Source: Trichosphaerium sp. ATCC 40318
Lineage: Eukaryota; Protista; Tubulinea
Assembly: GCA_038496445.1 (NCBI GenBank)
Contig: JALMLS010000216.1
Coordinates: 372,001-436,000 of the forward strand
DNA: 64,000 bases
Direction of reading: 5' to 3'
In this document: positions 1-64,000 of the stretch, piece by piece
Numbering within the stretch: the stretch's first letter is position 1
Layout: every line of letters begins with the position of its first letter
Program-made: the position numbers and the translations under genes
Notes under the pieces: generated by a model
The model's input: the letters and a program-made list of their open reading frames with translations, nothing else
Databases searched by the model: none
Told to the model about the DNA's origin: nothing

Positions 1-1069
1 AAATCGCTATCTTGTAACTGTTGCTGTGGAGCTAGGTTGCTGTCTGAAGACCTGATATCTGGTGTCTTGTCTTTACGCTTATTGTTCTTGGATACTTGCT
101 TCGCTACATTTTTAATAAGAGGAGCTAGAGATCTTTGATGTCAAGGGACACAATATAAGTCATTGGCTTGAAGAATAAAACAACTAAAATTATTTCTTCA
201 AACCAAAAATTATGGAAGAATTTCTTGTGGATACACTTTCGCCCAGTGATCTGTCATGTCAAGCTCTTTGGCGTCTTTTATAAATAACTTAAAGTTGAGT
301 GCATCTACACGATTCAAGGCTGTGACTACACGCTGCATATGAGGCGCTTGACGCAAGATGGCTTCTGGTTTGTAATATTTTCTACAAATAGTCAGTTGGT
401 CAATTAAAAACGTGTTTCAATTGAAACTGTCATTATTTGACAGGTTCGCACCTGCATAGATCTGGTTTCCAAGAGAAAGCGTTAAAGTAAGCCCCTAGCG
501 CCGACTCGTTGAGACCGAGGCGAAAAAGTAATCTTGCTCTTCCTAATCGAACGGTTTGTAAAAATAAGATAATTTGGCGCATAGCTCAGTGTATGAGGGC
601 GTTTTACGAATTTCTTAAACAAGAATTTGCGTATTTTCTCCACGCACCATGTGGTGTCCCTGATGTAGATAGTGTTGTAGATAGAACTTCGCTGGTGCCT
701 GGTAGACAGTGTTTGAGGTTTTGCAAAAAATCCCATGCTGTGGTGCGAGAGAATAGGCCCCCTTGTACAGTAAGCACGTTAATAGTTGCGTGAGTGTAGT
801 ACCAGCTTTTAGATTAAAATTTACAAGTTGTTCAACCTGTACAAGCAGTTAATGACTGGTGAGTGCGCTAAAAGTACGTACTTGATACAACAAACGGTTC
901 AATAATGGAGTATCTTCGAAAATAACTTGGTCGGCATCTGTGCCTTGTAGCATTAACGCTGACGCAAATTCTAGCTTTTCTACTAGTTCTAGCGCTACAA
1001 GAAGTGTTTAGCAAATTGTCTGTTTTACCGATAATAATCTTGACAGCGCAAGTAACTCTAACCTGTCAT
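1..1069 (-). CDS. RUN-domain protein, multi-exon; runs off the window start
   Basis: Spliced translation MTALELVEKLEF...LNRLLYQVEQLV...AWDFLQNL...TPHGRARLLFRLGLNESALGAYF...KYYKPEAILR matches the RUN-domain consensus (GRARAWIRxALNE...YYxxxAxLR). Confidence 0.7.
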
Positions 1070-1191
1070 TTTCTACTTTCGTGTCATCAAATGGGTCAAT
1101 TGTTTCTTTTTGTTGGGTATGCCAGAAAAGTCTTCATAAATATGTCGTTTGACTTCCGTAGATTTTGTTAGTGGACTGAAAGGGTTAAAAC

Positions 1192-1778
1192 ATGAAGCTG
1201 CTGTTTGTTGCTGTGCTTTGTGTGGTTTGTGGATATACTATAGCGCAATTTGATGTTCTTTCAAAACTATGTGACGCTACGTTTTGCCCACTGGCGCCTA
1301 ACCATAGAGTAAGTAAACTGTCGCATTGTGACAGTTAGAAACTGTGAAAACGCAATATTTAAATCTACAAGGTACTGGTTGTGGGTAGTTTTGCTGGGCT
1401 AGCGCTTGCGTTTTATGCGTGTATTTGTGCACCATTATCGACGTTGGCACAGAAAGAAGTGCGCCCAGATTACCAATTCACCATCTCTGCTAGCGAGGTA
1501 TGTATTTCAGCATTGCCTGCGTAACGCCATTAGGTATTAAAGAGACGAGGCAGCTTTTAAATTCCACTTCCTTTTTAGCCTTTTTACGCTCCCACTGTAA
1601 CCTCCACGGTGTTTCTACGCGTATTGTTACCCATAGCCTGTGTTTAGAAGCGGCATTAATAAATGTGTCAATATGTACTGTAATATGTTGTAGCAGCTGT
1701 GAAGCATGTTTTAATAGTGTCAGAGCATGTCACAATGATAGTAACACAATGGCAGCTGGCTTAATGGCTGGTTCATAA
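1192..1778 (+). CDS. Small Cys-rich secreted or membrane protein, multi-exon
   Basis: N-terminal hydrophobic signal MKLLFVAVLCVVCGYTIA, a further hydrophobic segment, and a Cys-rich tail (ICTVICCSSCEACF). Confidence 0.45.
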
Positions 1779-1811
1779 GTACCTTCCTATCATTTTGAGC
1801 GAGACTACACG

Positions 1812-3554
1812 ATGTTCAAAGGATGGTTTGCGCCAAAAAAAGCGCCATGGGATGCGCGAAAGTGGTAATTTGATAATTTTTTAACGTTTGTAACGAATTG
1901 TAGTAAAATGGTCACTAAACTAGCGCTCAACAGAGTGAAACTCCAAAAAAACAAACGGGAGAATTTAATCAAGGTTGCTAAGCGCGAAGTAGCAGAATTA
2001 CTATCAAAAGGCCAAGAAGAGAACGCACTAGTACGTGTTGAGAGTATACTAAGGTAATTTCATTATTTGAAATAACACTAAACTCCAACAAGGGATAAAG
2101 CCACAAATGAAGCATATGGAGAACTGGAATTACACCTAGAACACTTACTGGCCCGTGTGGATTCCATTGGCTTGACATCGTACGTCATTTGATTGAAACG
2201 TCAACGTCAGCTGTCATCCTAACTACCTAAACTAGTCAGCCACCTCCAGACTTACTAACACCTATATCAACCATCCTATACGCTGCACCACGTATTACTG
2301 TCAAGGAACTCCACCAAATCAGCCAAATGATGATAGCAAGGTAAGACCAAAAAAAGAATTTTTTTTTTATTATCTTGTTCTAAATGCGATTTCTGATCTC
2401 TACACTTATTAGATACGGCCAAGAATTCGCGAACGAAGCCCTCTCAAATACTTACGAATACGTTAACGAAAATGTATTACAGTACTTGTCAGTAAGCCGT
2501 CCTGAGCCTCATCTTATCAATACTTTGATTCGAGAAATTTGCACGCAATACAACGTTGATTGGAAAGTGGAGATAATAGACTCTTACGGTTCTTCATCAC
2601 GTATTGCCGAAGATACTGAAATGCCTATGGCGAAGCCTACAGGGTCTTCTAAGGGCTTAGGACCTCCTCCGAGCGTAAATCCTACATTTGATTATATGTC
2701 TGGTCCTGCACCTACTCATAACTTTTCAAAGTCCTCTACTCCTTCCCACACAATTCCAGATGTACCAATACCAAACTTTGGTACGTAGTAGCATTGATAG
2801 CATTGTTCACATCAGTTGAAATTAAAATTTTATCGCATGGTTCTAAAGTAACTCAACAAACAACTCCTTTGTAGCAATAATTTTTTTTCTTATTTTTTTC
2901 TTTATAGGCAACGCACAACCTTCACCTGAAGCAACGCCATCAATGAATACACAGTTCCCAAATATACCAAATAATGCGTTTGAAGGATTCCCAGACGTAC
3001 CAAGTAATCCTGTAGCTAGAAATCCAACCTTTCCTTCAACGCCCGGTTATCAACAAAACCCAACTCCTCATTTCCAAAACAATAATCACCAACAACAACA
3101 AAGTCATACACCTCAATTTCAACAACGACAACAGCAAATTCGTCAACAGCCACCACCTGTACAAAATGTTGGCAACAACACTTTCCCACATGTTCCAGAT
3201 GTTTCACCTTCTTTCCCAAGTGTTCCTTCTTCAAACGAACCATCATTCCCAACACCTCCGACAGTAGGTTTTCCAAGTGCACCTGTACAAACAGTTGTAC
3301 CACAACCGAATACAACTCAAAACAATGATTCAGGTGATTTAGAATTCCCAGCGGTTCCCAAGGATATGGACTTGGATTTCCCTGAAATACCAGGAACAAC
3401 ACCTCCTAAAGGACCAAGTGGTGGCGGTGAGTTTGACTTTCCTCCAGTACCATCAAGTCCAACAAAGAATATGGGTACTAGCAATATGAATGATTTCCCT
3501 GATGACCTTGACTCTCTTGAGGCTCGATTTAACAAACTCCGCAATCAAAAGTAA
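1812..3554 (+). CDS. IST1: IST1-like ESCRT-III-associated protein
   Basis: Spliced N-terminus KLALNRVKLQKNKREN...KREVAELLSKGQEENALVRVESILR...ISTILYAAPR; Pro-rich linker; C-terminal MIM-like DDLDSLEARFNKLR. Confidence 0.85.
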
Positions 3555-3803
3555 AAAAAAAATCGCAAAAATGTAAATAAAGTATTTTGATAAAATGTAT
3601 TGTTACTGGAAGTTTAAGACCAAAGTAGATCCCTGTTAGCAATCCACAGGAGGTTATACATCATGGACTTATATTGATTTCAAAATAACCAAAACACCAC
3701 ACCTACTGGTTTTCCAATACCTTGTAAAATGTCCGAGTAATAATGAAACTTTGTTCTGTGGGTTTTTAATACAAACTTTTTTATTTATTTTCAGTGTTGT
3801 TTT

Positions 3804-5434
3804 TTACCATGGCGTCAAAATAAGCTTTCCTTGTGCTCCTTTAGGTGGATTTATCACTTGTTCATGTGCTTTGCTAGCATCTGCAAGAGCCATAGATTGC
3901 CATATCATTGGAGATAGTGTACCATTAGATAGACCAGCATAGATAGCCGCGTTAATCTCTTTTCTGTCTTCAGGAGTTGCATGTGCCTGAAATAGTTCAT
4001 GTTAGTGTTTTTCGAATAAACAACATTACTTCTGTTTCTAACGCACCAAAGCTACACCAAGGATATCACCTAATCTACCCATAAGATTACGAGGATTTAT
4101 TTCAATAGATCCACGGTTTCCAATAATTGCTACACGTCCACGAAGTGCGAGAAGCTCCAAGTCTTTCTCTAAAACCAAAGTCAAAAAACTTGTTCAAGAA
4201 AAACCCCTGTCCGTCTTTAGCAATGACTTACGTAGATTTACATTAGCAAGCATCTCTAGTACAATATCAACGCCTTTTCCACCAGTGGCTGCAGATATCT
4301 AGAGTGATTATAAGTCACTACACGTTCATAAAAACACAAATTGTAACAAAATTGATAAAAAGGTGTGGGTTTTTTTTTAGTATTATATGTACAGAACGTA
4401 CTGCGTCCAAGTATCCTTCTTCTCTATGATTGAAAGCAAAGTGGCATCCCTTAAATATAGCGTCAAAATGAATTCCCATAATATTCTTACTTACATTTTT
4501 TTTAATCAATTCAAGTCCTTCTTTAGTTCCCGCTGTACCAATAATTGTCATGCCAAGACCTTTAGCGAACTTGCACAAAAATGTCAGGAACAACGCTCAA
4601 AATACAAAGGTAACTTACTTGTGTAGCTGCAACACCAACACCGCCAGAAGCACCATGAATGAGTACTAGAAGAAAGGATTAGCAACAAAAGTTTTTGTTG
4701 AATTTTCTTTTTTTTCAAGACTTACCTGTTTCACCTGGTTTAGCTCTTCCACGTATCTTAAGTGCGAAATAAGCTGTTGCATATGGTACATTTACAGCAG
4801 CACTATAACAGGTGTTAGTTTTAACGGTTCTAACTCAACGACATGAAAAATTAATACGAAAATGATTTACCCTTGTTCAAAGGAAACATTCTCTGGAAGC
4901 GGATTAACATCTGTAGCTTCACATAGTGTATACTGAGCGTAAGATCCTGTTTGTGTTTTTTGTGTCCAAACTCTGTCTCCAACCTACACACAAAGTCAGA
5001 AAAGTACTTTATTTTGAAGAACGTCTGCGACTAAAGAGAAAAAAAAGGAAAGTGCTTTGGCTGACTTCACTCGCTTTGTACTAACGGAATATTACCTTTA
5101 CATTTGTTACGTCATCTCCAATCGTATCTATAACACCTGCAGCGTCATGTCCTGTGTTTTTGGGTAAATACAACAGTTTTTTTAATTAGGAATGCGTTAC
5201 CTGGCGTCCAAGGCGTTGTTATTTTGTAATTATTAGTGCCTGAGCGTAAATATGTATCAACTGGGTTAACGCCACATGCTTGGACTTTTACAACCACCTA
5301 CGCGTTGCTAAGTACATAGAATCGCCGCTTGGATAGGTTATTACCTGTGTTTTAGAAGGAGACGGTTTATCTATTTCAGATAGTGTCAAAACCTCTGGAC
5401 CGCCTTGTTTGAGTACTCTTATTGCTTTCATCAT
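3804..5434 (-). CDS. NADPH:quinone oxidoreductase (zeta-crystallin-like MDR family)
   Basis: [15 protein letters not shown]...[14 protein letters not shown]...PWTPGHDAAGV...[16 protein letters not shown]...[11 protein letters not shown] across about 10 exons. Confidence 0.9.
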
Positions 5435-5997
5435 CTTATTAACTTGATTAAACTATTTTCTGTGGCCATTTAGTTGACTTAACTCGGACAAATTGGTGGC
5501 CAACGAATTCGTCAAACGACACGACAACAAAACCGTTCAAGTCTTTCGACTCCTTGTAAATCATTGGTAATTGTAGTTGTAGGTGATAGCGTTAAAGATA
5601 CGTTTTGAGAAAAGTAGAAAGAAAATCTTGTGTACTTTTTTTTGTTCGCTACTTTTTGGGATTCTACTATAACTGAGAAAGTGAATAGATAAACGATTTC
5701 AATAAAGACACTTCCTGTTTTGGTGCATTACAATTGAATTGTACACTAATTTAAGCCGTGGATAGATATTTAGAAAGAACTTCAATTAAGGATCAACCCA
5801 GTCGTTTACACCGCTAGCTAAAGCTTAATGAAACCCTGAAGCTATTGTAAACGTACAACGTAGACAAGCACGTGACGCAAAGATGAAACTGGTCTTCAGG
5901 TAATTAAAATAGAAACAAGATAACGTAAAAACCGTTAAAGAATGCAAACACAGGCGTAACGGTTTTGTCGAAATTTTGGATTTTTTTGATTTTTTTT

Positions 5998-8900
5998 TTA
6001 CTGTACAATTGTTTGATCACCCACTTGCTGCTTCTGAGAAGACTCTTGAGCAATTTCATTCTGACCAGCATCTCCAGTTTTCTAAACATCATTAATGAGA
6101 AATTTTGTTAGAGTTAATGTCAAAATACCTACCTGAATCAACTGAGCTATTTTTCCTTCAATAGCTATTCGTTTTAGCCTTGCTGCCTTCTCCTCAGCAA
6201 CAGCTTGCACGAGAGCTTCCTGTAACAACTTAAGTTCTCCTGCTACAGCTTCAGCATCTTGTGGAGCGGTAGTTCTCCCCTTTAAAGAAATGTAAGGAAA
6301 ACCCGGCACGAGAAAAAAAAAATTGTTACAATGGGGCTTACCTTTAATACTGTAGCGCGTACTATACGCCTTGGTGTCTTAGAACCTTGTGAGCCATTTG
6401 TGCTACTAAATTGAGGAGCTCTATGAGATGTTCCATTTGCTTTCTTAGTGGTGTCTATTGCAGGTTCACCACTATCATTAAGTGCAAAAGACAAAGCTTG
6501 CCCTAATATTGGTGTTCTTTGCGCAGAAACTATCACAGGCTGCTGTGCAGTCTCTTGAGTATGTCCAGGGGCACTAACAGCGTTGTCTGGTGTAGCAGGC
6601 TGAGAAGCAACAGCTATGACTTCTTGATTTCCATTTGATTGCTGTGTGTTACTATACTGTATAGAAGCAGCACTTGGTGCTATTGAAGACTTTACAAAGC
6701 TTATATAAAGAGTTAGAAAGATATGAAAACTAGATTTTTTTCAACTTACGATGCAGGTTCTTTTGTATGTACACTATCGCTCATTGGAATGCTCTGTTGG
6801 CTGTGTATTGGGTCTTGGTACATTGGAACACTTGAAACAACTGTACCATGCTAAAAAGAGTATGTCAGTAAACGAAGGAGACCAACATCTACAAATCAAG
6901 AAAACATTTCCATCAAAAAAAAACTACCTTAATGTCTGGTTTCTGTATTGGCATATTCGCGATTTGATCAACTTCCATTGGTGTTAAATCTTCAAGATTA
7001 CCTATATCAGTCATCATACGATCCTGATCTTGAGGTACAACACCGCAGTTCTAAAAACTTTAAGTCACTGATGTCAACACTATTCAAATAATCTTTTTGT
7101 ACCTCAGGGATTGGTGTTGAAGCTACTGCATTTGGCATCTTTCCTTGTGTAACATCACCCATAGGTATAGTAGAAACCAGAGTCTTTGGTTTAACGGCAA
7201 AACCACCAGGGTCACGAACATGAGAATAAATTAAACTTGTACCGTCTAAAAAGAAAACAAGTTAATCGCTTTTTGTCTTCCACTACCTCTTTCTATTCGG
7301 TTAGATAGAATCAACGTACCTGAACCACAAGCTATGAATATAGGTTTGTGAGGATGGAAAACAACAACACGAACAATAATATTAGCCATTTCAGTAAGAG
7401 CAGTGACTAGTTGTCCTGTGGCCAGATTCCAAAAGTAGATGTTACCATCAGTGGTTGGTGCTACGACATAACGACCATTTGAACTCATTTTTATCCGAAT
7501 ATTATTAGATTCGTATCTACAACGTGTTGTTAACGAATATTCAAAAAACAAAGACAGCAACACGGCATGAACAACAGCTTTCCTTTTTGCTTTTTGGAAA
7601 AAAGAAGAAAATTTTTGGATAGTTTTGGCATACCCTCGTTGTTGAAATGATTGCATTATTTCTAGTTTCCATTTACCCCCAGATCGGTCTGGTCGTATCA
7701 ATTTACGAAAGTGAACAGTGTTTGGTTTGAATACTAGTAGAAACTAATGAGTATTTGTTCAAACAAAAAAAAACAACCAAACAATAAAGTGTCACATTTT
7801 GACACATTGTGTTTACGTACATTTTCCATTTTTTGTCCTTTCTGTGCCTCTAGTAATCAAGTAGCTTGTACGCACGTTCGTATCTACAATGTCAACGGGC
7901 TTAACAAACTTTACAAAATCGCAGTAGTCTCCATATAATCTCTTAAAAAATCCATTCTCGACGCGCTTTAGAAAGAAAAATGAGCTTAAATCTAATGACT
8001 ACTAAAAGCACTTATGATCCGTACCAATCCAGCTTCAAAATCATATACAATTAAGCCATGATCACACGCAGCAAGGAAATACTTGTTACCACAATTTGGT
8101 ACGAAACTAAGACTACATGCAACACGTGGAGACAAATCATTAATAAAAGTACTACTTTCGTGCCCACTATTATTCAAGCATTAATAAACGTGTATTATTG
8201 ACTAAAAAAGAAGTGGGTGCGTTAATATTAAGGTTTTGTTTCCACAAGAATGAGCTTCAAAAGAAAAATAAAAGATGGAAAAAAAAAAAAAGAAAAATAA
8301 ATACCTCCAGTCGCTTTTCAATTTCCATTTGATTATACGACCATCACTTGAGCATGATAAGGCGTAGTGTTGTGCTTTGAATGAAAGCAGTTTTATACAA
8401 ACGATAGATTGATTATGTCCAACCAACTTATCAACAATCTTACGCTCAACAAGATGCCAAACCTTAACGGTAAAAATTATTAATAATTGCTCATAATAAT
8501 AAAAAAACTTGCTATTTGTGTACCTTAATTTGTGATGGTAGTAATTGATTGTCGCCTGTTTCTTCATTGTACTTATGTCTATCTTTACGACTTCCACCAA
8601 TATACAGGTATGTATTATCTAACAATTAAAATTTAACTCCGTATTGAGCCTCAAAAAAAAAAAGCAAAAATCCTTACCAGGTGAAAATTGAATAGACACT
8701 GCTTCCTCTATCTGTTCTTCATCTTCATCCTTTATTGCACAAACCTCCCGCCAATCATCAACTGTGTATATATGTACTACACCCATAGCAGTTGCAACAG
8801 CAAACAAGGTACCATCGCTTAAAAAGAAATTAAGTCAATTTTTTCACAAAACAAAAATTCTGCGTCAGAAAAAAAAAATCGTACTCTGAGAATGTTGCGC

Positions 8901-9596
8901 TATAAATGGGTGCCTTATTGTTTACTTTATAAGTAGCCTTCAGCTTATTTCTCATATTAACAAGGTCTATTGGCGGGTATGTACTCCAGTAATTATCTGG
9001 AAAAGCAGCAGCGATCTCCCTACATCAAAATATGAGACGGTGTTTCATTTATAGTTAAAAACTGAGAATGAGAAATTAGACAAAAAAACCAAAGTTGGCA
9101 GAGTAGAGAAATTCCCATTAAATTTTTATGTTCTTGGTATACACCATGTACGAATACAACGAACTTGGTACATAAATTGGGGCCATTCGCAGAAGCAGAA
9201 AATTTTTTTTCACAGTAACGAAAAAAGTGTAAGTGGACATGGTGCAAGTGCCAAAATGACGCTTGGTTCAAGTTTATACGCACCTGATGTAACGTGTATC
9301 AAAATGAGGCGCGTTTGGAGAGGCGGGTAGAGTGTCCTATAATGCATTTAGGTAAGTGCCGTGTAAACGCCGAAACTGCATGAGATACGCGTTAAAAAGA
9401 GAACATACTTTTTGCTTCTTCTTTCGTTGCTTTTTTTTGCTATTGCCTTTACTATCAATATCTAACGAGGTTCAGGTATGTGTTACGGGACTCTGGGTTC
9501 GAAAAAAGGGCGTTTGTACCGTCGATCGTGTCATCTAGAACAAAGCGCGGTTTACAGGCCAAACGAGTAGACCGCCGCACTGTTGACATCAACCAT
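5998..9596 (-). CDS. WD40-repeat protein with a low-complexity/coiled-coil C-terminus; start uncertain
   Basis: WD repeats such as VKVWHLVERKIVDKLVGHNQSIVCI...SCSSDGRIIKW and SSNGRYVVAPTTDGNIYFWNLATGQ. Confidence 0.7.
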
Positions 9597-9786
9597 TAAT
9601 TTCTGCCGAACTATGGGCGTCTCTGGGTCCTTTTAAAAGTTGTGACAAAGTTGCTAAATCGCGCCGGTAATGTATTATCGCTTAACCCTACCTTAATCCA
9701 GTAAATCTGCTTTTATTTCGAAACATACACCTCTATCTGCCTCTTAAGGCGATCAGATATACTGAAACAATACAAGTATTACAAGG

Positions 9787-10811
9787 TTATACGCTAAAGC
9801 TAGCTGAGACGCCAAGGTGATCAGAAACTGGAACTCCATCTGGAGTGGTGTATTCAACTACTCGCGTGCTCATGGTACAGTGGATGTCTTTGTAAAGGAT
9901 GTGATCGAGACTTTTTTTGATACGCGGGAATGTAATGGGATGATCTATGGTTGGATCCTCATCGACAATATTAACCAGAGGCGCGAGAGTCTTTTGAAGG
10001 AAACCGTAGGATTCTTTATCTCCAATAGCGTCAATATTCCAGTCACCACTCGCAACGATCTTGGCGTTCGGATCACTTTTGAGAATAGGCGCTATGAGTT
10101 CATCTTTGATTTGTTGTAGTTGCTTCTCCCGAACACCTTTTGAATGTGCATCAAGATGAGCAGTAATGATATGAAGTGATTCATCTCCTAAAGCATAAAA
10201 CGTCAACTAACCTACTACGTCTTTTTTCAAAAGAAATAAATGAGCAACCTGGTTGCTAGCTAGCAAACCAGGATATGTATCACGTACCTATCTTCAAGTG
10301 AGCATGTAAGGCTCCTTTAGAACACAATATCTCCGTGTAACTCCACTTTTTGAAAACTATGCTGTTACTAGCCACCCAAGGAAATTTTGATAAAATCATT
10401 AATCCTGAATCCTGTACGCATGGTAGATAACGCTCTGGGCGTTTAGATTTCACGTGGTGACCTGTAATACCGTTACTATTTTCGTTACACTGTTTTATGT
10501 TACTTGCCTTCCCATACGTCTAGTATGCGTTTTTTACGTACTCCAGTGTCAGAAACTGGCGTGTGAAGTGAAAAAACTTCTTGTAGGCAAACAATATCGT
10601 ATTCGTTTATATGCTCTAATAGACCCTCCAAACGGTTGTATTGATGCGGGTAAGAGTGATGAACAAATGAATGTATGTTCATGTTCTGGGATAAGAACGA
10701 AACAGGCGTTTCTACAACATGGATACATCAATACGCGCGAATTAAAACAAAACAATTCGTTGCAAACCGGAATTCAGGCGCAGTACGTTTTCCAGGTGCT
10801 TCAGCTGCCAT
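9787..10811 (-). CDS. Endonuclease/exonuclease/phosphatase (EEP) fold enzyme, neutral sphingomyelinase-like
   Basis: Motifs DIVCLQEVF, DSGLMILSKFP, SKGALHA, TAHLDA, SGDWNI, LDHIL, SDHLGV. Confidence 0.85.
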
Positions 10812-11154
10812 ATTTCGTTATTGCTACCTCTTGAGGTGTTTTTACAGTTTGGAGCCACAAGAATGTAGAAACTTAGCGAATTTACAAGTTAATTTGCAAT
10901 GAAGCCAAAATAATGTAGTTAATTATTGTGTTCCCTCAATGACAAAATCGAGGATAGTACATACTTCACAACCACGTTTTTAAAGTAAAAATAAACACTT
11001 CAATACTACACAATAACAAAGTCTCCCTAACAACCAATGGTACTACTACGATGGTTTTAAACGCGTCACGTGACACAAAATGCGTTTTGGTTTAACTTTG
11101 GTTGACTTTGCTACATTTTTTTACGCTGACAGCTGACGATGACAATACCTGGTC

Positions 11155-14100
11155 ATGAAGCTTGCTGCGTCTTTCAATGCATCACTCAAGAGCAGAGAAA
11201 CCTCGTATGGATGTTTAAGTTCGCTAGAGAAAAAACAATTCAAAGAGGTAGAGTTGCAGCGTAAATGTTACGCAAACGCGCTAACACATCCTTAAAAGCT
11301 GGAAAATGCCCTTTTAATAACAAAATTAAGTGATTGGTACACAGTATCCTCTAAAGACGCTCTTTCTGTCGCAGATTCACCAATACTGAGGTAACGCAGT
11401 AAATTATCCAATTTAACCTCCGTAATTAAACTGACACTTAAAAAAGGGAACACGCAGGCTCAATTTCGCGTCTGCTACATCGTATATACCCTTTAGAACG
11501 TTGGGAGCCTTGGAAGTTTCAAAGTATACCTAGAGGCTATTGGACCGAAGAAACACATCAGCATGACTTTATCAGATACGTACGCATCAGTTTACAAGCT
11601 TTGTAACGACGAGGAGTGTCAACTGATGTTTTTGTAGTTTGAGGGAAAATTCAAGATAAAAAAACTGGAAGATTGGTACACTATAACTTCGTCTGAGTTT
11701 GTACTTGCTGGTGCAATTGGTTTGTTGAAATTGTTTGGAGGAAAGCAAGGCATAGGTGTCGTACCTTCAATTTTGATGCATCTTTATCCAGACCATAACT
11801 GGATATTGTACAAGTTTGGTAAGTCACTTAACCCAAATCGGGTTTGTTTTCGTTTTTTTTAAAATTCGACTACAACCATGTTTGTGAGCAATGTTTTTGA
11901 TGTTGAGGATAGACAAAGTTGCTAGTGGATTTTGGTTAGATATTCATAATAGGCTAACAGTAATAAGAGACGTACGTTACAGTCAGTGATAGAGAAATAC
12001 AAATTTCACAACTATTTTTTTATAGTTAGAAGAACATTTGAAAATCAGTCAAATTGGCGACTGGTATAATGTTTCATACGATGATATATATGCTCTTGGG
12101 TCACGCGGACTAATGAAGTACGTTTTCATACTAATTATTGTATTCGGCTTTGATATTGACGAACATCTTTAAGTTTCTACGGATCTATTCCACGCATGCT
12201 TAATCGAATCTATCCTGACTTTAATTGGAAACCACGAAAGTTCTGTACGACCTCTTACATCTAAACAAGTCCCTCATCAACATTAATTAGTATCACCACG
12301 AAATAAAATACTACCAAGCCGTTGGGATAATGTAGAAAACGTTCGAACTACACTAGAAAAGGTTTGAAAACAACTTCATGCATTTTCTGTTTTCTGTAAA
12401 CCAACTCCACTTATAGCTCTATTCTCGTTTGAAACTACAAACCCCGAGTTGTTGGTATACCGTTAAGAAAACTGACATGCTTGATGAGTACGAGATTGGA
12501 CTTTGGAAGTAAGGCGTAAAACACTCTACTGGTATTACCGTTTACGCCTGTTTTAGTAATTCTAATGGTCTGTGCAATGCTCTTCAGTTGGCTTATCCTT
12601 CTGGAGAATGGCTTCCATGGCGCTTTGGTAGGTGTTTTTTTGTCAATTACAACTTACAAGATGTTTAGAGAGCGTAGAGCGATACTTTTGGGAAGCAAGA
12701 GAAAATAGAATACAGTTTTTGATGCACGTGCGTGAAACGCTTCGTTATAAACAAACAGAATGCTCATCGACTCCACTATTAGATAGAGAGAACAAACAAT
12801 CTAACACAAATAGACGATTGGTATGGTATCATCCGAGAAAATGTCAAGAAGGCCGGAGGTGCCGGCTTAATAACCAAGCACGATTTTTTTACTTCAAAAA
12901 AAACTTTAAAAAGAATGTTGTCGTAGAACTTCATCTTCATCTTAACAAGTTTTGGTACGGCGTGAACCTAGTTTAATAATTGTTTTCAGATACTATAAAG
13001 GCTCTTTGTTGCTATTCCTTCAAGATATGTATCCTGATAACAAATGGTCATTGTGGAGGTTCTGTATGTACACCTAGTAGACTTCTATTGATTTTTTACT
13101 ACTAGTAAAAGCTCCTGGTTATTGTTGGCAACAGGAAGACAGCGTTCAAGAATATATTAGATTTATTGAAGATAAATTTAAGATACACAAAATAACTGAC
13201 TGGTACAGAGTATCACGTACTCAGATTGAAGAGAATCATGGCAGCGGTTTCTTAAATTACTGGCCTCAAATATTAACAAATATGTACCCTGAAGTAAAAT
13301 GGGATATTGACTCATTAAGAGCCAAGAAGAAATGTGCAACACAGAGGTACAACAAAAAAAAAACCATAAAATTACATTTTTGTTTACCTCTCTTCTGACA
13401 TTTTCTAGGGAGCTTGGTATTGCTGTACATGAAGTGCTGCCACAATATGATATTTTAGAAGAGTATAAACCAGGTATAAAGCGAGATTCCTCTGGACATA
13501 CCATGACACTTGATATTTTCCTTCCTATTGTCAATATCGCGTTTGAGTATCAAGGTGAACATCATTACTTTGATTTCCATGCTAGATTTGCTCCTGCAAC
13601 TGCACAAGAACGCTTAGATGCAGAGAAAGTTCAAGAATGTACTAAGAATGGTACCAACACAAATCATTGTTTCGCATTTTCTTCTTATCAGTGAGTAGGA
13701 ATAACAATTATTCCAATACCATTTTGGTGGGGTCGTGACACTGCTAGTATAGCTGCAACAATAAAGTACTATAGGTGCGTTCTACATATAGTGGCGGCTA
13801 GCAGGACTATTGCTGCTGTAATATGTTGTACTTAAATATTTTTGTTAGACCTGACTTGGATATTGATGTACCTGAAGGAGTTGAACCGCTTGTGGAAATG
13901 CCAGAACATATAGCAAATACTCCAAGTATGAGAATCTTTGATATAATCAAATCACAAGGTCTTTTATTAATGAGTAACTGTTAGGAAGTTCTGTTGAGAA
14001 AATAACAAAAGTTCAAACATATAATGCTGGTAATGATTATTCGAACTGGTACCCACCTCTATTCTATTTATGATAAGAACCACGTTAATTGAAAACACTT

Positions 14101-15046
14101 TTCTATAGGTGGATGTCTGAAAAATATGACGGCATACGTGCTTACTGGGACGGAGAAAAAATGTATACTAGAAATAATAAAACGATAACTGTACCAAAAG
14201 AATTTGCCAAACAACTTCCAGAAGGATTCCCATTGGATGGAGAACTATGGTATAGAGCTTACCAAAGAATATTTTAAATATCTTACTATCATATTAGGTC
14301 AGGTTATGGCACTAGAGAGAAAACAATAACACATGTTGTCAAATCAAAATCAGACTGGCAAAGTACGAAAAAAAGAAGAATCCATCTTTGGTTACAATTG
14401 TTTTCTTTTCTTACAAAAAAGCCGTAGATGTTACCTACAAAGTTTTCGATACACCTATACCAAACACGCCGTTTGAAGAGCGTATTAATATACTAAAGAG
14501 TAATACAAAACTGAAAAATAGTCCCAGCATACACGTGGCACCTCAGACCAAGTGTGTCAACAATAGTCACTTACACATGACTTTGAAGGACATTCTTTCG
14601 AAGGGTGGCGAGGGTATTGTAATAAGGGAACCTGGATCATTATATAGAGCCGGTAGGGTATCTTCTGTATTGAAAGTCAAACCACATTATGAAATTGAAG
14701 GGAAGATGTTAAGACCACACAACACAGCAAACTTTTTGCTTTGTGAACTTGCAAATGGTGAAAACGTTTTTGTAAAGTGTAGCTCTCAAGATGCTAAAAA
14801 CCCACCAGCTCATGGTACAGTGTTGACACTAAGACATGAGGTACGTGTAATAATTATTTTAATGGTGTATTTAAGCACCATACATACCAGTACATGTACC
14901 AGTCAAACGAGTTAACATGGGTTTTTATAAAGGGTATTGAAAACAAAAAGCCAAAGTTTCCGTTTTACTATCAGCGTAGGATAGATATGACTTGGCAAGA
15001 TGTATTAGATGACTATAATCAAGGCGCAGATTCTGTTGTAAAGTAA
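11155..15046 (+). CDS. Trp-rich tandem-repeat protein fused to a PD-(D/E)XK/RAP-like nuclease and an ATP-dependent DNA ligase (about 19 exons)
   Basis: Six repeats centred on (D/C)WY; nuclease-like TLDIFLPIVNIAFEYQGEHHY...DAEKVQECTKNGITIIPIPFWW; ligase motifs I SEKYDGIRAYW, III LDGELW, IIIa YKVFD, IV EGIVIR, V LKVKP, then an OB-like tail. Confidence 0.8.
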
Positions 15047-15241
15047 ATAAAAGTTTCAGATAATCAAGGGTAGTCGTCATCATTGCTCAAAACATTTAAC
15101 CTGACAAGTTCTTTTTTTTTTGTGTATCTAAAGTTTGGTTTTTGTTTACTTGTACATTTGTTTTGCTTCTAGATCTATTTGAAGGACACTCATTTTGAGT
15201 ACTTCTTCACTTCTTTTTAACTCTCAATTAACATAAATAGT

Positions 15242-15847
15242 CTACCCTTCAGCTTCTAAATACGCGTTAGATGGAATACCTTGTGTGACAGGTCACAAAA
15301 AAAAAAACAAGCCAAGAGCTTGTATTTGTACCCCACATGCTCGTCATTACTTCTATGAACTTTGGAAGTGGAACGCGTTCGGCAAACTAGATTAAATTAG
15401 ATACTAGCCAAATCTTATAATTAATGTCTCAAAAGAGAAAACCATGCGTCAAGGCGTACGTGTGGCTGTTTGCTGCGTCTTAACTCTTCTTGTATCTAAA
15501 AACACGTTATTAAATGCTTGGAGTGATAGTATAGAGCTCCCAACCGGCGTTTTAAGCAATTACAATAAAAAAAATCAGCAATTAATTGGATAATTCTTTT
15601 AAACGATTGTGCATTGCTTTATACTGCGCGTACGGCATCTAATTGTATTCGTTTTTTAGGTCTTGGTTTTTGAGTGTAACCAACAGGTTTCCGCTTCCAT
15701 GCTTGACGTAACGAGTGCCAATTGGATAACCCTACGACAGTTATATCCTCTATGACATTGGTTATGGCAAAAAAACGCACCCACGTTAACAAACTCATTA
15801 CGCGCGGCAACAGCACTTGCGTTTCTTGCGCTTGCTGCTCTGGACAT
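15242..15847 (-). CDS. Small DUF4050 / Gag1-like clamp domain protein
   Basis: Spliced NEFVNVGLSNWHSLRQAW...FAERVPLPKFIEVMTSMWEAEG resembles the DUF4050 N- and C-terminal motifs. Confidence 0.6.
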
Positions 15848-16530
15848 GCAAAAAAATCAAATTGAGACAGTCTAAGTCATCTTATAATTTTAAGTGCGCA
15901 TGTTTCGGTTACAGACTGCCGTTCTCGAATATTTCCACTGAAAACTTGTATTTTATATTGTTTTGATGACCAACAAGTGTGCTTTAACCAAACCTGCGCC
16001 TTTCCAAACTGAAAAAACCTGTTTAGGAAAATATATTGGTGTTTGTAGTCATACATACGACAACAAACGACATATGAACGTGTGCTTTGTGTTGTTGCAA
16101 TAAATATGACCAAGTTAAGTACCATTGTTACGCTAAAACTGCACAACTTCGGAGTTTAATTGTTAAGATATTCTGAAGGTTGGATAAATAGGAAAGTCAG
16201 GCATACATCTCTATCCAACCTTACTCTACTTGCTTGTTTTGATAATTTGTTTTGATTTTTTGGACACAAAAAAAGTGTTTTGACCTAGTTCACCTGAAAT
16301 TCTTTTATCAAAGGAAACGCTGAAAGGCACTACTTGTCGTCATACCAAGTTTGTTTTTCATAAGATTAAAGGCAAAAGAGGGTTCGTGGAGCAATTGTGG
16401 TTAATTATTTGCAACGCATTTTTTTATTTGAGTTGCCATCAAACACTTAGTTATAACTATCTACGACACTGTATTCGCTAATTTCGGTACTTAGCATAAT
16501 TTTAAAAAAATTTATCGCGCAATATTACAA

Positions 16531-18645
16531 ATGAGCGTTCCGGACGAGCACATGGTCCGACGAGAACATGATGGTGCAACTACGACGCCTGAAATGAGAA
16601 ATTTGCTTGGTAACACTCTTTGCACAAAACTCTCTTTTTATATTGCATCGCTCATTGTATTAGTTGCTGCAAGAGATTTGTGTAGACAGTTTCAAGACAA
16701 AGCAAACATAAGTGGAGATGAACAACTTCGGCGTAACTATCAAAGATGGCTCAGTCAAGTAGGCAGTGCGCTAGGTACGCTAATTTACTGTTTTGAACCT
16801 TTTTAAAGTTCAGGTTTTGTTTTTTCTAATTCTAACATATAAACCAAACTAGGCGAAAGTGGTAGCCAATTACCTGCAAAACGTCCAAACAAGAGGGGTT
16901 TAAGGTTACCCTTATCTAAACAGCAGATTAACCAAGTCATGAATGACGGTTATTTGCTCACAATGGACGAGAAAAGGCAAATACATCAGTTTTTCTCGAG
17001 TACAAAGCAATTCCGTACGTTTTATGAACGCCATTTCGTTTTTTTTTCTTTTTTTGTTTCTGAAGCCTAACATTGCTTCTTAGCTAACCCTACGGGTACT
17101 GGTTACGAAGTGGAGTTTGTATTTCGCGAGTTTATTTCAAGAGAGCATGATCATTGGGAATTTCACCAAATAGTCCTTTGTATCAACTACGACACGAGAG
17201 GATTTGTTAAAAAGCGTAAGAGAGGTGTTCTGAGCAACGGACCAAGACTACTTTTTGAGCTGTTAGTTAACCCTACAGTTGGCTCAAAGTGGGACGTATC
17301 ACGTACGTATTGTGTAGTTTGTTTCTATGAAGAAATTAGCTTTCTTTGTTGCACAGTGTGGAACTATTTCTTCCGCCCTTGAAAAGTTTCTCCGTATACT
17401 ATTTGATTGTTATCTGACGTATTGTGTATAAAGGAGAGTATCGTATGTATCATTTGGTGCTTATGACAAGTGCAAAGGAGCCTATTGAGAATGTACATGA
17501 AGAACGTTTGTTTCAAATATTTTATGAGTTATCACTACTTGAAGAGCCAGTAACACGTAGTTATAGGTGCGTATTTTTGCATACACTTTTTCCTTTTTGT
17601 GTTCTGCTGGCGCAGTACAACATTTTGTTTTGATCAAAATTGGAAATGTTTTTGTGGATTTTTTCTTACAAGTTCCGAAAGGTGCTTTCTGTGCGATACT
17701 TTATTCCGAAATAAATATTATAAACACATGGGTAAAGATCATCAAGTGTGCTTTACTACACTTCAAAAATTGGTAAGTGCAACCTTCCGGCTCATTCCGA
17801 CAGTGGAAGAATAACAGAAAAAAACCCCGACGGACTTCAAAGTCTTTTTTGTTCGTTGTTCTGATCTCATTCCGTTTTTTTTTTAGTTGCACTGCAAGGA
17901 CCTGTTTTTGGCGTATAGATCAGATGTGGCCAAAGGCGTTTTAGATTTTTCAAATGACGTTATAGGCCGAATTAAGGAAATGTATATTGTACAGCCTAGT
18001 ACACACCAGCGCCATCAAGAGTTTACTCTTTCTACTCAATCATCTCTACGCGACTCTTTTGCATCGGACTGTAGTAGCGAATCGTCTATGGAGATGGACC
18101 TTGATGGTACATTATCGCCTTCTGGCATAGAGCAACCTAATCATTCCTCAATGTCGATTTTACGCTTTGCTGCACTTAATCAGCAGGTAAGAGTTGGCTT
18201 AATGGTCTTACTTACTTTCCTTTACTGATTTTCTTGCTCAGAAACTAAAGCAAGAGAGCGCTTATCATCGTTCACCAAGTGGTGATTTAAAGGCAAAGAG
18301 TACATCAGCTGTACCAATGCGTAGTAGTGGATCTAGCTTTCGTGGGCTCACAATGGGCACTAATATAAACAACAAGCGTATGCAATTCACAGATTCTAGG
18401 TAAGTAACAAGCTTGTAGAGTACAAGTATTTTTTCGGTTTTTTTTGTAGAATCTCACGCTTCTCGTGTAGTGCTAGGAAACTATCACACTCTGCTTCTAT
18501 ACATAGTAATTATACTCTTGGAGAAGAAAGGCGACCAGGTTACCCTGGTTATACACGAAGTAGGTCTCATGGTGATATTGATTTTGAAAACGAGCAGGAT
18601 AGTAATACTCAAAAGTATTTACGTGTTAACGCGTTGCTCAACTGA
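16531..18645 (+). CDS. Uncharacterised multi-exon protein with a possible C2H2-like finger and a Ser-rich tail
   Basis: Consecutive exons with GT-AG boundaries; CFLCDTLFRNKYYKHMGKDH. Confidence 0.5.
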
Positions 18646-19018
18646 TGAGAAGAAAAGAAAAAAAAAAGAACAAAAAAAATAGAAAGTCTAAGACTTTCTT
18701 TCTCTCACAAAAAAGTGAACTAATACTGTATTGTATACCGTGTACCATATTCTTTCTTTGTAAAAAAAAGAAAAAGAAAGAAAAAAAAAACTTATTTAAA
18801 TGTACAAAATGGCCATCTCTTTGCTTAAATGACTTTTTTTTTGGAGAAGGGTATCGAGTCAGTGATGGATTAGCCTTAATTCATACATTATATAATGACA
18901 ATGAAACAGAAGAACATTGTATTAAACAAATCGAGATTCACTGTCATCGCTTAACACAAAGAGTAGATTAAGTTGTTTTGTCACTACACGTGCATAACCA
19001 ATAAGTAGAACACTTGTA

Positions 19019-20368
19019 ATGAATTTCTGTGGTGTTTCAGTTGATCAAGCACTTGAATATTGCAGTAAGCATCCAGGAGCGTTGGATTCAATAATGGCAA
19101 AAGAGAACTCCCAAACATTCATACAGCGCCTAACAAATATTTTAAACGTATCTAATGCGGAGCTTGTAAAACAATTTGATAATCTTGTCAAAGACACAAC
19201 CACAGCCATAAATGCGGATGAAGATCATCAAATACATCTCCCAGCCCTCAAATTAGAGTACACTAATAGAAGAGAGCCACGGAATATTCTTAATTTCCCA
19301 GTGGAGGTGATTTCAAATATTCTTGTACATACAGAAGCGAAGGCACGATTTGTCGTTGCTCAATCTTGTCATTTGATGGCTGATATTATTCACGATATTG
19401 TTGGATATGAGATAGTTTATCTAAACACTATTTCAGATATTTTAAAGATAAGACAGTACAGAGGTATCAAAAACAATAGTATGATTGTATTGAAGACAGA
19501 AAGTACTTTGTTTTCATTACTCGATGGATGCAGGCATATCAAAGCAAGCAAGGCAATATTTCAAACACATCTTGTACAAATAAAGGACGTGGATTTGAGA
19601 GCACTTGCTGGTGTTTATAGCATTGATGTCAAAAACAACAAACAGGTTACTGATGCTGGTATACAAGCGCTTGCAGGTGTTCATACTATCAACCTTGAAA
19701 GCACTTGTGTAACAAAAGAAGGTTTAGAAGCACTGGCTGGCGTTCATGACATTTCTCTTCGTCACATTAAGCTAACTGACTGGGATATTGCAGCTTTGAA
19801 AGGTGTTCATAGAATAGACCTATCATTCTCTAATGTGGATGATAAAGGTGTCAAAGCACTTAGTGGCGTCCATTCTATTTCACTAACGTGTTGTGGCCGT
19901 GTGACAGATAAAAGTATAAAGAAGTTGGCAGGTGTTTATTCCATTAATCTTGATTACACTGAAGTTACTGATGAAGGTATTAAAGCTCTTGCTGGTGTTC
20001 ATAATATTCACCTTACCCAAACTTCTGTGACAGATGAAGGGCTAAGCTTCTTAAGAGGTGCTCATACTATTAACTTGGGCAGGTGTGAAAATGTGACAGA
20101 TGCAGGTATTAAGAAGTTAAAAGGTGTACATTGCATTTTCCTCAACAACACTTCTATTACTGATGAAGGAATCAAAGCACTCAATGGTGTTCATTCTATC
20201 TATATTCACAATACTGCAGTGACAGATGAAGGGCTCAAATTCCTACAAGGTGTTCATACTATTGGTTGTTCTGGTTGTAAAAATATAACTGACAAAGGAC
20301 GTAAAGCACTGAAACCTTCTAACGTCATTGGTCGACATTTCAAACGAGGTAAATGGAGCTGTAACTAG
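19019..20368 (+). CDS. Intronless F-box + leucine-rich-repeat protein
   Basis: F-box-like NILNFPVEVISNIL...VAQSCHLM, then about 11 repeats of 22-23 aa (VTDEGIKALAGVHTINL). Confidence 0.85.
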   Translation: MNFCGVSVDQALEYCSKHPGALDSIMAKENSQTFIQRLTNILNVSNAELVKQFDNLVKDTTTAINADEDHQIHLPALKLEYTNRREPRNILNFPVEVISNILVHTEAKARFVVAQSCHLMADIIHDIVGYEIVYLNTISDILKIRQYRGIKNNSMIVLKTESTLFSLLDGCRHIKASKAIFQTHLVQIKDVDLRALAGVYSIDVKNNKQVTDAGIQALAGVHTINLESTCVTKEGLEALAGVHDISLRHIKLTDWDIAALKGVHRIDLSFSNVDDKGVKALSGVHSISLTCCGRVTDKSIKKLAGVYSINLDYTEVTDEGIKALAGVHNIHLTQTSVTDEGLSFLRGAHTINLGRCENVTDAGIKKLKGVHCIFLNNTSITDEGIKALNGVHSIYIHNTAVTDEGLKFLQGVHTIGCSGCKNITDKGRKALKPSNVIGRHFKRGKWSCN

Positions 20369-20484
20369 AAACGACTCAGAAAAATAAAAGTATCAACCCA
20401 ACACTAGCCTTTGAAAAGAATCCTCAAGAGCACGTGTTTATTCAAGGTTCACTTAAATAAGTTGAATTAAGTTACATCACAAAA

Positions 20485-21637
20485 ATGCCGCCAAAGAAGA
20501 AAAGAAACAAGTACGTTCAGTACGGAGTAACACTTTACGTATTCATAGCATAATTAGGGTGATGGCTGAACCAGTTGCATTTGTTTTCGCTCTACCTGAG
20601 CTGTTAAACTGTATATGCGGTAAAGTGCCTTTATCGTCTCATTTGGCCATATCTCTTGTATGTAAGGCGTTTAACTGCGCCGCTAACAGCTGTGACGTTT
20701 TTTCTGGACGAGTAGCAACAGATTTCGACATGTCAGTGCTTCCACGCTTTAACAAGGACAAAAAAGTAGACCACAGAGACATAGAAACGTATTTAGCAAT
20801 GACATGGCGATATCAGTTATTTGCGTACTTTCTTGAGGAAAGATCACCTGGGGGCTTCTTATTTGGAGGCGGGGCAAGACCAAATTTTGGGGGGTATGTG
20901 CATTTTACGAACAAACAAGTAAAAACACAGTTTGTCTTCTTTCAGTTAAAAGTTGACTTTTTCTTTCATTTAGTGGTACATTTCAGATCTGGGAACCTCC
21001 TTTGACTGTGTCTAAATGTAGTATTCTACGCCATGAAGGTGACTTAGAGGATCCATTGAAGCATTTTAAAACTGCGAAGGAAGCATATAAAGCGTTATGG
21101 ACAGTTGTTCGAAGCAGAGACTTGCTGTTTAAATACAATGTTTACGCAATTTCAGAATCTGATTATAAGTATGCACCTTTCATGGTTAGTTGTGATGCTT
21201 CTACTCCCAATACAAGAGAGGGACTAGTTAATGCTGTTGGCATTATTGACAAACTAAAAGAGGTAACGTAGCAGCTTTTTGACAATCAAAAAACAAAAAA
21301 CATGAGAAATTAATGCCTTGTTTTTGACTTTCAATTGTTTTTACATTGCCTCCTACGCCATGTGTACTGACTTATCAAAAACACCTAGGCCATAGGAGAA
21401 CAAGTATTTGTACGAGATGACGAGAATGGTAGTAATGATCCTGAAGATATAAAAGAGTTTTTTGACAAGAAAAAAACAGCAGCTAAAGTAGAAGAAATGT
21501 TTAAAGAACTTGCTGGAAACGATATGATAGGGTTTCATTTAGGAGGAGAGCTATGTAATCCATTCCCAGTATTTATGGTGTGTAAGGTATCACCAACTGT
21601 GATTGGAGGCGTTGTAGGAGCCTTCACATGGACATGA
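20485..21637 (+). CDS. F-box protein with a C-terminal NuiA (nuclease A inhibitor)-like domain
   Basis: MPPKKKR NLS-like start; F-box VFALPELLNCIC...ISLVCKAF; ISESDYKYAPF and terminal PVFMVCKVSPTVIGGVVGAFTWT resemble the ends of NuiA. Confidence 0.55.
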
Positions 21638-22142
21638 TTCACGTTACTACACAAAGTCATAATAAACATTCCTTCATTCACTTTGTTATTCTTAGATACT
21701 TTGTAAAGATCACTAGTATCTACATGCACTTGAGGCAACGGATTGTGTAGTTCGTTTGAAGCTACAACGTTAGACGATTTTGTTGTTTGTTTCTAAACGC
21801 AGGCACAGTGCAGTGTAATCCATTACCAGTGTATACCGTAATAAGTACCATCATCTCCTTCATGGAGAGTTGTCTAGTACTAGTGCATGTCCGAAGTTTC
21901 GGGTACTTTCATTTGGCTTTGCAAGCAGCAGGCTTCTTCTTGGTTATCATCCGCTAGTTGCCCTTACAGAATGCTAGAGAGTGGTGAGTACAGTTTCACA
22001 CTTCATAAAATAAAGACCTTACGCTGTTGTGGCAACCATAACTTGAGTTAGCGTGATTTCTCCTTAGAAAACATCGCCTTTTGTCGTTTCTGACGGTTCA
22101 CCACAAAATTGCTTATCCCTCTCTTTTTTGAATATTACAAAA

Positions 22143-24496
22143 TTATATCCCGTTGGCGTATAGAACATCAGTACTTGGTTTCATCAAGCATTCTACTTAC
22201 AAGTAAATTCGCAGTTAAAGACAGCGAACAGAGAAATTTTTTTTCGAGAATTGTTTGTAGATTTTCGTACCTTTGTTAGGCTTAGTTTCTATGGATTGTA
22301 GTAGCGGTTGTTCGCCTTGAGGTACTTTCACATTTATACTAGGACATTGCTGTTTTATTGTAGCTGCTAAGGAACCTGCATCACCACTCCACCAGTACGG
22401 AATATGAGCAAGAGTTACACCTATTGAAACGTCAAAAAAGATCGCAATTACTGCAAAGCTTTTGTACCTGCATCTGCACAATGCTGACTCTTTTCATAGT
22501 CAAGAATGCATTGTTTATCGGCATTATGCCATTTAAACGTGTCTTCATAGTGTTGCTGACCTAGCAAATCTGAGTGAATCGCGACAGAACTTTTTTTTTT
22601 ATTACCTTGGTACTCCACGGCAAGATTGTGTTCAGGGACGTATACATCAACAGATAATGGAAATCCGTCCCCTGAGCCCCTAACAGTAATATCCATTTCC
22701 TCTATAACATTAGAACCAGGAAATATATCTTTCATCTTGTTAACAAGTGTCCTAAAAATAAGATCGTCAGGCCTCAAAAAATGACGTTTTTGAAATTGAG
22801 TTTGATTTGTAAATCGTGTAAGATTTTTTTGAATTGAGAGTTTGTATTTGAAAAAAATCACGTGATTTTTTTTCATGGGTAGTACTTTTGTTGGGTGCTT
22901 TTTGAGAAGGTATTAAACTGTTCCCACGCCCAAGGAAATTTAGGTTCTATCAATGAAAGCATTTGTGGCCAATATCTTTGTAATGTCCTACTAGCACCAC
23001 AAGAAAGCAACTGGCTCAAAGAAACCCGATACCTTAAAAACAAGTTAAAAATAGTTAAAAAAACAATCACAATAAACAAAGGGAGGCCTTTAACGCACCA
23101 AGACTCCGCACTTGTGATACCAAGCTGATTCTTAACCTTATTTAAAAACGTTTGCTTGTGCCCATCATCCTTCCAGTAGCTAATCTCAAAAGCCTTGGAT
23201 TTCTCAATATCAAAAAGATCAAACGATTGGTCATCCCACGCATAACTTCCGTATAGCTGTTTTAGCGTCTTCGTCAAGGTACCATATCTAATAATAAAAT
23301 AATGAGTAATGCAGTATGTTTAACTGCATAGATATCAGATATACCTCCTCACTAATGTATGAACCAAGTGTTTAGGCACCAAGCCAGCATGTTCATACCA
23401 ATCATCCATCGTTTTTATTTTTCTGACAAACTCAATATTCTCCAACAAGTTTCTTTGGTTCTCGACATCGTCCCAATAATTAACAGTTTTAACTCTATGA
23501 ATAGCAGCGCGACGATTAGCATAAGACAAGAAGGACCTAGGCTCCCACTGATAATCATTATATACATTCTGAAGGCACCAAGCAAGAGAATTTTCGTACC
23601 TATTATGATGTGAATCTTCCGAATAAAATTATGATAACAGTTGTTTGAAAGGTAAAAGGCTTATTTCTCCGTACATATTTAGCACTCCAGCATCTCTTAA
23701 TCCTTCTATCATACCTTCAGTAACATTATACCAACCTGAAAGCTCTTTTACACCAAGCTGGGATGCAATTGAGTTTAAAGCTTCTTTCCTCTTATCTTGA
23801 CAATCCCAGAACTGTTTAAGAGCAGGTCTGCCGTTGTAAAAATCTTGTGTGAGCGCGTGTATCACACAAAAAGATCCTTTTATTCGGTTTGTGTGTACCT
23901 GAAAGTTTTACCGTTATTTTTCCACTTATGCTCCGGAAATAGCGCCAATAAGCATTGAGCAACAGAACAGTTGTATCTTGATTCAAAATGAGTTGGGTTT
24001 TTGGTTGGAAGTCAAAAAACACAAAAATCAAAAAAAAAACCTTTCACTTGCGTCGTTCCAAGGAAAGTTCCTCCATGACGAATAATAAGCTTGTCGCTAA
24101 CGCCACGCCATTCATCTAAGATTTTTACATTTAGAATCCGCGCAATGTCGTTTAACGCGTTTCGTTGGTTCTCTTTATTATCCCAATACCCTATTGGAGC
24201 ACAACTTTGGCTTTAAGAGGTGTTGACACAAAGTTCATTCTTGTGTACCTGAACTTATACAATCTCCACTCGTACCGCGGGTACATTGTGCGTGCGTATT
24301 TAATTACGCCAGCGTAGCTTGTTTTAATGCTTAGCAAAACAAAAAAGTGTAAACATCGCGCGTACACGTTTTTTATCGCCCCTTTACTATGCTGGTGAAC
24401 TTGGCTGCTTTTTACAGCATACCAATCGTCACAAGTGCGCACTTTCAGTTTTACTGCCAACTGCTCATAAAACGAGACATTTAACCTCGCCCTCAT
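22143..24496 (-). CDS. Paralog of 11155-15046: five Trp-rich repeats + PD-(D/E)XK/RAP-like nuclease, no ligase
   Basis: Repeats at DDWYAV, DEWRGV, SGWYNV, DDWYEH, ESWYRV; nuclease SVDVYVPEHNLAVEYQGQQHY...DYEKSQHCADAGVTLAHIPYWWSGDAGSLAATIK. Confidence 0.8.
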
Positions 24497-25257
24497 TCTA
24501 CAATTTCTTCGTTTGTTGTTTTGTGAATAATTGCAAAAAACTAGAACTTCACAACGTTTCCGAGGTAAAACAAAAGCACAACTACGCTACAATGTAACTG
24601 TACAGCATGATCCTTAAATTACGACTGGTCAAAATGTGTCTTTTTACGCCTAGCGCTGGCTCGAACTCACACGCTCGTGAGACACACAACTACACGAACT
24701 ACGTCATCAAACGCTTGGCAATTTAAAAATATGGTAAAACCACGTCTACGTCTCCTGACGCGTGTGTTGACTATACTGTACACTTTATAGTAGCTTCTGG
24801 ATACCACAGCTTCCTGTCGTTGCAAAGCAATCAAACAGCGCCCAAACGTATTCAAACGATAAACAAACAACTTAGCGGCTAGTTCGCGACGTTACTTCAG
24901 AATAGCCGAATTTATCTTATCACGAATGACTTGAAAAATGTTGAAATAACTCACAACCCACATTAGCTACCTATTCACACAGCAAGGTACGTCAGCTGCA
25001 TTTCAATTATTTCCTTATTATCTCCGTCTGGACATAAGCTGTCTTTGTGGGAGAGTGACGTTTCGAAACGATTCAATTTTTTTTTTTTCATTATTTTTTT
25101 ATATTGGTGTACGTTAGTTTTGATTAGCTACAGCCACACAACAAGCTTACTACCGGCTCATACAAGCTTAATAAACATGTAAAAAACTCTACTAACCTAC
25201 AGTTTAGCCAATATCACCACGTGAACCAATTTCCCGTTAATCCGCAAGCTACACCAA

Positions 25258-27111
25258 ATGGCACATTACGAAAAGCCTGCTAACCATACGCAAACAAAAT
25301 TCCGTTTGGATACAGCAATGATAGAGAGATTAGTCGCTGAAACAGTGGTAAGTATATAAACCTCATATTGATCACGTGGGCAACCTAAAAATTAAGCTCA
25401 AATCCCATTTAAACTAAACGCACAACCTCGTCTCTTTTTTTTTTTTTTTGTGTTTTTTTTTTTGACTCAATTTCACCACGTTTTTTTTATTTTTCAACCT
25501 TTTTGTAGATTAGCGACTATTCATTGTCTAAAAACGAGGAACTTTCAAGTAAAAACTACACGTACTATGACCCAACGGAGTATGCGTACGCAAAATTGTA
25601 CACGCACGCGGTATCCGGTATTCTTCGCTTAGAGGACAACGCTCTACTCGCAAGAGGCGTAGTAGTAAAACTTGATAATGCGACATACGTGGTCCACGCT
25701 TGTCTTATTAGCGGAAGAAAAATACCTTTTATACTGGTATACGATCAAGTACGTTAACATATATGCCTTCTAAATTCGAATTTTGAAGTCTTTTGTGTTC
25801 GGAAAAACACTTCGGCCGACATTCCTTTTTACATCACTAAAACGTTTCTAACCTCTACTATGCAGAGATACGACATGCATGTGCTACGTGCGAGTAAAGT
25901 TAAAATAGAAGGCATATTAACGAGAAGAGCACTTTCTATTGTGCACGATGATGTTGGTAAGCTGTATATTCAATGGAAACAGATGCTATTGCCCTTTACA
26001 CAAAAGAAGAGAAAGAGAGATGATTCATTCTCAGAGCCTCCTCCGCTAGAAAAGAGAATTCGTCCTCGCGTTATTACAGCGGCACGTTTAATGGATGCTC
26101 CAGATACAGCGGATCTACAGCATTTGCATGACAAGAGAGATAAGGTAGGGGTGCGAGGAGTTTAAATTGTTTTAGTGAAGACGTACAACTGGATTTTTAA
26201 TCATTATTTTGATTGTAGAGCCTCCTTGAGTACCATTTCCCTCCTGAGAGCTATTACGCGAGGCCATTAAACAGGCTCACACCTGTACGTTTTTTTTGTG
26301 AGTTTTGAAAAATTCGGGTAAAGTAGTTTTACCGAGGTTAGTACTGATATCTAAAAAAGGACGGTGGTATGGGTATAAGGAATAGAGAGCCAACAAAAGA
26401 GGACGAGATTTTGTTCAAGTTAACTGTGCTCACCCAAAAGGTTGATAACCTGGACCGCAATATGCAGAATATGGAAGCACGTCTAAACCTCCAGGTAACG
26501 CTCTAAAACCCATAACACAAAGGGGTGACAAATTCAAAAAAAAAAAAATTAAAACCTCATTGTTTTTTTAGTTCGCAAAAGATTTCAAGGACAAATGCGA
26601 GGAAGTTTCGTCTACAATCAAATCTGTGCGTCAAAAAAAAAAAAATACAAAACAAAAAAACTTTCTATTTCAAACAAAATAGAAACACAAATAAGAAGTT
26701 GACACCTGACCCGATTTTAGGAACTACGTAATATCTTAGTCAGACCTACCAGGCAGAATTCACCTCGTTGGATGCCTTCTAATAGCAGACAAGCTCCACC
26801 ACACTCTTCTGTATCACATAGTCTACGCGCGGATGCTTCAAACTCGCGAGCTATGTTTGGTCCCCGAATACCACCGCGAGATTTTGGTGGTCAACCAAGT
26901 GTGCCCTCGCCACCTCATCCTCGCTCTCCACCCGCTCACCTACGCCACCGAAGCCCTAGTACACTCACAGAAGCCAAGATAGTACCCAGTGGTAGTGCAA
27001 AACAAACCACGGAAGGAGGTACATGGGCGGCACGACTAGTTTTGGAGTTACTTTCTGTTTTTCTTACTTTCTTTCGTAGATGTGCCCTGGTCAGCGATAG
27101 TACTATCCTAA
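25258..27111 (+). CDS. Uncharacterised multi-exon protein with a coiled coil and a Pro/Ser-rich C-terminus
   Basis: Chain of open exons with GT-AG introns; no family recognised. Confidence 0.45.
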
Positions 27112-27877
27112 TCAATAGCGTACGTAGTAATTTAACCTTTGAAAGAGGCTTAACAACGATTTGTTCGTTTTTTCTCGAAAAACCGTTCTAAACTGCACCC
27201 ATATTATGTGTTACGCGTAAAACATGCAAATCCTGCTCGTTCTTACTGATTTGTAGACTTTTTTTGAAAAAAAACGGTTTTTGTAAGTTCATTTCCAGTT
27301 TACTCATTTGTTTTAGCGCGCAAATACTGTTTTTCTATCAAAAATAACACTACACGCCACTTATGTAAAATATACGCGACTACACTACAAGTTTACCGCG
27401 TTTCTAAACTCACATTATAAAGTAAGCGCTCGAACCCGCGAGAGAAAACACATGTGGGTACATTAAAAGTACAATAAACGAACTTTTGCAACTGCCACAA
27501 TTTTTTTATTGCGTTTTTCCCAACACTCTTAAGGTGACAGATTGAGAGAAAAAATGGACTCGCATACCATGGGCGTTTGCGCATTAGCGCTGTGCTCCTT
27601 CATGTTAACTTGGCAATAGGTATTTGTACCAGTCTACCGGAAAGAGGGGTGTTTTCCAATGCACCTTGTATTAATCATATGGTTGCATGGAGGAGAGTGA
27701 TCCACTGAAGTACTATCAATGACAGAAAGCTAGCGCTGAAGTTGTATGTATTGTGGTAAGCTCAAGAGCAAGTACTAGGTAGTGAGTCTTTTTGTTGCAG
27801 CTTACACAAAGTGTATGAGCTAGGAGTGGCAATATATGAATTGGTACGTATAATTTTCTGCAATAATTAACAACGCA

Positions 27878-27949
27878 TCCCCCTTGGTGTAGTGGCTATC
27901 ATCGTCGCCTGTCACGCGACAGACCCGGGTTCGATTCCCGGAGGGGGAG
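27878..27949 (+). tRNA. tRNA-Asp (GTC)
   Basis: Acceptor stem TCCCCCT/AGGGGGA; anticodon arm GTCGC-CT-GTC-AC-GCGAC; T arm CCGGG-TTCGATT-CCCGG; downstream T run consistent with a Pol III terminator. Confidence 0.95.
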
Positions 27950-28056
27950 CTTCCTTTTTGCATTTGTTGTACTGTATGTATGTCAAACACTTTTTTTTTT
28001 GCTGGCGTTTTTTCTGAACAAGTCAAAATTGTAGTTACAAATTACCTGGTGTAACA

Positions 28057-29153
28057 ATGGCGTACCCGCTTGGAGTACGTCTTTTTAGCGTTATTGTATT
28101 CGGTCTTAATTGTTTAGATGTCGCTTACCCCAAGCACGTATAATGATCAAACCATGTACGATTCGAACGAACGACAACGTAGCGAGTACGTTGAATCAAA
28201 AATGGTCGAGAATACAGCCTTTGATGCCAAGATACTTCAAAAAGCACGCCAATTAGATCAAGCTATCGCTAATTTCACGTAGAGAATGAAATTACATTCA
28301 AATAAACAAGAACGAGAGCATTTTGATAATCTGGCCAATTTATACTCTATTCTAAAGACGACTGAGGCCTTGGAGTCTACGTACTCAACTCCTGGTGCCC
28401 TTGACCCCTCAGAGTACGTCTTAAATTATAAACCAAACACAACGTTACAAAAATTACAAAAACGTGCTTCCTGATGCTCTGTAGATACCGTATTGTATGT
28501 GCAAAATTTATTGCTGACTATGAGTCGACACGCAAACTTACACGAAAGGAAGAGCCTGATATTAAGAAATTCATGGCAACATACAACGTACAACGCCTTA
28601 AAACCACTAATCAAACCAAAAATCAAAATTCTGACAGAAATTGTAGTTAAACGTACCGCTTGCTTATGAGCGCCTTGAAACAGCAAAGGCACCTCATGGC
28701 GCACCATCAGATAGTCCTAAAGCGATAGCAGAAGCTGTACAACATTTTATAACGGTACATCATGCCTTTTTCAACAAAACTTCCAAGACGGAAAAATGGC
28801 TTTTCTAGCTTCTTTATAACCCTACTACGTACCTGTACTCATACTTATATAGCTTATGGATGCCCTTAAACTACAGATTGGTGCTGTTGATGAGATTCAA
28901 CCTCTTGTCGTTGAACTAATGGAAAGTCTTAAAAAACTTCCTTTTATTGCTCCTGATTTTGAGGCTATAACGAAATTAAAGAACTGGTTCGTTTTCAAAA
29001 CAAGTTGTTACACGGTTTATTAACAGTTGATGGTATAGGCTACTAGTACTTGGTAAAATGAAAGCGATTGATGAGCTGTCAGAAGAGCAAATACGTCAAA
29101 TGTCTTTTGACTTGGATAGCTCATACACAGCATTTCATAAAGCAATGCAATAA
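28057..29153 (+). CDS. VPS28: ESCRT-I subunit Vps28
   Basis: EREHFDNLANLYSILKTTEALE...AIAEAVQHFITLMDALKL...AVDEIQPL...DELSEEQIRQMSFDLDSSYTAF. Confidence 0.92.
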
Positions 29154-29359
29154 TAATTTTTGAAATAACGAATACCATAATCCTTGTAAATAAACAATTT
29201 GTACGAAAAAAAAAAAACACGTGAGAAAATATGCAAAGTTCTTTCCTTTTTTAGATTTCCTCGGGATTGAAGTATTCGTTCTTGGTTTCCATGGAACATC
29301 AGGTATCACTTTGTTAGAGTAAAAAGTAGAACGTCACTTGCTCTTCCTTCTTCTTCAAC

Positions 29360-29812
29360 ATGGACAACATAAAAAAGTTCTTTGACACTCTTGAAACTGG
29401 TAAAGGATCTGAAGCTATCAAGCCTTTTATTATTCCCGGAGCAACTTTCACATGTCAATCCGACAGATACAAGGATATAAAAACAATAGCAGAATATGCA
29501 GACGAACTTAAAGGTACTCAAGACAGATTTGGGCGAAAGAAAAATACTAACTATTGTTCAGAGGTTTTAATTAAGATTTTGCCTGGAGCGAAGTACGAAA
29601 TGATTTCAATATCTCAAGCCGACGGTATATACCTTGCATATGCTAAGTTTCATGCTACGCATACTGGTCCTGGAGGACCTGTTCCAGCAACTGGTAAGAC
29701 AAGTGTAAGCGATTATGTGTTCGCAATATACACATCAAAGGAAGGCAAAGTAACAGGTGTAACCAAGATTTGGAACGATCTGTACAGTGCCAAGATGCTT
29801 GGATGGGCATGA
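29360..29812 (+). CDS. SnoaL/NTF2-like (polyketide cyclase-like) protein of bacterial type, with one 48-nt in-frame intron (29514-29561)
   Basis: FFDTLETGKG...ATFTCQS...FHATHTGPGGPVPATGK...DYV...TKIWN...LGWA; the intron has a GTACTC donor, TACTAAC branch point and CAG acceptor. Confidence 0.8.
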   Translation: MDNIKKFFDTLETGKGSEAIKPFIIPGATFTCQSDRYKDIKTIAEYADELKGTQDRFGRKKNTNYCSEVLIKILPGAKYEMISISQADGIYLAYAKFHATHTGPGGPVPATGKTSVSDYVFAIYTSKEGKVTGVTKIWNDLYSAKMLGWA

Positions 29813-30516
29813 TTTGGAAATGTATTACTTTTGTTACGCGACCAAAAAAAGAATTGATCCAATAAAACAAAATGAATGTTATGCGGCCTTCTTTCGCTTC
29901 AATAAGTGCAAACTACTGGTGGTGTCGTGTCTTTCATTAATTGAGCTTCAATTAACATGATACAGACAATGCGTGGTTACTACACTGGCTTGGCCACTAG
30001 TTGAATAGTGACCTTAGTTAAATATGACATCATACCTAAGTAAAATGACAGCCATTATGTGGTTTTGACAACAAGCAAATTGTTGAGGTACGACGCTTCG
30101 AAGGAGAGCCAGAATGCGTACAGTAAGGCGGCACGTCGCCAAAATCTAGTTTGAGGCACAAAAGCTTGTATATTAATGCTTACGCCTATTGAACCTTTCT
30201 CACGATAGTTTATATTCAAGATATCGCGGTTTTTGTGTTTCGTTTCTGACGTGTTGGTGAAAGGAACTTCCTCATTCTCTTTGACAAGTGACGCCTTACA
30301 TCTCCTTTTAAGGATATTCAATTCAATTCTCATTTGTTAGCTCCTTTTAAGGTTACATAAATACCCACGTGATATATTTTTTTTAAAACAAACCTTCGGC
30401 ACATGTTAAAATAGTAAAGAGTGCATCAATATAAAAGGGTAAAATCTGTTCAATCACATTACAAGAGATCACTCACTACCTTTTGATACTTCCGCTTTAT
30501 AAACGGCATCTCTACA

Positions 30517-31275
30517 ATGTCTATCGATGGTAAAACGCGTATAAATAACCAAGAGCCTCTTCCGCTACCTTCAACGCAGTTTCGGATGAACCCGCTCCAG
30601 ATTTTGCTTCAACCTATTCCAACGAATGACAGGCTATTTAAGGGCTTTAGTGATCCAGGATCCGAGGTTGAGAAGTCAATTCGGCGTATTTCCGATGCGA
30701 TAGAAGGAAATAAGAGCTTATCGGAAAGAAACGTTACTACGCTACACTACAGTGACGTTTTTCAATGTTACACATCAATGCCATTTTATGCAGCGATTCT
30801 TCGTGAGTTACAGCACGTGGCACCTCGTATTGATCAATGTAAACAACGTATAGCATTAATTTGGGCACAATTAAGGGTTGTTATTGGAGAAGAAGATCGT
30901 CCTTTGGCACACGACTTTTCGTTCAAAAGAATTGTAGATGCTGCTCTTAATAGAGATATTGCTAACTTGGGAGAGCTTGAATTGCTTTTTATTTCTTATT
31001 TGCTTGTACTAAGACTATGTCCTCGATTTATATTAACAGAAGAAGGTATACCGACGCCTATGACGCCTGATTTTAAGAAAACATTAAACAGAAACGCTAT
31101 ACATTTTTTTGTCAATATTCACCTTTGTCCTCGTCGTGATTACAAGGTTGAGCGTAGACTACTTAAAAAACTAGCTGGTAATGATTATAGAACATTATCA
31201 AATTCTCTTGGAACATCTCAAAAGATAGTCGATCACTTATCGAAGCTTAAACAGCTCATAACTGTACGTCATTAA
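30517..31275 (+). CDS. Intronless hypothetical protein (252 aa)
   Basis: Long uninterrupted ORF; no motif recognised. Confidence 0.55.
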   Translation: MSIDGKTRINNQEPLPLPSTQFRMNPLQILLQPIPTNDRLFKGFSDPGSEVEKSIRRISDAIEGNKSLSERNVTTLHYSDVFQCYTSMPFYAAILRELQHVAPRIDQCKQRIALIWAQLRVVIGEEDRPLAHDFSFKRIVDAALNRDIANLGELELLFISYLLVLRLCPRFILTEEGIPTPMTPDFKKTLNRNAIHFFVNIHLCPRRDYKVERRLLKKLAGNDYRTLSNSLGTSQKIVDHLSKLKQLITVRH

Positions 31276-31563
31276 ATTCAACATTAGAGCTAGTTAAAAA
31301 AAAAAACATTTCACCAAAAAAAAAAAAAGTTATTTTTGGCTTTTGCCAAAATAATCACGTGTTTTTGTCTGAAAAGGTTGTTGCCTTGCGCTAGTTTTTT
31401 ATTTCTTTTTTGAAAGTATTGACAAGATTCCTATTTTGCATAGCGTAGAACAACAGTAACAAAGCAATTCTCGCAGTTTTTTTTTTTTTTTTCAATCTTT
31501 TTTTTTGTCAACCGTTCCCCCAGTCCCAAATTTAGTTTTGCTTAGCTACGACATTGGAGTGTT

Positions 31564-32535
31564 ATGCTTGAACATTTATCACAAGATGAGAAAAACAGAC
31601 TTTGGAGTGTTGCTAATACTGTACCTATATTCTCTACAATGGTAACACCGCCACCAATAAAAATAGTACGCATAAAACTTAAAACTGTTTGCAAAAAAAA
31701 TCGACCTAATTTTTTTGTCAAAGCTGATCCAAATGTGGTGTCAATCTCTGCATCTAGTACGTCTTACAGTTTTCAAATATTCCAAAATCAAATCTTTATT
31801 TATATACTCATAGGATCGCATATCGGTCATGTGTAATATTATAGATATGCTACATAAACACGGGGTGCTGATAGTGAGTTTTTTTGAAAATATGAAAAAA
31901 AGAAAAGAAAAAAAAACCCGACTGAGATTTTTCTTTGTAGGACGATTCTTTTGGATACCATCATGGTGAGAGTGAGCAACGTGAGAGGTTGATAATGCCT
32001 TTAATATCTCAAACACATTTGCGCCCACCACAACCATTGATGGCGCGTCGATCGCCAAGTCCAATGTGCATATCACCTGCAGGTTCGCCAACACCTGGAA
32101 GAACATCTCCTTTGTCACCTATACCGAGGAGGTCTTTGCGTCATATCAACCCTGTTTCGCCTTCAGTATATTGGCCAGAAGGGCCTTCAAGGCTACCTCA
32201 CTTTACACGCCTAGTTCAAGAAAAACCAGACGTCCACAAGCCAGCTGTAAGCAACTTCGTTTTATTTCTCGCTCTGTTTTTAATTTCTTTTCTAGGCTTC
32301 CACTCAACCGGTAATTAAAGATTGGAACGGAACGCGGAACTCAAATAATAGTTTACCAGCTTTTGGACAAAACTCAGCATTCACAGCGCCAAAGGCAAAA
32401 GCAAAACGAAAATTAAGTCTTTCTGGTATGTTACTCCTTGTTCTTGTTTTTTTCAGTTTCTGGATTGCTGATTGCCACCTTTTTGTTTAGCTGAGACTGC
32501 AGGACCACCAAAGAAACATAAGAAAAAGGATATAG
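31564..32535 (+). CDS. Uncharacterised Ser/Pro-rich protein with a basic C-terminus
   Basis: Spliceable exons; RRSPSP...GSPTPGRTSPLSP; C-terminal PPKKHRKRI. Confidence 0.45.
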
Positions 32536-32928
32536 AAGAAAAATGATGTGAAGCACTTGATACACAAGCCTATTTGTAAAAAATAAACTAACCCCATTTA
32601 ACTGTAGACGTTTATTAACACTCAATAGTTATGCTAACAAACTAGAAATATATTCGTACATGACTCTACTATCACCGTGGCTCATAGTATACGCGCGGAT
32701 ACGACTCACCTTTGCTGTTGTACCAGGCCCAATGTCGTTTTTTAAAAAAAACCAATCATGCCTCTACTAGACTACTTTCTATTGTCTGATGTACTTTGGT
32801 AAAAGAACAAGCGCTGCAACGGACTTGCACCCAAATAATTATCTAATGTAGTCTTTTACACATTTCGAACTTAGCGAACTTAACTAATGTATTATTCAAC
32901 TCAATTTCCCTTACACGTGACAAGCAGT

Positions 32929-33996
32929 ATGAATTTCTCAGGCGTTTCTGTTGAGCAAGCGCTCAAATACTTTGAAAACAGTTATCCAGACGAATTCGTT
33001 AAAATAATGGCAAAACAAGAACAAACATTCATAACGCAGCTAGCAAGTATATTATCCGCCTCAAATATGTATCTTGTCAAACAACTCGACAAGCTCTTCA
33101 AACACTCGAATACAATCGTTAACGATGCAAAAGAAGATCACGTGACTCGTTCGCCAGACCTAAATTCTCAGGACTTAGATCACAAGTCGCCAAAGAGGGC
33201 ACACGAGATAACCTTCCAAGAAACAAATATTCTCGATTTTCCAGTGGAAGTTATTTCGATTATTATCAGCCATACAGAGGCAAACGATAGATTCTGTGTT
33301 GCTCAATCATGTCTTTATATGGCTGATATTATCCATGATATTACTGGATATGAAAAGGTTTTTCTTAAAAAAGCCTCAGATATTTTAAAGATAATACAGT
33401 ACAGAGGTATCCAAAACAATAGTATGATTGTATTGAAGACAAAAAATACTTTGTTTTCATTACTTGATGGATGCCGCCATATTAAAGCCTACGAATCTGA
33501 TATTTGTAACAGCGATCTGAAAGCACTTGCGGGTGTTTGTAGCATTGATCTTTGCAACACAAAAGTTACAGATGAAGGTATTATGAGTTTATCAGGTGTT
33601 TATTCCATTAATCTCGCTTACACTGAAGTTACTGATGAAGGTATAAAAGCACTTGCTGGAGTTCATACTATTCAGCTAAGAAGAACAAAAGTAACTGACG
33701 AAGGTATAAAAGCGCTTGCAGGTGTTCATACAATTGACCTTGAAGGAACTGCAGTCACTGATGAAGGTATAAAAGCACTTGCTGGAGTCCATGCGATTTA
33801 CCTTAGCAACACATCAGTGACTGATGAAGGTATAAAAGCACTTGATGGTGTAAATACTATTTCTCTGACTCAGACAGCAGTCACTAAACAATGCATTAAA
33901 GCACTTAAACATAAAGTTCAAACCATTGATTGCTATACACTTAAATATGCAGGAAACCAGTTAATAACTTTACAAGGATTTGAAGCACTTAAGTAA
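32929..33996 (+). CDS. Intronless F-box + LRR protein, paralog of 19019-20368
   Basis: Start MNFSGVSVEQAL matches the paralog's MNFCGVSVDQAL; F-box NILDFPVEVISII; VTDEGIKALAGVH repeats. Confidence 0.85.
   Translation: MNFSGVSVEQALKYFENSYPDEFVKIMAKQEQTFITQLASILSASNMYLVKQLDKLFKHSNTIVNDAKEDHVTRSPDLNSQDLDHKSPKRAHEITFQETNILDFPVEVISIIISHTEANDRFCVAQSCLYMADIIHDITGYEKVFLKKASDILKIIQYRGIQNNSMIVLKTKNTLFSLLDGCRHIKAYESDICNSDLKALAGVCSIDLCNTKVTDEGIMSLSGVYSINLAYTEVTDEGIKALAGVHTIQLRRTKVTDEGIKALAGVHTIDLEGTAVTDEGIKALAGVHAIYLSNTSVTDEGIKALDGVNTISLTQTAVTKQCIKALKHKVQTIDCYTLKYAGNQLITLQGFEALK
33545..33900 (+). repeat. 66-bp tandem coding repeats (22-aa LRR units)
   Basis: ACTGATGAAGGTATAAAAGCACTTG recurs at about 66-bp spacing. 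Confidence 0.75.
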
Positions 33997-34553
33997 TACT
34001 TGTACCTATTGAATGCAATGAATGGAGCACGAACTAAAATGAAAGCCAGTAGAGATGTTATGACAAAACGTTTCTAACGTTTTTCTGAATGCCAACTGCA
34101 AAAAACTTAGATCTTGTAAAAAGGATAACTGAAAGCTGCTACTCGGTCCTCTCATGCTCGGATGACCTTTGATTGTATTGTTTTTGACGGTAAAAACAAG
34201 AAACGTTTCTAACGTTTCTTGTGTCAAGGAACACATAGTTTAAAGTTAGAAGCGCAGAATTCCTCATAATGTTTATCCTCGAATTACGCCAAAAGCTGAT
34301 ATTCTTTCTGTGCTGTCTGTTCGAAGGAACAAATATCAATTTACACTTGTTTTGAATTACCTTGTTTGAAATCAAACGCAATATGACATGGTTGTTAATA
34401 GCAGCCTTTGATTCATTAAAGACAAACTACTTTGTGTACATTCACAGACGCGTACGGATCATTCTTAGACAACATGTTATCAGTATAATAACAGTTCTTA
34501 CAAGCATGACGTAGAAATACAATTGTTTTTTATTTGGAAATTAAAGTTCATTA

Positions 34554-37500
34554 TTAGTTGATAATCAGTTTCTCTATTTGGTCATTGCTTCCATACTTTC
34601 CAATAAACCCGAGGACAGCCAATTCATTAACAGCTAAAGCAAACCGAGCCCTGTGAGAAAATAAATCAAAAAGAACGTAAAAATATAAGATAAATCACGT
34701 GACAAGGATTCAGAAAAAAAAAAAGAAAAAAAAAAAGAAAAAACTTACCCAACAGCACTGCCTTGGAGTGTATCCTCAGGATCAATAACACCTTTGAAAT
34801 TTGTATAAATATCGTTTGTATTAAGAAACCGTGATGAGCTTGATTTAAAAAAATAATACCTATGCAGGAAGAGTGAGCGAGAGTCAAAAAACTTTTTTTA
34901 AAATATGGAGCAGTTACAAGTCTCTAATTTTTTTTGACGTACAGTATTCTAATATCCTCCCATTTTGTACTGACATTCTTATCGTCTTCAGGGAAGAAAG
35001 CTTGGCGCTTGTTTTCGAGCATTGCACGAATTTCTCGGCGCAGATTTGGGTTAAAACGCTTTTAGAAAAAAAGTTACTTCAAAGTATAAAAAAATGATCA
35101 ACAAAAAGGTGACAATACCTGAACAAGTTGTCTATGATGATTATAGTAGAATACCTCATATAATGGTAGAGAACATGCAGGGCGAAAGGAGAATCTTATA
35201 TAACACTTGATAAGCAAGGTATTCGAATAAAGAAATAAGAAAAAAAAACTGACTTACCGAAAGTATTTTTTAGAGAATTCAACAATTCTTTCTCTAATAT
35301 CCTGTTCTACAGTCTTTCTTTTCCTTTTCTTTATTTTCACTACCTTCTTCTTTGTCTTTTTTGTAGTAGCTCTATTATACCTTTGTGCCCTTAACATACT
35401 AACAGACATTGTACTTTCATTAACTTTTGAAGGATCAATCTCTTGTTTTACAGGTTCTTCTTCATGATCTATATCCATAGCATCATCTTTAGGTTGTTGT
35501 TCTTCCTCTACAAACGCTTTCAAATCAGAGTTATTAATTTCATCCATTCTAAATAGAACAACATAAATCATGTGCCCGTAACAGCAAGAGGGATGACAAA
35601 AAAAAAGAACTCACAACTCTTTAAGCGGTGTAAGAAAATGAATAGCTCCTGGGATTTGAGCTCGATCTAGTAATGTATGCCAAAGCAATAACAGCCGCTT
35701 CAAGTCAGGAAGACCAAAAACAAAGCCTCTAATACAACGTCATGTTAAGAACGAAAAAAAAAGAAAAAGAAGAGCATACCTTTTGCTCTTCAGACATAAG
35801 TAGTCACAGTGTAAATCAAATTCACTTTTGTTGTATCTTAACACTGACAGTAACACCTATTTTTTGGTTTAGATCATGCATGCTCCTATACAATAATTTA
35901 CCTGACAAAAATCAACAGTATCTACACTTAGAGAAAGAAGAGCAGTATAGCATCTAAAACCAACAGACAACGCTACACAAATTAGTAATGAAAAAAAAAA
36001 AGACAAGAAGCAGCGTTAGGATACCTTTCTTGTAGTTTTGTACTTCTAACAACCAACAGCATACTTTAGAACGTAATTGAACTGGATCACCAAGCCAAGG
36101 TCCTTTCTGAATACGCCACCTTGTATACAATCAGTATTGATTTGTTTCAATTCAACACAAGAAAAAAAAATTCATGTTAAAGTACTTACCTTCCTTTACT
36201 TATGTTTTGTAATACTTGAATGGCTATGAGCGCGAGATAATCTTGCGTGATAGATTTCACTAGGTGTATAGCACCAGGGGCACAAAGGAAACTCAAAGGA
36301 TTATTATAAAAGTGGTCGAACAACACAAACTAAACATCAACAATTAAACTACGATATGTGTCACCTTCTAAGAATAAACGTACCTTTATCTGTCTCATAA
36401 AAGAATCAATAGAAAGAGTAAAGTGATTGAATGAATCATGTAGAAATTTAAAAGGTGAGAATGTGAGGTTGAAGGGTGTTGCATTGTTAATGCAAAGCTA
36501 AAAAAAATCAGTACGTGTTGGTCAAGTCTACTAAAAAAAATGGTTAACATGCCTCTTCAATAATATCCTTAAATGTCGTTTTAGAAGGCATTACACTGAA
36601 TATTTGTGTTTGTAGTGTACTTGAACTGGTTCTTGGCAACTGTTGATGAAGAGCAGTAGCTTTGGAATCAATGTTAGCAGTTTCCTTATTTTTTTCTGAG
36701 CTTTTTTAAAGAATAACGTACTCGATGTTGTCAATCCAATGATCAATATAGGGTCTAGACCAGGACAAGCTTTTACAATATGAATTATATCTTGAAGTAT
36801 GATAGACTTAAAATGCCCAAAGTCCTCAAAAATAATAACCAACGCTATGCAAACAAAAATAAAAAATCGGACTTGGATAGTCATTGTAATAATTTGTAAT
36901 TAACGTACTCTTCACAACTCCTTCTGTGTCATTTGCCCACTCTGCAAGTGTACGCATACTAAATTCTGCTCTACGATTGACAAACTAAACAGTTAGATTA
37001 AGTTAATACAAAAAGACAAATACATACTCTGCTATTAAACTTGCATTGTTGAATGATTGACTTCATCGTATCCTTGATTGTTTTACATACACCAGAGTAT
37101 AACCTGACAACATGTACATCCTTTTGGAATGCAAGTGTCTTGGATATCAAAGTAAACGTTTTATCATGATCAGATACATTGACACCTGTCACAATGTGTC
37201 ACATTAAAAGCAGAAAATAACAAGAAAAAAATCACTTACCGGCAAGTACCAAAGCTGTGTGCAAAAACGGTTTAACAGGATATTGCTTGCAATTTCTTAC
37301 ATATTTTACAAGTGTTGACAACATGTCTTGGTGAACAACACGAAGTACATTCTGCAAAAAACAAAAATTAAAAGTTAAAAAAAAGTACAAGCCCGTACGT
37401 TCACTGTTGTCGTCACTTGCTTTAAACATAGCTTATATGCTTGTTCTCTCGCCAAAGTAAAATCTAGTGGCTCTAGACCCTCTCCTAATTCGCGCACAAC

Positions 37501-38374
37501 AATGCATCCAGGTTTAACCCACGCAGGTAAAGATTTGAGTTTTCTTCCAGCATTGCTAAATGTTGTTGCAATGCTCGTCTTCTCGTTAACCTCAATGATA
37601 GCTACACGGACCCAAAGTTCTCTACTGGAGTCTTTTACAACATATAAAATAGACTCTATCACATACAATAAGCATAAAAATCCAAAAAACGAGAAAAGAA
37701 GGAATTTCAAAAAATTACCAATCTCGAATGCTGTTGACTGTATTTCAACCCTCTCAGAGCTTGTGCATCCAACTACCGTTGGAAAATTATCACGTAACGT
37801 CAAAGGCTCGAAAACGCCTGATGTAAGCGGTTAGTTGGATCAACAAAGCTCAATATAATACGCAGTTTAAAGACAACTTACTTTCTTGTTTGCTACTACT
37901 TTTTGAAGGTGCAAACACGAATACTCCCTATTTTAATTACGTGAGTAGTAGATAATACGGTTTTTAAAGTACCTGAGATGCTCTGTCGGTGTTTGACGAG
38001 GTTATAGTTGTGAGTGTACCTTAACGAGCTATGTGAAATTCTGACTACACTCGTATTATGCGTACGTTTACGCCAGTCGCCTGATAATTGCGCTGAGTAC
38101 TTCTGCTCTTCGTCTGCTACACTTTCTACTCTAGCGAAGCTATAAAAGCGATCTTTTGGAATTATATCTGATATCCTAGCGTTTCTACCGCTTTCACGAA
38201 ATTTTTGAACCCATGCCTAAGTTGCTGTCATTTAAAAAACCGCGCCAAGTAAATGGGTCGTACAGAGTTTGGGTTCGCTTTTACTTCATTTTCAATGGTT
38301 TTAAACTGCCTGAACAATGATGGTTTCTTCCCTCCAGTTCTAGGCTTCTTACTACGCGTACTTCGTCTTGACAT
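34554..38374 (-). CDS. ORC3: Origin recognition complex subunit 3
   Basis: LHTALVLAGVNVSDHDKTF; LVIIFEDFGHFKSIILQDII; LIIGLTT; FSPFKFLHDSFNHFTLSIDSF; C-terminal ARFALAVNELAVLGFI winged helix. Confidence 0.8.
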
Positions 38375-38506
38375 TGTAACAGCCTTACTGAGAAGTTTAG
38401 CGCTATTTTTTTTGAATAGTTTTGACGGTTTGGCCTCAAAAAGTTTAACTTGGCATTTTTCTTGAACGGCGTCTATTTATTTAGCGAATGAGGTGAGGTG
38501 GCATAA

Positions 38507-41500
38507 ATGGCCAATCTAGGTGTACGACAGCGCGCTTCAACCCCGTTTGACAAGGTTGTAGGTTATACTTCATGAGGAGTTCAGGAAGGTAGTAGAAAAC
38601 CCAATAGATGGCGTATTGGGTAATTAAAATAGCAAAGCCCAAAACAACACAATTTAATTTTATTTAGTGCAAAAACAGGACAGCACCCCTCTAGTGTGGC
38701 ATTTCGTAATAATTGGACCAACTAGCTCGCATTTTCAAGGTACAGAAAGTAGTTGGGCATTTTACCCTAATAATAAACGTGTAGGTGGCCGCTATCATGG
38801 CACTCTGACGTTCTCTGATGGTTACCCGAATAAGGCACCAATAATAATTTTCAAGACACCGAATGGCCGTTTAAAGATAGGAAGAGAGCTCTCTACAAGT
38901 GACTTCGCAGGTTCGTTGCAAAACTAAAGTTAGATGGCAAATGTTCGGTTAACCGTCCTGTAGTACAGTGGGATGCTAGACTTGGGGTGCTTGGGTAAGT
39001 TTTAGCACATTGTGATGTATTCTAACACTTTTCAAAGGCTCCTGAAAGAAATATTAGCATTTATGGCACGAGAGTGGGATTTCAGTGAATTATAACAAAT
39101 AACATACTTTTTAGCTAGGTACAGTGAAGACGCCAGGAAGTTTAAAGCCCGACCCAGAACTCAGTGCGTTACACGCTCCATTTGTTGACTTTCTCCCTTT
39201 TTTTACTTTTTGGGCTTTGCTCGTGTTAACACGCTCCTAGTAAGTGATTTGGCCGAGCATTCATTGGAGAGTATGCGAATAATTATTTAATAATTATCTA
39301 AGCATGTTTCTCAAGGCAGCAAAACGGATGCAACCTTTGTAGAATTATTTTCGCATTTATTGCCTTCAGCAGAACAAGATCGCCGACTCCACTTTAAAAT
39401 GAGCATGCAAATGGATGGTATTGCTCTCTACTTTTGTCAATATATAATTGCATTAAAAGCCTAATGGCATGTCATAGAATCAAGCACAGAAGAAGAAGAC
39501 GAAAAAGAAAAGGATGGTTATAAACCAGACTTGAAAGAAGCACCAAAGCAAGAATCACCAGTTATCGTCGAGAAAATCACAATGCCAACATTAGCGCGTA
39601 AGTCTATGGACACTCAAGACAGTACTAAGTGAGTCTTTTACCAGGGTATCCAAGTATGCGCCCACCATCAATCAGGAGTCCTGAGAAGGCATGCAGTAAT
39701 GATAGCCCTACTATGACAAGCTTTAAGCGTAGAATCCCTGAAATATTAGAACAAGTAAATGCTTCACTAAAAAAATCAGTCGCACATCTAACACAAGTGC
39801 CTATTGAAGATGCAACTATTCCAAAAGTTTCAATAATTGTACGTGTTTGAACTTTCTGATCTTTTGATTTCTTATGTGTAACTCTATCTCAGTCATTTCA
39901 TGCGCCTGGTGATCCAGATATTACACGGCTGTGCGGAAGGCAGAGACAAACAAAACCACCTACAGTGGTTTATTGCAAAATTCAAGTTGACTTGAGCTTA
40001 TGGAAAATTCTAAAGAAAGATTCACAATTTTTATCCGGTCTCAGTTCTGAGGCGTTACGAAAGAAAGCAAAGGCACAAGCAAATATTTTTCTGTGATTTT
40101 TTACTTACGTACAGTTATTATAGGAGGTGACAGATGTATTATTTGACAAGGTATTTTTGATGACATTTGGATTTATTGCCTCCAATAAATTGCTAACAAT
40201 GTTAGTTGATGAGTGTTGGACAAAAGAAGTATAGCATGAGGTTTATTATATCAGATATTAACTTATCAACAACTGAAGCATCAATGAGAGCCGTTTTTAA
40301 TGGTAAGGATGGTAATGGTAAAGCAATAAGCCGTGAAAAAGAGGTACAATATAATATTCTTTTATAAATGCTAGGAGTACATTTTTTACGCTCTAACGTA
40401 TTTCTTAATTAGCTTGAAGTGCTGAACTTGTCGTATACACCAACTTCTCACCGATCTCTTCTTGTTCTCCACAGGATGGTATTTGACAATTTAAAAGACA
40501 ATCAAAATTCTTAATAACGTTGCTTTAGATCAATTTACGTAAATTGTATTTGGATTTCTGTCCTTCTTTGCGGCGATCAGGAAAGAATATTTTTGATTTG
40601 CTTCTGAAAAAGGATCCTATACCTCACTTGCAAGTATTAAGCGTTGTTGGTACATCAAAAATACTATCAGACGATTGGCTTAAAAATGTGGACCTTAGCG
40701 GTCCTAGTATTGAGCGTGGTAAGTCAAAGATACGTGTTTTTTTTCATGTGTTTAATAAGAGATCTGTTAGTTTATTTTACACGTGTTCCCGGTACTAAAG
40801 CGCTTGGATGGAATGATGTTATAATGATGCAGACAATGCGTGATCCTGTTTTATTACCTTGTGGTCATATTGCTGATAGAGAAAGTATTCAAAAGTTTGG
40901 GAAGTGCAGGTACGTTAAGACTAAAATGACGCTTGTTTTGAAGCTATTTTGAGCATCTGTTAATCTAATATTTTAATAGCATCTGTCGTTGTGCCCTGCG
41001 ATCTCACCTTGTTTCTATTAATCCCGCAATTACCTGTGTATACAGACAGGGTACGCAACGTTTGTTTTATTGCTATGTAGATGTAAAGCGATCAAACTAG
41101 TTTGCTTATTTTATTCATTAGACAATGGATGGAAAGCGCACATTGTTGATACGCTGCGAAAACCGTTAGACGGTTGTGTTTTATTTCATCCAAGTTGTGG
41201 CGCTTTCTACAATTTAGTATCTCTTCAAAAGCTTTATAACATTGGGTTGGGTCATACATCAGCTGATGAGGAAGTTAGAAAGAGTGTAAAGGTGAATCTT
41301 TACGTGCAACTTTTATTTTTGACTTAAAAACGTAGGGATGCATTTGCTTTTGTTGTAAGAAGCGCATAAATAATATTAGATTGGTTTTTCCTCATTCTGT
41401 TGAGCCAAGCGATATAAAAGAGTTTTCCAACCTCACAGATATTTCAACTTACTCCAGTACGTTCCTTACGCATAAAAAACGCCACTTTTGATCGCGTAAC

Positions 41501-41635
41501 TGCTTGTTACATATTTTTATGTGAAGAACCTTTTTTTGGCGCGTTTTGTCTTTTTTGGGCATTTAGCCGAACGCTAACAACTTTAAAGAATTAGCTGATG
41601 ACCTAGAATTACAAGACTTCAAGTTGGAAGTGTAA
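38507..41635 (+). CDS. Ubc6/UBE2J-like E2-variant domain + LRR-like segment + two U-box/RING-like domains
   Basis: WHFVIIGPTSSHFQGGRYHGTLTFSDGYPNKAPIIIFKTPNGR; LEVLNLSYT / LRKLYLDFC; MRDPVLLPCGHIADRESI...C; LFHPSCGAFYN...CFCC. Confidence 0.7.
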
Positions 41636-42097
41636 AATTAAACAAAACATAAAAACGAAAATGCAACTACGTGTTACAAAGTTTTTGTAACTTCAAAAAA
41701 AAAAATTACTCCATGTGTGGGTTTGCTGCGTAGTACTATCCAATATGGGTAGAATGAACTCCATAAACGAGAAAAAAAAACCCTTCTGTTTATTTAAACA
41801 CCCGAATACAATACTCTCCCAATTCTTCCTTGAAATAATCTATTCAACCAACCTAAGACCCGTTTGTTTTAAAACTTGGAAAATACGATACTACGCAGTG
41901 CTTAAACGAAATTGAATGCACGGAAATCTCGCATGATGGGATATTTGGGTGGTGAAAAGAGTTTTTTTTGACGTCATTCGATAGTGAATAGCAACGTGTA
42001 GAGCGTTACTGTTTACGCAAAGGTTTTGGGTGGCTACCTTAACGGTTTGTGTTATGAAATTCCACTTTGGCTTTTAAAACCTGCATCACGTCACGAG

Positions 42098-43382
42098 ATG
42101 GACATACAAGACAACAACTCATGGTGGCTAGCGTGGCTAGTTGGTACCTATTCAACAGATGAACCAGTGGAAGAAATAGCGGGTTCACGCGAAGAAATTG
42201 AAGGTGGCTGGGAATATGTTTTTTCAGATGTTGAGCAAGTTGAACATAAGCTACTAGCAGAAAAGCAAAGCGCTAGGCGTGGAGAGTTAGAACAACTTGA
42301 GTACAGACTTTTGCGAACGCGCCGTGTTTCGAGAGTATGGCGTGGGAAGGCTAGAACGCTTCTAGCCACCTTACCAACGAATGAGCGCACCTACGCGAAC
42401 GTAGCGCTTGAAAGTTCGGGCCGCTACTCAATTATTAGTAACATAGTCAGACAATGCTGCGCTGGATGGTTAGAAGCGTTGAGAATTATTTATTGGCGTA
42501 AAAAAACAATGACGGAGGAAAACAAATTAAACTTTGATCACTTTGAAACGAGCGGTTTTTTCGAAAGACCTTATGAAAAGAATGTCCAAGGAAACCTCGT
42601 AGACGTTGGCTTCTTCGCTTCTCATGGTACGCGTTTTTATAACAGGAATTCTATACTTTGCTTCTTTTGGCTTTTTTCATGCATCACCACGCGTGGGTCA
42701 TAGTTTCCGCTATTTTTTAGGCGTTTAAATCATCACGTAGTCAAAAGCTTTTCAGCTGTAACATTAACACATAAAAGGAAGCGGAGAGGGAGGGCTAACG
42801 CCTAAAGTGCTCGCCGATCTTATTGGAAGTTTCGTTCAAGTGTTGTGTCAGGTCCGCGCTTTTTTTTCGTGAAACATTCAACTAATATTTTCACGCTAGT
42901 GTTTGGAAGATCGTATAATGCCGGAGACGCTCGGAGAGGCCGATTTACGTGAGTTAGAAGATAAGGTACTTGCACTGCTTTACGCGCCACTCCTAAATTT
43001 CTCCTACAAGGTTCTTGAATGCTTGCCAGTAGTTGTATCTCTATACATTGGCCGTGCGCGGAATGGTTGGCAAGCTGAGCAACGTGCAGGTATTCTACCT
43101 AAAAAATGGCAAGAAGAAGATCGATTGGAGAAATTACGTATTCAAGAGATAAAAGAACGAGTGCGTAGATGAAATAAAATTTGCAGCTACAAATCAAACT
43201 TTAAACTATCGGAAAACTCGCGTAATTTCGCTGATTGTAATAAAAAGCTCATTTTTTTTTGTTTACAGGGTGCTGATGCTAAATGGACACCTGGTTTCCT
43301 TGTAAAAAGCATAGAGCGCGTGTCACCGATGCAGTTAGAACAAATCAAAACCCTACTGAACCAGCGTTTTATTATCGCGTAA
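42098..43382 (+). CDS. Uncharacterised multi-exon protein
   Basis: Large first exon plus spliceable downstream exons ending QRFIIA. Confidence 0.5.
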
Positions 43383-44000
43383 ACAGATGTATTTTTACGC
43401 GATGTACATAGGCATCTTCCTCCTTGTAAGATGAACTCTTTTTGTAAAATGTTGATGCCACTCTGTATTACTAGTACTACCGCTTTTTTTTTGATAATGT
43501 AGCCGGTTGCAAAAATAAACGCAACAGCGCTAGTACCTATAAAAAAAAAACCAAAATAAATTAAAGCTTTAAGTACATTTGTTTTGTTTATTGTCTTCTC
43601 CAGTAGCTATTGAAAATCCTTCTTTTCTTAGTTTTTTTGTTAGCGCTATGTGATGCACAAGTGAACAATAGAATGGATTGAATATATTCGTAATGTGGGC
43701 GTTTCACATAAATAATACTACCTAAACTCCACCGGGTTGTAATTCAATTGTTCATTTTACTTCTCATTTTATGATGCTCATCTTTACGCAGCTGGCTGTA
43801 GATGCTCACATGTAACTCCATGATAACTTGACTACACACAACAAGTAGAAACTGGTAATGTTATCTTTTGTCATTTGTTGCCAAGCACGTGACTTAGTTC
43901 ATTTGAATTAAGTTGAGAAGTTTCAACTGACGTGGAGCATATCAGAAACGCTTCGTCCAAATAGTGATGGGTTTGAACGCCTCACACTTAAAATCGCATT

Positions 44001-44297
44001 ATGGGCACTACACGACGCCAAAGAAGAAACAGTACGTAAATTACAACGTATTTTCCACACAATGCTTTAAAACAGTTTATTTTGTACTCACGTATTAATG
44101 TAACAACTGAGACGTATTTTAACGCATTGACATTTTCTAGACAGCCCAACAACTTCAATGTGTTGCCAATAGAAGTCATCAACAATATTTTGAGCTTTTT
44201 ACCTCGAGAACGTTTCAACGCAGCTCAAACTTGCCACCTGTTATTCAATGTTGTGCAACAGTATTACCCAAAACTACCAAGCAGTAACAAAATGTAA
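44001..44297 (+). CDS. Minimal F-box-only protein or truncated F-box gene
   Basis: MGTTRRQRR, an intron, then QPNNFNVLPIEVINNILSFLPRERFNAAQTCHLL, similar to the F-box of 19019 and 32929; stop follows shortly after. Confidence 0.5.
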
Positions 44298-44686
44298 AAT
44301 ATCAAACGAACAAATAAAAGCACGTGTATACTATCTCGAATGCCTTTGTGTCACTGCATTCTGTCCTATACTTACAAAGGTAATAATGGAGCACTTGATA
44401 CTTGCTATACAATCAAAAAATTAACATAAGAGTGCGAAATGTCAAGTGCTATTGACTATGGTAAAAAAACTTACCATATAGCTTGTTCTAGATAGACACT
44501 CGAGAAGGAGGCATAATAAATCTAGAGTTGTTGTGCATACTAGGAACCTCAGCGTTGCAAACGCAAAGAGGAACAAGTGACGACTTCAAGTGGACGCAGC
44601 AAGTCCTACAGGGAAGAAAAGCTAAATTAACTGTTGAAACTTCTGCTTCACAGAAATCTTAACAGTTAATATTACTTAACTCCACA

Positions 44687-45660
44687 ATGACAGCATCACC
44701 AGCCAAATTAAACTTTGAAATAGTAGTTACGGACAACAATAAGCACTTAGTACAAGATATGGTTGATTTAGTTGCAAGGATAAACGAAAAAGCCAAATCA
44801 AACTCAACAGCTTCGACGGCACCATTTTCAAGGTTTGTAGGCGACAAATTAAACCAAAACGGCGAATTCAGCTATTTCCCAGGTACGAAAGACTCTTAAA
44901 CGCCAAGTAAGCCTCTCATTCTATTACTAACTGTCCTTGACGCCCAACAAAGGTGTTACGATTGTATGCGATACACTTTCAAGCAGGTTTTTTGGTAAAC
45001 TTGTAGAACTTCACAACTATTTAAGACGTACGTCTGTTAACACTTGTATCCATCTTGACTATAGCTATAGGCAGTAAACTTGCGCCATATTTTTCTATAC
45101 TACCTATATCAAGCCTACACATGACACGCACGTGATTTTATATGTCACTTACAAGATCCTTTGTTCAAACTTTTTTGTTACTAGTTTTTGACCTTATTAC
45201 ATTACGTTGTAAAAAAAAGGGTTCCAAGTGGACCGATGCTGGATTTAATAATGATACAACTATACAACAAGTCACTCAAGCTATGAAAGAACGTATTAAA
45301 CCTCTAATGGCTCAAGAAAAAGTAGTACCATCAACTTTTTCAATGCGTGCACTTGGCCTTACTGAAAACTCATCTTGCATCACTGTCTCCCTTGTATCAG
45401 CAGATAAAAATACAGAAGAACGTTTACGTTTATGGAGAGCACATGCAAGTAAACATACAGGTATTGTGAACAATCCACATTATAGATTTCATGTATCTCT
45501 TGCATATGCTTTCAGGACTTTGCCTCAAGAACTATATGAAGAAATGAACTTATTTCGTGAAAAATCAAAAAAATGCCTTCAAGAACTTGGTGTTGTTTAT
45601 GTAAGTGGACCTTATCTTGCTTGGTTTGAATCAATGGCTGCATTTCATCAAGTGCAATAA
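44687..45660 (+). CDS. DUF1868-type 2H phosphoesterase
   Basis: KLNQNGEFSYFPGVTIVC; first 2H motif LPISSLHMT; second motif YRFHVSLAY. Confidence 0.75.
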
Positions 45661-46499
45661 ATACTGCCTGCAATTCACTACCATCCTAAGTATCTTCATA
45701 CAATTGCTACTGGCTTGAGCGGGTTCTTTCAGTCCAACAGTAATATTAATGTAGACAAATAAAATCAACTGAATGTTGTGTTTAATGGCTAAGTGAAACT
45801 TCTGATGCCAAGCCTCATTTTGGTTGTACGGATGCAACAATGTTGTTAAAAATCGTGACACACTCCTCTCCTTGAAACAATATTCGTTCTACAGTCACAA
45901 GATTGGTATGTTGTACACCGACAATCTTTCTCCATTGCCCACATGAATTCTTCCTAGCCAGTTTGCTAGACCTAAACATATCTGTTTCCATTGTTGCAGT
46001 AGTTTTGTTTGTAATGGCAACGGAGTAAACTCACATGAATTGGAACACTGTTGAATGCAAGGGGCAACCCGATGGCAACTCAGAGCACATGGCTTGGTGG
46101 AACTATGTTGGGTGCTATTATTCTCCCAGCATCACCTTTATCCTTAAGCATGTACTGGTTGTTCTTCATAGAATGGATCCCAAAGTTGCTGACTTGCTGA
46201 AAGATCAACAATTGAAGTACACATCGCTACTGCTTGTAAACTACTGACAGCAGTTTGGTAAATTTGTTGTTTTGATACTAGAACTATTCCTTTATTGTTT
46301 CGTAAATTTAATCCTACACTCTGATAAGAATCATCTCAGCTGTTAGGGGTTGACCTGGTCCAACAATCAATTGTAAAAAGTGCGTTCCTATGAATTTACA
46401 TTGACTGTCTCATCATTTTCTGTGAATGTGGCTTCAGGAGAATTTAAACCGATTAAAATATTGTTACAAGTACAACACCTAGTACTACAATACATAGAT

Positions 46500-47614
46500 A
46501 TGGCAAAGGTTTTCAAAGACCGCTTTGGAAAGTCTTTATACTCAACTTTCCGTCCAACGTACCCAAAACATGTATTCGAACGTGTTATAGCGCATGTACC
46601 AAAAGGTGACAAGCGGGCAAACTGTTTCTTATTTTAAATTACTTACCTCGCTATTAGACAAGAGAAAAGTATGTGTAGACGTAGGATGTGGTCCTGCTAC
46701 AGCAACGAAAGGGTTAGCTCGTTATTTTGAAAAGGTGACACTCTAAACTCAGCGAAAATAAAACTTTGCTTAAAAAAAGACAAAGCGTCTAACTTAGCGT
46801 AGGTCATCGGTGTAGAACCAAGTAAAGGACTGCTAGACTCAATAAAAGATGCGCCAGGTAGTATTAGTTCCTAACAAGAACCAAAAAAACGTCACGTGCT
46901 AATGAAAAACAGATAACTGTGATTTTATTATCGGTGATTGTACGGACCTAAAAGTAGCGAACAACAGCGCTAACTTGGTTGTCGCTGCACAAGCGGCTCA
47001 TTGGTAACAATATAAGTAAGTTGTGGTTTCTCTAATGAGAACTTAGGTTCAACTTCGCTGCATTTTGGGGTGAGGCGCAGCGAGTGTTGGGTGAGAAGAA
47101 CATACTGTGATTGCTCCTTTACGAACTTATGTAGTGCATGATGGACAGCTCATACTTTGGGGCTATGGTATCCCTAAGCTTTTGCATAAAGGCGCTGGCC
47201 CTATATTCGCTGAGGTAACCGTGTCTGGATAATCTTGTAATGACGTTTTGGATTAGTTCTATGACATGACTTTACCTTTCTGGGATGCTGAGAGAACACA
47301 TGTTCATGAACGCTATGCTAACATAAAACCCAATTTCCCAAAAGTCGATAGAGAAGAGTCTTCAATGCAACATGAGATGAAGGCGCAAGATGTCTTGGGA
47401 TATGTTGGTACGTGGAGTGTCATAAAGAAGATGAAAGACAGTAAACCAGACAGTGATCCTGTCAACATGCTTAAAGAAAAGTGCGTATTTTATATCACAT
47501 GCATCTATACTTGTAGTATCCTAACTCTCAACAAATAGGCTGCAAAGTGTAATCAGCTTAGAGACACCAGTGACTATCGAATGGCCACTCTTTTTTGTCA
47601 TTGGAAAAAAATGA
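46500..47614 (+). CDS. Class I SAM-dependent methyltransferase (Tmt1/Crg1-like)
   Basis: YSTFRPTYP; VDVGCGPAT; VIGVEPS; VAAQAAHWF; YVGTWS; EWPLF. Confidence 0.85.
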
Positions 47615-47783
47615 CAACACTTGATATGATTCACTAATCAATAGCGTAAATGCATACACTGTTTAACAATAAACCGAGACATAGATCTTGATGAAAAAAA
47701 TCAAGAACAGAAACAATAAAATGACTTATTCGATTTTTGCTTGCTTAACTTTTGTTTTCTTCTCATTGAATCAGAACAACACT

Positions 47784-48645
<862 letters not shown>

Positions 48646-49245
48646 ACCAAAAAGTTTAGCCTTAGAACCTTTTGTTTCTAAAGACTCTGTTATCTCTGTT
48701 GTGCTCCCTTTACAGAGTTTTACAAAAATAAAACTTTTCGGGTTTTAAAAAGAACTGTTCGGTTTGGTGTAAGTACATTTATAAAAGTGAGCAAAACAAC
48801 CAGTAGGTAGAGGAAAAAATACTCCAGACAGTTATCGATGAAACAGCAATAATTTGGTGTGGCTGTTTTCTCACGTGAAAAACCTACAAAAAAGACGAAA
48901 CTACCTCCCAGCACGTGTTTTCTAGTGAAGAAGGTTCTTTTCCAAGCCGTTTGACAAAAAAAAAAAAAGGAACTGAGATGTCTGATTCTCTTTTTTTCTC
49001 AATTCTTAAAGAATTACTGCGAGCGTCTATACCTTATAAGGAGAGCCCTGTGTGGTACTTCTTTGTGTGAAAAAAAAGTGCGATATGACACGTCCTTCGC
49101 GCGTACATGCGTTCACGGTATCGATTGATGAACGACATAACGAATCTCAACATTTCAAAAAAAACGGTTTTGTAAGCGTTTTTATCTTTGTTTTACTTTT
49201 TACTATTGTACATATACATTAAATGATTGGTGAGGGTATAGTTTG

Positions 49246-49734
49246 TCATTGTATCGTTTCTACGTGGTTTTCAGTCAAGTCCAAAAGTGCTTGAAGCACT
49301 TTCTTTAGTTGCTGCTCTGTGAATGTCCTATCTGACCACGCCTCAGTAGATTCCCAAGAAGAGAATCTTGCATCCAAAGAAGGATCAACAATTTGACCTT
49401 GTTCGTATAAAACAACACCATACGAAATATCTTTCTTCCTAAACGAACTTGAGAATTAACAAAAAGCCAAACAAAATCCAAAAAATAAAAAGTTGGTTGG
49501 TTTTATGTTTTAGTCTATTTCTTCGCCGTACGTGAATTTATCCCTCCACTGATAGTCTGGGCATGTAGGTAGCATTGTTTTTATAGCATATACACGCACA
49601 CAAAACGTTCCTATGTACAAGGGGAAGAACATTGTTATAACATCTCCACGACTCAGAACGCTTTGTCCATCTGATTGTAGTTTAAATTGTGCTTCTTGAT
49701 ATTGTGAAAAATCTTTAGATGATTGTACCGACAT
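49246..49734 (-). CDS. Small hypothetical two-exon protein
   Basis: ORF 49510-49734 splices in frame to an exon ending NHVETIQ. Confidence 0.4.
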
Positions 49735-50730
49735 ATTTTTTTTAAATATTATTACGAACGTTAAGAAAATACCCTAGTTTTCGCACATGTGTATGTTAAG
49801 CCAAGTATACACGTATGACATTCAATGCTACTCATACGTAATAGCTTGACTCTTGAGCAAACTTTGTTGTATTTGTACCGGTACATCTTTGGAAGATTAA
49901 GTCTTATTTCCTAGTGACTCCAAAAATGAGAAGTGTCAGAACAATAATAATTGTATTACAAAACAGTGTGCTTGATTTACAAAATGGGACGTCACATTAC
50001 ACCATTTCAAACACTTTGTGAGTATTTATTGACCCCGTTTTGTTTTTTCCTCCTCACATTCTTTGTGAAACTCAAATAAAATCCAACGAGATACCAAATA
50101 GATTTCTCGTATATCTAGCTGTTTTTAATCTTACTACTACCAGTATCGTAATAATGAAACTGCCAACCTCTCGCTTGTTAAAACTTTGATCATGGTCACT
50201 GCGACGCTTTACATCAAAGAACACGCTCGTGGTGGTGTTGTGTTGTAGCTTAAAAAGAATTTGGGCGCTAGCTCCCAATACACAATACACCGGACTGTTA
50301 AAAGAAGCGGTATCTACTGCTATAACACGGTTACAAGCGTAGCGTTCCGGACCACCAGATCATATGTGTATTGATGTTTGTCGTCATTTGTGTATGCACG
50401 GGAACAGAGGAACACTGTAGCCAACATTTGCTTTCGAATGATGAAAGTAGTAAAATTATTTTAATGTGATTTTTTTTTAAATACATGCCGCTGTATATCT
50501 ATGAAGATCAGTAGCACTACGCCCATAAGCTTTCAGATACGTACTATATTGTATTCAATCCAAAATTATTATCTGTAGGCATGATGAATCCACAGTAATC
50601 GCTGACAAGTCATGAAGTAATGGACGTTTTCAGGCGGATAAAAAGAAAATTGTAAATTCTTATAGCCTAACTGCATGACTGGTACCATCTTCAACCACTT
50701 CAGCGGGTATTTAAAGTGTAAATTTGCGCA

Positions 50731-51863
50731 ATGAAACGGACGAAAAGCGCAGAACGAGCTTTCAATGTACCTACGTGGACAAGTTATGCGAATGCATCAT
50801 GGTAAGTTACTCGAGAGTGTAGATGTGGAACATACCAGCGAATACTCTAGCCACTACCATCCTGGTCAAGTACCGCTGTTTCAATTTCGAACCTGCTTTA
50901 ATACGTACCAACACCCCAAACACACAGCAGGGAGGGTAGTATATATATACGAGGGATGCGTCACCAACGCCTCGTGGCACTCTGGAAACAATTTGTTTGG
51001 TTCCTTTAAAGTGAGTTTTACTTTTACTTGCTACATTTCGTTTGCTCATCCTTCTAATGCTCCTCTCTTTTATTAGTTTCGTTTGCTATTGACGTATATG
51101 CATTGTGTTGGCTCACGAAGTAAGTCATGGAGAGAAGGGAATTCATTTTGTGATCCTATCATGTTACCTAACTGCAATTAAACAGCACACCCGCAAAGGT
51201 ATTTAAACTTGTTGTTTTGGTTCTTACGGTTGATACATAGGTTGGCAAAGTAGAAAGAGGACACCTGTCAGTCATTGGATCTGTTAAAGGCGGGCGTAAA
51301 GAATTCACAATTGAAATGAAGTCAGATGATTTCAGGTTCATCAAAACTGAAAGCAATGGCGGTAACAACGGAAACAATGGTGGTAACAACGGCGGCAATA
51401 ACAATGGCGGCAATAACAATGACGGCAATAACCGTGGAACCAATGGCGGTAACAACAGGGATAGCAACAGAAACAACAACAACTGTCCAGGCAAACGTGA
51501 TCTGTAAGTTGTTTTTATTGAACTCTTTTTTTTGTTTTTTTTTTGCTTATTTTATGCCCTAGTGAATCACAAAGCAAGGCTTTGATTCTCAAAGAACCAA
51601 CAGAAATGATCAGAGGTTCTAAGTACGTTATGCCTGTCCGATACTGTGCTGTTGAAGATAGTGTTGTTCAAGTCTTAATGAGGAACAAATTGAAGCCAAT
51701 CTCAACTGGTTAATCTAGATCTCCCACCATAACATATCATCAAAACAGATTATGTTCTTGCCTGAGTTCTATGTTAAGAATTAATGTTTAGAGCGAATTT
51801 GATATCGCAGCTTGTATTTCAACAAGTGCACGACAAGTAATTTTAACCTTCGTGTTCAAATAA
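50731..51863 (+). CDS. Hypothetical protein with an Asn/Gly-rich linker; 5' structure unresolved
   Basis: Exons VGKVERGH...NGGNNGNNGG...CP and ESQSKALILKEP; upstream exons are ambiguous. Confidence 0.35.
51355..51483 (+). repeat. Coding low-complexity NNGG repeat
   Basis: AAC/AAT/GGC/GGT runs. Confidence 0.7.
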
Positions 51864-52225
51864 AAGCCAAGCATTTTTTGCCTCAAGACCGTTTACGTTA
51901 TCAAGAGTTACATTTCACCCAACATTCCTGAACAAGGGGTTTGCACTACATTTCGCGAAATTTGGCGGCATGTTGTATTTCTTCGAAATCTGTTCTTTTG
52001 AATCCTTTTGTACAATATTTTTGCGGAAAACAGCATTGTTTAGTCAATCGTAGCTCTAATCAATTTCGAAAAGTAGTGCAAACCCAAATACATACCTGTT
52101 TACACGTACTAAAAACAAGCTACGAATCCATAGAACAGGTTGAAGAACTTCAGAAGCGAAAAAAAACGAGCACGTGGTTTCTTCAAATTAAGTTGAGACA
52201 CCAATTTGGTTGTATTTTATTCAGA

Positions 52226-53077
52226 ATGCTTGCACATTCTAATAATATTGATTACAGGGTAATCCGTTTGATTACAAGATACAATACCTTAAAATAACAA
52301 ATTTATTAGAGAGCGGCTGTAAAAGCGGAAGAGTGCTATATATTAGACCTTCCAGTTGAGATTCAGCTTGATATTATTGATTTGGACTCATCAGTGTATT
52401 TCAAATGGCCAATCTTGTCAAAACAGGCGGCAATAAACACAAGGTATGATTGTGAGATGAATAAGCATGGAAAATGGCTTTGTAGAAGAAAGAACACTGT
52501 CATAACGCAAACGTGCTGGGAACATGGTATACAAGATGGAGAGTACAAGGGATGGTGGTCTTTTGACCTATTGAAGCACCGGAATGGCACATTGCAAAGG
52601 CATTGTAATTATATCAATGGCAAACGAGAAGGAGAATACAAGGAGTGGTTCAAGAATGGGCAATTGTGGAGCCATAGTAATTACATCAATGACAAACGAC
52701 AAGGAGAATACAAGAAGTGGACCCGTGCTGGCCAATTGCGTATACAGTGTAGTTACATCAATGACAAACGAGAAGGAGAATACAAGGAGTGGTATCGGAA
52801 TGGCACATTGGAAAGGCATTGTAATTATATCAATGGCAAACGAGAAGGAGAATACAAGGAGTGGTTCAAGAATGGGCAATTGTGGAGCCATTGTAATTAC
52901 ATCAATGACAAACAACAAGGAGAATACAAGAAGTGGACCCGTGCTGGCCAATTGCGTATACAGTGTAGTTACATCAATGACAAACGACAAGGAGAATACA
53001 AGGAGTGGTATCAGAATGGCACATTGAGAAGGCATTGTAATTATATCAATGGCAACGAGAAGGAGAATGCCAATTGA
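52226..53077 (+). CDS. F-box-like + MORN-variant (YwqK-like) repeat protein with a frameshifted 3' end
   Basis: MLAHSNNIDYR, an intron, then RAAV...ILDLPVEIQLDII; 24-aa repeats NGxLxxHCNYINGKREGEYKEW. Confidence 0.7.
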
Positions 53078-53130
53078 GGAGCCATTGTAATTACATAAAT
53101 GACAAACAAGAAAGAGAATACAAGAAGTAT
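52580..53130 (+). repeat. 72-bp tandem units organised as a near-perfect 216-bp higher-order repeat
   Basis: Units A-B-C start at 52580 and 52796, and A again at 53012; a degenerate copy follows. Confidence 0.9.
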
Positions 53131-54048
53131 TGATACAGTGATTGATACAATCTTGCAAATGATTGCAATCAATACTGACTTGCTGCAATTGTAGTATTTA
53201 AAACCAGATTCTACATATAAGTGTAGTTGTAAGTAACAGAATCAGTAGGTAAAAAAAGATCCATAGAGCCGAAGCCCAGTAGTCATAGCGAGCAGCAAAT
53301 TACTAATGGATCTGGTAGAAATAGCTGTCATACAGTTTTTATTTACGAGCAAACAAAAAAAAAAAAAAAAGTGGTTCTACATTCTTGCACCAAATACACT
53401 TCACAACCGTCTAATCATAACATACACTATGAATAACTTGTGAGAAAGTTAGCAAAAACTGCTGATCAGTGTGCATTGCGTTTTCTAACCATTCGTGGAA
53501 CTAGAAAACTCGCATTTTTTTGGATTGCTCGAGAACGACAAGTTCTCATCATGTGCTTTCGTTCTAAAAGAATGCCCAAGGGACAAACATAATTGAGATT
53601 ATGTATTCTTATTCCTACTCAGTTTATATTCGATAGAACACGCAAACAATGTAAATAGTGTCGAAGATATGTAAGAGTAAACGTTTACTTAGACGTAGTG
53701 CTACTGTTATTTTTAAGGGTTGTCCATTCTTGTGCATTCAGTGCACATGGACAGCAACAGAGTTATGTTTGATTTCTTTTCGTTCAGTACAAAGCATTAG
53801 GTAGTATCATATTTGTAAGGAGGCAGTTTATTGTTTAAGAACGAGTGTAGTACAATAAACGTTGTACAAATACTGAATATGTGTAAAAGATAACGTTATT
53901 TACCAAAGTGCATATTAGGGTGCACTGGGAATTTCACTACACCGTTGATAGGTGAACCAGACATATGGTTGTACATCAACAGAAGCAAATAAAGACCACA
54001 CCTACATAAGAACTTAATGAGAATACTAAATAAAAACAACTCTTGCTG

Positions 54049-55139
54049 TTACTCGTACGGAGATACAAATAGATAACAGTATTTATCAAGATTTTCTTTA
54101 GGCCCAGGTCCTTTATGGCGTGTCTTGGTAAACCGAGAGTATTGTTTGTCTTCTGTAGTGAAAGAGAAGTCCCCGACTTTTACCCCATGATAAAGAACTT
54201 CAGAAGTCATTTTGTGGAATGTCCCGTTGTATGGACATCCTTCTCCTGGGTCAATTCTTCTTGTAAAGCTTTCGTTTGTTGTCATTTTCACTTCTACACA
54301 ATAGCACTCCTTAGAAACACGTGTCATCGTCTTAAAACCTCGTCTTATTTTATACTCAGAGTATTCTTCATTTGGCATTGCTTTCAGCTCTTCCACACAA
54401 GTAGGTGCTATCTTGCCATCTAGTTATTAGTAAAGTACCTTTAATATAATATTTGCTCGTACCTGTAAGATAGAAATACTTTCTTTCATACAAGGGATCT
54501 GTTTCAATGTAGTAGTAGTTGTAAGACTCCTGAGAAAGAAAAAAGTCAAAAAACAAAGTTGCAAGACTTAACTGCTACGCACGTAAATAAAAACTGACTT
54601 GTCTTCTCCACAATGAATCATGCTAGTATCAGTAGGTACTGTCTGTTGACACTACAGATCGTAAGAAATAGATTTGAAACAGATTTCAGTGAAGTACCGT
54701 ATGAAGTCGTTTAAAAGCTTGAAAATAGCTTTCTGATTGTTGCTTTACTGTATGACCCCATCTTGAATTCATCAAAACTAGTTTTAACCATTGTCAGATA
54801 AACAACATGACATGCGACTAGGTACGTTTCCATAAAGATTCATGGGCTATCGACTTGTTTAAAGCGCTACAAGCACATGAAAGTAACAAAGCATCGTTAA
54901 AACACCCAAGATTACCTACAACAATACGCTGTGAGGTATTGTGACGAATGAAGAGGTTATTGCTTACATATCACATGTATAAGTTCGTAAGGAAGACTTG
55001 TCAGGTTGTGATCGTCTACTGCGTGCGAAAGCTGTGCTTTACTCATTGGGGTTCCTTTTTTAAAGACGTTGTGGTCAAAGTACACTAGTGACGGGTTAAG
55101 TGAATTGAAAACCATTTCAAAACAATTCTTATCTTCCAT
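54049..55139 (-). CDS. F-box protein, multi-exon
   Basis: Spliced NLTSLPYELIHVICNLGCFNDALLLSCACSALNKSIAHESLWK. Confidence 0.6.
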
Positions 55140-56921
55140 CGGAAAATCTAGGTTCTACTGACCCACTATGACACTACAAGAGTACTTACTCTGAACTTAA
55201 AGACCCAGCCATGTTTCAGTAAGTTCGATAGTAGTTTAAGATGTCACGTGCTTTTTTTTCTTTAGAACACTTGTAAAATCGTGGCTGTATCCTTGATAGT
55301 TGATACATACAAAGAGCACCTAAGATTAAAGCCAAGCTCAACCCTCGGCATCGCTGCTCTCATGTTCATATTTGTGTAACCTATCTTCGCATGCTTAGTA
55401 TACGTTAACATAAACCCGTAGTGAGCAGCTGGTGTTTAGGTTCTACTTGTGATTAAGAAACAAGAGTGGAGCTCGTAGCTTGCGCATATGGAGCACTGAG
55501 CCAATAAGTACTGGAATGAGATTGCTGCATAAGTAATTGCCTTGTGACGTGCTATGTATTCAGGATTGGCGTTCGATGTTCAACTTGTTTCGGGAACTCT
55601 TAATGTATCACCTACATCCACTATACCTTTCAACTAGAATTCAAATACACGTTCAATACTTACTACTGCATGCTATTGCACTATCAATTCTATTCTGATT
55701 GATTGGTGAAGAGCTGTAAGAGCATTGTAAACAGAACCTCTTTCTTTGCTATCTTGTAAATACTGCAAGTATTATGTTCTCTTTAATAAACATCTATTAT
55801 CCAAAACCTGGTTACACGTATAGATAAACGGTATGAATGTTTATTTATAGTACTACGATCGTGAGGGTTGTATACCTTGAAGTGCAATAATGTAGTTTAC
55901 ACCAAGGGAAGGTTGATGGTTTGAAAACTGTTGTCCTTGTCCTGCGGATGCTGTGGTTCCAGTGACATCAACGGTAGCTTCAATAGTTGTTGTCGCACTT
56001 AAAGTACCTTGAAAAGACAAGTTATGACAAGATACCAAAGGATAGGGAGAAAAAACTATCATACGAACCTTTGTCAACTGTCAATCCTGATGTATCTACT
56101 CCAAGAGACAGGTTCACATTACCTGATGTACTGCCTATCACCCTATCCTCCTCCACTTTGATAGGACAACGCGCATTCAAAGATTGACAAGTGTCTACAA
56201 CTCGCACAAGATTAAATAGAGTGCCAGTAGAGCAAGGTGGTCCTTCTCCTGGAAGTCCTCTTGAAAGTGTTACGTCAGCTGTAACGTCCAAATTCAAGTC
56301 TACATTTGGATCACCAGTGATTGAAGCGCTTCCTGATATTGTGGGTTGACCTTCAATTGTTGTTGTAGCAGTGGTGAAGTCAACTGTTTGATCCATGGAT
56401 GATACTGAGTGTGAATGAGAAGGCATATTTACCTCAGCTAGAGTTGTACTAGCAGCTCCAAACTTTTCTCCCAATCGGATGCTTGGTAAATCTTGTATTC
56501 TCTTAGAAATCACATGTAGCGTCAAGTTGTACCTGGTGCTTTTTCAGCTGCGTGTACGGGTACTCTTCCACGAAGATCTGGGAGCCTAATGTGTGTAAAT
56601 ATCCTTTTATTTGCGCAAGTCTATCAAGTATAGTAACATTTTAAGAAGGCGGTACAAAAGGCAAGTAGTGTCAAAACAATGCCTTGCACAGGCTTCACCA
56701 TAACGTTGTTACTTTGCCAAAATTCGAGGCTTCAAGTGCTCAAAACGCTGCGACAATTGTGGGGTGATCAAATGCTGATTTTGGTAAGTTAACTCACGCA
56801 AAAGTGGTTCTACCATCGCCTCCATATGTAGGTCCAATCAGGCTGAACAAAGCCTCGTAATTTTGAGTTGCTACAATGGGAAAGTAGTAGCAACGTCTCA
56901 ACTTTAAATAACTTACCCAAT

Positions 56922-58018
56922 GAGGGATAACCCGCAAAAATTTTTGGCTGGCTATCTCTATGTGGATAAGTCGCACATTTTTTTGTTCACTTATCTCTAT
57001 CATAAAATGCTTTCTTACTACTCAGCTCGTGACCACGTGCACAAAAAACTTTCCCAAACAACGTTTTGGGCAATGCAGGCATATGTTGAAAAGCATGAGC
57101 CTATTTTGTGGGCTCTTGAGAGATCACATGGTTTTTTAGCCAAAATGTTGGTCTTTACACTTTACCTTGATCTGGTTGGTATTGGCATGTCTCACTTACA
57201 CCAAAAAACAAAAAATTGGATCAAAATAGGCAACAATTCTGTACAACACAACGTGTACAAAATTAGAGAAGTTCTTTATGCCTGGGCAAATACAGTGCTT
57301 GTGGTGGGTACAGCCAGCAACTGGACAGCAGCAGCAAGGAACGTTAAGAAACCAGAACTACTTAAAGCTGTTAATTTATGGATGGATTCTTCAGACTTTA
57401 GGCTAACAGGCAAACACACCACATCTAGAAAGAGTGACCTATGGTCATACAAACTGAATGCTCCTGGAAGACGATACATGGCCATAATGGATGGAAAAGG
57501 CCATTTTCGAAAGATCTATGGTGGGTACTCTCCAAAGGTGTATGACAGCACATTCCTTGAGGTAATGCGAGAGCCCTTTACTAGGACCTTTGAAGGTGCA
57601 ACAATCATTGCTGACAACCACTTCAGAAAGGCACAGCAATACTTTAAAACTTTAACAATACATGCTAATTTAAAAGAACCACGGAATAGCACCAAGACAA
57701 AAACTGGGAGAAGTATCAAAGTACTCACTAAGGAACAGTGCAAGTACAATGCAGCTATCAAAACTCTCCGTGCACGAGTGGAGTGCCCATTTGGCCAGAT
57801 AAAGAATAAATTCAAAAAATTATCAAAAGCGTGGTTTGGGCCAGCCATCCAAATGGACTACCTTGTCTTTCTTGCAGCAGCTGTACACAACCTCACACGT
57901 TAAATAAAAGTTGGTTTTAGTCCAAAAGAGTTTTTTGTTGAGTCATGTGACAGGTACAAATAAAGTGGTAAAAAAAGCATAGAGATAGCCAGCCGAAAAA
58001 TTATGCGGGTTATCCCTC
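56922..58018 (+). mobile_element. 1097-bp DDE DNA transposon (IS5 / PIF-Harbinger-related) with 41-bp TIRs and an AAT target-site duplication
   Basis: TIRs GAGGGATAACCCGC...GGCTGGCTATCTCTATG (38/41 match); AAT at 56919-56921 and 58019-58021. Confidence 0.92.
57007..57903 (+). CDS. DDE_Tnp_4-like transposase, intronless and intact
   Basis: LWMDSSDF (D), WSYK, IIADNHF (D), YN...RARVECPFGQIKNKF (E). Confidence 0.88.
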   Translation: MLSYYSARDHVHKKLSQTTFWAMQAYVEKHEPILWALERSHGFLAKMLVFTLYLDLVGIGMSHLHQKTKNWIKIGNNSVQHNVYKIREVLYAWANTVLVVGTASNWTAAARNVKKPELLKAVNLWMDSSDFRLTGKHTTSRKSDLWSYKLNAPGRRYMAIMDGKGHFRKIYGGYSPKVYDSTFLEVMREPFTRTFEGATIIADNHFRKAQQYFKTLTIHANLKEPRNSTKTKTGRSIKVLTKEQCKYNAAIKTLRARVECPFGQIKNKFKKLSKAWFGPAIQMDYLVFLAAAVHNLTR

Positions 58019-58684
58019 AATAGCTGACCATTACAAAACGCCCAACCTCTGGGCGCAAAATTGCCAGCAAACATTCTTATCTCTCCAATGAAAGGTTCAG
58101 ACGCTTGTGATACAATTAAACAGCTCAGCAAGACAGACATAATCTATTCGTTTTATCAGCTTTTGTACACGTGATAATTAGTTTAACTATCCAGTACCAA
58201 GAATTGAGGTGCCATGCTCTTGAGTTTAGTTGGATTTGAATAGATAGCTATCCAGTTTTGTTCAGTTAATATAGTAACGTGAGATATTCGCTAATTAGGT
58301 ATCTCTCGAAAATAAAAGTACAAAAGTTGACAAAAGTTAATGCTCTCTTGCTGCTGGAAGATTACGCGTAGTTAATGGGTGCTTGAAACAATGTTAATAG
58401 GCGATTTTGCAATCAAATAGTGTGGGTTTTTTTAGTATACATGTGTAGAGGTAAATTATTTACAAGCTTTGTTCAAAGATATCAAGAAAAAATGGCAAAA
58501 CGAAAAGTTTTTTTTCACAAATTATCTACTGCTCTCCACCCTTATCAGGCACATCCGAAACAACCATGCTAAAAAATATATATTAATACTTGTTCAAAAA
58601 TAAAAATCTATCAAACCACGTGTCAGATTTCAAGGTTCTCCAAAAAAGTTGAGAGAAAAAAAAAAGAAAAAAGAAAAAACCAAC

Positions 58685-60158
58685 TTACTTCTGTAACAAT
58701 GATCTTATAACAGATATCTCTTGGTTAATAAATGTTTGTTGTAATGATAGTTGATTTAAACGTGAATCAAGCTTATTCAAAATAAGAGCTAAACATAATT
58801 TTGTAGTCTGTTGATCAGAAGACTCAATCAACTTTTGAATTAAGTCTTGATTATTCAATGAATTTGTGTTTGTGTTTGTAGTACTCTGTCCATTATTTAT
58901 ATTATTTTCATTACCCTGACCAATAAGAGAAGACAAAACATCTAGATTAAGACCTAAGTTATTAACAACAACTTTTTTCTTCTGCGGCCAAGTAGTCGTT
59001 GTATTTTCTTCCTGTCTTTGTCTTTTTTCTTTTGGTGTACTTTTTTCCTTCATTATTGATCCTTCCTCATCATTCATATCCTTACGCTTACGCTCCTTAG
59101 GTTTTCCTGGTACTGTAGATTGTTGTTGAGGTTTTTTAGATTTAACATTACCCGGTATATGTCGGACTTTTGACCAGCTTGAAAAATGTGTGCTTGAAAA
59201 ATTATGCTTTAAAGACGGAAGAGGAACTTTAGGTCTAGAGTCATTAAAATGGCTCCTACGCCTTCTTCTATGTTTAATAGGGTTCCTAGCTTGTCTACGC
59301 CTTGGATGGTTTTGTGATTGTGACGGTTTAGTTCTACCACGATCAGGTGAAGGTGAAGCGTTATTGATCTTTGCTTTTTTTGTTGCTTTTCCACGCTCTA
59401 TTAATTCTTTTTCTATGGCTCTCTAGAGATTGAAAAACTGCGTTAACACGGGTACCAGTATGTCAATCAAAACAAACATTCATTTCAAAAATCTTCCATA
59501 AAGAAGAAACCACAGACGACAGGCGTAAATGAACGCGTCAAATGTCAGGGTTGAAATGACAAGAAAAGTTTGAGAAAAATAATCGTACCTTAGCTGACTT
59601 TGCTGTCTTTTTCTCTGTTTTATCTTCTGGAGGTACAGTGAGTTTTGTTGGAGACTCTAAAGTAGGGTTTACGTTATCATTCACTTGAGAGTCCGATGGT
59701 TTTTTCTGAGAGAGTTTGTGGGCGAGTATAACTCGTTTTCCACTCCAAGCAGGTTTGCTAGGCGAGCTTTCAGTGCTACTTGGGGTTGTTTCTGGCTTTT
59801 GAGGCGATTTAGAGCAAAAAACTTCTTTTTGTTCTTGTTTTTCTTGTTTTGAATCATCATTCGTTGTACTAGATGGTTCTGCAAGTGATTCTGCGAGTGG
59901 TTCTGTTTTTGTAGATTCCTTAATTTTTGTTTGAGTTTCACCGACTTCTGTAGAAACTGCTTCAGCTGATTTTTTTCTACGCTTTTTGGGCTCTTGCTCT
60001 TGGCTCTTTTCGTTTGGCGAATTGCTGTTTGGTGATTCCTTCGATGAAGGTTCTTCAACCGACGAACGTTTTTTGCTTGGTTTCTTCTCCTCGACGCAGG
60101 TACTCGATGCTTTAGCCGGTGAACCTGTTTTGGCTTTTCTAGAATGGAATAAGGACAA
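58685..60158 (-). CDS. Low-complexity Lys/Ser/Glu-rich protein with a C-terminal coiled coil
   Basis: Two large exons; basic NLS-like clusters; LDSRLNQLSLQQTFINQEISVIRSLL. Confidence 0.55.
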
Positions 60159-60894
60159 AATCTACTCTAAGTCGAATAGCAAACAGTTTTAACGGCGCAG
60201 TGGCGTGTAATGCTGTGAATTAGTTTGATAGTTAAATTAAACTACGATTTGCTTTACCTGTCAACCCTACGCTTCTTCTTCGCTTTTACTTCCTTTTTTG
60301 GCGTTGTCTTGGTTGTTTTAGCGTTGTCAGGAGAGCCAAATCTAAAAAATATTTAATGGTTAGTTGATTGACACCTATTGTACCTGAATATTGTATTATC
60401 CGATGTACTCTGCTGTTGTGCCTAATGTATGCATTAACAATCTCGTGTAAAATGTGCAAAAAAGTTTCTAACGCTCTCCAAACGTACTGGTAACCCAAAG
60501 TGATACTTCTTTTCGAAATTGAATGAAAACTCTGATTGTTGGCGAATCTGGAGCTTACGCAACCTCTACCATAACTATTAGCTTCTCCGATATATTGATA
60601 GCGTTACCTGTATCGCTGCGGCTTTCTTGCGCAGCCTAGCAATCAAAACTTCACGGCGTTCTGTACTATTCATGGGCGCAACGCCAAAACGGAAGTAGAT
60701 GAAAGGTTAATGCAAATTGTACTGAGATAACAAAGTATGGATTTTCGCTACCAAATTTAATTCAGAAAAGCAGACTTGTTAACACCTTTGTAAAACTATA
60801 AATCATAGTTTCTTAGTATCTTATTGAAGCTGTAGCTGCCGTCAAAACGTAACAATGCTTTGGTTGCACAGTTGTCAATTACAGTTGATTTATT

Positions 60895-61498
60895 TTATTC
60901 TGTGTATTCTTTACCCGTGAACGGACTTTCCTCAGACTCTGTACGACCTTCAACAGGCATAACACACATTACAGCACTTCCTCTACAAACCTAGTACATG
61001 ATTAGACAATTAAACGCACTGGAAAAAAAAAAAACAAAGCTGGGCGTGTACTGTTAGACCAATATCTCTGAATTCATCAAGTAGTCTATAAGGATCCTCA
61101 GGATCTTTAACATGCGTCAGATGGAATTTAAACGTGATTAGGAATAGTACCGCGTAAATATTCTCTTGTGTTGTCTAGCACCAAGTTGACGAGTGTATCA
61201 TATCTGTTAAGCGATTAGAACGTACGTGAGTACAGCGGATTACCCTTTTAGAGTGCCAATAACTAAAATACAAGTTAAAAAGGTGTTTATGCGAATCTAC
61301 GCGTCGGTTTGATGTTTATCACATTTGTAAACGATTTAGACAAGCAACTGATAAATTAGTTACGAAACATACCTTCTCTGCCTCCATTAAACTTTACTGA
61401 TATCTCTTTGTCGATGTAACCATTCAAATCCAATATTGGTTCTTTTCGCGTTGCCTACTCGAAAATTAACAAGTACTACACTTGCATGTTCATACCAT
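60895..61498 (-). CDS. LSM7: Sm-like protein LSm7
   Basis: Spliced MATRKEPILDLNGYIDKEISVKFNGGREVIGTLKGYDTLVNLVLDNT...DPEDPYRL...CRGSAVMCV. Confidence 0.85.
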
Positions 61499-61671
61499 TG
61501 TGTAAAATGCCACTTCTTTTTTGCCAACACTTAATAAAACTGCTATTAAGTCCTCGTGCTTTCTGACAGGTCCAACACCGCTTTCAACAGCCCTACAAGC
61601 ATCGAGACATCATTTTGTACTAATTAACAACGTTCAACAGTTGTGATAGCATTAGTACATGAGCTTATAAG

Positions 61672-64000
61672 ATGGCGTATTCACACCAACAGCTCTTTGA
61701 AGGCCAGAACTTCTTCCTTTCAGAAGAATTGACTCTTGTTGAGCTGAACAGGATCAGAAAAGCTTTACATGACCATGGTGGTAACGTTGTGGACGTAGAG
61801 AGCGATAATGCAATAATTGTCATTCCTCGATTTTCTGAAGGGGTAAATATTATTTAACCTCTCACACGCATTAAAACAACGATGAACCAACGTACATAAC
61901 GTTTATATTAATTTTTGTTAGCACCATTTCGCCAGGCTTTATGAAACGGCTAAAAACGAGCAAGCCGACAATGGAGGGATTCTCTTCTTACCAACAATAG
62001 GTACAGAACCGTTTTATTATTTTTTTTCCGTTAAACAAGAGAATCCCAGCAACATTCATTTTTTTTGGAAGATTTATTTACACTTCTTCCAATAGAATCC
62101 GACCTCATTTTTGCGTACATAAAAGAAAACAGGCCTCTTAATCCTACTTTATTACCTCTATCTTCACATTGTCTCGAGGGATTCATAATTACATCAACAA
62201 ACCTCTCAAGTGACACGGTTCGGTTTTTTGTTTTAAATGTTACAAAAACAAAAAAAGATGATTTTTTTTTCTAGGAGCGTCTTTCTCTCATTTCGAAATT
62301 TTTGGGTGCAACGTATACACCAGATCTAATAGCTGGTACTACATGCCTTTTGACGACAGATCCAGTACAGCTCACTGATAAAATACGCGTAAGTTTAAAC
62401 AGGTTTTATTTCCATCAAAATCTGATCGATTAGTCATTTCTCGAGCTGACTGTCCTGTAGGAAGCCATTAAAACTGGTGTTCAAATAATTAAGTATACAT
62501 GGCTTACTACTTGTTGGGAGCATAGAAAGCGATTACGCTTAGCTAGTAAATATATATTGTGCACTCTTTTTAGAAATATGCGTATTTGTCCAAGTGGTCA
62601 AAAAGGTACTACTAACCTCTTCGAGTTAGAGTTATATTTGTGGTATACAATCACCACCTTATATTTGATTTAGACAGACATGCATTAGAAGAGTTGGTTG
62701 TCATAAATGGAGGAGAGTTTCACGCTGCTCTAACGAAAAAAACAGTCACACATTTAATAGTTGCGGTTAGTTTTTATCAAAGTACATTTTTGTCCTGCTT
62801 ACTATCTTTCCTTAGCCAGAATCAAAGGACTTTAGGACACATGCCAAATCAAAATACGCACATGCTAAATCGTGGAATATACCCGTCGCGCGAACAGAAT
62901 GGCTCTACGAGTGTGTTAAGCAAAAGAGTACGCGAAGCTATTTCACAAAAAACTGTTAACCACAATTTAGGGATTGTGGATATACAAGACTATTTGTATA
63001 CAGCTCCTGAAAATGGTGTTGAAACTAGTCAAACATCTACAGAGCGTAGTCTTATTATTGATGAGAACACGTACGTTCAGTTAATTGTTGAAAAACGAAA
63101 AAAATACCACTTTCTATCATTTTCTTCAATTTACATTTCCACGAACTCTTTTGCACCTCAATGCTTCTTCTCACTTCGAGTCTTGAATGTTGTGCTTTAG
63201 AGTAAGACTAATATTTGAAGCGTATTTATTTCAGTTTAAATTATTGTAGCTCATAATTTGCTCAAGCTAATTGTTGCTCTAGATCTGATTCAGTTCAAAT
63301 TAGAGGACAAAATAACTCACGATTACTTTCGTTTTTTGATAGTTGTCGGTTTTATCTTTGCGATTACAACGATAATGAACGTTACAGATACTCTAATAAT
63401 ATTGTTCATGGCGGTGGTCGTTGCGAGGATCGATTGACTAATGCTGTAACGCACATTATTGTACAAAACACAATTTCAAGGTGAGTGATGTTAGGATTTT
63501 TTTTGAAAATTATTTACACCCAATCAAGGAAAGATGCACAAACAATTAAGCATCTTGCAGTTCGACCTTACATTATAGATCATGCTTGGCTAATAAAAAG
63601 TCTCTCACAGTCAAAGAGGGTAGCTGAAAAAGGCTATGAGTTGAATGGTATGTTTTATTTTTAAGGAATTAACTTAATTTCTATGATTAGAATCATTGCT
63701 CGGTTTGGTGGAACCTGACAACAATCACATACAGAAATCAAATGTCCAACCAAACGCAAATCAAGGATTATCACATAATGTTCCAATCAGGAGCACAATG
63801 TTTGAAGAATTTGTATTTTTAATTAAGGATTTTCAGCCACGTGATGTACAACATTTATTATTTCATAAATGTCACTAATTATGTTTAGCTTGATAGACTT
63901 CAACGCGAATTAAGAGCTCAATCCGGAAAAGTGTACTTGGCAAATGATAATTATGAGCCTTCACAAATAAGTTACACAATTTGTCCTCATGGCACAGGTA
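61672..64000 (+). CDS. Multi-BRCT protein, TopBP1/Rad4-like; runs off the window end
   Basis: Successive BRCT units: LGATYTPDL...KYTWLTTCW; NGGEFHAALTKKTVTHLIV...KYAHAKSWNIPVARTEWLYEC; GGGRCEDRLTNAVTHIIV...HAWLIKS. Confidence 0.75.

Follow-up and report, generated by a model that had tools for sequence, protein, structure and literature searches.

Can a single amoebal gene join a repeat array, a nuclease and a DNA ligase in one protein, and if so, what would such a protein do? This question is raised by a locus on a 64-kb stretch of DNA from the marine protist Trichosphaerium (hereafter the window), which a preliminary description had read as a fusion of these three parts and as a candidate enzyme for recognizing, cutting and rejoining its target. 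According to our analysis, the locus is a real, intron-rich nuclear gene, whose one protein consists of a leader, six repeats, a nuclease and a Lig E-type ligase. Both components, DNA ligases on the one hand and Vsr-type nucleases on the other, are well understood, and eukaryotic Lig E has already been published; a description of the repeat-nuclease-ligase fusion was not found in our literature search.

Gene model and family distribution

The gene was modelled by hand with 22 exons and 21 introns of 38-94 nt:

11155..15046, + strand: whole repeat-nuclease-ligase gene
Exons 1-11, + strand: 11155-11247, 11299-11390, 11447-11579, 11638-11818, 11913-11971, 12026-12117, 12174-12244, 12291-12361, 12417-12508, 12557-12627, 12669-12727
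Exons 12-22, + strand: 12783-12916, 12990-13063, 13106-13346, 13409-13650, 13699-13774, 13849-13973, 14012-14048, 14109-14249, 14298-14362, 14422-14840, 14933-15046

The spliced coding sequence of this model (2682 nt, 893 aa) runs uninterrupted from the ATG at 11155 to the stop codon at 15044-15046, with no in-frame stops and with GT-AG borders on all 21 introns. One junction is uncertain, as intron 12 has two in-frame options, GT-AG (12917-12989) or GC-AG (12878-12989). The latter leads to an 880-aa product and is favoured by the repeat HMM (62.2 vs. 55.4 bits for GT-AG). According to homologue alignment, the junctions of exons 15/16/17/18/19 recreate motifs that are conserved in the family. 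Over its N-terminal 600 aa the product aligns colinearly to the Cavostelium homologue P0018 (E 3e-64), and homologue P0003 shares 32.5% identity with the gene product over 640 aa (E 5e-113). No RNA run is listed for the genome, and transcript support for the Trichosphaerium gene is limited to the 3' end, where the public transcriptome ORF P0001 equals model residues 769-893, the last 125 residues, exactly and across the last intron.

The fusion was also found on individual, full-length Trinity transcripts from Cavostelium, Pyxidicula, Amoeba proteus and Nematostelium, with four paralogues in Cavostelium, and is present in Physarum in a different domain order. With the 893-aa frame, the final splice in P0001 and these single transcripts of other amoebae, the proposed union of repeats, nuclease and ligase in one polypeptide is borne out. 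The architecture represents a conserved amoebozoan family that is expressed across distant lineages. Of the preliminary claim that no characterized protein has this architecture, the literature part stands, as our search found none, but the architecture is not unique to this gene. The window itself contains a second, divergent family member:

22200..24586, - strand: paralogue with DWY repeats and nuclease, without ligase (exon structure partly modelled)

An alternative origin has to be weighed here, namely a homing-endonuclease-like element, domesticated or selfish, or a defence gene exchanged with giant viruses, in which the ligase limits the damage of the element's own cuts. The best solved match of the nuclease is indeed a homing endonuclease, ESM Atlas neighbours include a cluster with Nucleocytoviricota members and many phage DUF723/DUF4379/NUMOD nucleases, the family is multi-copy, and a transposase ORF is present elsewhere in the 64-kb window. 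We nevertheless consider this origin very improbable. The positions of the 21 spliceosomal introns recur from repeat to repeat, which argues for an old and resident gene, and the family is conserved as expressed transcripts in distant amoebozoan lineages. Moreover, no terminal repeats and no intron or intein context were seen around the gene, and two genes in the neighbourhood are ordinary cellular ones.

The DWY repeat array

All six repeat cores named in the preliminary description were recovered in the spliced frame, between 11331 and 13196 (E-values from the repeat HMM):

11299..11579, + strand: repeat 1, core SDWYTV at 11331, aa 32-106 (1e-25)
11638..11971, + strand: repeat 2, core EDWYTI at 11671, aa 107-186 (3e-21)
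12026..12361, + strand: repeat 3, core GDWYNV at 12056, aa 187-264 (7e-23)
12417..12727, + strand: repeat 4, core SCWYTV at 12447, aa 265-338 (2e-22)
12783..13164, + strand: repeat 5, core DDWYGI at 12813, aa 339-427 (2e-20)
13165..13344, + strand: repeat 6, core TDWYRV at 13196, aa 428-487 (1e-16)

Repeat 5 contains a 13-aa insertion, which is absent if intron 12 is the GC-AG intron at 12878-12989. An HMM built from the gene's six units found one to six units in unrelated homologues (E 1e-8 to 1e-19), and an HMM built from 39 units, among them the gene's own six, scored each of these six at 1e-16 to 1e-25. Such scores lie far beyond chance. The preliminary description had called for a repeat HMM and a count of architectures in protists; this count gave one to six units per relative, several members having a single repeat, and the fusion in several amoebae. 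In the family survey by repeat HMM, at least one repeat always stands immediately ahead of the nuclease. Repeat 6 is truncated past its YP..W motif and leads directly into the nuclease domain, as it does in all relatives of the family alignment.

The array is basic (pI 9.03), and its unit of about 75 aa was modelled as a five-helix module. A model of three units was locally good (pLDDT 80.9) but reached a pTM of only 0.43, so that no fixed mutual arrangement or solenoid is predicted. In the model of homologue P0003 (pTM 0.80), the last two repeats pack against the nuclease. Fold searches with the repeat returned no solved relative (best Z 4.4), and TALE, PPR, PUF and mTERF folds were absent from the matches. 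The nearest named family by ESM Atlas language-model features and shape is DUF4046 (PF13255), a faint link that is also seen as a precomputed PF13255 tag on 8 of 56 family relatives. In hmmscan with PF13255.11 (gathering cut-off 22.8 bits), the window unit and seven homologue arrays gave no match at E up to 10; the profile stayed below threshold on every array tested, with 11.5 bits as the best score in relatives and 0.45 as the best E. No paper containing the term DUF4046 was found in our literature search.

These results bear on the idea of a programmable enzyme, in which the repeats read a few bases each and the array aims nuclease and ligase at one particular sequence in the organelle or nucleus. 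Different arrays would then give the paralogues different targets, as in the TALE, PPR, OPR and HPR families. The idea draws on the variable copy number (1-6) among relatives and the four Cavostelium paralogues, on the closest solved nuclease, I-Bth0305I, being a site-specific homing enzyme with modular N-terminal DNA-binding motifs, and on ESM Atlas shape neighbours that include phage nucleases with NUMOD/zinc-ribbon arrays, at low TM (0.3-0.5). According to our analysis it is unlikely, and the TALE/PPR-like recognition array of the preliminary description found no support. The five-helix unit is not a stacking hairpin of 34-35 aa, the three-unit model has the low pTM given above, and none of the TALE, PPR, PUF or mTERF folds was matched. 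Entropy over 309 aligned units revealed no hypervariable pair or RVD-like hot spot, variability being even over the exposed positions, and the single-repeat members likewise speak against an array that reads bases. The repeats could bind protein rather than nucleic acid.

The nuclease domain

The domain between repeats and ligase was delimited by family conservation and a homologue model:

13345..13858, + strand: nuclease of the Vsr/EDxHD/RAP fold, aa ~488-597
13512-13514 (D), 13545-13547 (E), 13563-13565 (H), 13617-13619 (D), 13626-13628 (K), + strand: putative active-site codons
~13719-13730, + strand: PFWW motif

The spliced frame carries the string LDIF...FEYQGEHHY...LDAEK...IPIPFWW. Fourteen family members share its D, E, H, D and K without exception, an alignment of 22 shows these residues to be at least 90% conserved, and P and W of the nuclease are also invariant or nearly so. 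Folds were modelled on the homologues P0003 and P0039 rather than on the Trichosphaerium protein. The nuclease model P0003:136-398 (pLDDT 89.9, pTM 0.80) matched I-Bth0305I (3r3p) with Z 9.5 and rmsd 3.1 over 97/97 residues, a Toxoplasma mitoribosomal protein with Z 9.4, Vsr (1cw0) with Z 8.2 and the RAP module of FASTKD4 with Z 8.1. These matches (Z 8.1-9.5) place the middle domain in the Vsr/RAP group within the PD-(D/E)XK fold, in agreement with the Vsr/DUF559/RAP pattern named in the preliminary description. The putative D-to-H spacing of 17 equals that of I-Bth0305I (D196/H213), the active-site match to Vsr and I-Bth0305I being one of spacing and conservation pattern and not of inspected superposition. 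In the Pfam scan, the gene's nuclease exon had no match and fused homologues reached DUF559/DUF2726 below threshold only; two ligase-less relatives passed, P0170 for DUF559 (24.9, cut-off 20.6) and P0162 for DUF2726 (29.6, cut-off 24.7). The domain is apparently intact, with all residues expected of the catalytic center present, and the strict conservation of these residues argues for catalysis and not for mere binding.

The mitoribosomal and FASTKD4 matches invite a different interpretation, in which a RAP-like domain cuts precursor RNA in an organelle and the nucleotidyltransferase is an RNA ligase or acts on RNA-containing nicks, as in FASTK, OPR and HPR-RAP factors. The best structural matches include mitoribosomal proteins of Toxoplasma and Tetrahymena as well as the RAP module of human FASTKD4 (Z 8.0-9.4), Pfam RNA_ligase weakly matches the nucleotidyltransferase domain, and the family has presequence-like leaders. 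We regard this interpretation as rather unlikely, as Pfam RAP (PF08373), FAST_1 and FAST_2 were not matched in the window or in homologues even at permissive thresholds (E up to 1-10) and the nuclease sequence leans to DUF559/DUF2726. The ligase, in addition, falls firmly into the Lig E DNA-ligase group, with a putative OB_2-type domain, and the RNA_ligase matches are far weaker than the DNA-ligase ones.

The ligase domain

The ligase comes after some 635 aa of repeats and nuclease, to which it is joined by a linker:

13859..14011, + strand: nuclease-ligase linker, including intron 17 (homologue alignment)
14012..14681, + strand: Lig E-type nucleotidyltransferase domain (Pfam, PDB matches, motifs)
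14122-14124, + strand: codon of the motif I Lys (SEKYDGIR), read in the spliced product
14682..15046, + strand: OB-fold domain, putatively of OB_2 type, containing motif VI (FPFYYQRRID); stop codon 15044-15046 (exact match to P0001, homologues)

The linker starts with a conserved RPDL...VP.G..PL motif, which is shared by the ligase-less paralogue; the latter ends about 35 aa past it. Besides motif I, which most fused relatives have kept, the spliced frame contains motifs III (LDGELW), IIIa (YKVFD), IV (EGIVIR), V (LKVK) and VI (YYQRRID). Exon 21 alone passes Pfam DNA_ligase_A_M (PF01068; 33.4 bits, cut-off 26.2) and matches the solved structures 8u6x (7e-12), 6gdr (2e-8) and 4d05 (1e-7), as compared to 1e-3 for Chlorella virus ligase; a paralogue's ligase part matches Lig E structures at 1e-34 to 5e-28. 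PF14743 had no match on the window's split exons in the Pfam scan, and on homologues it scored sub-threshold in the same place (14-22 bits, cut-off 28). The alignments with 8u6x and 4d05 extend over the complete Lig E chains and take in the OB-fold region. By sequence, the ligase belongs to the minimal Lig E type and has all six motifs of the nucleotidyltransferase intact, in line with the minimal type named in the preliminary description; its best solved relatives are 8u6x, 4d05 and 6gdr. In a quick ligase tree, 19 of the 20 ligases with repeats and nuclease and all eight with nuclease only fell on one side of a split (SH-aLRT 95%).

Compartment and proposed function

The Trichosphaerium protein begins with a short leader:

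11155..11247, + strand: exon 1, 31-aa leader (hand-built model)

Its residues 1-14 include three basic and no acidic ones, the first acidic residue being at position 15, and it only weakly resembles a mitochondrial presequence. Far clearer presequence-like leaders are found in the relatives P0002, P0003, P0008, P0033, P0073, P0137 and P0014. The protein is possibly mitochondrial, this being the likeliest compartment because many family members, one ligase-only member among them, start with such leaders. A ligase III orthologue is known from Dictyostelium (PMC2806865), and amoebae therefore need not rely on the fusion enzyme in their mitochondria.

The weak leader would also suit a nuclear DNA-damage ligase, like the Lig E that bdelloid rotifers and Mortierella acquired by horizontal transfer, with N-terminal modules that recruit it to damaged chromatin and a nuclease fold that mainly binds ends or lesions. 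Eukaryotic Lig E proteins extended by targeting domains (PBZ) function in radiation tolerance, and Amoebozoa are among their nearest relatives (PMC10665377). Other members of the wider match list carry different N-terminal domains (e.g., P0098). This reading is nonetheless improbable, given the strictly conserved nuclease residues and the clear leaders on many clade members; no nuclear localization signal or PBZ-type domain was detected.

The best explanation, plausible though not quite an even call, is a candidate enzyme that makes DNA nicks or cleans DNA ends and seals nicks. The ligase module would seal DNA nicks via the usual Lys-AMP intermediate on the motif I Lys. In bacteria, Lig E seals nicks as a minimal enzyme that has no DNA-binding domain (PMC7470946). 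In the Trichosphaerium protein, we posit, the basic repeat array and the nuclease domain would provide this missing hold on DNA and would select the site. The nuclease may make or clean the nick with an Asp-bound metal and His as general base, as in Vsr, and the nick may then be closed by the ligase, either directly or after a repair patch. One polypeptide would thereby both incise and seal the DNA in a step of short-patch repair or recombination. It is quite unlikely that the DWY arrays are, in addition, sequence-reading modules with which each paralogue aims this nick-and-seal enzyme at its own mitochondrial or nuclear site; if true, such a natural protein-guided 'cut and rejoin' system would be of a kind not described before.

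Our search yielded no account of a conserved eukaryotic protein with apparently active incision and sealing domains behind an uncatalogued helical array. If the proposed function holds, the family would show how one eukaryotic lineage has fitted out a minimal ligase of bacterial type to work on the lineage's own DNA, possibly that of the mitochondrion. A large unnamed amoebal repeat family would also receive a first function, and the compact nick-and-seal enzyme might find practical uses. Orthologues appear to be present in laboratory-tractable organisms, namely in Physarum and as a dictyostelid-looking protein.

Comparison with known systems

TALE, PPR and PUF proteins are built from 33-36-aa repeats of two or three helices that form a continuous superhelix, in contrast to the DWY units of about 75 aa and five helices. 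RAP proteins (FASTKD4 FAST1-FAST2-RAP, 9gek; 9i05_Xr, 9g6k_L9 and 6z1p_AS) likewise place a helical region ahead of a Vsr-like fold; the homologue model matched 9i05_Xr with a Foldseek probability of 0.99, and an organellar location is plausible for both. RAP proteins are, however, RNA factors with 37-40-aa HPR/OPR hairpins and no ligase, whereas the helical part of the Trichosphaerium protein consists of 75-aa modules.

I-Bth0305I/EDxHD and E. coli Vsr have the same variant PD-(D/E)XK fold as the homologue model, with Asp...His...Asp and an extra Glu, although no sequence match to the I-Bth0305I or Vsr chains was detectable. I-Bth0305I also has modular DNA-binding motifs N-terminal to its catalytic domain, but the Trichosphaerium modules are unrelated to NUMOD. 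Unlike these enzymes, the Trichosphaerium gene is not intron- or intein-encoded, its nuclease is joined to a ligase, and there is no evident Vsr zinc site.

The kinetoplastid ligases k-alpha and k-beta work in the mitochondrion and are the closest functional parallel to the mitochondrial role considered here; neither a nuclease nor DWY-type repeats are known from them. They are small PF01068 + PF14743 enzymes related to Lig E (PMC10665377). Lig E itself (Alteromonas mediterranea 6gdr; 4d05; 8u6x) has the same minimal nucleotidyltransferase core with all motifs, followed by an OB_2 domain as is probable for the Trichosphaerium protein, and provides the best solved sequence matches. Eukaryotic Lig E is known in bdelloid rotifers and Mortierella, and in Amoebozoa too (Nicolas et al., 2023; PMC10665377); a repeat/nuclease N-terminal extension is mentioned neither there nor in PMC7470946. 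A periplasmic signal is the sole addition to Lig E in bacteria, and rotifer Lig E carries C-terminal PBZ fingers, whereas the Trichosphaerium protein has a 635-aa N-terminal extension of six repeats and a nuclease.

Gene structure and evidence for a single fused gene

The window is eukaryotic DNA (G+C ~37%) with abundant short introns. Within it, 22 exons joined by hand across 21 GT-AG introns (38-94 nt) give a stop-free frame of 2682 nt, encoding 893 aa at 11155-15046 (+). All six DWY cores of the preliminary description are recovered in this spliced frame, as are its nuclease string and ligase motifs, at the coordinates where it had placed them. Between successive repeats, introns 2-13 (11248-13105) match in position and phase. 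A phase-2 intron lies 3' of the GLL-type motif in repeats 1, 3, 4 and 5, a phase-1 intron 3' of W(K/R)F in repeats 2, 3, 4 and 5, and a phase-0 intron separates each of repeats 1-4 from the next unit. This recurrence provides independent support for the gene model and suggests that a unit already carrying introns was duplicated in tandem as the array expanded. For intron 12, a GC-AG alternative (12878-12989) coincides exactly with the site of the recurrent phase-2 intron in repeat 5 and raises the score of this repeat against the repeat HMM to 62.2 bits, versus 55.4 bits with GT-AG (12917-12989). It removes a 13-aa insertion, which shortens the product from 893 to 880 aa, and the frame is kept with either intron.

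The ligase exon 21 was used as query against a database of 1.84 billion representative proteins. P0001, a 125-aa ORF from an MMETSP transcriptome, matches model residues 769-893 without a difference and crosses the last intron, which supports transcription of the 3' end of the gene. The same search returned full-length proteins with an equal order of parts on single transcripts of other organisms:

Fusion homologues of the repeat-nuclease-ligase gene
Cavostelium apophysatum: P0015, P0018, P0039, P0105
Pyxidicula operculata: P0016
Amoeba proteus: P0031/P0214
Nematostelium gracile: P0123/P0217
MMETSP: P0003
Several metagenomic or ENA proteins, among which P0141 looks dictyostelid

The splice junctions of the model over nuclease, linker and ligase recreate motifs that are conserved among these homologues. 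Model residues 1-600 are colinear with P0018 (E 3e-64) and residues 256-880 with P0003 (32.5% identity, E 5e-113). P0001, the same-order transcripts and the conserved junctions thus agree in supporting a single gene, in line with the original proposal that repeats, nuclease and ligase share one frame. When full-length P0018 and residues 150-385 of P0016 were used in word-based protein searches, little more than the query itself came back. In the Physarum polycephalum transcript P0117 the three modules are ordered nuclease-ligase-repeats, and the modules were therefore shuffled at least once.

The DWY repeats

An HMM built from the six units of the gene detects units in relatives with E down to 1e-19. 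Family members have between one and six copies, and the nuclease is in every case directly preceded by at least one unit. Across 309 units in 71 proteins the consensus is ak.Lgik..eDWY.vs..di...GG.gLL..Y.gSl..aL...YPe..W.pWkF...P.gfW....Nqr.fl., with variability distributed over exposed positions. The gene's own array has a pI of 9.0. A three-unit model of the homologue segment P0039:77-302 shows five helices per unit (pLDDT 80.9, pTM 0.43) and predicts no fixed mutual arrangement of the units. In the model of P0003, on the other hand, the final two units are confidently packed onto the nuclease (pTM 0.80).

Pfam gave no match on the repeat exons of the gene. With the limit relaxed to E 10, scans of eight repeat arrays produced no more than a scatter of weak matches (SAM_TNK 5e-4, DUF2063 and others), none of them convincing. 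Foldseek with the three-repeat model found nothing below E 0.8. A comparison of this model with all PDB representatives identified no relative; the best matches, at Z 4.4, were TetR-type helix-turn-helix domains, SauUSI and the Slx4 C-terminal domain, a level that lies in the noise when domains are small and helical. For the five-helix unit, a SAM-like or (HhH)2-like identity was considered and set aside for lack of support. By protein-language-model features and shape in the ESM Atlas, the nearest named family is DUF4046, with clusters from Tubulinea and Discosea; a nearby cluster contains giant-virus members. Hmmscan with PF13255 stays below threshold and does not reproduce membership in DUF4046; the term is absent from the literature searched. 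The idea of a TALE/PPR-type recognition array did not hold up: the repeats are not of this type. We regard a sequence-reading array as unlikely.

The nuclease module

Pfam gave no match on the nuclease exon of the gene. DUF2726/DUF559 matches stay sub-threshold in the fused homologues and exceed the cut-offs in two ligase-less relatives. A PDB sequence search with a repeat+nuclease profile returned no significant match. We modeled residues 136-398 of P0003, comprising two repeats and the nuclease, with AlphaFold2 from an alignment of 22 rows that included two exons of the window (mean pLDDT 89.9, pTM 0.80). The C-terminal 120 residues of this model matched the following structures:

Structural matches to the C-terminal 120 residues of the P0003 model
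I-Bth0305I homing-endonuclease catalytic domain: Z 9.5, rmsd 3.1 over all 97 residues
Toxoplasma mitoribosomal protein: Z 9.4
Vsr: Z 8.2
Human FASTKD4 RAP module: Z 8.1
Tetrahymena mitoribosomal protein: Z 8.0

The PD-(D/E)XK pattern noted in the middle domain is thus borne out at the level of the modeled homologue fold (Z 8.0-9.5), which places the domain in the Vsr/EDxHD/RAP branch and, as the Z values are tied, no finer than that. The matches to a RAP module and to mitoribosomal proteins are what a factor acting on organellar RNA might show, a reading that we consider quite unlikely. Five residues of the domain are invariant in the family and present here, namely Asp 13512, Glu 13545, His 13563, Asp 13617 and Lys 13626, and the spacing of 17 from Asp to His equals that of D196/H213 in I-Bth0305I. 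Taylor et al. (PMC3239194) regard the latter pair as the counterparts of two Vsr residues, the metal ligand Asp51 and the general base His69. With all five residues in place, the nuclease is likely an active enzyme.

The ligase module

Exon 21 alone passes the Pfam cut-off for the ATP-dependent ligase domain. Among solved structures, the Lig E enzymes 8u6x, 6gdr and 4d05 are nearest in sequence, with Chlorella virus ligase far weaker, so that the earlier assignment to a minimal ligase of Lig E type stands. The gene has motifs I, III, IIIa, IV, V and VI in intact form (motif I lysine codon at 14122-14124). No second ligase was found in the window. Motif I is degenerate in the fused paralogues P0105 (Cavostelium) and P0018, with the forms SENVKGVR, which is without the lysine, and SEKLEGVR, with Glu for Asp; some family members therefore cannot be active ligases.

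A quick maximum-likelihood tree was computed from 106 ligase domains. One of its splits (95% SH-aLRT) has 19 of the 20 repeat+nuclease ligases and all eight nuclease-only ligases on the same side, which is compatible with the fusion having arisen once. The protein from Physarum sits elsewhere in this quick tree, on a long branch.

Wider family and genomic surroundings

A profile search with the family alignment A3 (14 members) found 56 relatives, mostly repeat+nuclease proteins without ligase. One ligase-less paralogue lies in the window itself:

~22200-24586 (-): DWY repeats and the same nuclease domain (LSVDVYVP...EYQG...IPYWW)

It is divergent (~25-43% identity), ends ~35 aa past the conserved linker motif, and no ligase remnant was found 3' of it. 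Many family members, among them P0003, which is probably encoded by the present genome too, carry leaders resembling mitochondrial presequences. The look is clearest in P0002 (MMETSP/JGI, 368 aa), a ligase-only protein that belongs to the same ligase clade and begins with a leader of 70 residues, none of them acidic. The present protein has a short leader. A ligase serving nuclear damage would agree with this short leader and less readily with those of the family, and we judge it improbable. A selfish or defence element would be very unlikely in our view.

Other genes observed in the window are as follows:

9787-10700 (-): endonuclease/exonuclease/phosphatase family (Exo_endo_phos2 26.3 bits, slightly below the cut-off of 27), head to head with the fusion gene, ~450 nt upstream
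19019-20368 (+) and 32887-33996 (+): two alike intron-less ORFs (449 aa and 369 aa) that carry LRR_6 leucine-rich repeats (GVHxIxL units) and have similar N-terminal regions, apparently a local gene family
52382-53077 (+): 231-aa ORF built of MORN_2 repeats (YINGKREGEYKEW units); the repeat also gives rise to long ORFs that overlap this one in other frames
56920-57903 (+): 327-aa ORF with a DDE transposase domain (DDE_Tnp_1 / DDE_Tnp_4, Harbinger-like)

Proposed function and comparison with known systems

The architecture is conserved, and the catalytic motifs of both modules are intact. We posit that the ligase probably seals DNA nicks, while the repeats and the nuclease domain probably provide the hold on DNA for an otherwise grip-less Lig E core. 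The nuclease would probably make or trim the nick, and incision and sealing would thereby reside on one polypeptide, in a family with presequence-like leaders. This reading, drawn from sequence and models, is the one we tentatively prefer, at a little less than even confidence.

The Lig E core is already published, as are eukaryotic Lig E enzymes, including those of Amoebozoa (Nicolas et al., 2023; PMC10665377), where two core domains only were drawn, plus PBZ fingers if present. The repeat-nuclease-ligase fusion has no description in the literature searched (including the topics Lig E, DUF559/Vsr-like, amoebae and the Acanthamoeba mitochondrial proteome), in keeping with the initial remark that no characterised protein is known to have such an architecture. 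Lig E is described (PMC7470946) as a minimal ligase that seals nicks and has no DNA-binding domain; the ligase core described here belongs to this kind but bears appended domains. The nuclease is not a Pfam RAP domain. It shares with the Vsr/EDxHD branch both the active-site features and, as judged from the homologue model, the fold.

Follow-up and report, generated by a model that had tools for sequence, protein, structure and literature searches.

Collar-domain proteins in phages, virophages, bacteria and protists

A collar domain and an HxH-containing stretch are common to the short tail fibre gp12 of phage T4, the tip of T4 gp37 and the long tail fibre 8KEC. In gp37, the collar is formed by residues 811-860 together with the C-terminal residues 1016-1026, and the C-terminus returns to the collar (PMC12724248). 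These phage fibres are virion parts of 280 to more than 1,000 amino acids; their N-terminal shafts are long, and they lack a signal peptide. Virophages, which are associated with eukaryotes, encode tail proteins (the tripartite set of DSLV2; OLV18/19) that likewise consist of a small collar, a variable region and a C-terminal return. The DSLV2 set is made of three consecutive intron-less genes whose products are reported to form a heterotrimer, and trimer formation as well as LPS binding are described for virophage collar proteins (PMC12724248). OLV18/19 are collar-domain proteins of a virophage whose giant-virus host is OLPV (PMC3671162).

The closest relatives of the gene described here are bacterial proteins of about 172 amino acids, annotated as 'phage tail collar domain' and often as MdpB or microcystin-dependent protein-like. 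The order of parts is the same on both sides: an N-terminal (M)SEPF(I/V)GEI..FAGNFAPRGWAFC, then LPDLRGR, then MPSHxH and, at the very end, ..NYIIALxGxYPSR. The bacterial genes are intron-less, mostly devoid of a leader and often found two or three in tandem; the protist genes, in contrast, are interrupted by five introns, begin with a signal-like leader and are longer by about 90 residues in their middle part. Compared with the phage fibres, the protist gene corresponds to the tip module only.

In eukaryotes, a secretory candidate effector of Plasmodiophora brassicae (Pb4_109755, CEO97090.1, 191 aa) is reported to carry a Phage Tail Collar Domain (PMC9530463). It has the same Pfam domain and comes from a screen of secretory proteins; the likeness is one of annotation. 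The organism belongs to a different supergroup, and the description of its 191-residue protein gives no sign of a Cys-loop insert. At the level of annotation, there is thus already a precedent for a secreted collar protein in a eukaryote. In the literature searched, we found no account of such a tail-collar family in amoebae.

A spliced tail-collar gene with a signal-like leader

The gene lies on the minus strand at positions 55853-58215 of the window, the whole 64,000-nucleotide stretch of Trichosphaerium sp. ATCC 40318 contig JALMLS010000216.1 that was analysed. Rebuilt from the sequence, it comprises six exons and five introns; every intron is of the GT..AG type and the frame is open in each exon. 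The start codon is placed on a mini-exon of six codons, MAPQFL (58215-58198), read from the sequence and followed by the 54-nt intron 0 (58197-58144). Exon 1 is split by a transposon. Its part before the insertion (58143-58019) encodes the core of the leader, a probable cleavage site between ..VSQA and SEP.., and the first half of the collar; its final two bases (56918-56917) come after a duplicated ATT, and the exon end and phase 1 match those of the paralogs. Intron 1 (56916-56871, 46 nt, phase 1, GTAAGT..TAG) has the same position and phase in all paralogs. The second part of the collar is encoded by exon 2 (56870-56798), and intron 2 (56797-56586, 212 nt, phase 2, GTGAGT..TAG) separates it from exon 3 (56585-56533, LPDLRGRVPVH...), recognised by similarity to bacterial homologues. 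Intron 3 (56532-56492, 41 nt, phase 1) is the sole GT..AG choice that keeps the frame. Exon 4 (56491-56069) is followed by intron 4 (56068-56008, 61 nt, phase 1) and by exon 5 (56007-55853). The positions of introns 2, 3 and 4 are all kept in the paralogs.

The collar is recognised in two pieces by Pfam profile PF07484, both above its 24-bit cut-off: exon 1 scores 39.6 bits (E 5e-10) over profile positions 1-23, and exon 2 scores 33.5 bits (E 4e-8) over positions 26-47. Jointly, they span positions 1-47 of the 57 in the profile. About 25 residues past the collar, exon 4 contains the (M/L)PxHxH motif as NMPSHSHS, with HSH at 56417-56409. Both histidines, H25 and H27 of the alignment, are invariant in all six members of the family. 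The stretch aligns with the bacterial profile and, via a bacterial member, with LPSHQH of 8KEC. According to the six-paralog alignment A1, exon 4 continues with a Thr/Ser/Val-rich segment, a conserved three-Cys loop (56240-56163; Cys codons at 56234-56232, 56189-56187 and 56168-56166) and a second Thr/Ser/Val-rich segment. A Thr-rich segment is encoded by exon 5, which also holds the closing motif NHQPSLGVNYIIALQG at 55921-55874 and, at 55855-55853, the TAG stop. The protein ends in NHQPSLGVNYIIALQGIQPSRS immediately before the stop, which fits the bacterial closing strand ..QP...N(Y/F)IIAL.G..PSR.

By inspection, all six paralogs have a leader of 18-20 residues with a hydrophobic core of 12-14 residues and small residues at -1 and -3, directly preceding (S/T)EPF. 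The protein opens straight with leader and collar, and an N-terminal attachment or shaft region is absent. Every part listed in an earlier sequence-only reading of this DNA (signal-like leader, collar, HSH, Thr/Val/Ser-rich segment, three cysteines and conserved ending) is found in this model.

Transcript evidence consists of fragmentary contigs from one public run, the only run that shares words with the locus (6% word share); no DNA run was among those sharing words. One spliced contig (X1 record 6), which extends through to 58284, lacks intron 0 and joins 58198 to 58143 with no mismatches, so that the start codon and the leader are joined in the mRNA. A second contig (X1 record 1) lacks intron 4 and joins exon 4 to exon 5.

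The setting of phage tail-fibre genes, among tail or baseplate genes, is not found at this locus: the gene has introns, and MORN and BRCT reading frames lie next to it. The sequence data support its identification as an intron-bearing, eukaryotic descendant of the bacterial and phage tail-collar family with a signal-like leader. The gene transfer proposed earlier is supported, as is a putative export signal. The idea that the signal peptide is a eukaryotic novelty has to be abandoned, as some Bacteroidota-type homologues bear a Sec-type leader of their own.

Six paralogs share a conserved three-Cys loop

The 70-Mb genome holds five further paralogs, all without the transposon, and the family thus occupies six dispersed loci. 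All five intron positions and phases are common to the six, and each paralog opens on a corresponding mini-exon, 4-6 codons long, with a phase-0 intron behind it. The genes fall into two clades of three. Since the five paralogs look intact and the mini-exon is spliced, neither of the objections that the sequence-only reading had raised against itself, a lack of intact homologues and an upstream exon left unspliced, holds. The window's copy appears to have been under purifying selection until recently: compared with its two nearest paralogs, it gives a dN/dS of 0.15-0.17 (dS about 0.6).

In exon 4, similarity to the bacterial profile is confined to the first 31 columns (hhalign probability 92%); about 110 residues of the exon, the three-Cys loop among them, have no counterpart in that profile. 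In the six paralogs, the three-Cys segment has a mean pairwise identity of 50%, versus 22-27% in the exon 4 flanks. The variable tip that had been predicted is therefore not what we observe, the three-Cys segment being the best-conserved part of the exon.

Searches were run exon by exon. The open frame of exon 4 gave no matches in a word-indexed protein search, and neither did the six-paralog exon 4 profile against PDB sequences. Against 1.84 billion representative proteins, the profile gave two weak matches only. The first, a metagenomic protein of 571 residues that holds three collar modules, is matched in its HxH part only; the other, a carbonic anhydrase, is a chance match on TTPPC..NLLKV. 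The three-Cys head itself has no relative in this set. A feature-based search of the ESM Atlas for the middle region returned nothing, and scans of metagenomes and IMG/VR with the exon 4 alignment revealed no relative. Virophage tail proteins differ in this respect as well: they are virion proteins, and the protist middle region has no sequence relative in the IMG/VR contigs. Structure prediction gave low-confidence AlphaFold monomers for exon 4 (mean pLDDT 35) and for a bacterial homologue (25 sequences, mean pLDDT 53); three copies of exon 4 alone, folded together, reached a trimer prediction score of 0.02, which speaks neither for nor against a trimer.

If the product behaves like T4 gp12 and gp37 and like the tail proteins of virophages, it would be taken into the secretory pathway and assemble as a trimer. 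Its base would be the collar, assembled from the N-terminal domain and the C-terminal NYIIALQG strand, and a metal ion may be bound by the HxH histidines on the three-fold axis. A thin beta fibre, made by the Thr/Ser/Val-rich segments running outwards and returning, would carry the Cys loop at its far end as the putative binding surface. For this loop, the most plausible target would be a glycan borne by bacteria or by some other surface. A role as lectin or opsonin, as the sequence-only reading proposed, is a candidate function.

It is possible, though we doubt it, that the family makes a working secreted or surface fibre that does not bind bacteria. Such a fibre could contribute to the structure or adhesiveness of the cell coat or cyst wall, or it could bind the organism's own surfaces or those of viruses. 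The conserved putative tip would fit one constant ligand better than a variable repertoire of prey, and the Thr/Ser-rich shafts carry N-x-S/T sites, as is typical of glycosylated coat proteins. However, those relatives whose role is known, namely T4 gp12 and gp37 and the virophage proteins of PMC12724248, attach to LPS or outer-membrane proteins of bacteria.

A young transposon breaks the window's copy

As assembled, the copy at 55853-58215 is unable to make the protein, being broken by a DNA transposon of 1,097 bp (56922-58018). The element is of the IS5/Harbinger type and lies on the plus strand, antisense to the gene, within exon 1. An inverted-repeat search identified its terminal repeats of 41-42 nt (56922-56962 and 57978-58018), flanked by a 3-bp target duplication AAT/ATT (56919-56921 and 58019-58021). 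The transposase frame of 984 bp (56920-57903, plus strand, 327 aa) matches DDE_Tnp_1 (3.7e-10) and DDE_Tnp_4 (2.8e-8), as well as IS5. The insertion point is 4 bp upstream of the end of exon 1, inside the collar. Excision of the transposon and of one copy of the duplication restores ...GQLL followed by G and the donor GTAAGT, which is the exon end of the paralogs; the empty site reads ..CAGCTATTGGGTAAGT...

The element resembles the IS5-family and PIF-Harbinger (ISL2EU-like) cut-and-paste transposons in its transposase matches, inverted repeats and 3-bp duplication. It differs from them in its size of only 1.1 kb and in its gene content: the single frame fills the element, and the second, Myb/SANT-like gene typical of eukaryotic Harbingers is absent. 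The target also differs, with AAT adjoining every transposon end seen instead of the usual TWA. Elsewhere in the genome there are one more full-length copy and four partial matches, 98-99% identical, and the family is therefore young. Terminal inverted repeats and a target duplication accompany each copy. An apparent joint within the element (57559/57625) was dismissed, as the short contig showing it also holds adapter sequence.

The broken copy is still transcribed, at least in part. Compared with the assembly, the contig spanning the exon 4-exon 5 splice lacks one nucleotide of exon 5, at 55994-55995. This deletion would shift the frame of the C-terminal collar strand, and it thus points to decay rather than to function. 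With a young transposon inside the collar, the window's copy is most likely a recent null allele or a very young pseudogene.

We regard it as unlikely that the locus still works, either through a transposon-free allele expressed from another haplotype or strain, or through removal of the element by splicing from a cryptic donor in exon 1. Reading frame and splice sites are preserved in every exon, the transposon belongs to a young family, spliced transcripts come from both ends of the gene, and an in-phase GT can be read in the sequence at 58028-58027, upstream of the insertion. However, in the one public run neither transposon junction of the locus is spanned by a read or contig, and no contig joins 58019 to 56918 or uses the cryptic donor. 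Such a splice would moreover remove the highly conserved collar residues GQLL, two of which, G and Q, never vary among the six paralogs, and the frameshifting deletion in the exon 5 contig also argues against a functional product.

A probably bacterial rather than viral source

More than 600 bacterial loci match the gene, and for the ~172-aa homologues the match is limited to exons 1-3, to the HxH region and to the C-terminus. At the collar N-terminus, the first 28 residues are up to 93-96% identical to bacterial chromosomal genes; exon 1 is 93% identical to bacterial N-termini starting MSEPF... Exon 2 reaches 94%, exon 3 shows 83-91% over 11-12 residues, and over the last ~30 residues the identity to bacterial C-termini is 55-64%. 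When the bacterial loci were ranked by C-terminal similarity, no donor phylum stood out. A bacterial homologue in turn matches solved phage fibre tips, including the PSHxH stretch, with values from 8.7e-8 to 6e-5: 8KEC comes at 8.7e-8 and the T4 gp12 structures 1OCY, 1PDI and 5IV5 at about 7e-6.

In viral contigs, the best identity for exon 1 is 86%. An origin in phages or bacteria had been left as alternatives; these identities favour a bacterial source over a phage or viral one.

Derivation from a fibre gene of a giant virus or virophage, for instance through an integrated viral element, is accordingly very improbable. Giant viruses infect amoeba-like protists. Virophages and their giant-virus hosts also possess collar-domain proteins (OLV18/19 and OLPV, PMC3671162; DSLV2, PMC12724248). 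Over the same 28 residues, however, bacterial chromosomes give 93-96% identity versus 86% at best for viral contigs, and the top viral contig, L038, itself resembles a bacterial three-gene cluster. The neighbouring reading frames that we tested against viral protein families gave no match, and the six copies, with their introns in common, are dispersed among ordinary eukaryote-type reading frames.

The surroundings of the window's copy consist of eukaryote-type reading frames (MORN, BRCT) with a uniform GC content of about 37%. Despite collar residues nearly identical to bacterial ones, bacterial or phage contamination of the assembly has a negligible probability and is refuted by the five GT..AG introns kept in six copies and by the spliced contigs, as well as by a transposon common to other contigs of the same genome and by eukaryote-type flanks of uniform GC.

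Probable domestication of a fibre-tip module

We now propose a history of the family, which we hold to be probable as a whole: a bacterial gene was transferred and gave rise to a six-gene family of putatively secreted fibres, of which the window's copy is a null allele or young pseudogene. A single old transfer of a bacterial ~172-aa tail-collar (MdpB-like) gene would have founded the six nuclear paralogs. After the transfer, an N-terminal secretion signal would have been acquired or kept and five spliceosomal introns gained, while the middle may have grown by about 90 residues, the conserved three-Cys loop among them. Later, the young IS5/Harbinger-type transposon would have inserted into the collar of the window's copy.

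The transfer is neat but not unprecedented, and the window's copy adds to it only a dated gene loss by a young transposon. More generally, this is a clear example of a bacterial fibre-tip module turned into a regular family of eukaryotic genes, complete with introns and a leader, duplicated, and with a middle part that is new. With the module domesticated in this way, a phage receptor-binding architecture may have been reused by a bacterivorous protist.

A more tentative reading, which at present we find rather unlikely, is that the six genes constitute a new class of protist recognition proteins, in which a phage-type trimeric tip bears a lineage-specific three-Cys head stabilised by disulfides. 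If so, they would serve in the recognition of prey, symbionts or viruses. The two clades, of three genes each, could give mixed trimers, comparable to the reported virophage triplets, and the tandem bacterial genes might do the same; loss of the window's copy would then change the repertoire. Should the fibres bind bacterial surface glycans, they would offer a compact natural scaffold for glycan recognition and may shed light on how amoebae discriminate between microbes.

A six-exon tail-collar gene and its paralogs

The tail-collar gene (55853-58215) lies on the minus strand, and the model that we rebuilt from the sequence comprises six exons and five introns, the latter 54, 46, 212, 41 and 61 nt long and all delimited by GT..AG. 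A mini-exon of an ATG and six codons (58215-58198) is followed by exon 1 (58143-58019, resumed at 56918-56917 beyond an insertion), exon 2 (56870-56798), exon 3 (56585-56533), exon 4 (56491-56069) and exon 5 (56007-55853, with a terminal TAG), all of them open and in frame. Exons 1 and 2 match positions 1-23 (E = 5e-10) and 26-47 (E = 4e-8) of the Pfam Collar profile (PF07484), respectively; as both scores exceed the curated cut-off, the domain is real and interrupted by intron 1. Exon 4 contains NMPSHSHS and then a Thr/Ser/Val-rich stretch, with the three cysteines of PPC..NLVRVVDTCQ..CP (the Cys loop) in its middle; the C-terminal end in exon 5 is NHQPSLGVNYIIALQGIQPSRS. With this model, the Collar matches and the exon 4 and 5 motifs, the description of the gene in the sequence-only reading proves accurate, coordinates and intron number included. 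Near the gene, two plus-strand open frames, one with MORN repeats (52382-53077; 1.9e-28) and one with a BRCT-type domain (62640-63200; 2e-5), probably represent exons belonging to ordinary eukaryotic genes.

The same reading proposed to search the genome for intact paralogs. Six-frame searches of the 70.3-Mb assembly found five further loci with the same parts, all free of the transposon: contig 21 carries two, 86% identical in exon 4, contig 6 another two and contig 75 one, these last three with 28-38% identity. Each has a mini-exon of 4-6 codons, a hydrophobic leader stopping right before (S/T)EPF, the collar with its HxH motif, three invariant cysteines within PPC, CQ and CP, and the terminus NYII.L.G.FPSR. 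All five also agree with the window copy in where its five introns lie and in their phases, each intron being bounded by GT..AG. One of the two contig-21 copies lacks an internal ATG, so its start must come from the mini-exon, which independently backs the upstream exon first proposed for the window copy. Between the window copy and its two closest paralogs, dN/dS is 0.15-0.17 with dS of about 0.55-0.62; purifying selection therefore acted on the window copy through most of its past, and its break is recent.

The two contig-21 paralogs (L002, ~237.4-238.4 kb; L003, ~272.9-274.0 kb) form a mosaic pair, differing at 9 of 420 bases in exon 4 and at about 25 of 117 in exon 1, a pattern that suggests gene conversion across the middle of the gene. 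Contig 127 of the assembly holds a weak, sub-threshold Collar match (131365-131436; 16.8 bits).

Fold and the Cys loop

By sequence, a bacterial member of the family matches phage fibre tips of solved structure: the long tail fibre 8KEC (8.7e-8, with the PSHxH stretch inside the match) and T4 gp12 in 1OCY, 1PDI and 5IV5 (about 7e-6). In gp12 and gp37, zinc or iron ions are held on the trimer axis by the HxH histidines. Predicted as three copies, exon 4 gave no verdict; monomer models reached a mean pLDDT of 35 for exon 4 and 53 for a bacterial homologue. The out-and-back layout invoked for the gene is the arrangement of T4 gp37, whose collar is built from residues 811-860 and the C-terminal 1016-1026, with the receptor-binding part between these two segments (PMC12724248).

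The tip had been expected to be variable. Instead, the columns of the Cys loop average 50% identity across the four divergent lineages, versus 22-27% in the flanking segments, so the tip is not variable; should the loop form the distal end, variable shafts would carry a conserved head. A bacteria-binding lectin or opsonin had been proposed for such a protein; a structural or coat role in its place is conceivable, albeit unlikely.

A transposon in exon 1, and spliced transcripts

An element of 1,097 bp (56922-58018) with terminal inverted repeats of 41-42 nt, bordered by a 3-bp AAT duplication, sits 4 bp upstream of the end of exon 1, within the collar. Taking out the element and one AAT regains ..GQLL and G|GTAAGT, the exon end of the paralogs. 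Its single plus-strand ORF matches DDE_Tnp_1 and DDE_Tnp_4, and weakly IS5 transposases. Elsewhere in the genome we found one further full-length copy and four partial matches, 98-99% identical, and AAT adjoins every element end seen; the transposon family is therefore young and its target fixed. The ORF starts within the terminal repeat and takes up nearly the whole 1.1-kb element (56919-58021 with the AAT copies), its ATG (56920-56922) combining the AT of the target duplication with the element's first base, G. Given the AAT at every end seen in the genome, each insertion would remake this start codon. This copy of the gene is broken by the transposon; most likely, the locus is a null allele or a young pseudogene, and in that an ordinary one.

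Of the public runs, only one matched part of the stretch; its contigs are spliced and therefore behave like RNA. One contig links 58198 to 58143 without mismatch and extends to 58284, confirming the anticipated splicing of the mini-exon onto the leader. A second joins exons 4 and 5 across the intron predicted there. Both ends of the locus, or of a near-identical allele, are therefore transcribed and spliced. The second contig has T in place of CG at 55994-55995 in exon 5, a 1-nt deletion that would frameshift the C-terminal collar strand. It also departs from the assembly at six further positions, among them 55951, 56112 and 56148. The contig may represent a variant allele or strain whose C-terminus is frameshifted, and hints at decay. 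The contigs of this run leave 56246-57337 uncovered and cross no transposon junction of the locus. That there is a transposon-free allele which still functions seems rather doubtful to us.

A probable bacterial origin and a rebuilt middle

The 28 residues following the leader gave more than 600 matches in a collection of one genome per bacterial species, from many phyla and with identities up to 93-96%, and 23 loci among IMG/VR viral contigs, with a top identity of 86%. The bacterial homologues are about 172 aa long, start with MSEPF.. and often occur as two or three genes in tandem. The window gene was compared and modelled as single exons. Against the best bacterial ORFs, identity is 93% for exon 1, up to 94% for exon 2, 83-91% for exon 3, about 45% for exon 4 (first ~35 residues only) and 55-64% for exon 5 (last ~30 residues). 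In a profile-profile comparison with the bacterial family, the alignment is confined to the HxH part of exon 4, its first 31 columns (probability 92%). The other ~110 residues, including the Cys loop, found no relative in a word-indexed protein search, among PDB sequences, among 1.84 billion representative proteins, by features in the ESM Atlas, or in metagenome or viral contigs. The family is therefore a bacterial-type collar gene with a rebuilt middle.

A signal peptide is not confined to the eukaryotic genes. Most bacterial homologues (~172 aa) lack one, but some of Bacteroidota type, 202-206 aa long, have a typical Sec leader ending in ..AQ|SDPF or ..SQ|EPF, one from a Flavobacteriaceae genome and the others on an IMG/VR contig (L125, 312-923; L038, 1148-1753 and 2398-3015). 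A secreted eukaryotic protein with a collar domain is already among Plasmodiophora effector candidates (PMC9530463). On a 2.2-kb JGI metagenome contig, a predicted 571-aa protein has three tandem modules of collar, HxH and closing strand, parted by acidic RRLEED-like linkers, which gives it the look of a polyprotein made up of tail-collar units.

The ORFs around the window gene are eukaryote-type (MORN repeats, BRCT), and no viral protein family match was found among the neighbouring ORFs tested; a viral rather than bacterial source of the gene is improbable. The introns, the spliced contigs and a transposon shared with other contigs of the genome rule out contamination, and we give it next to no credence.

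Identity and history are well supported, and we infer the secretion, trimeric state, metal and ligand of the proteins. The likeliest account is a family of secreted proteins derived from bacteria, each a trimeric fibre tip stapled by metal, with a lineage-specific Cys-loop head that would bind some surface ligand; the window copy would be a recent null allele, made so by a young transposon.
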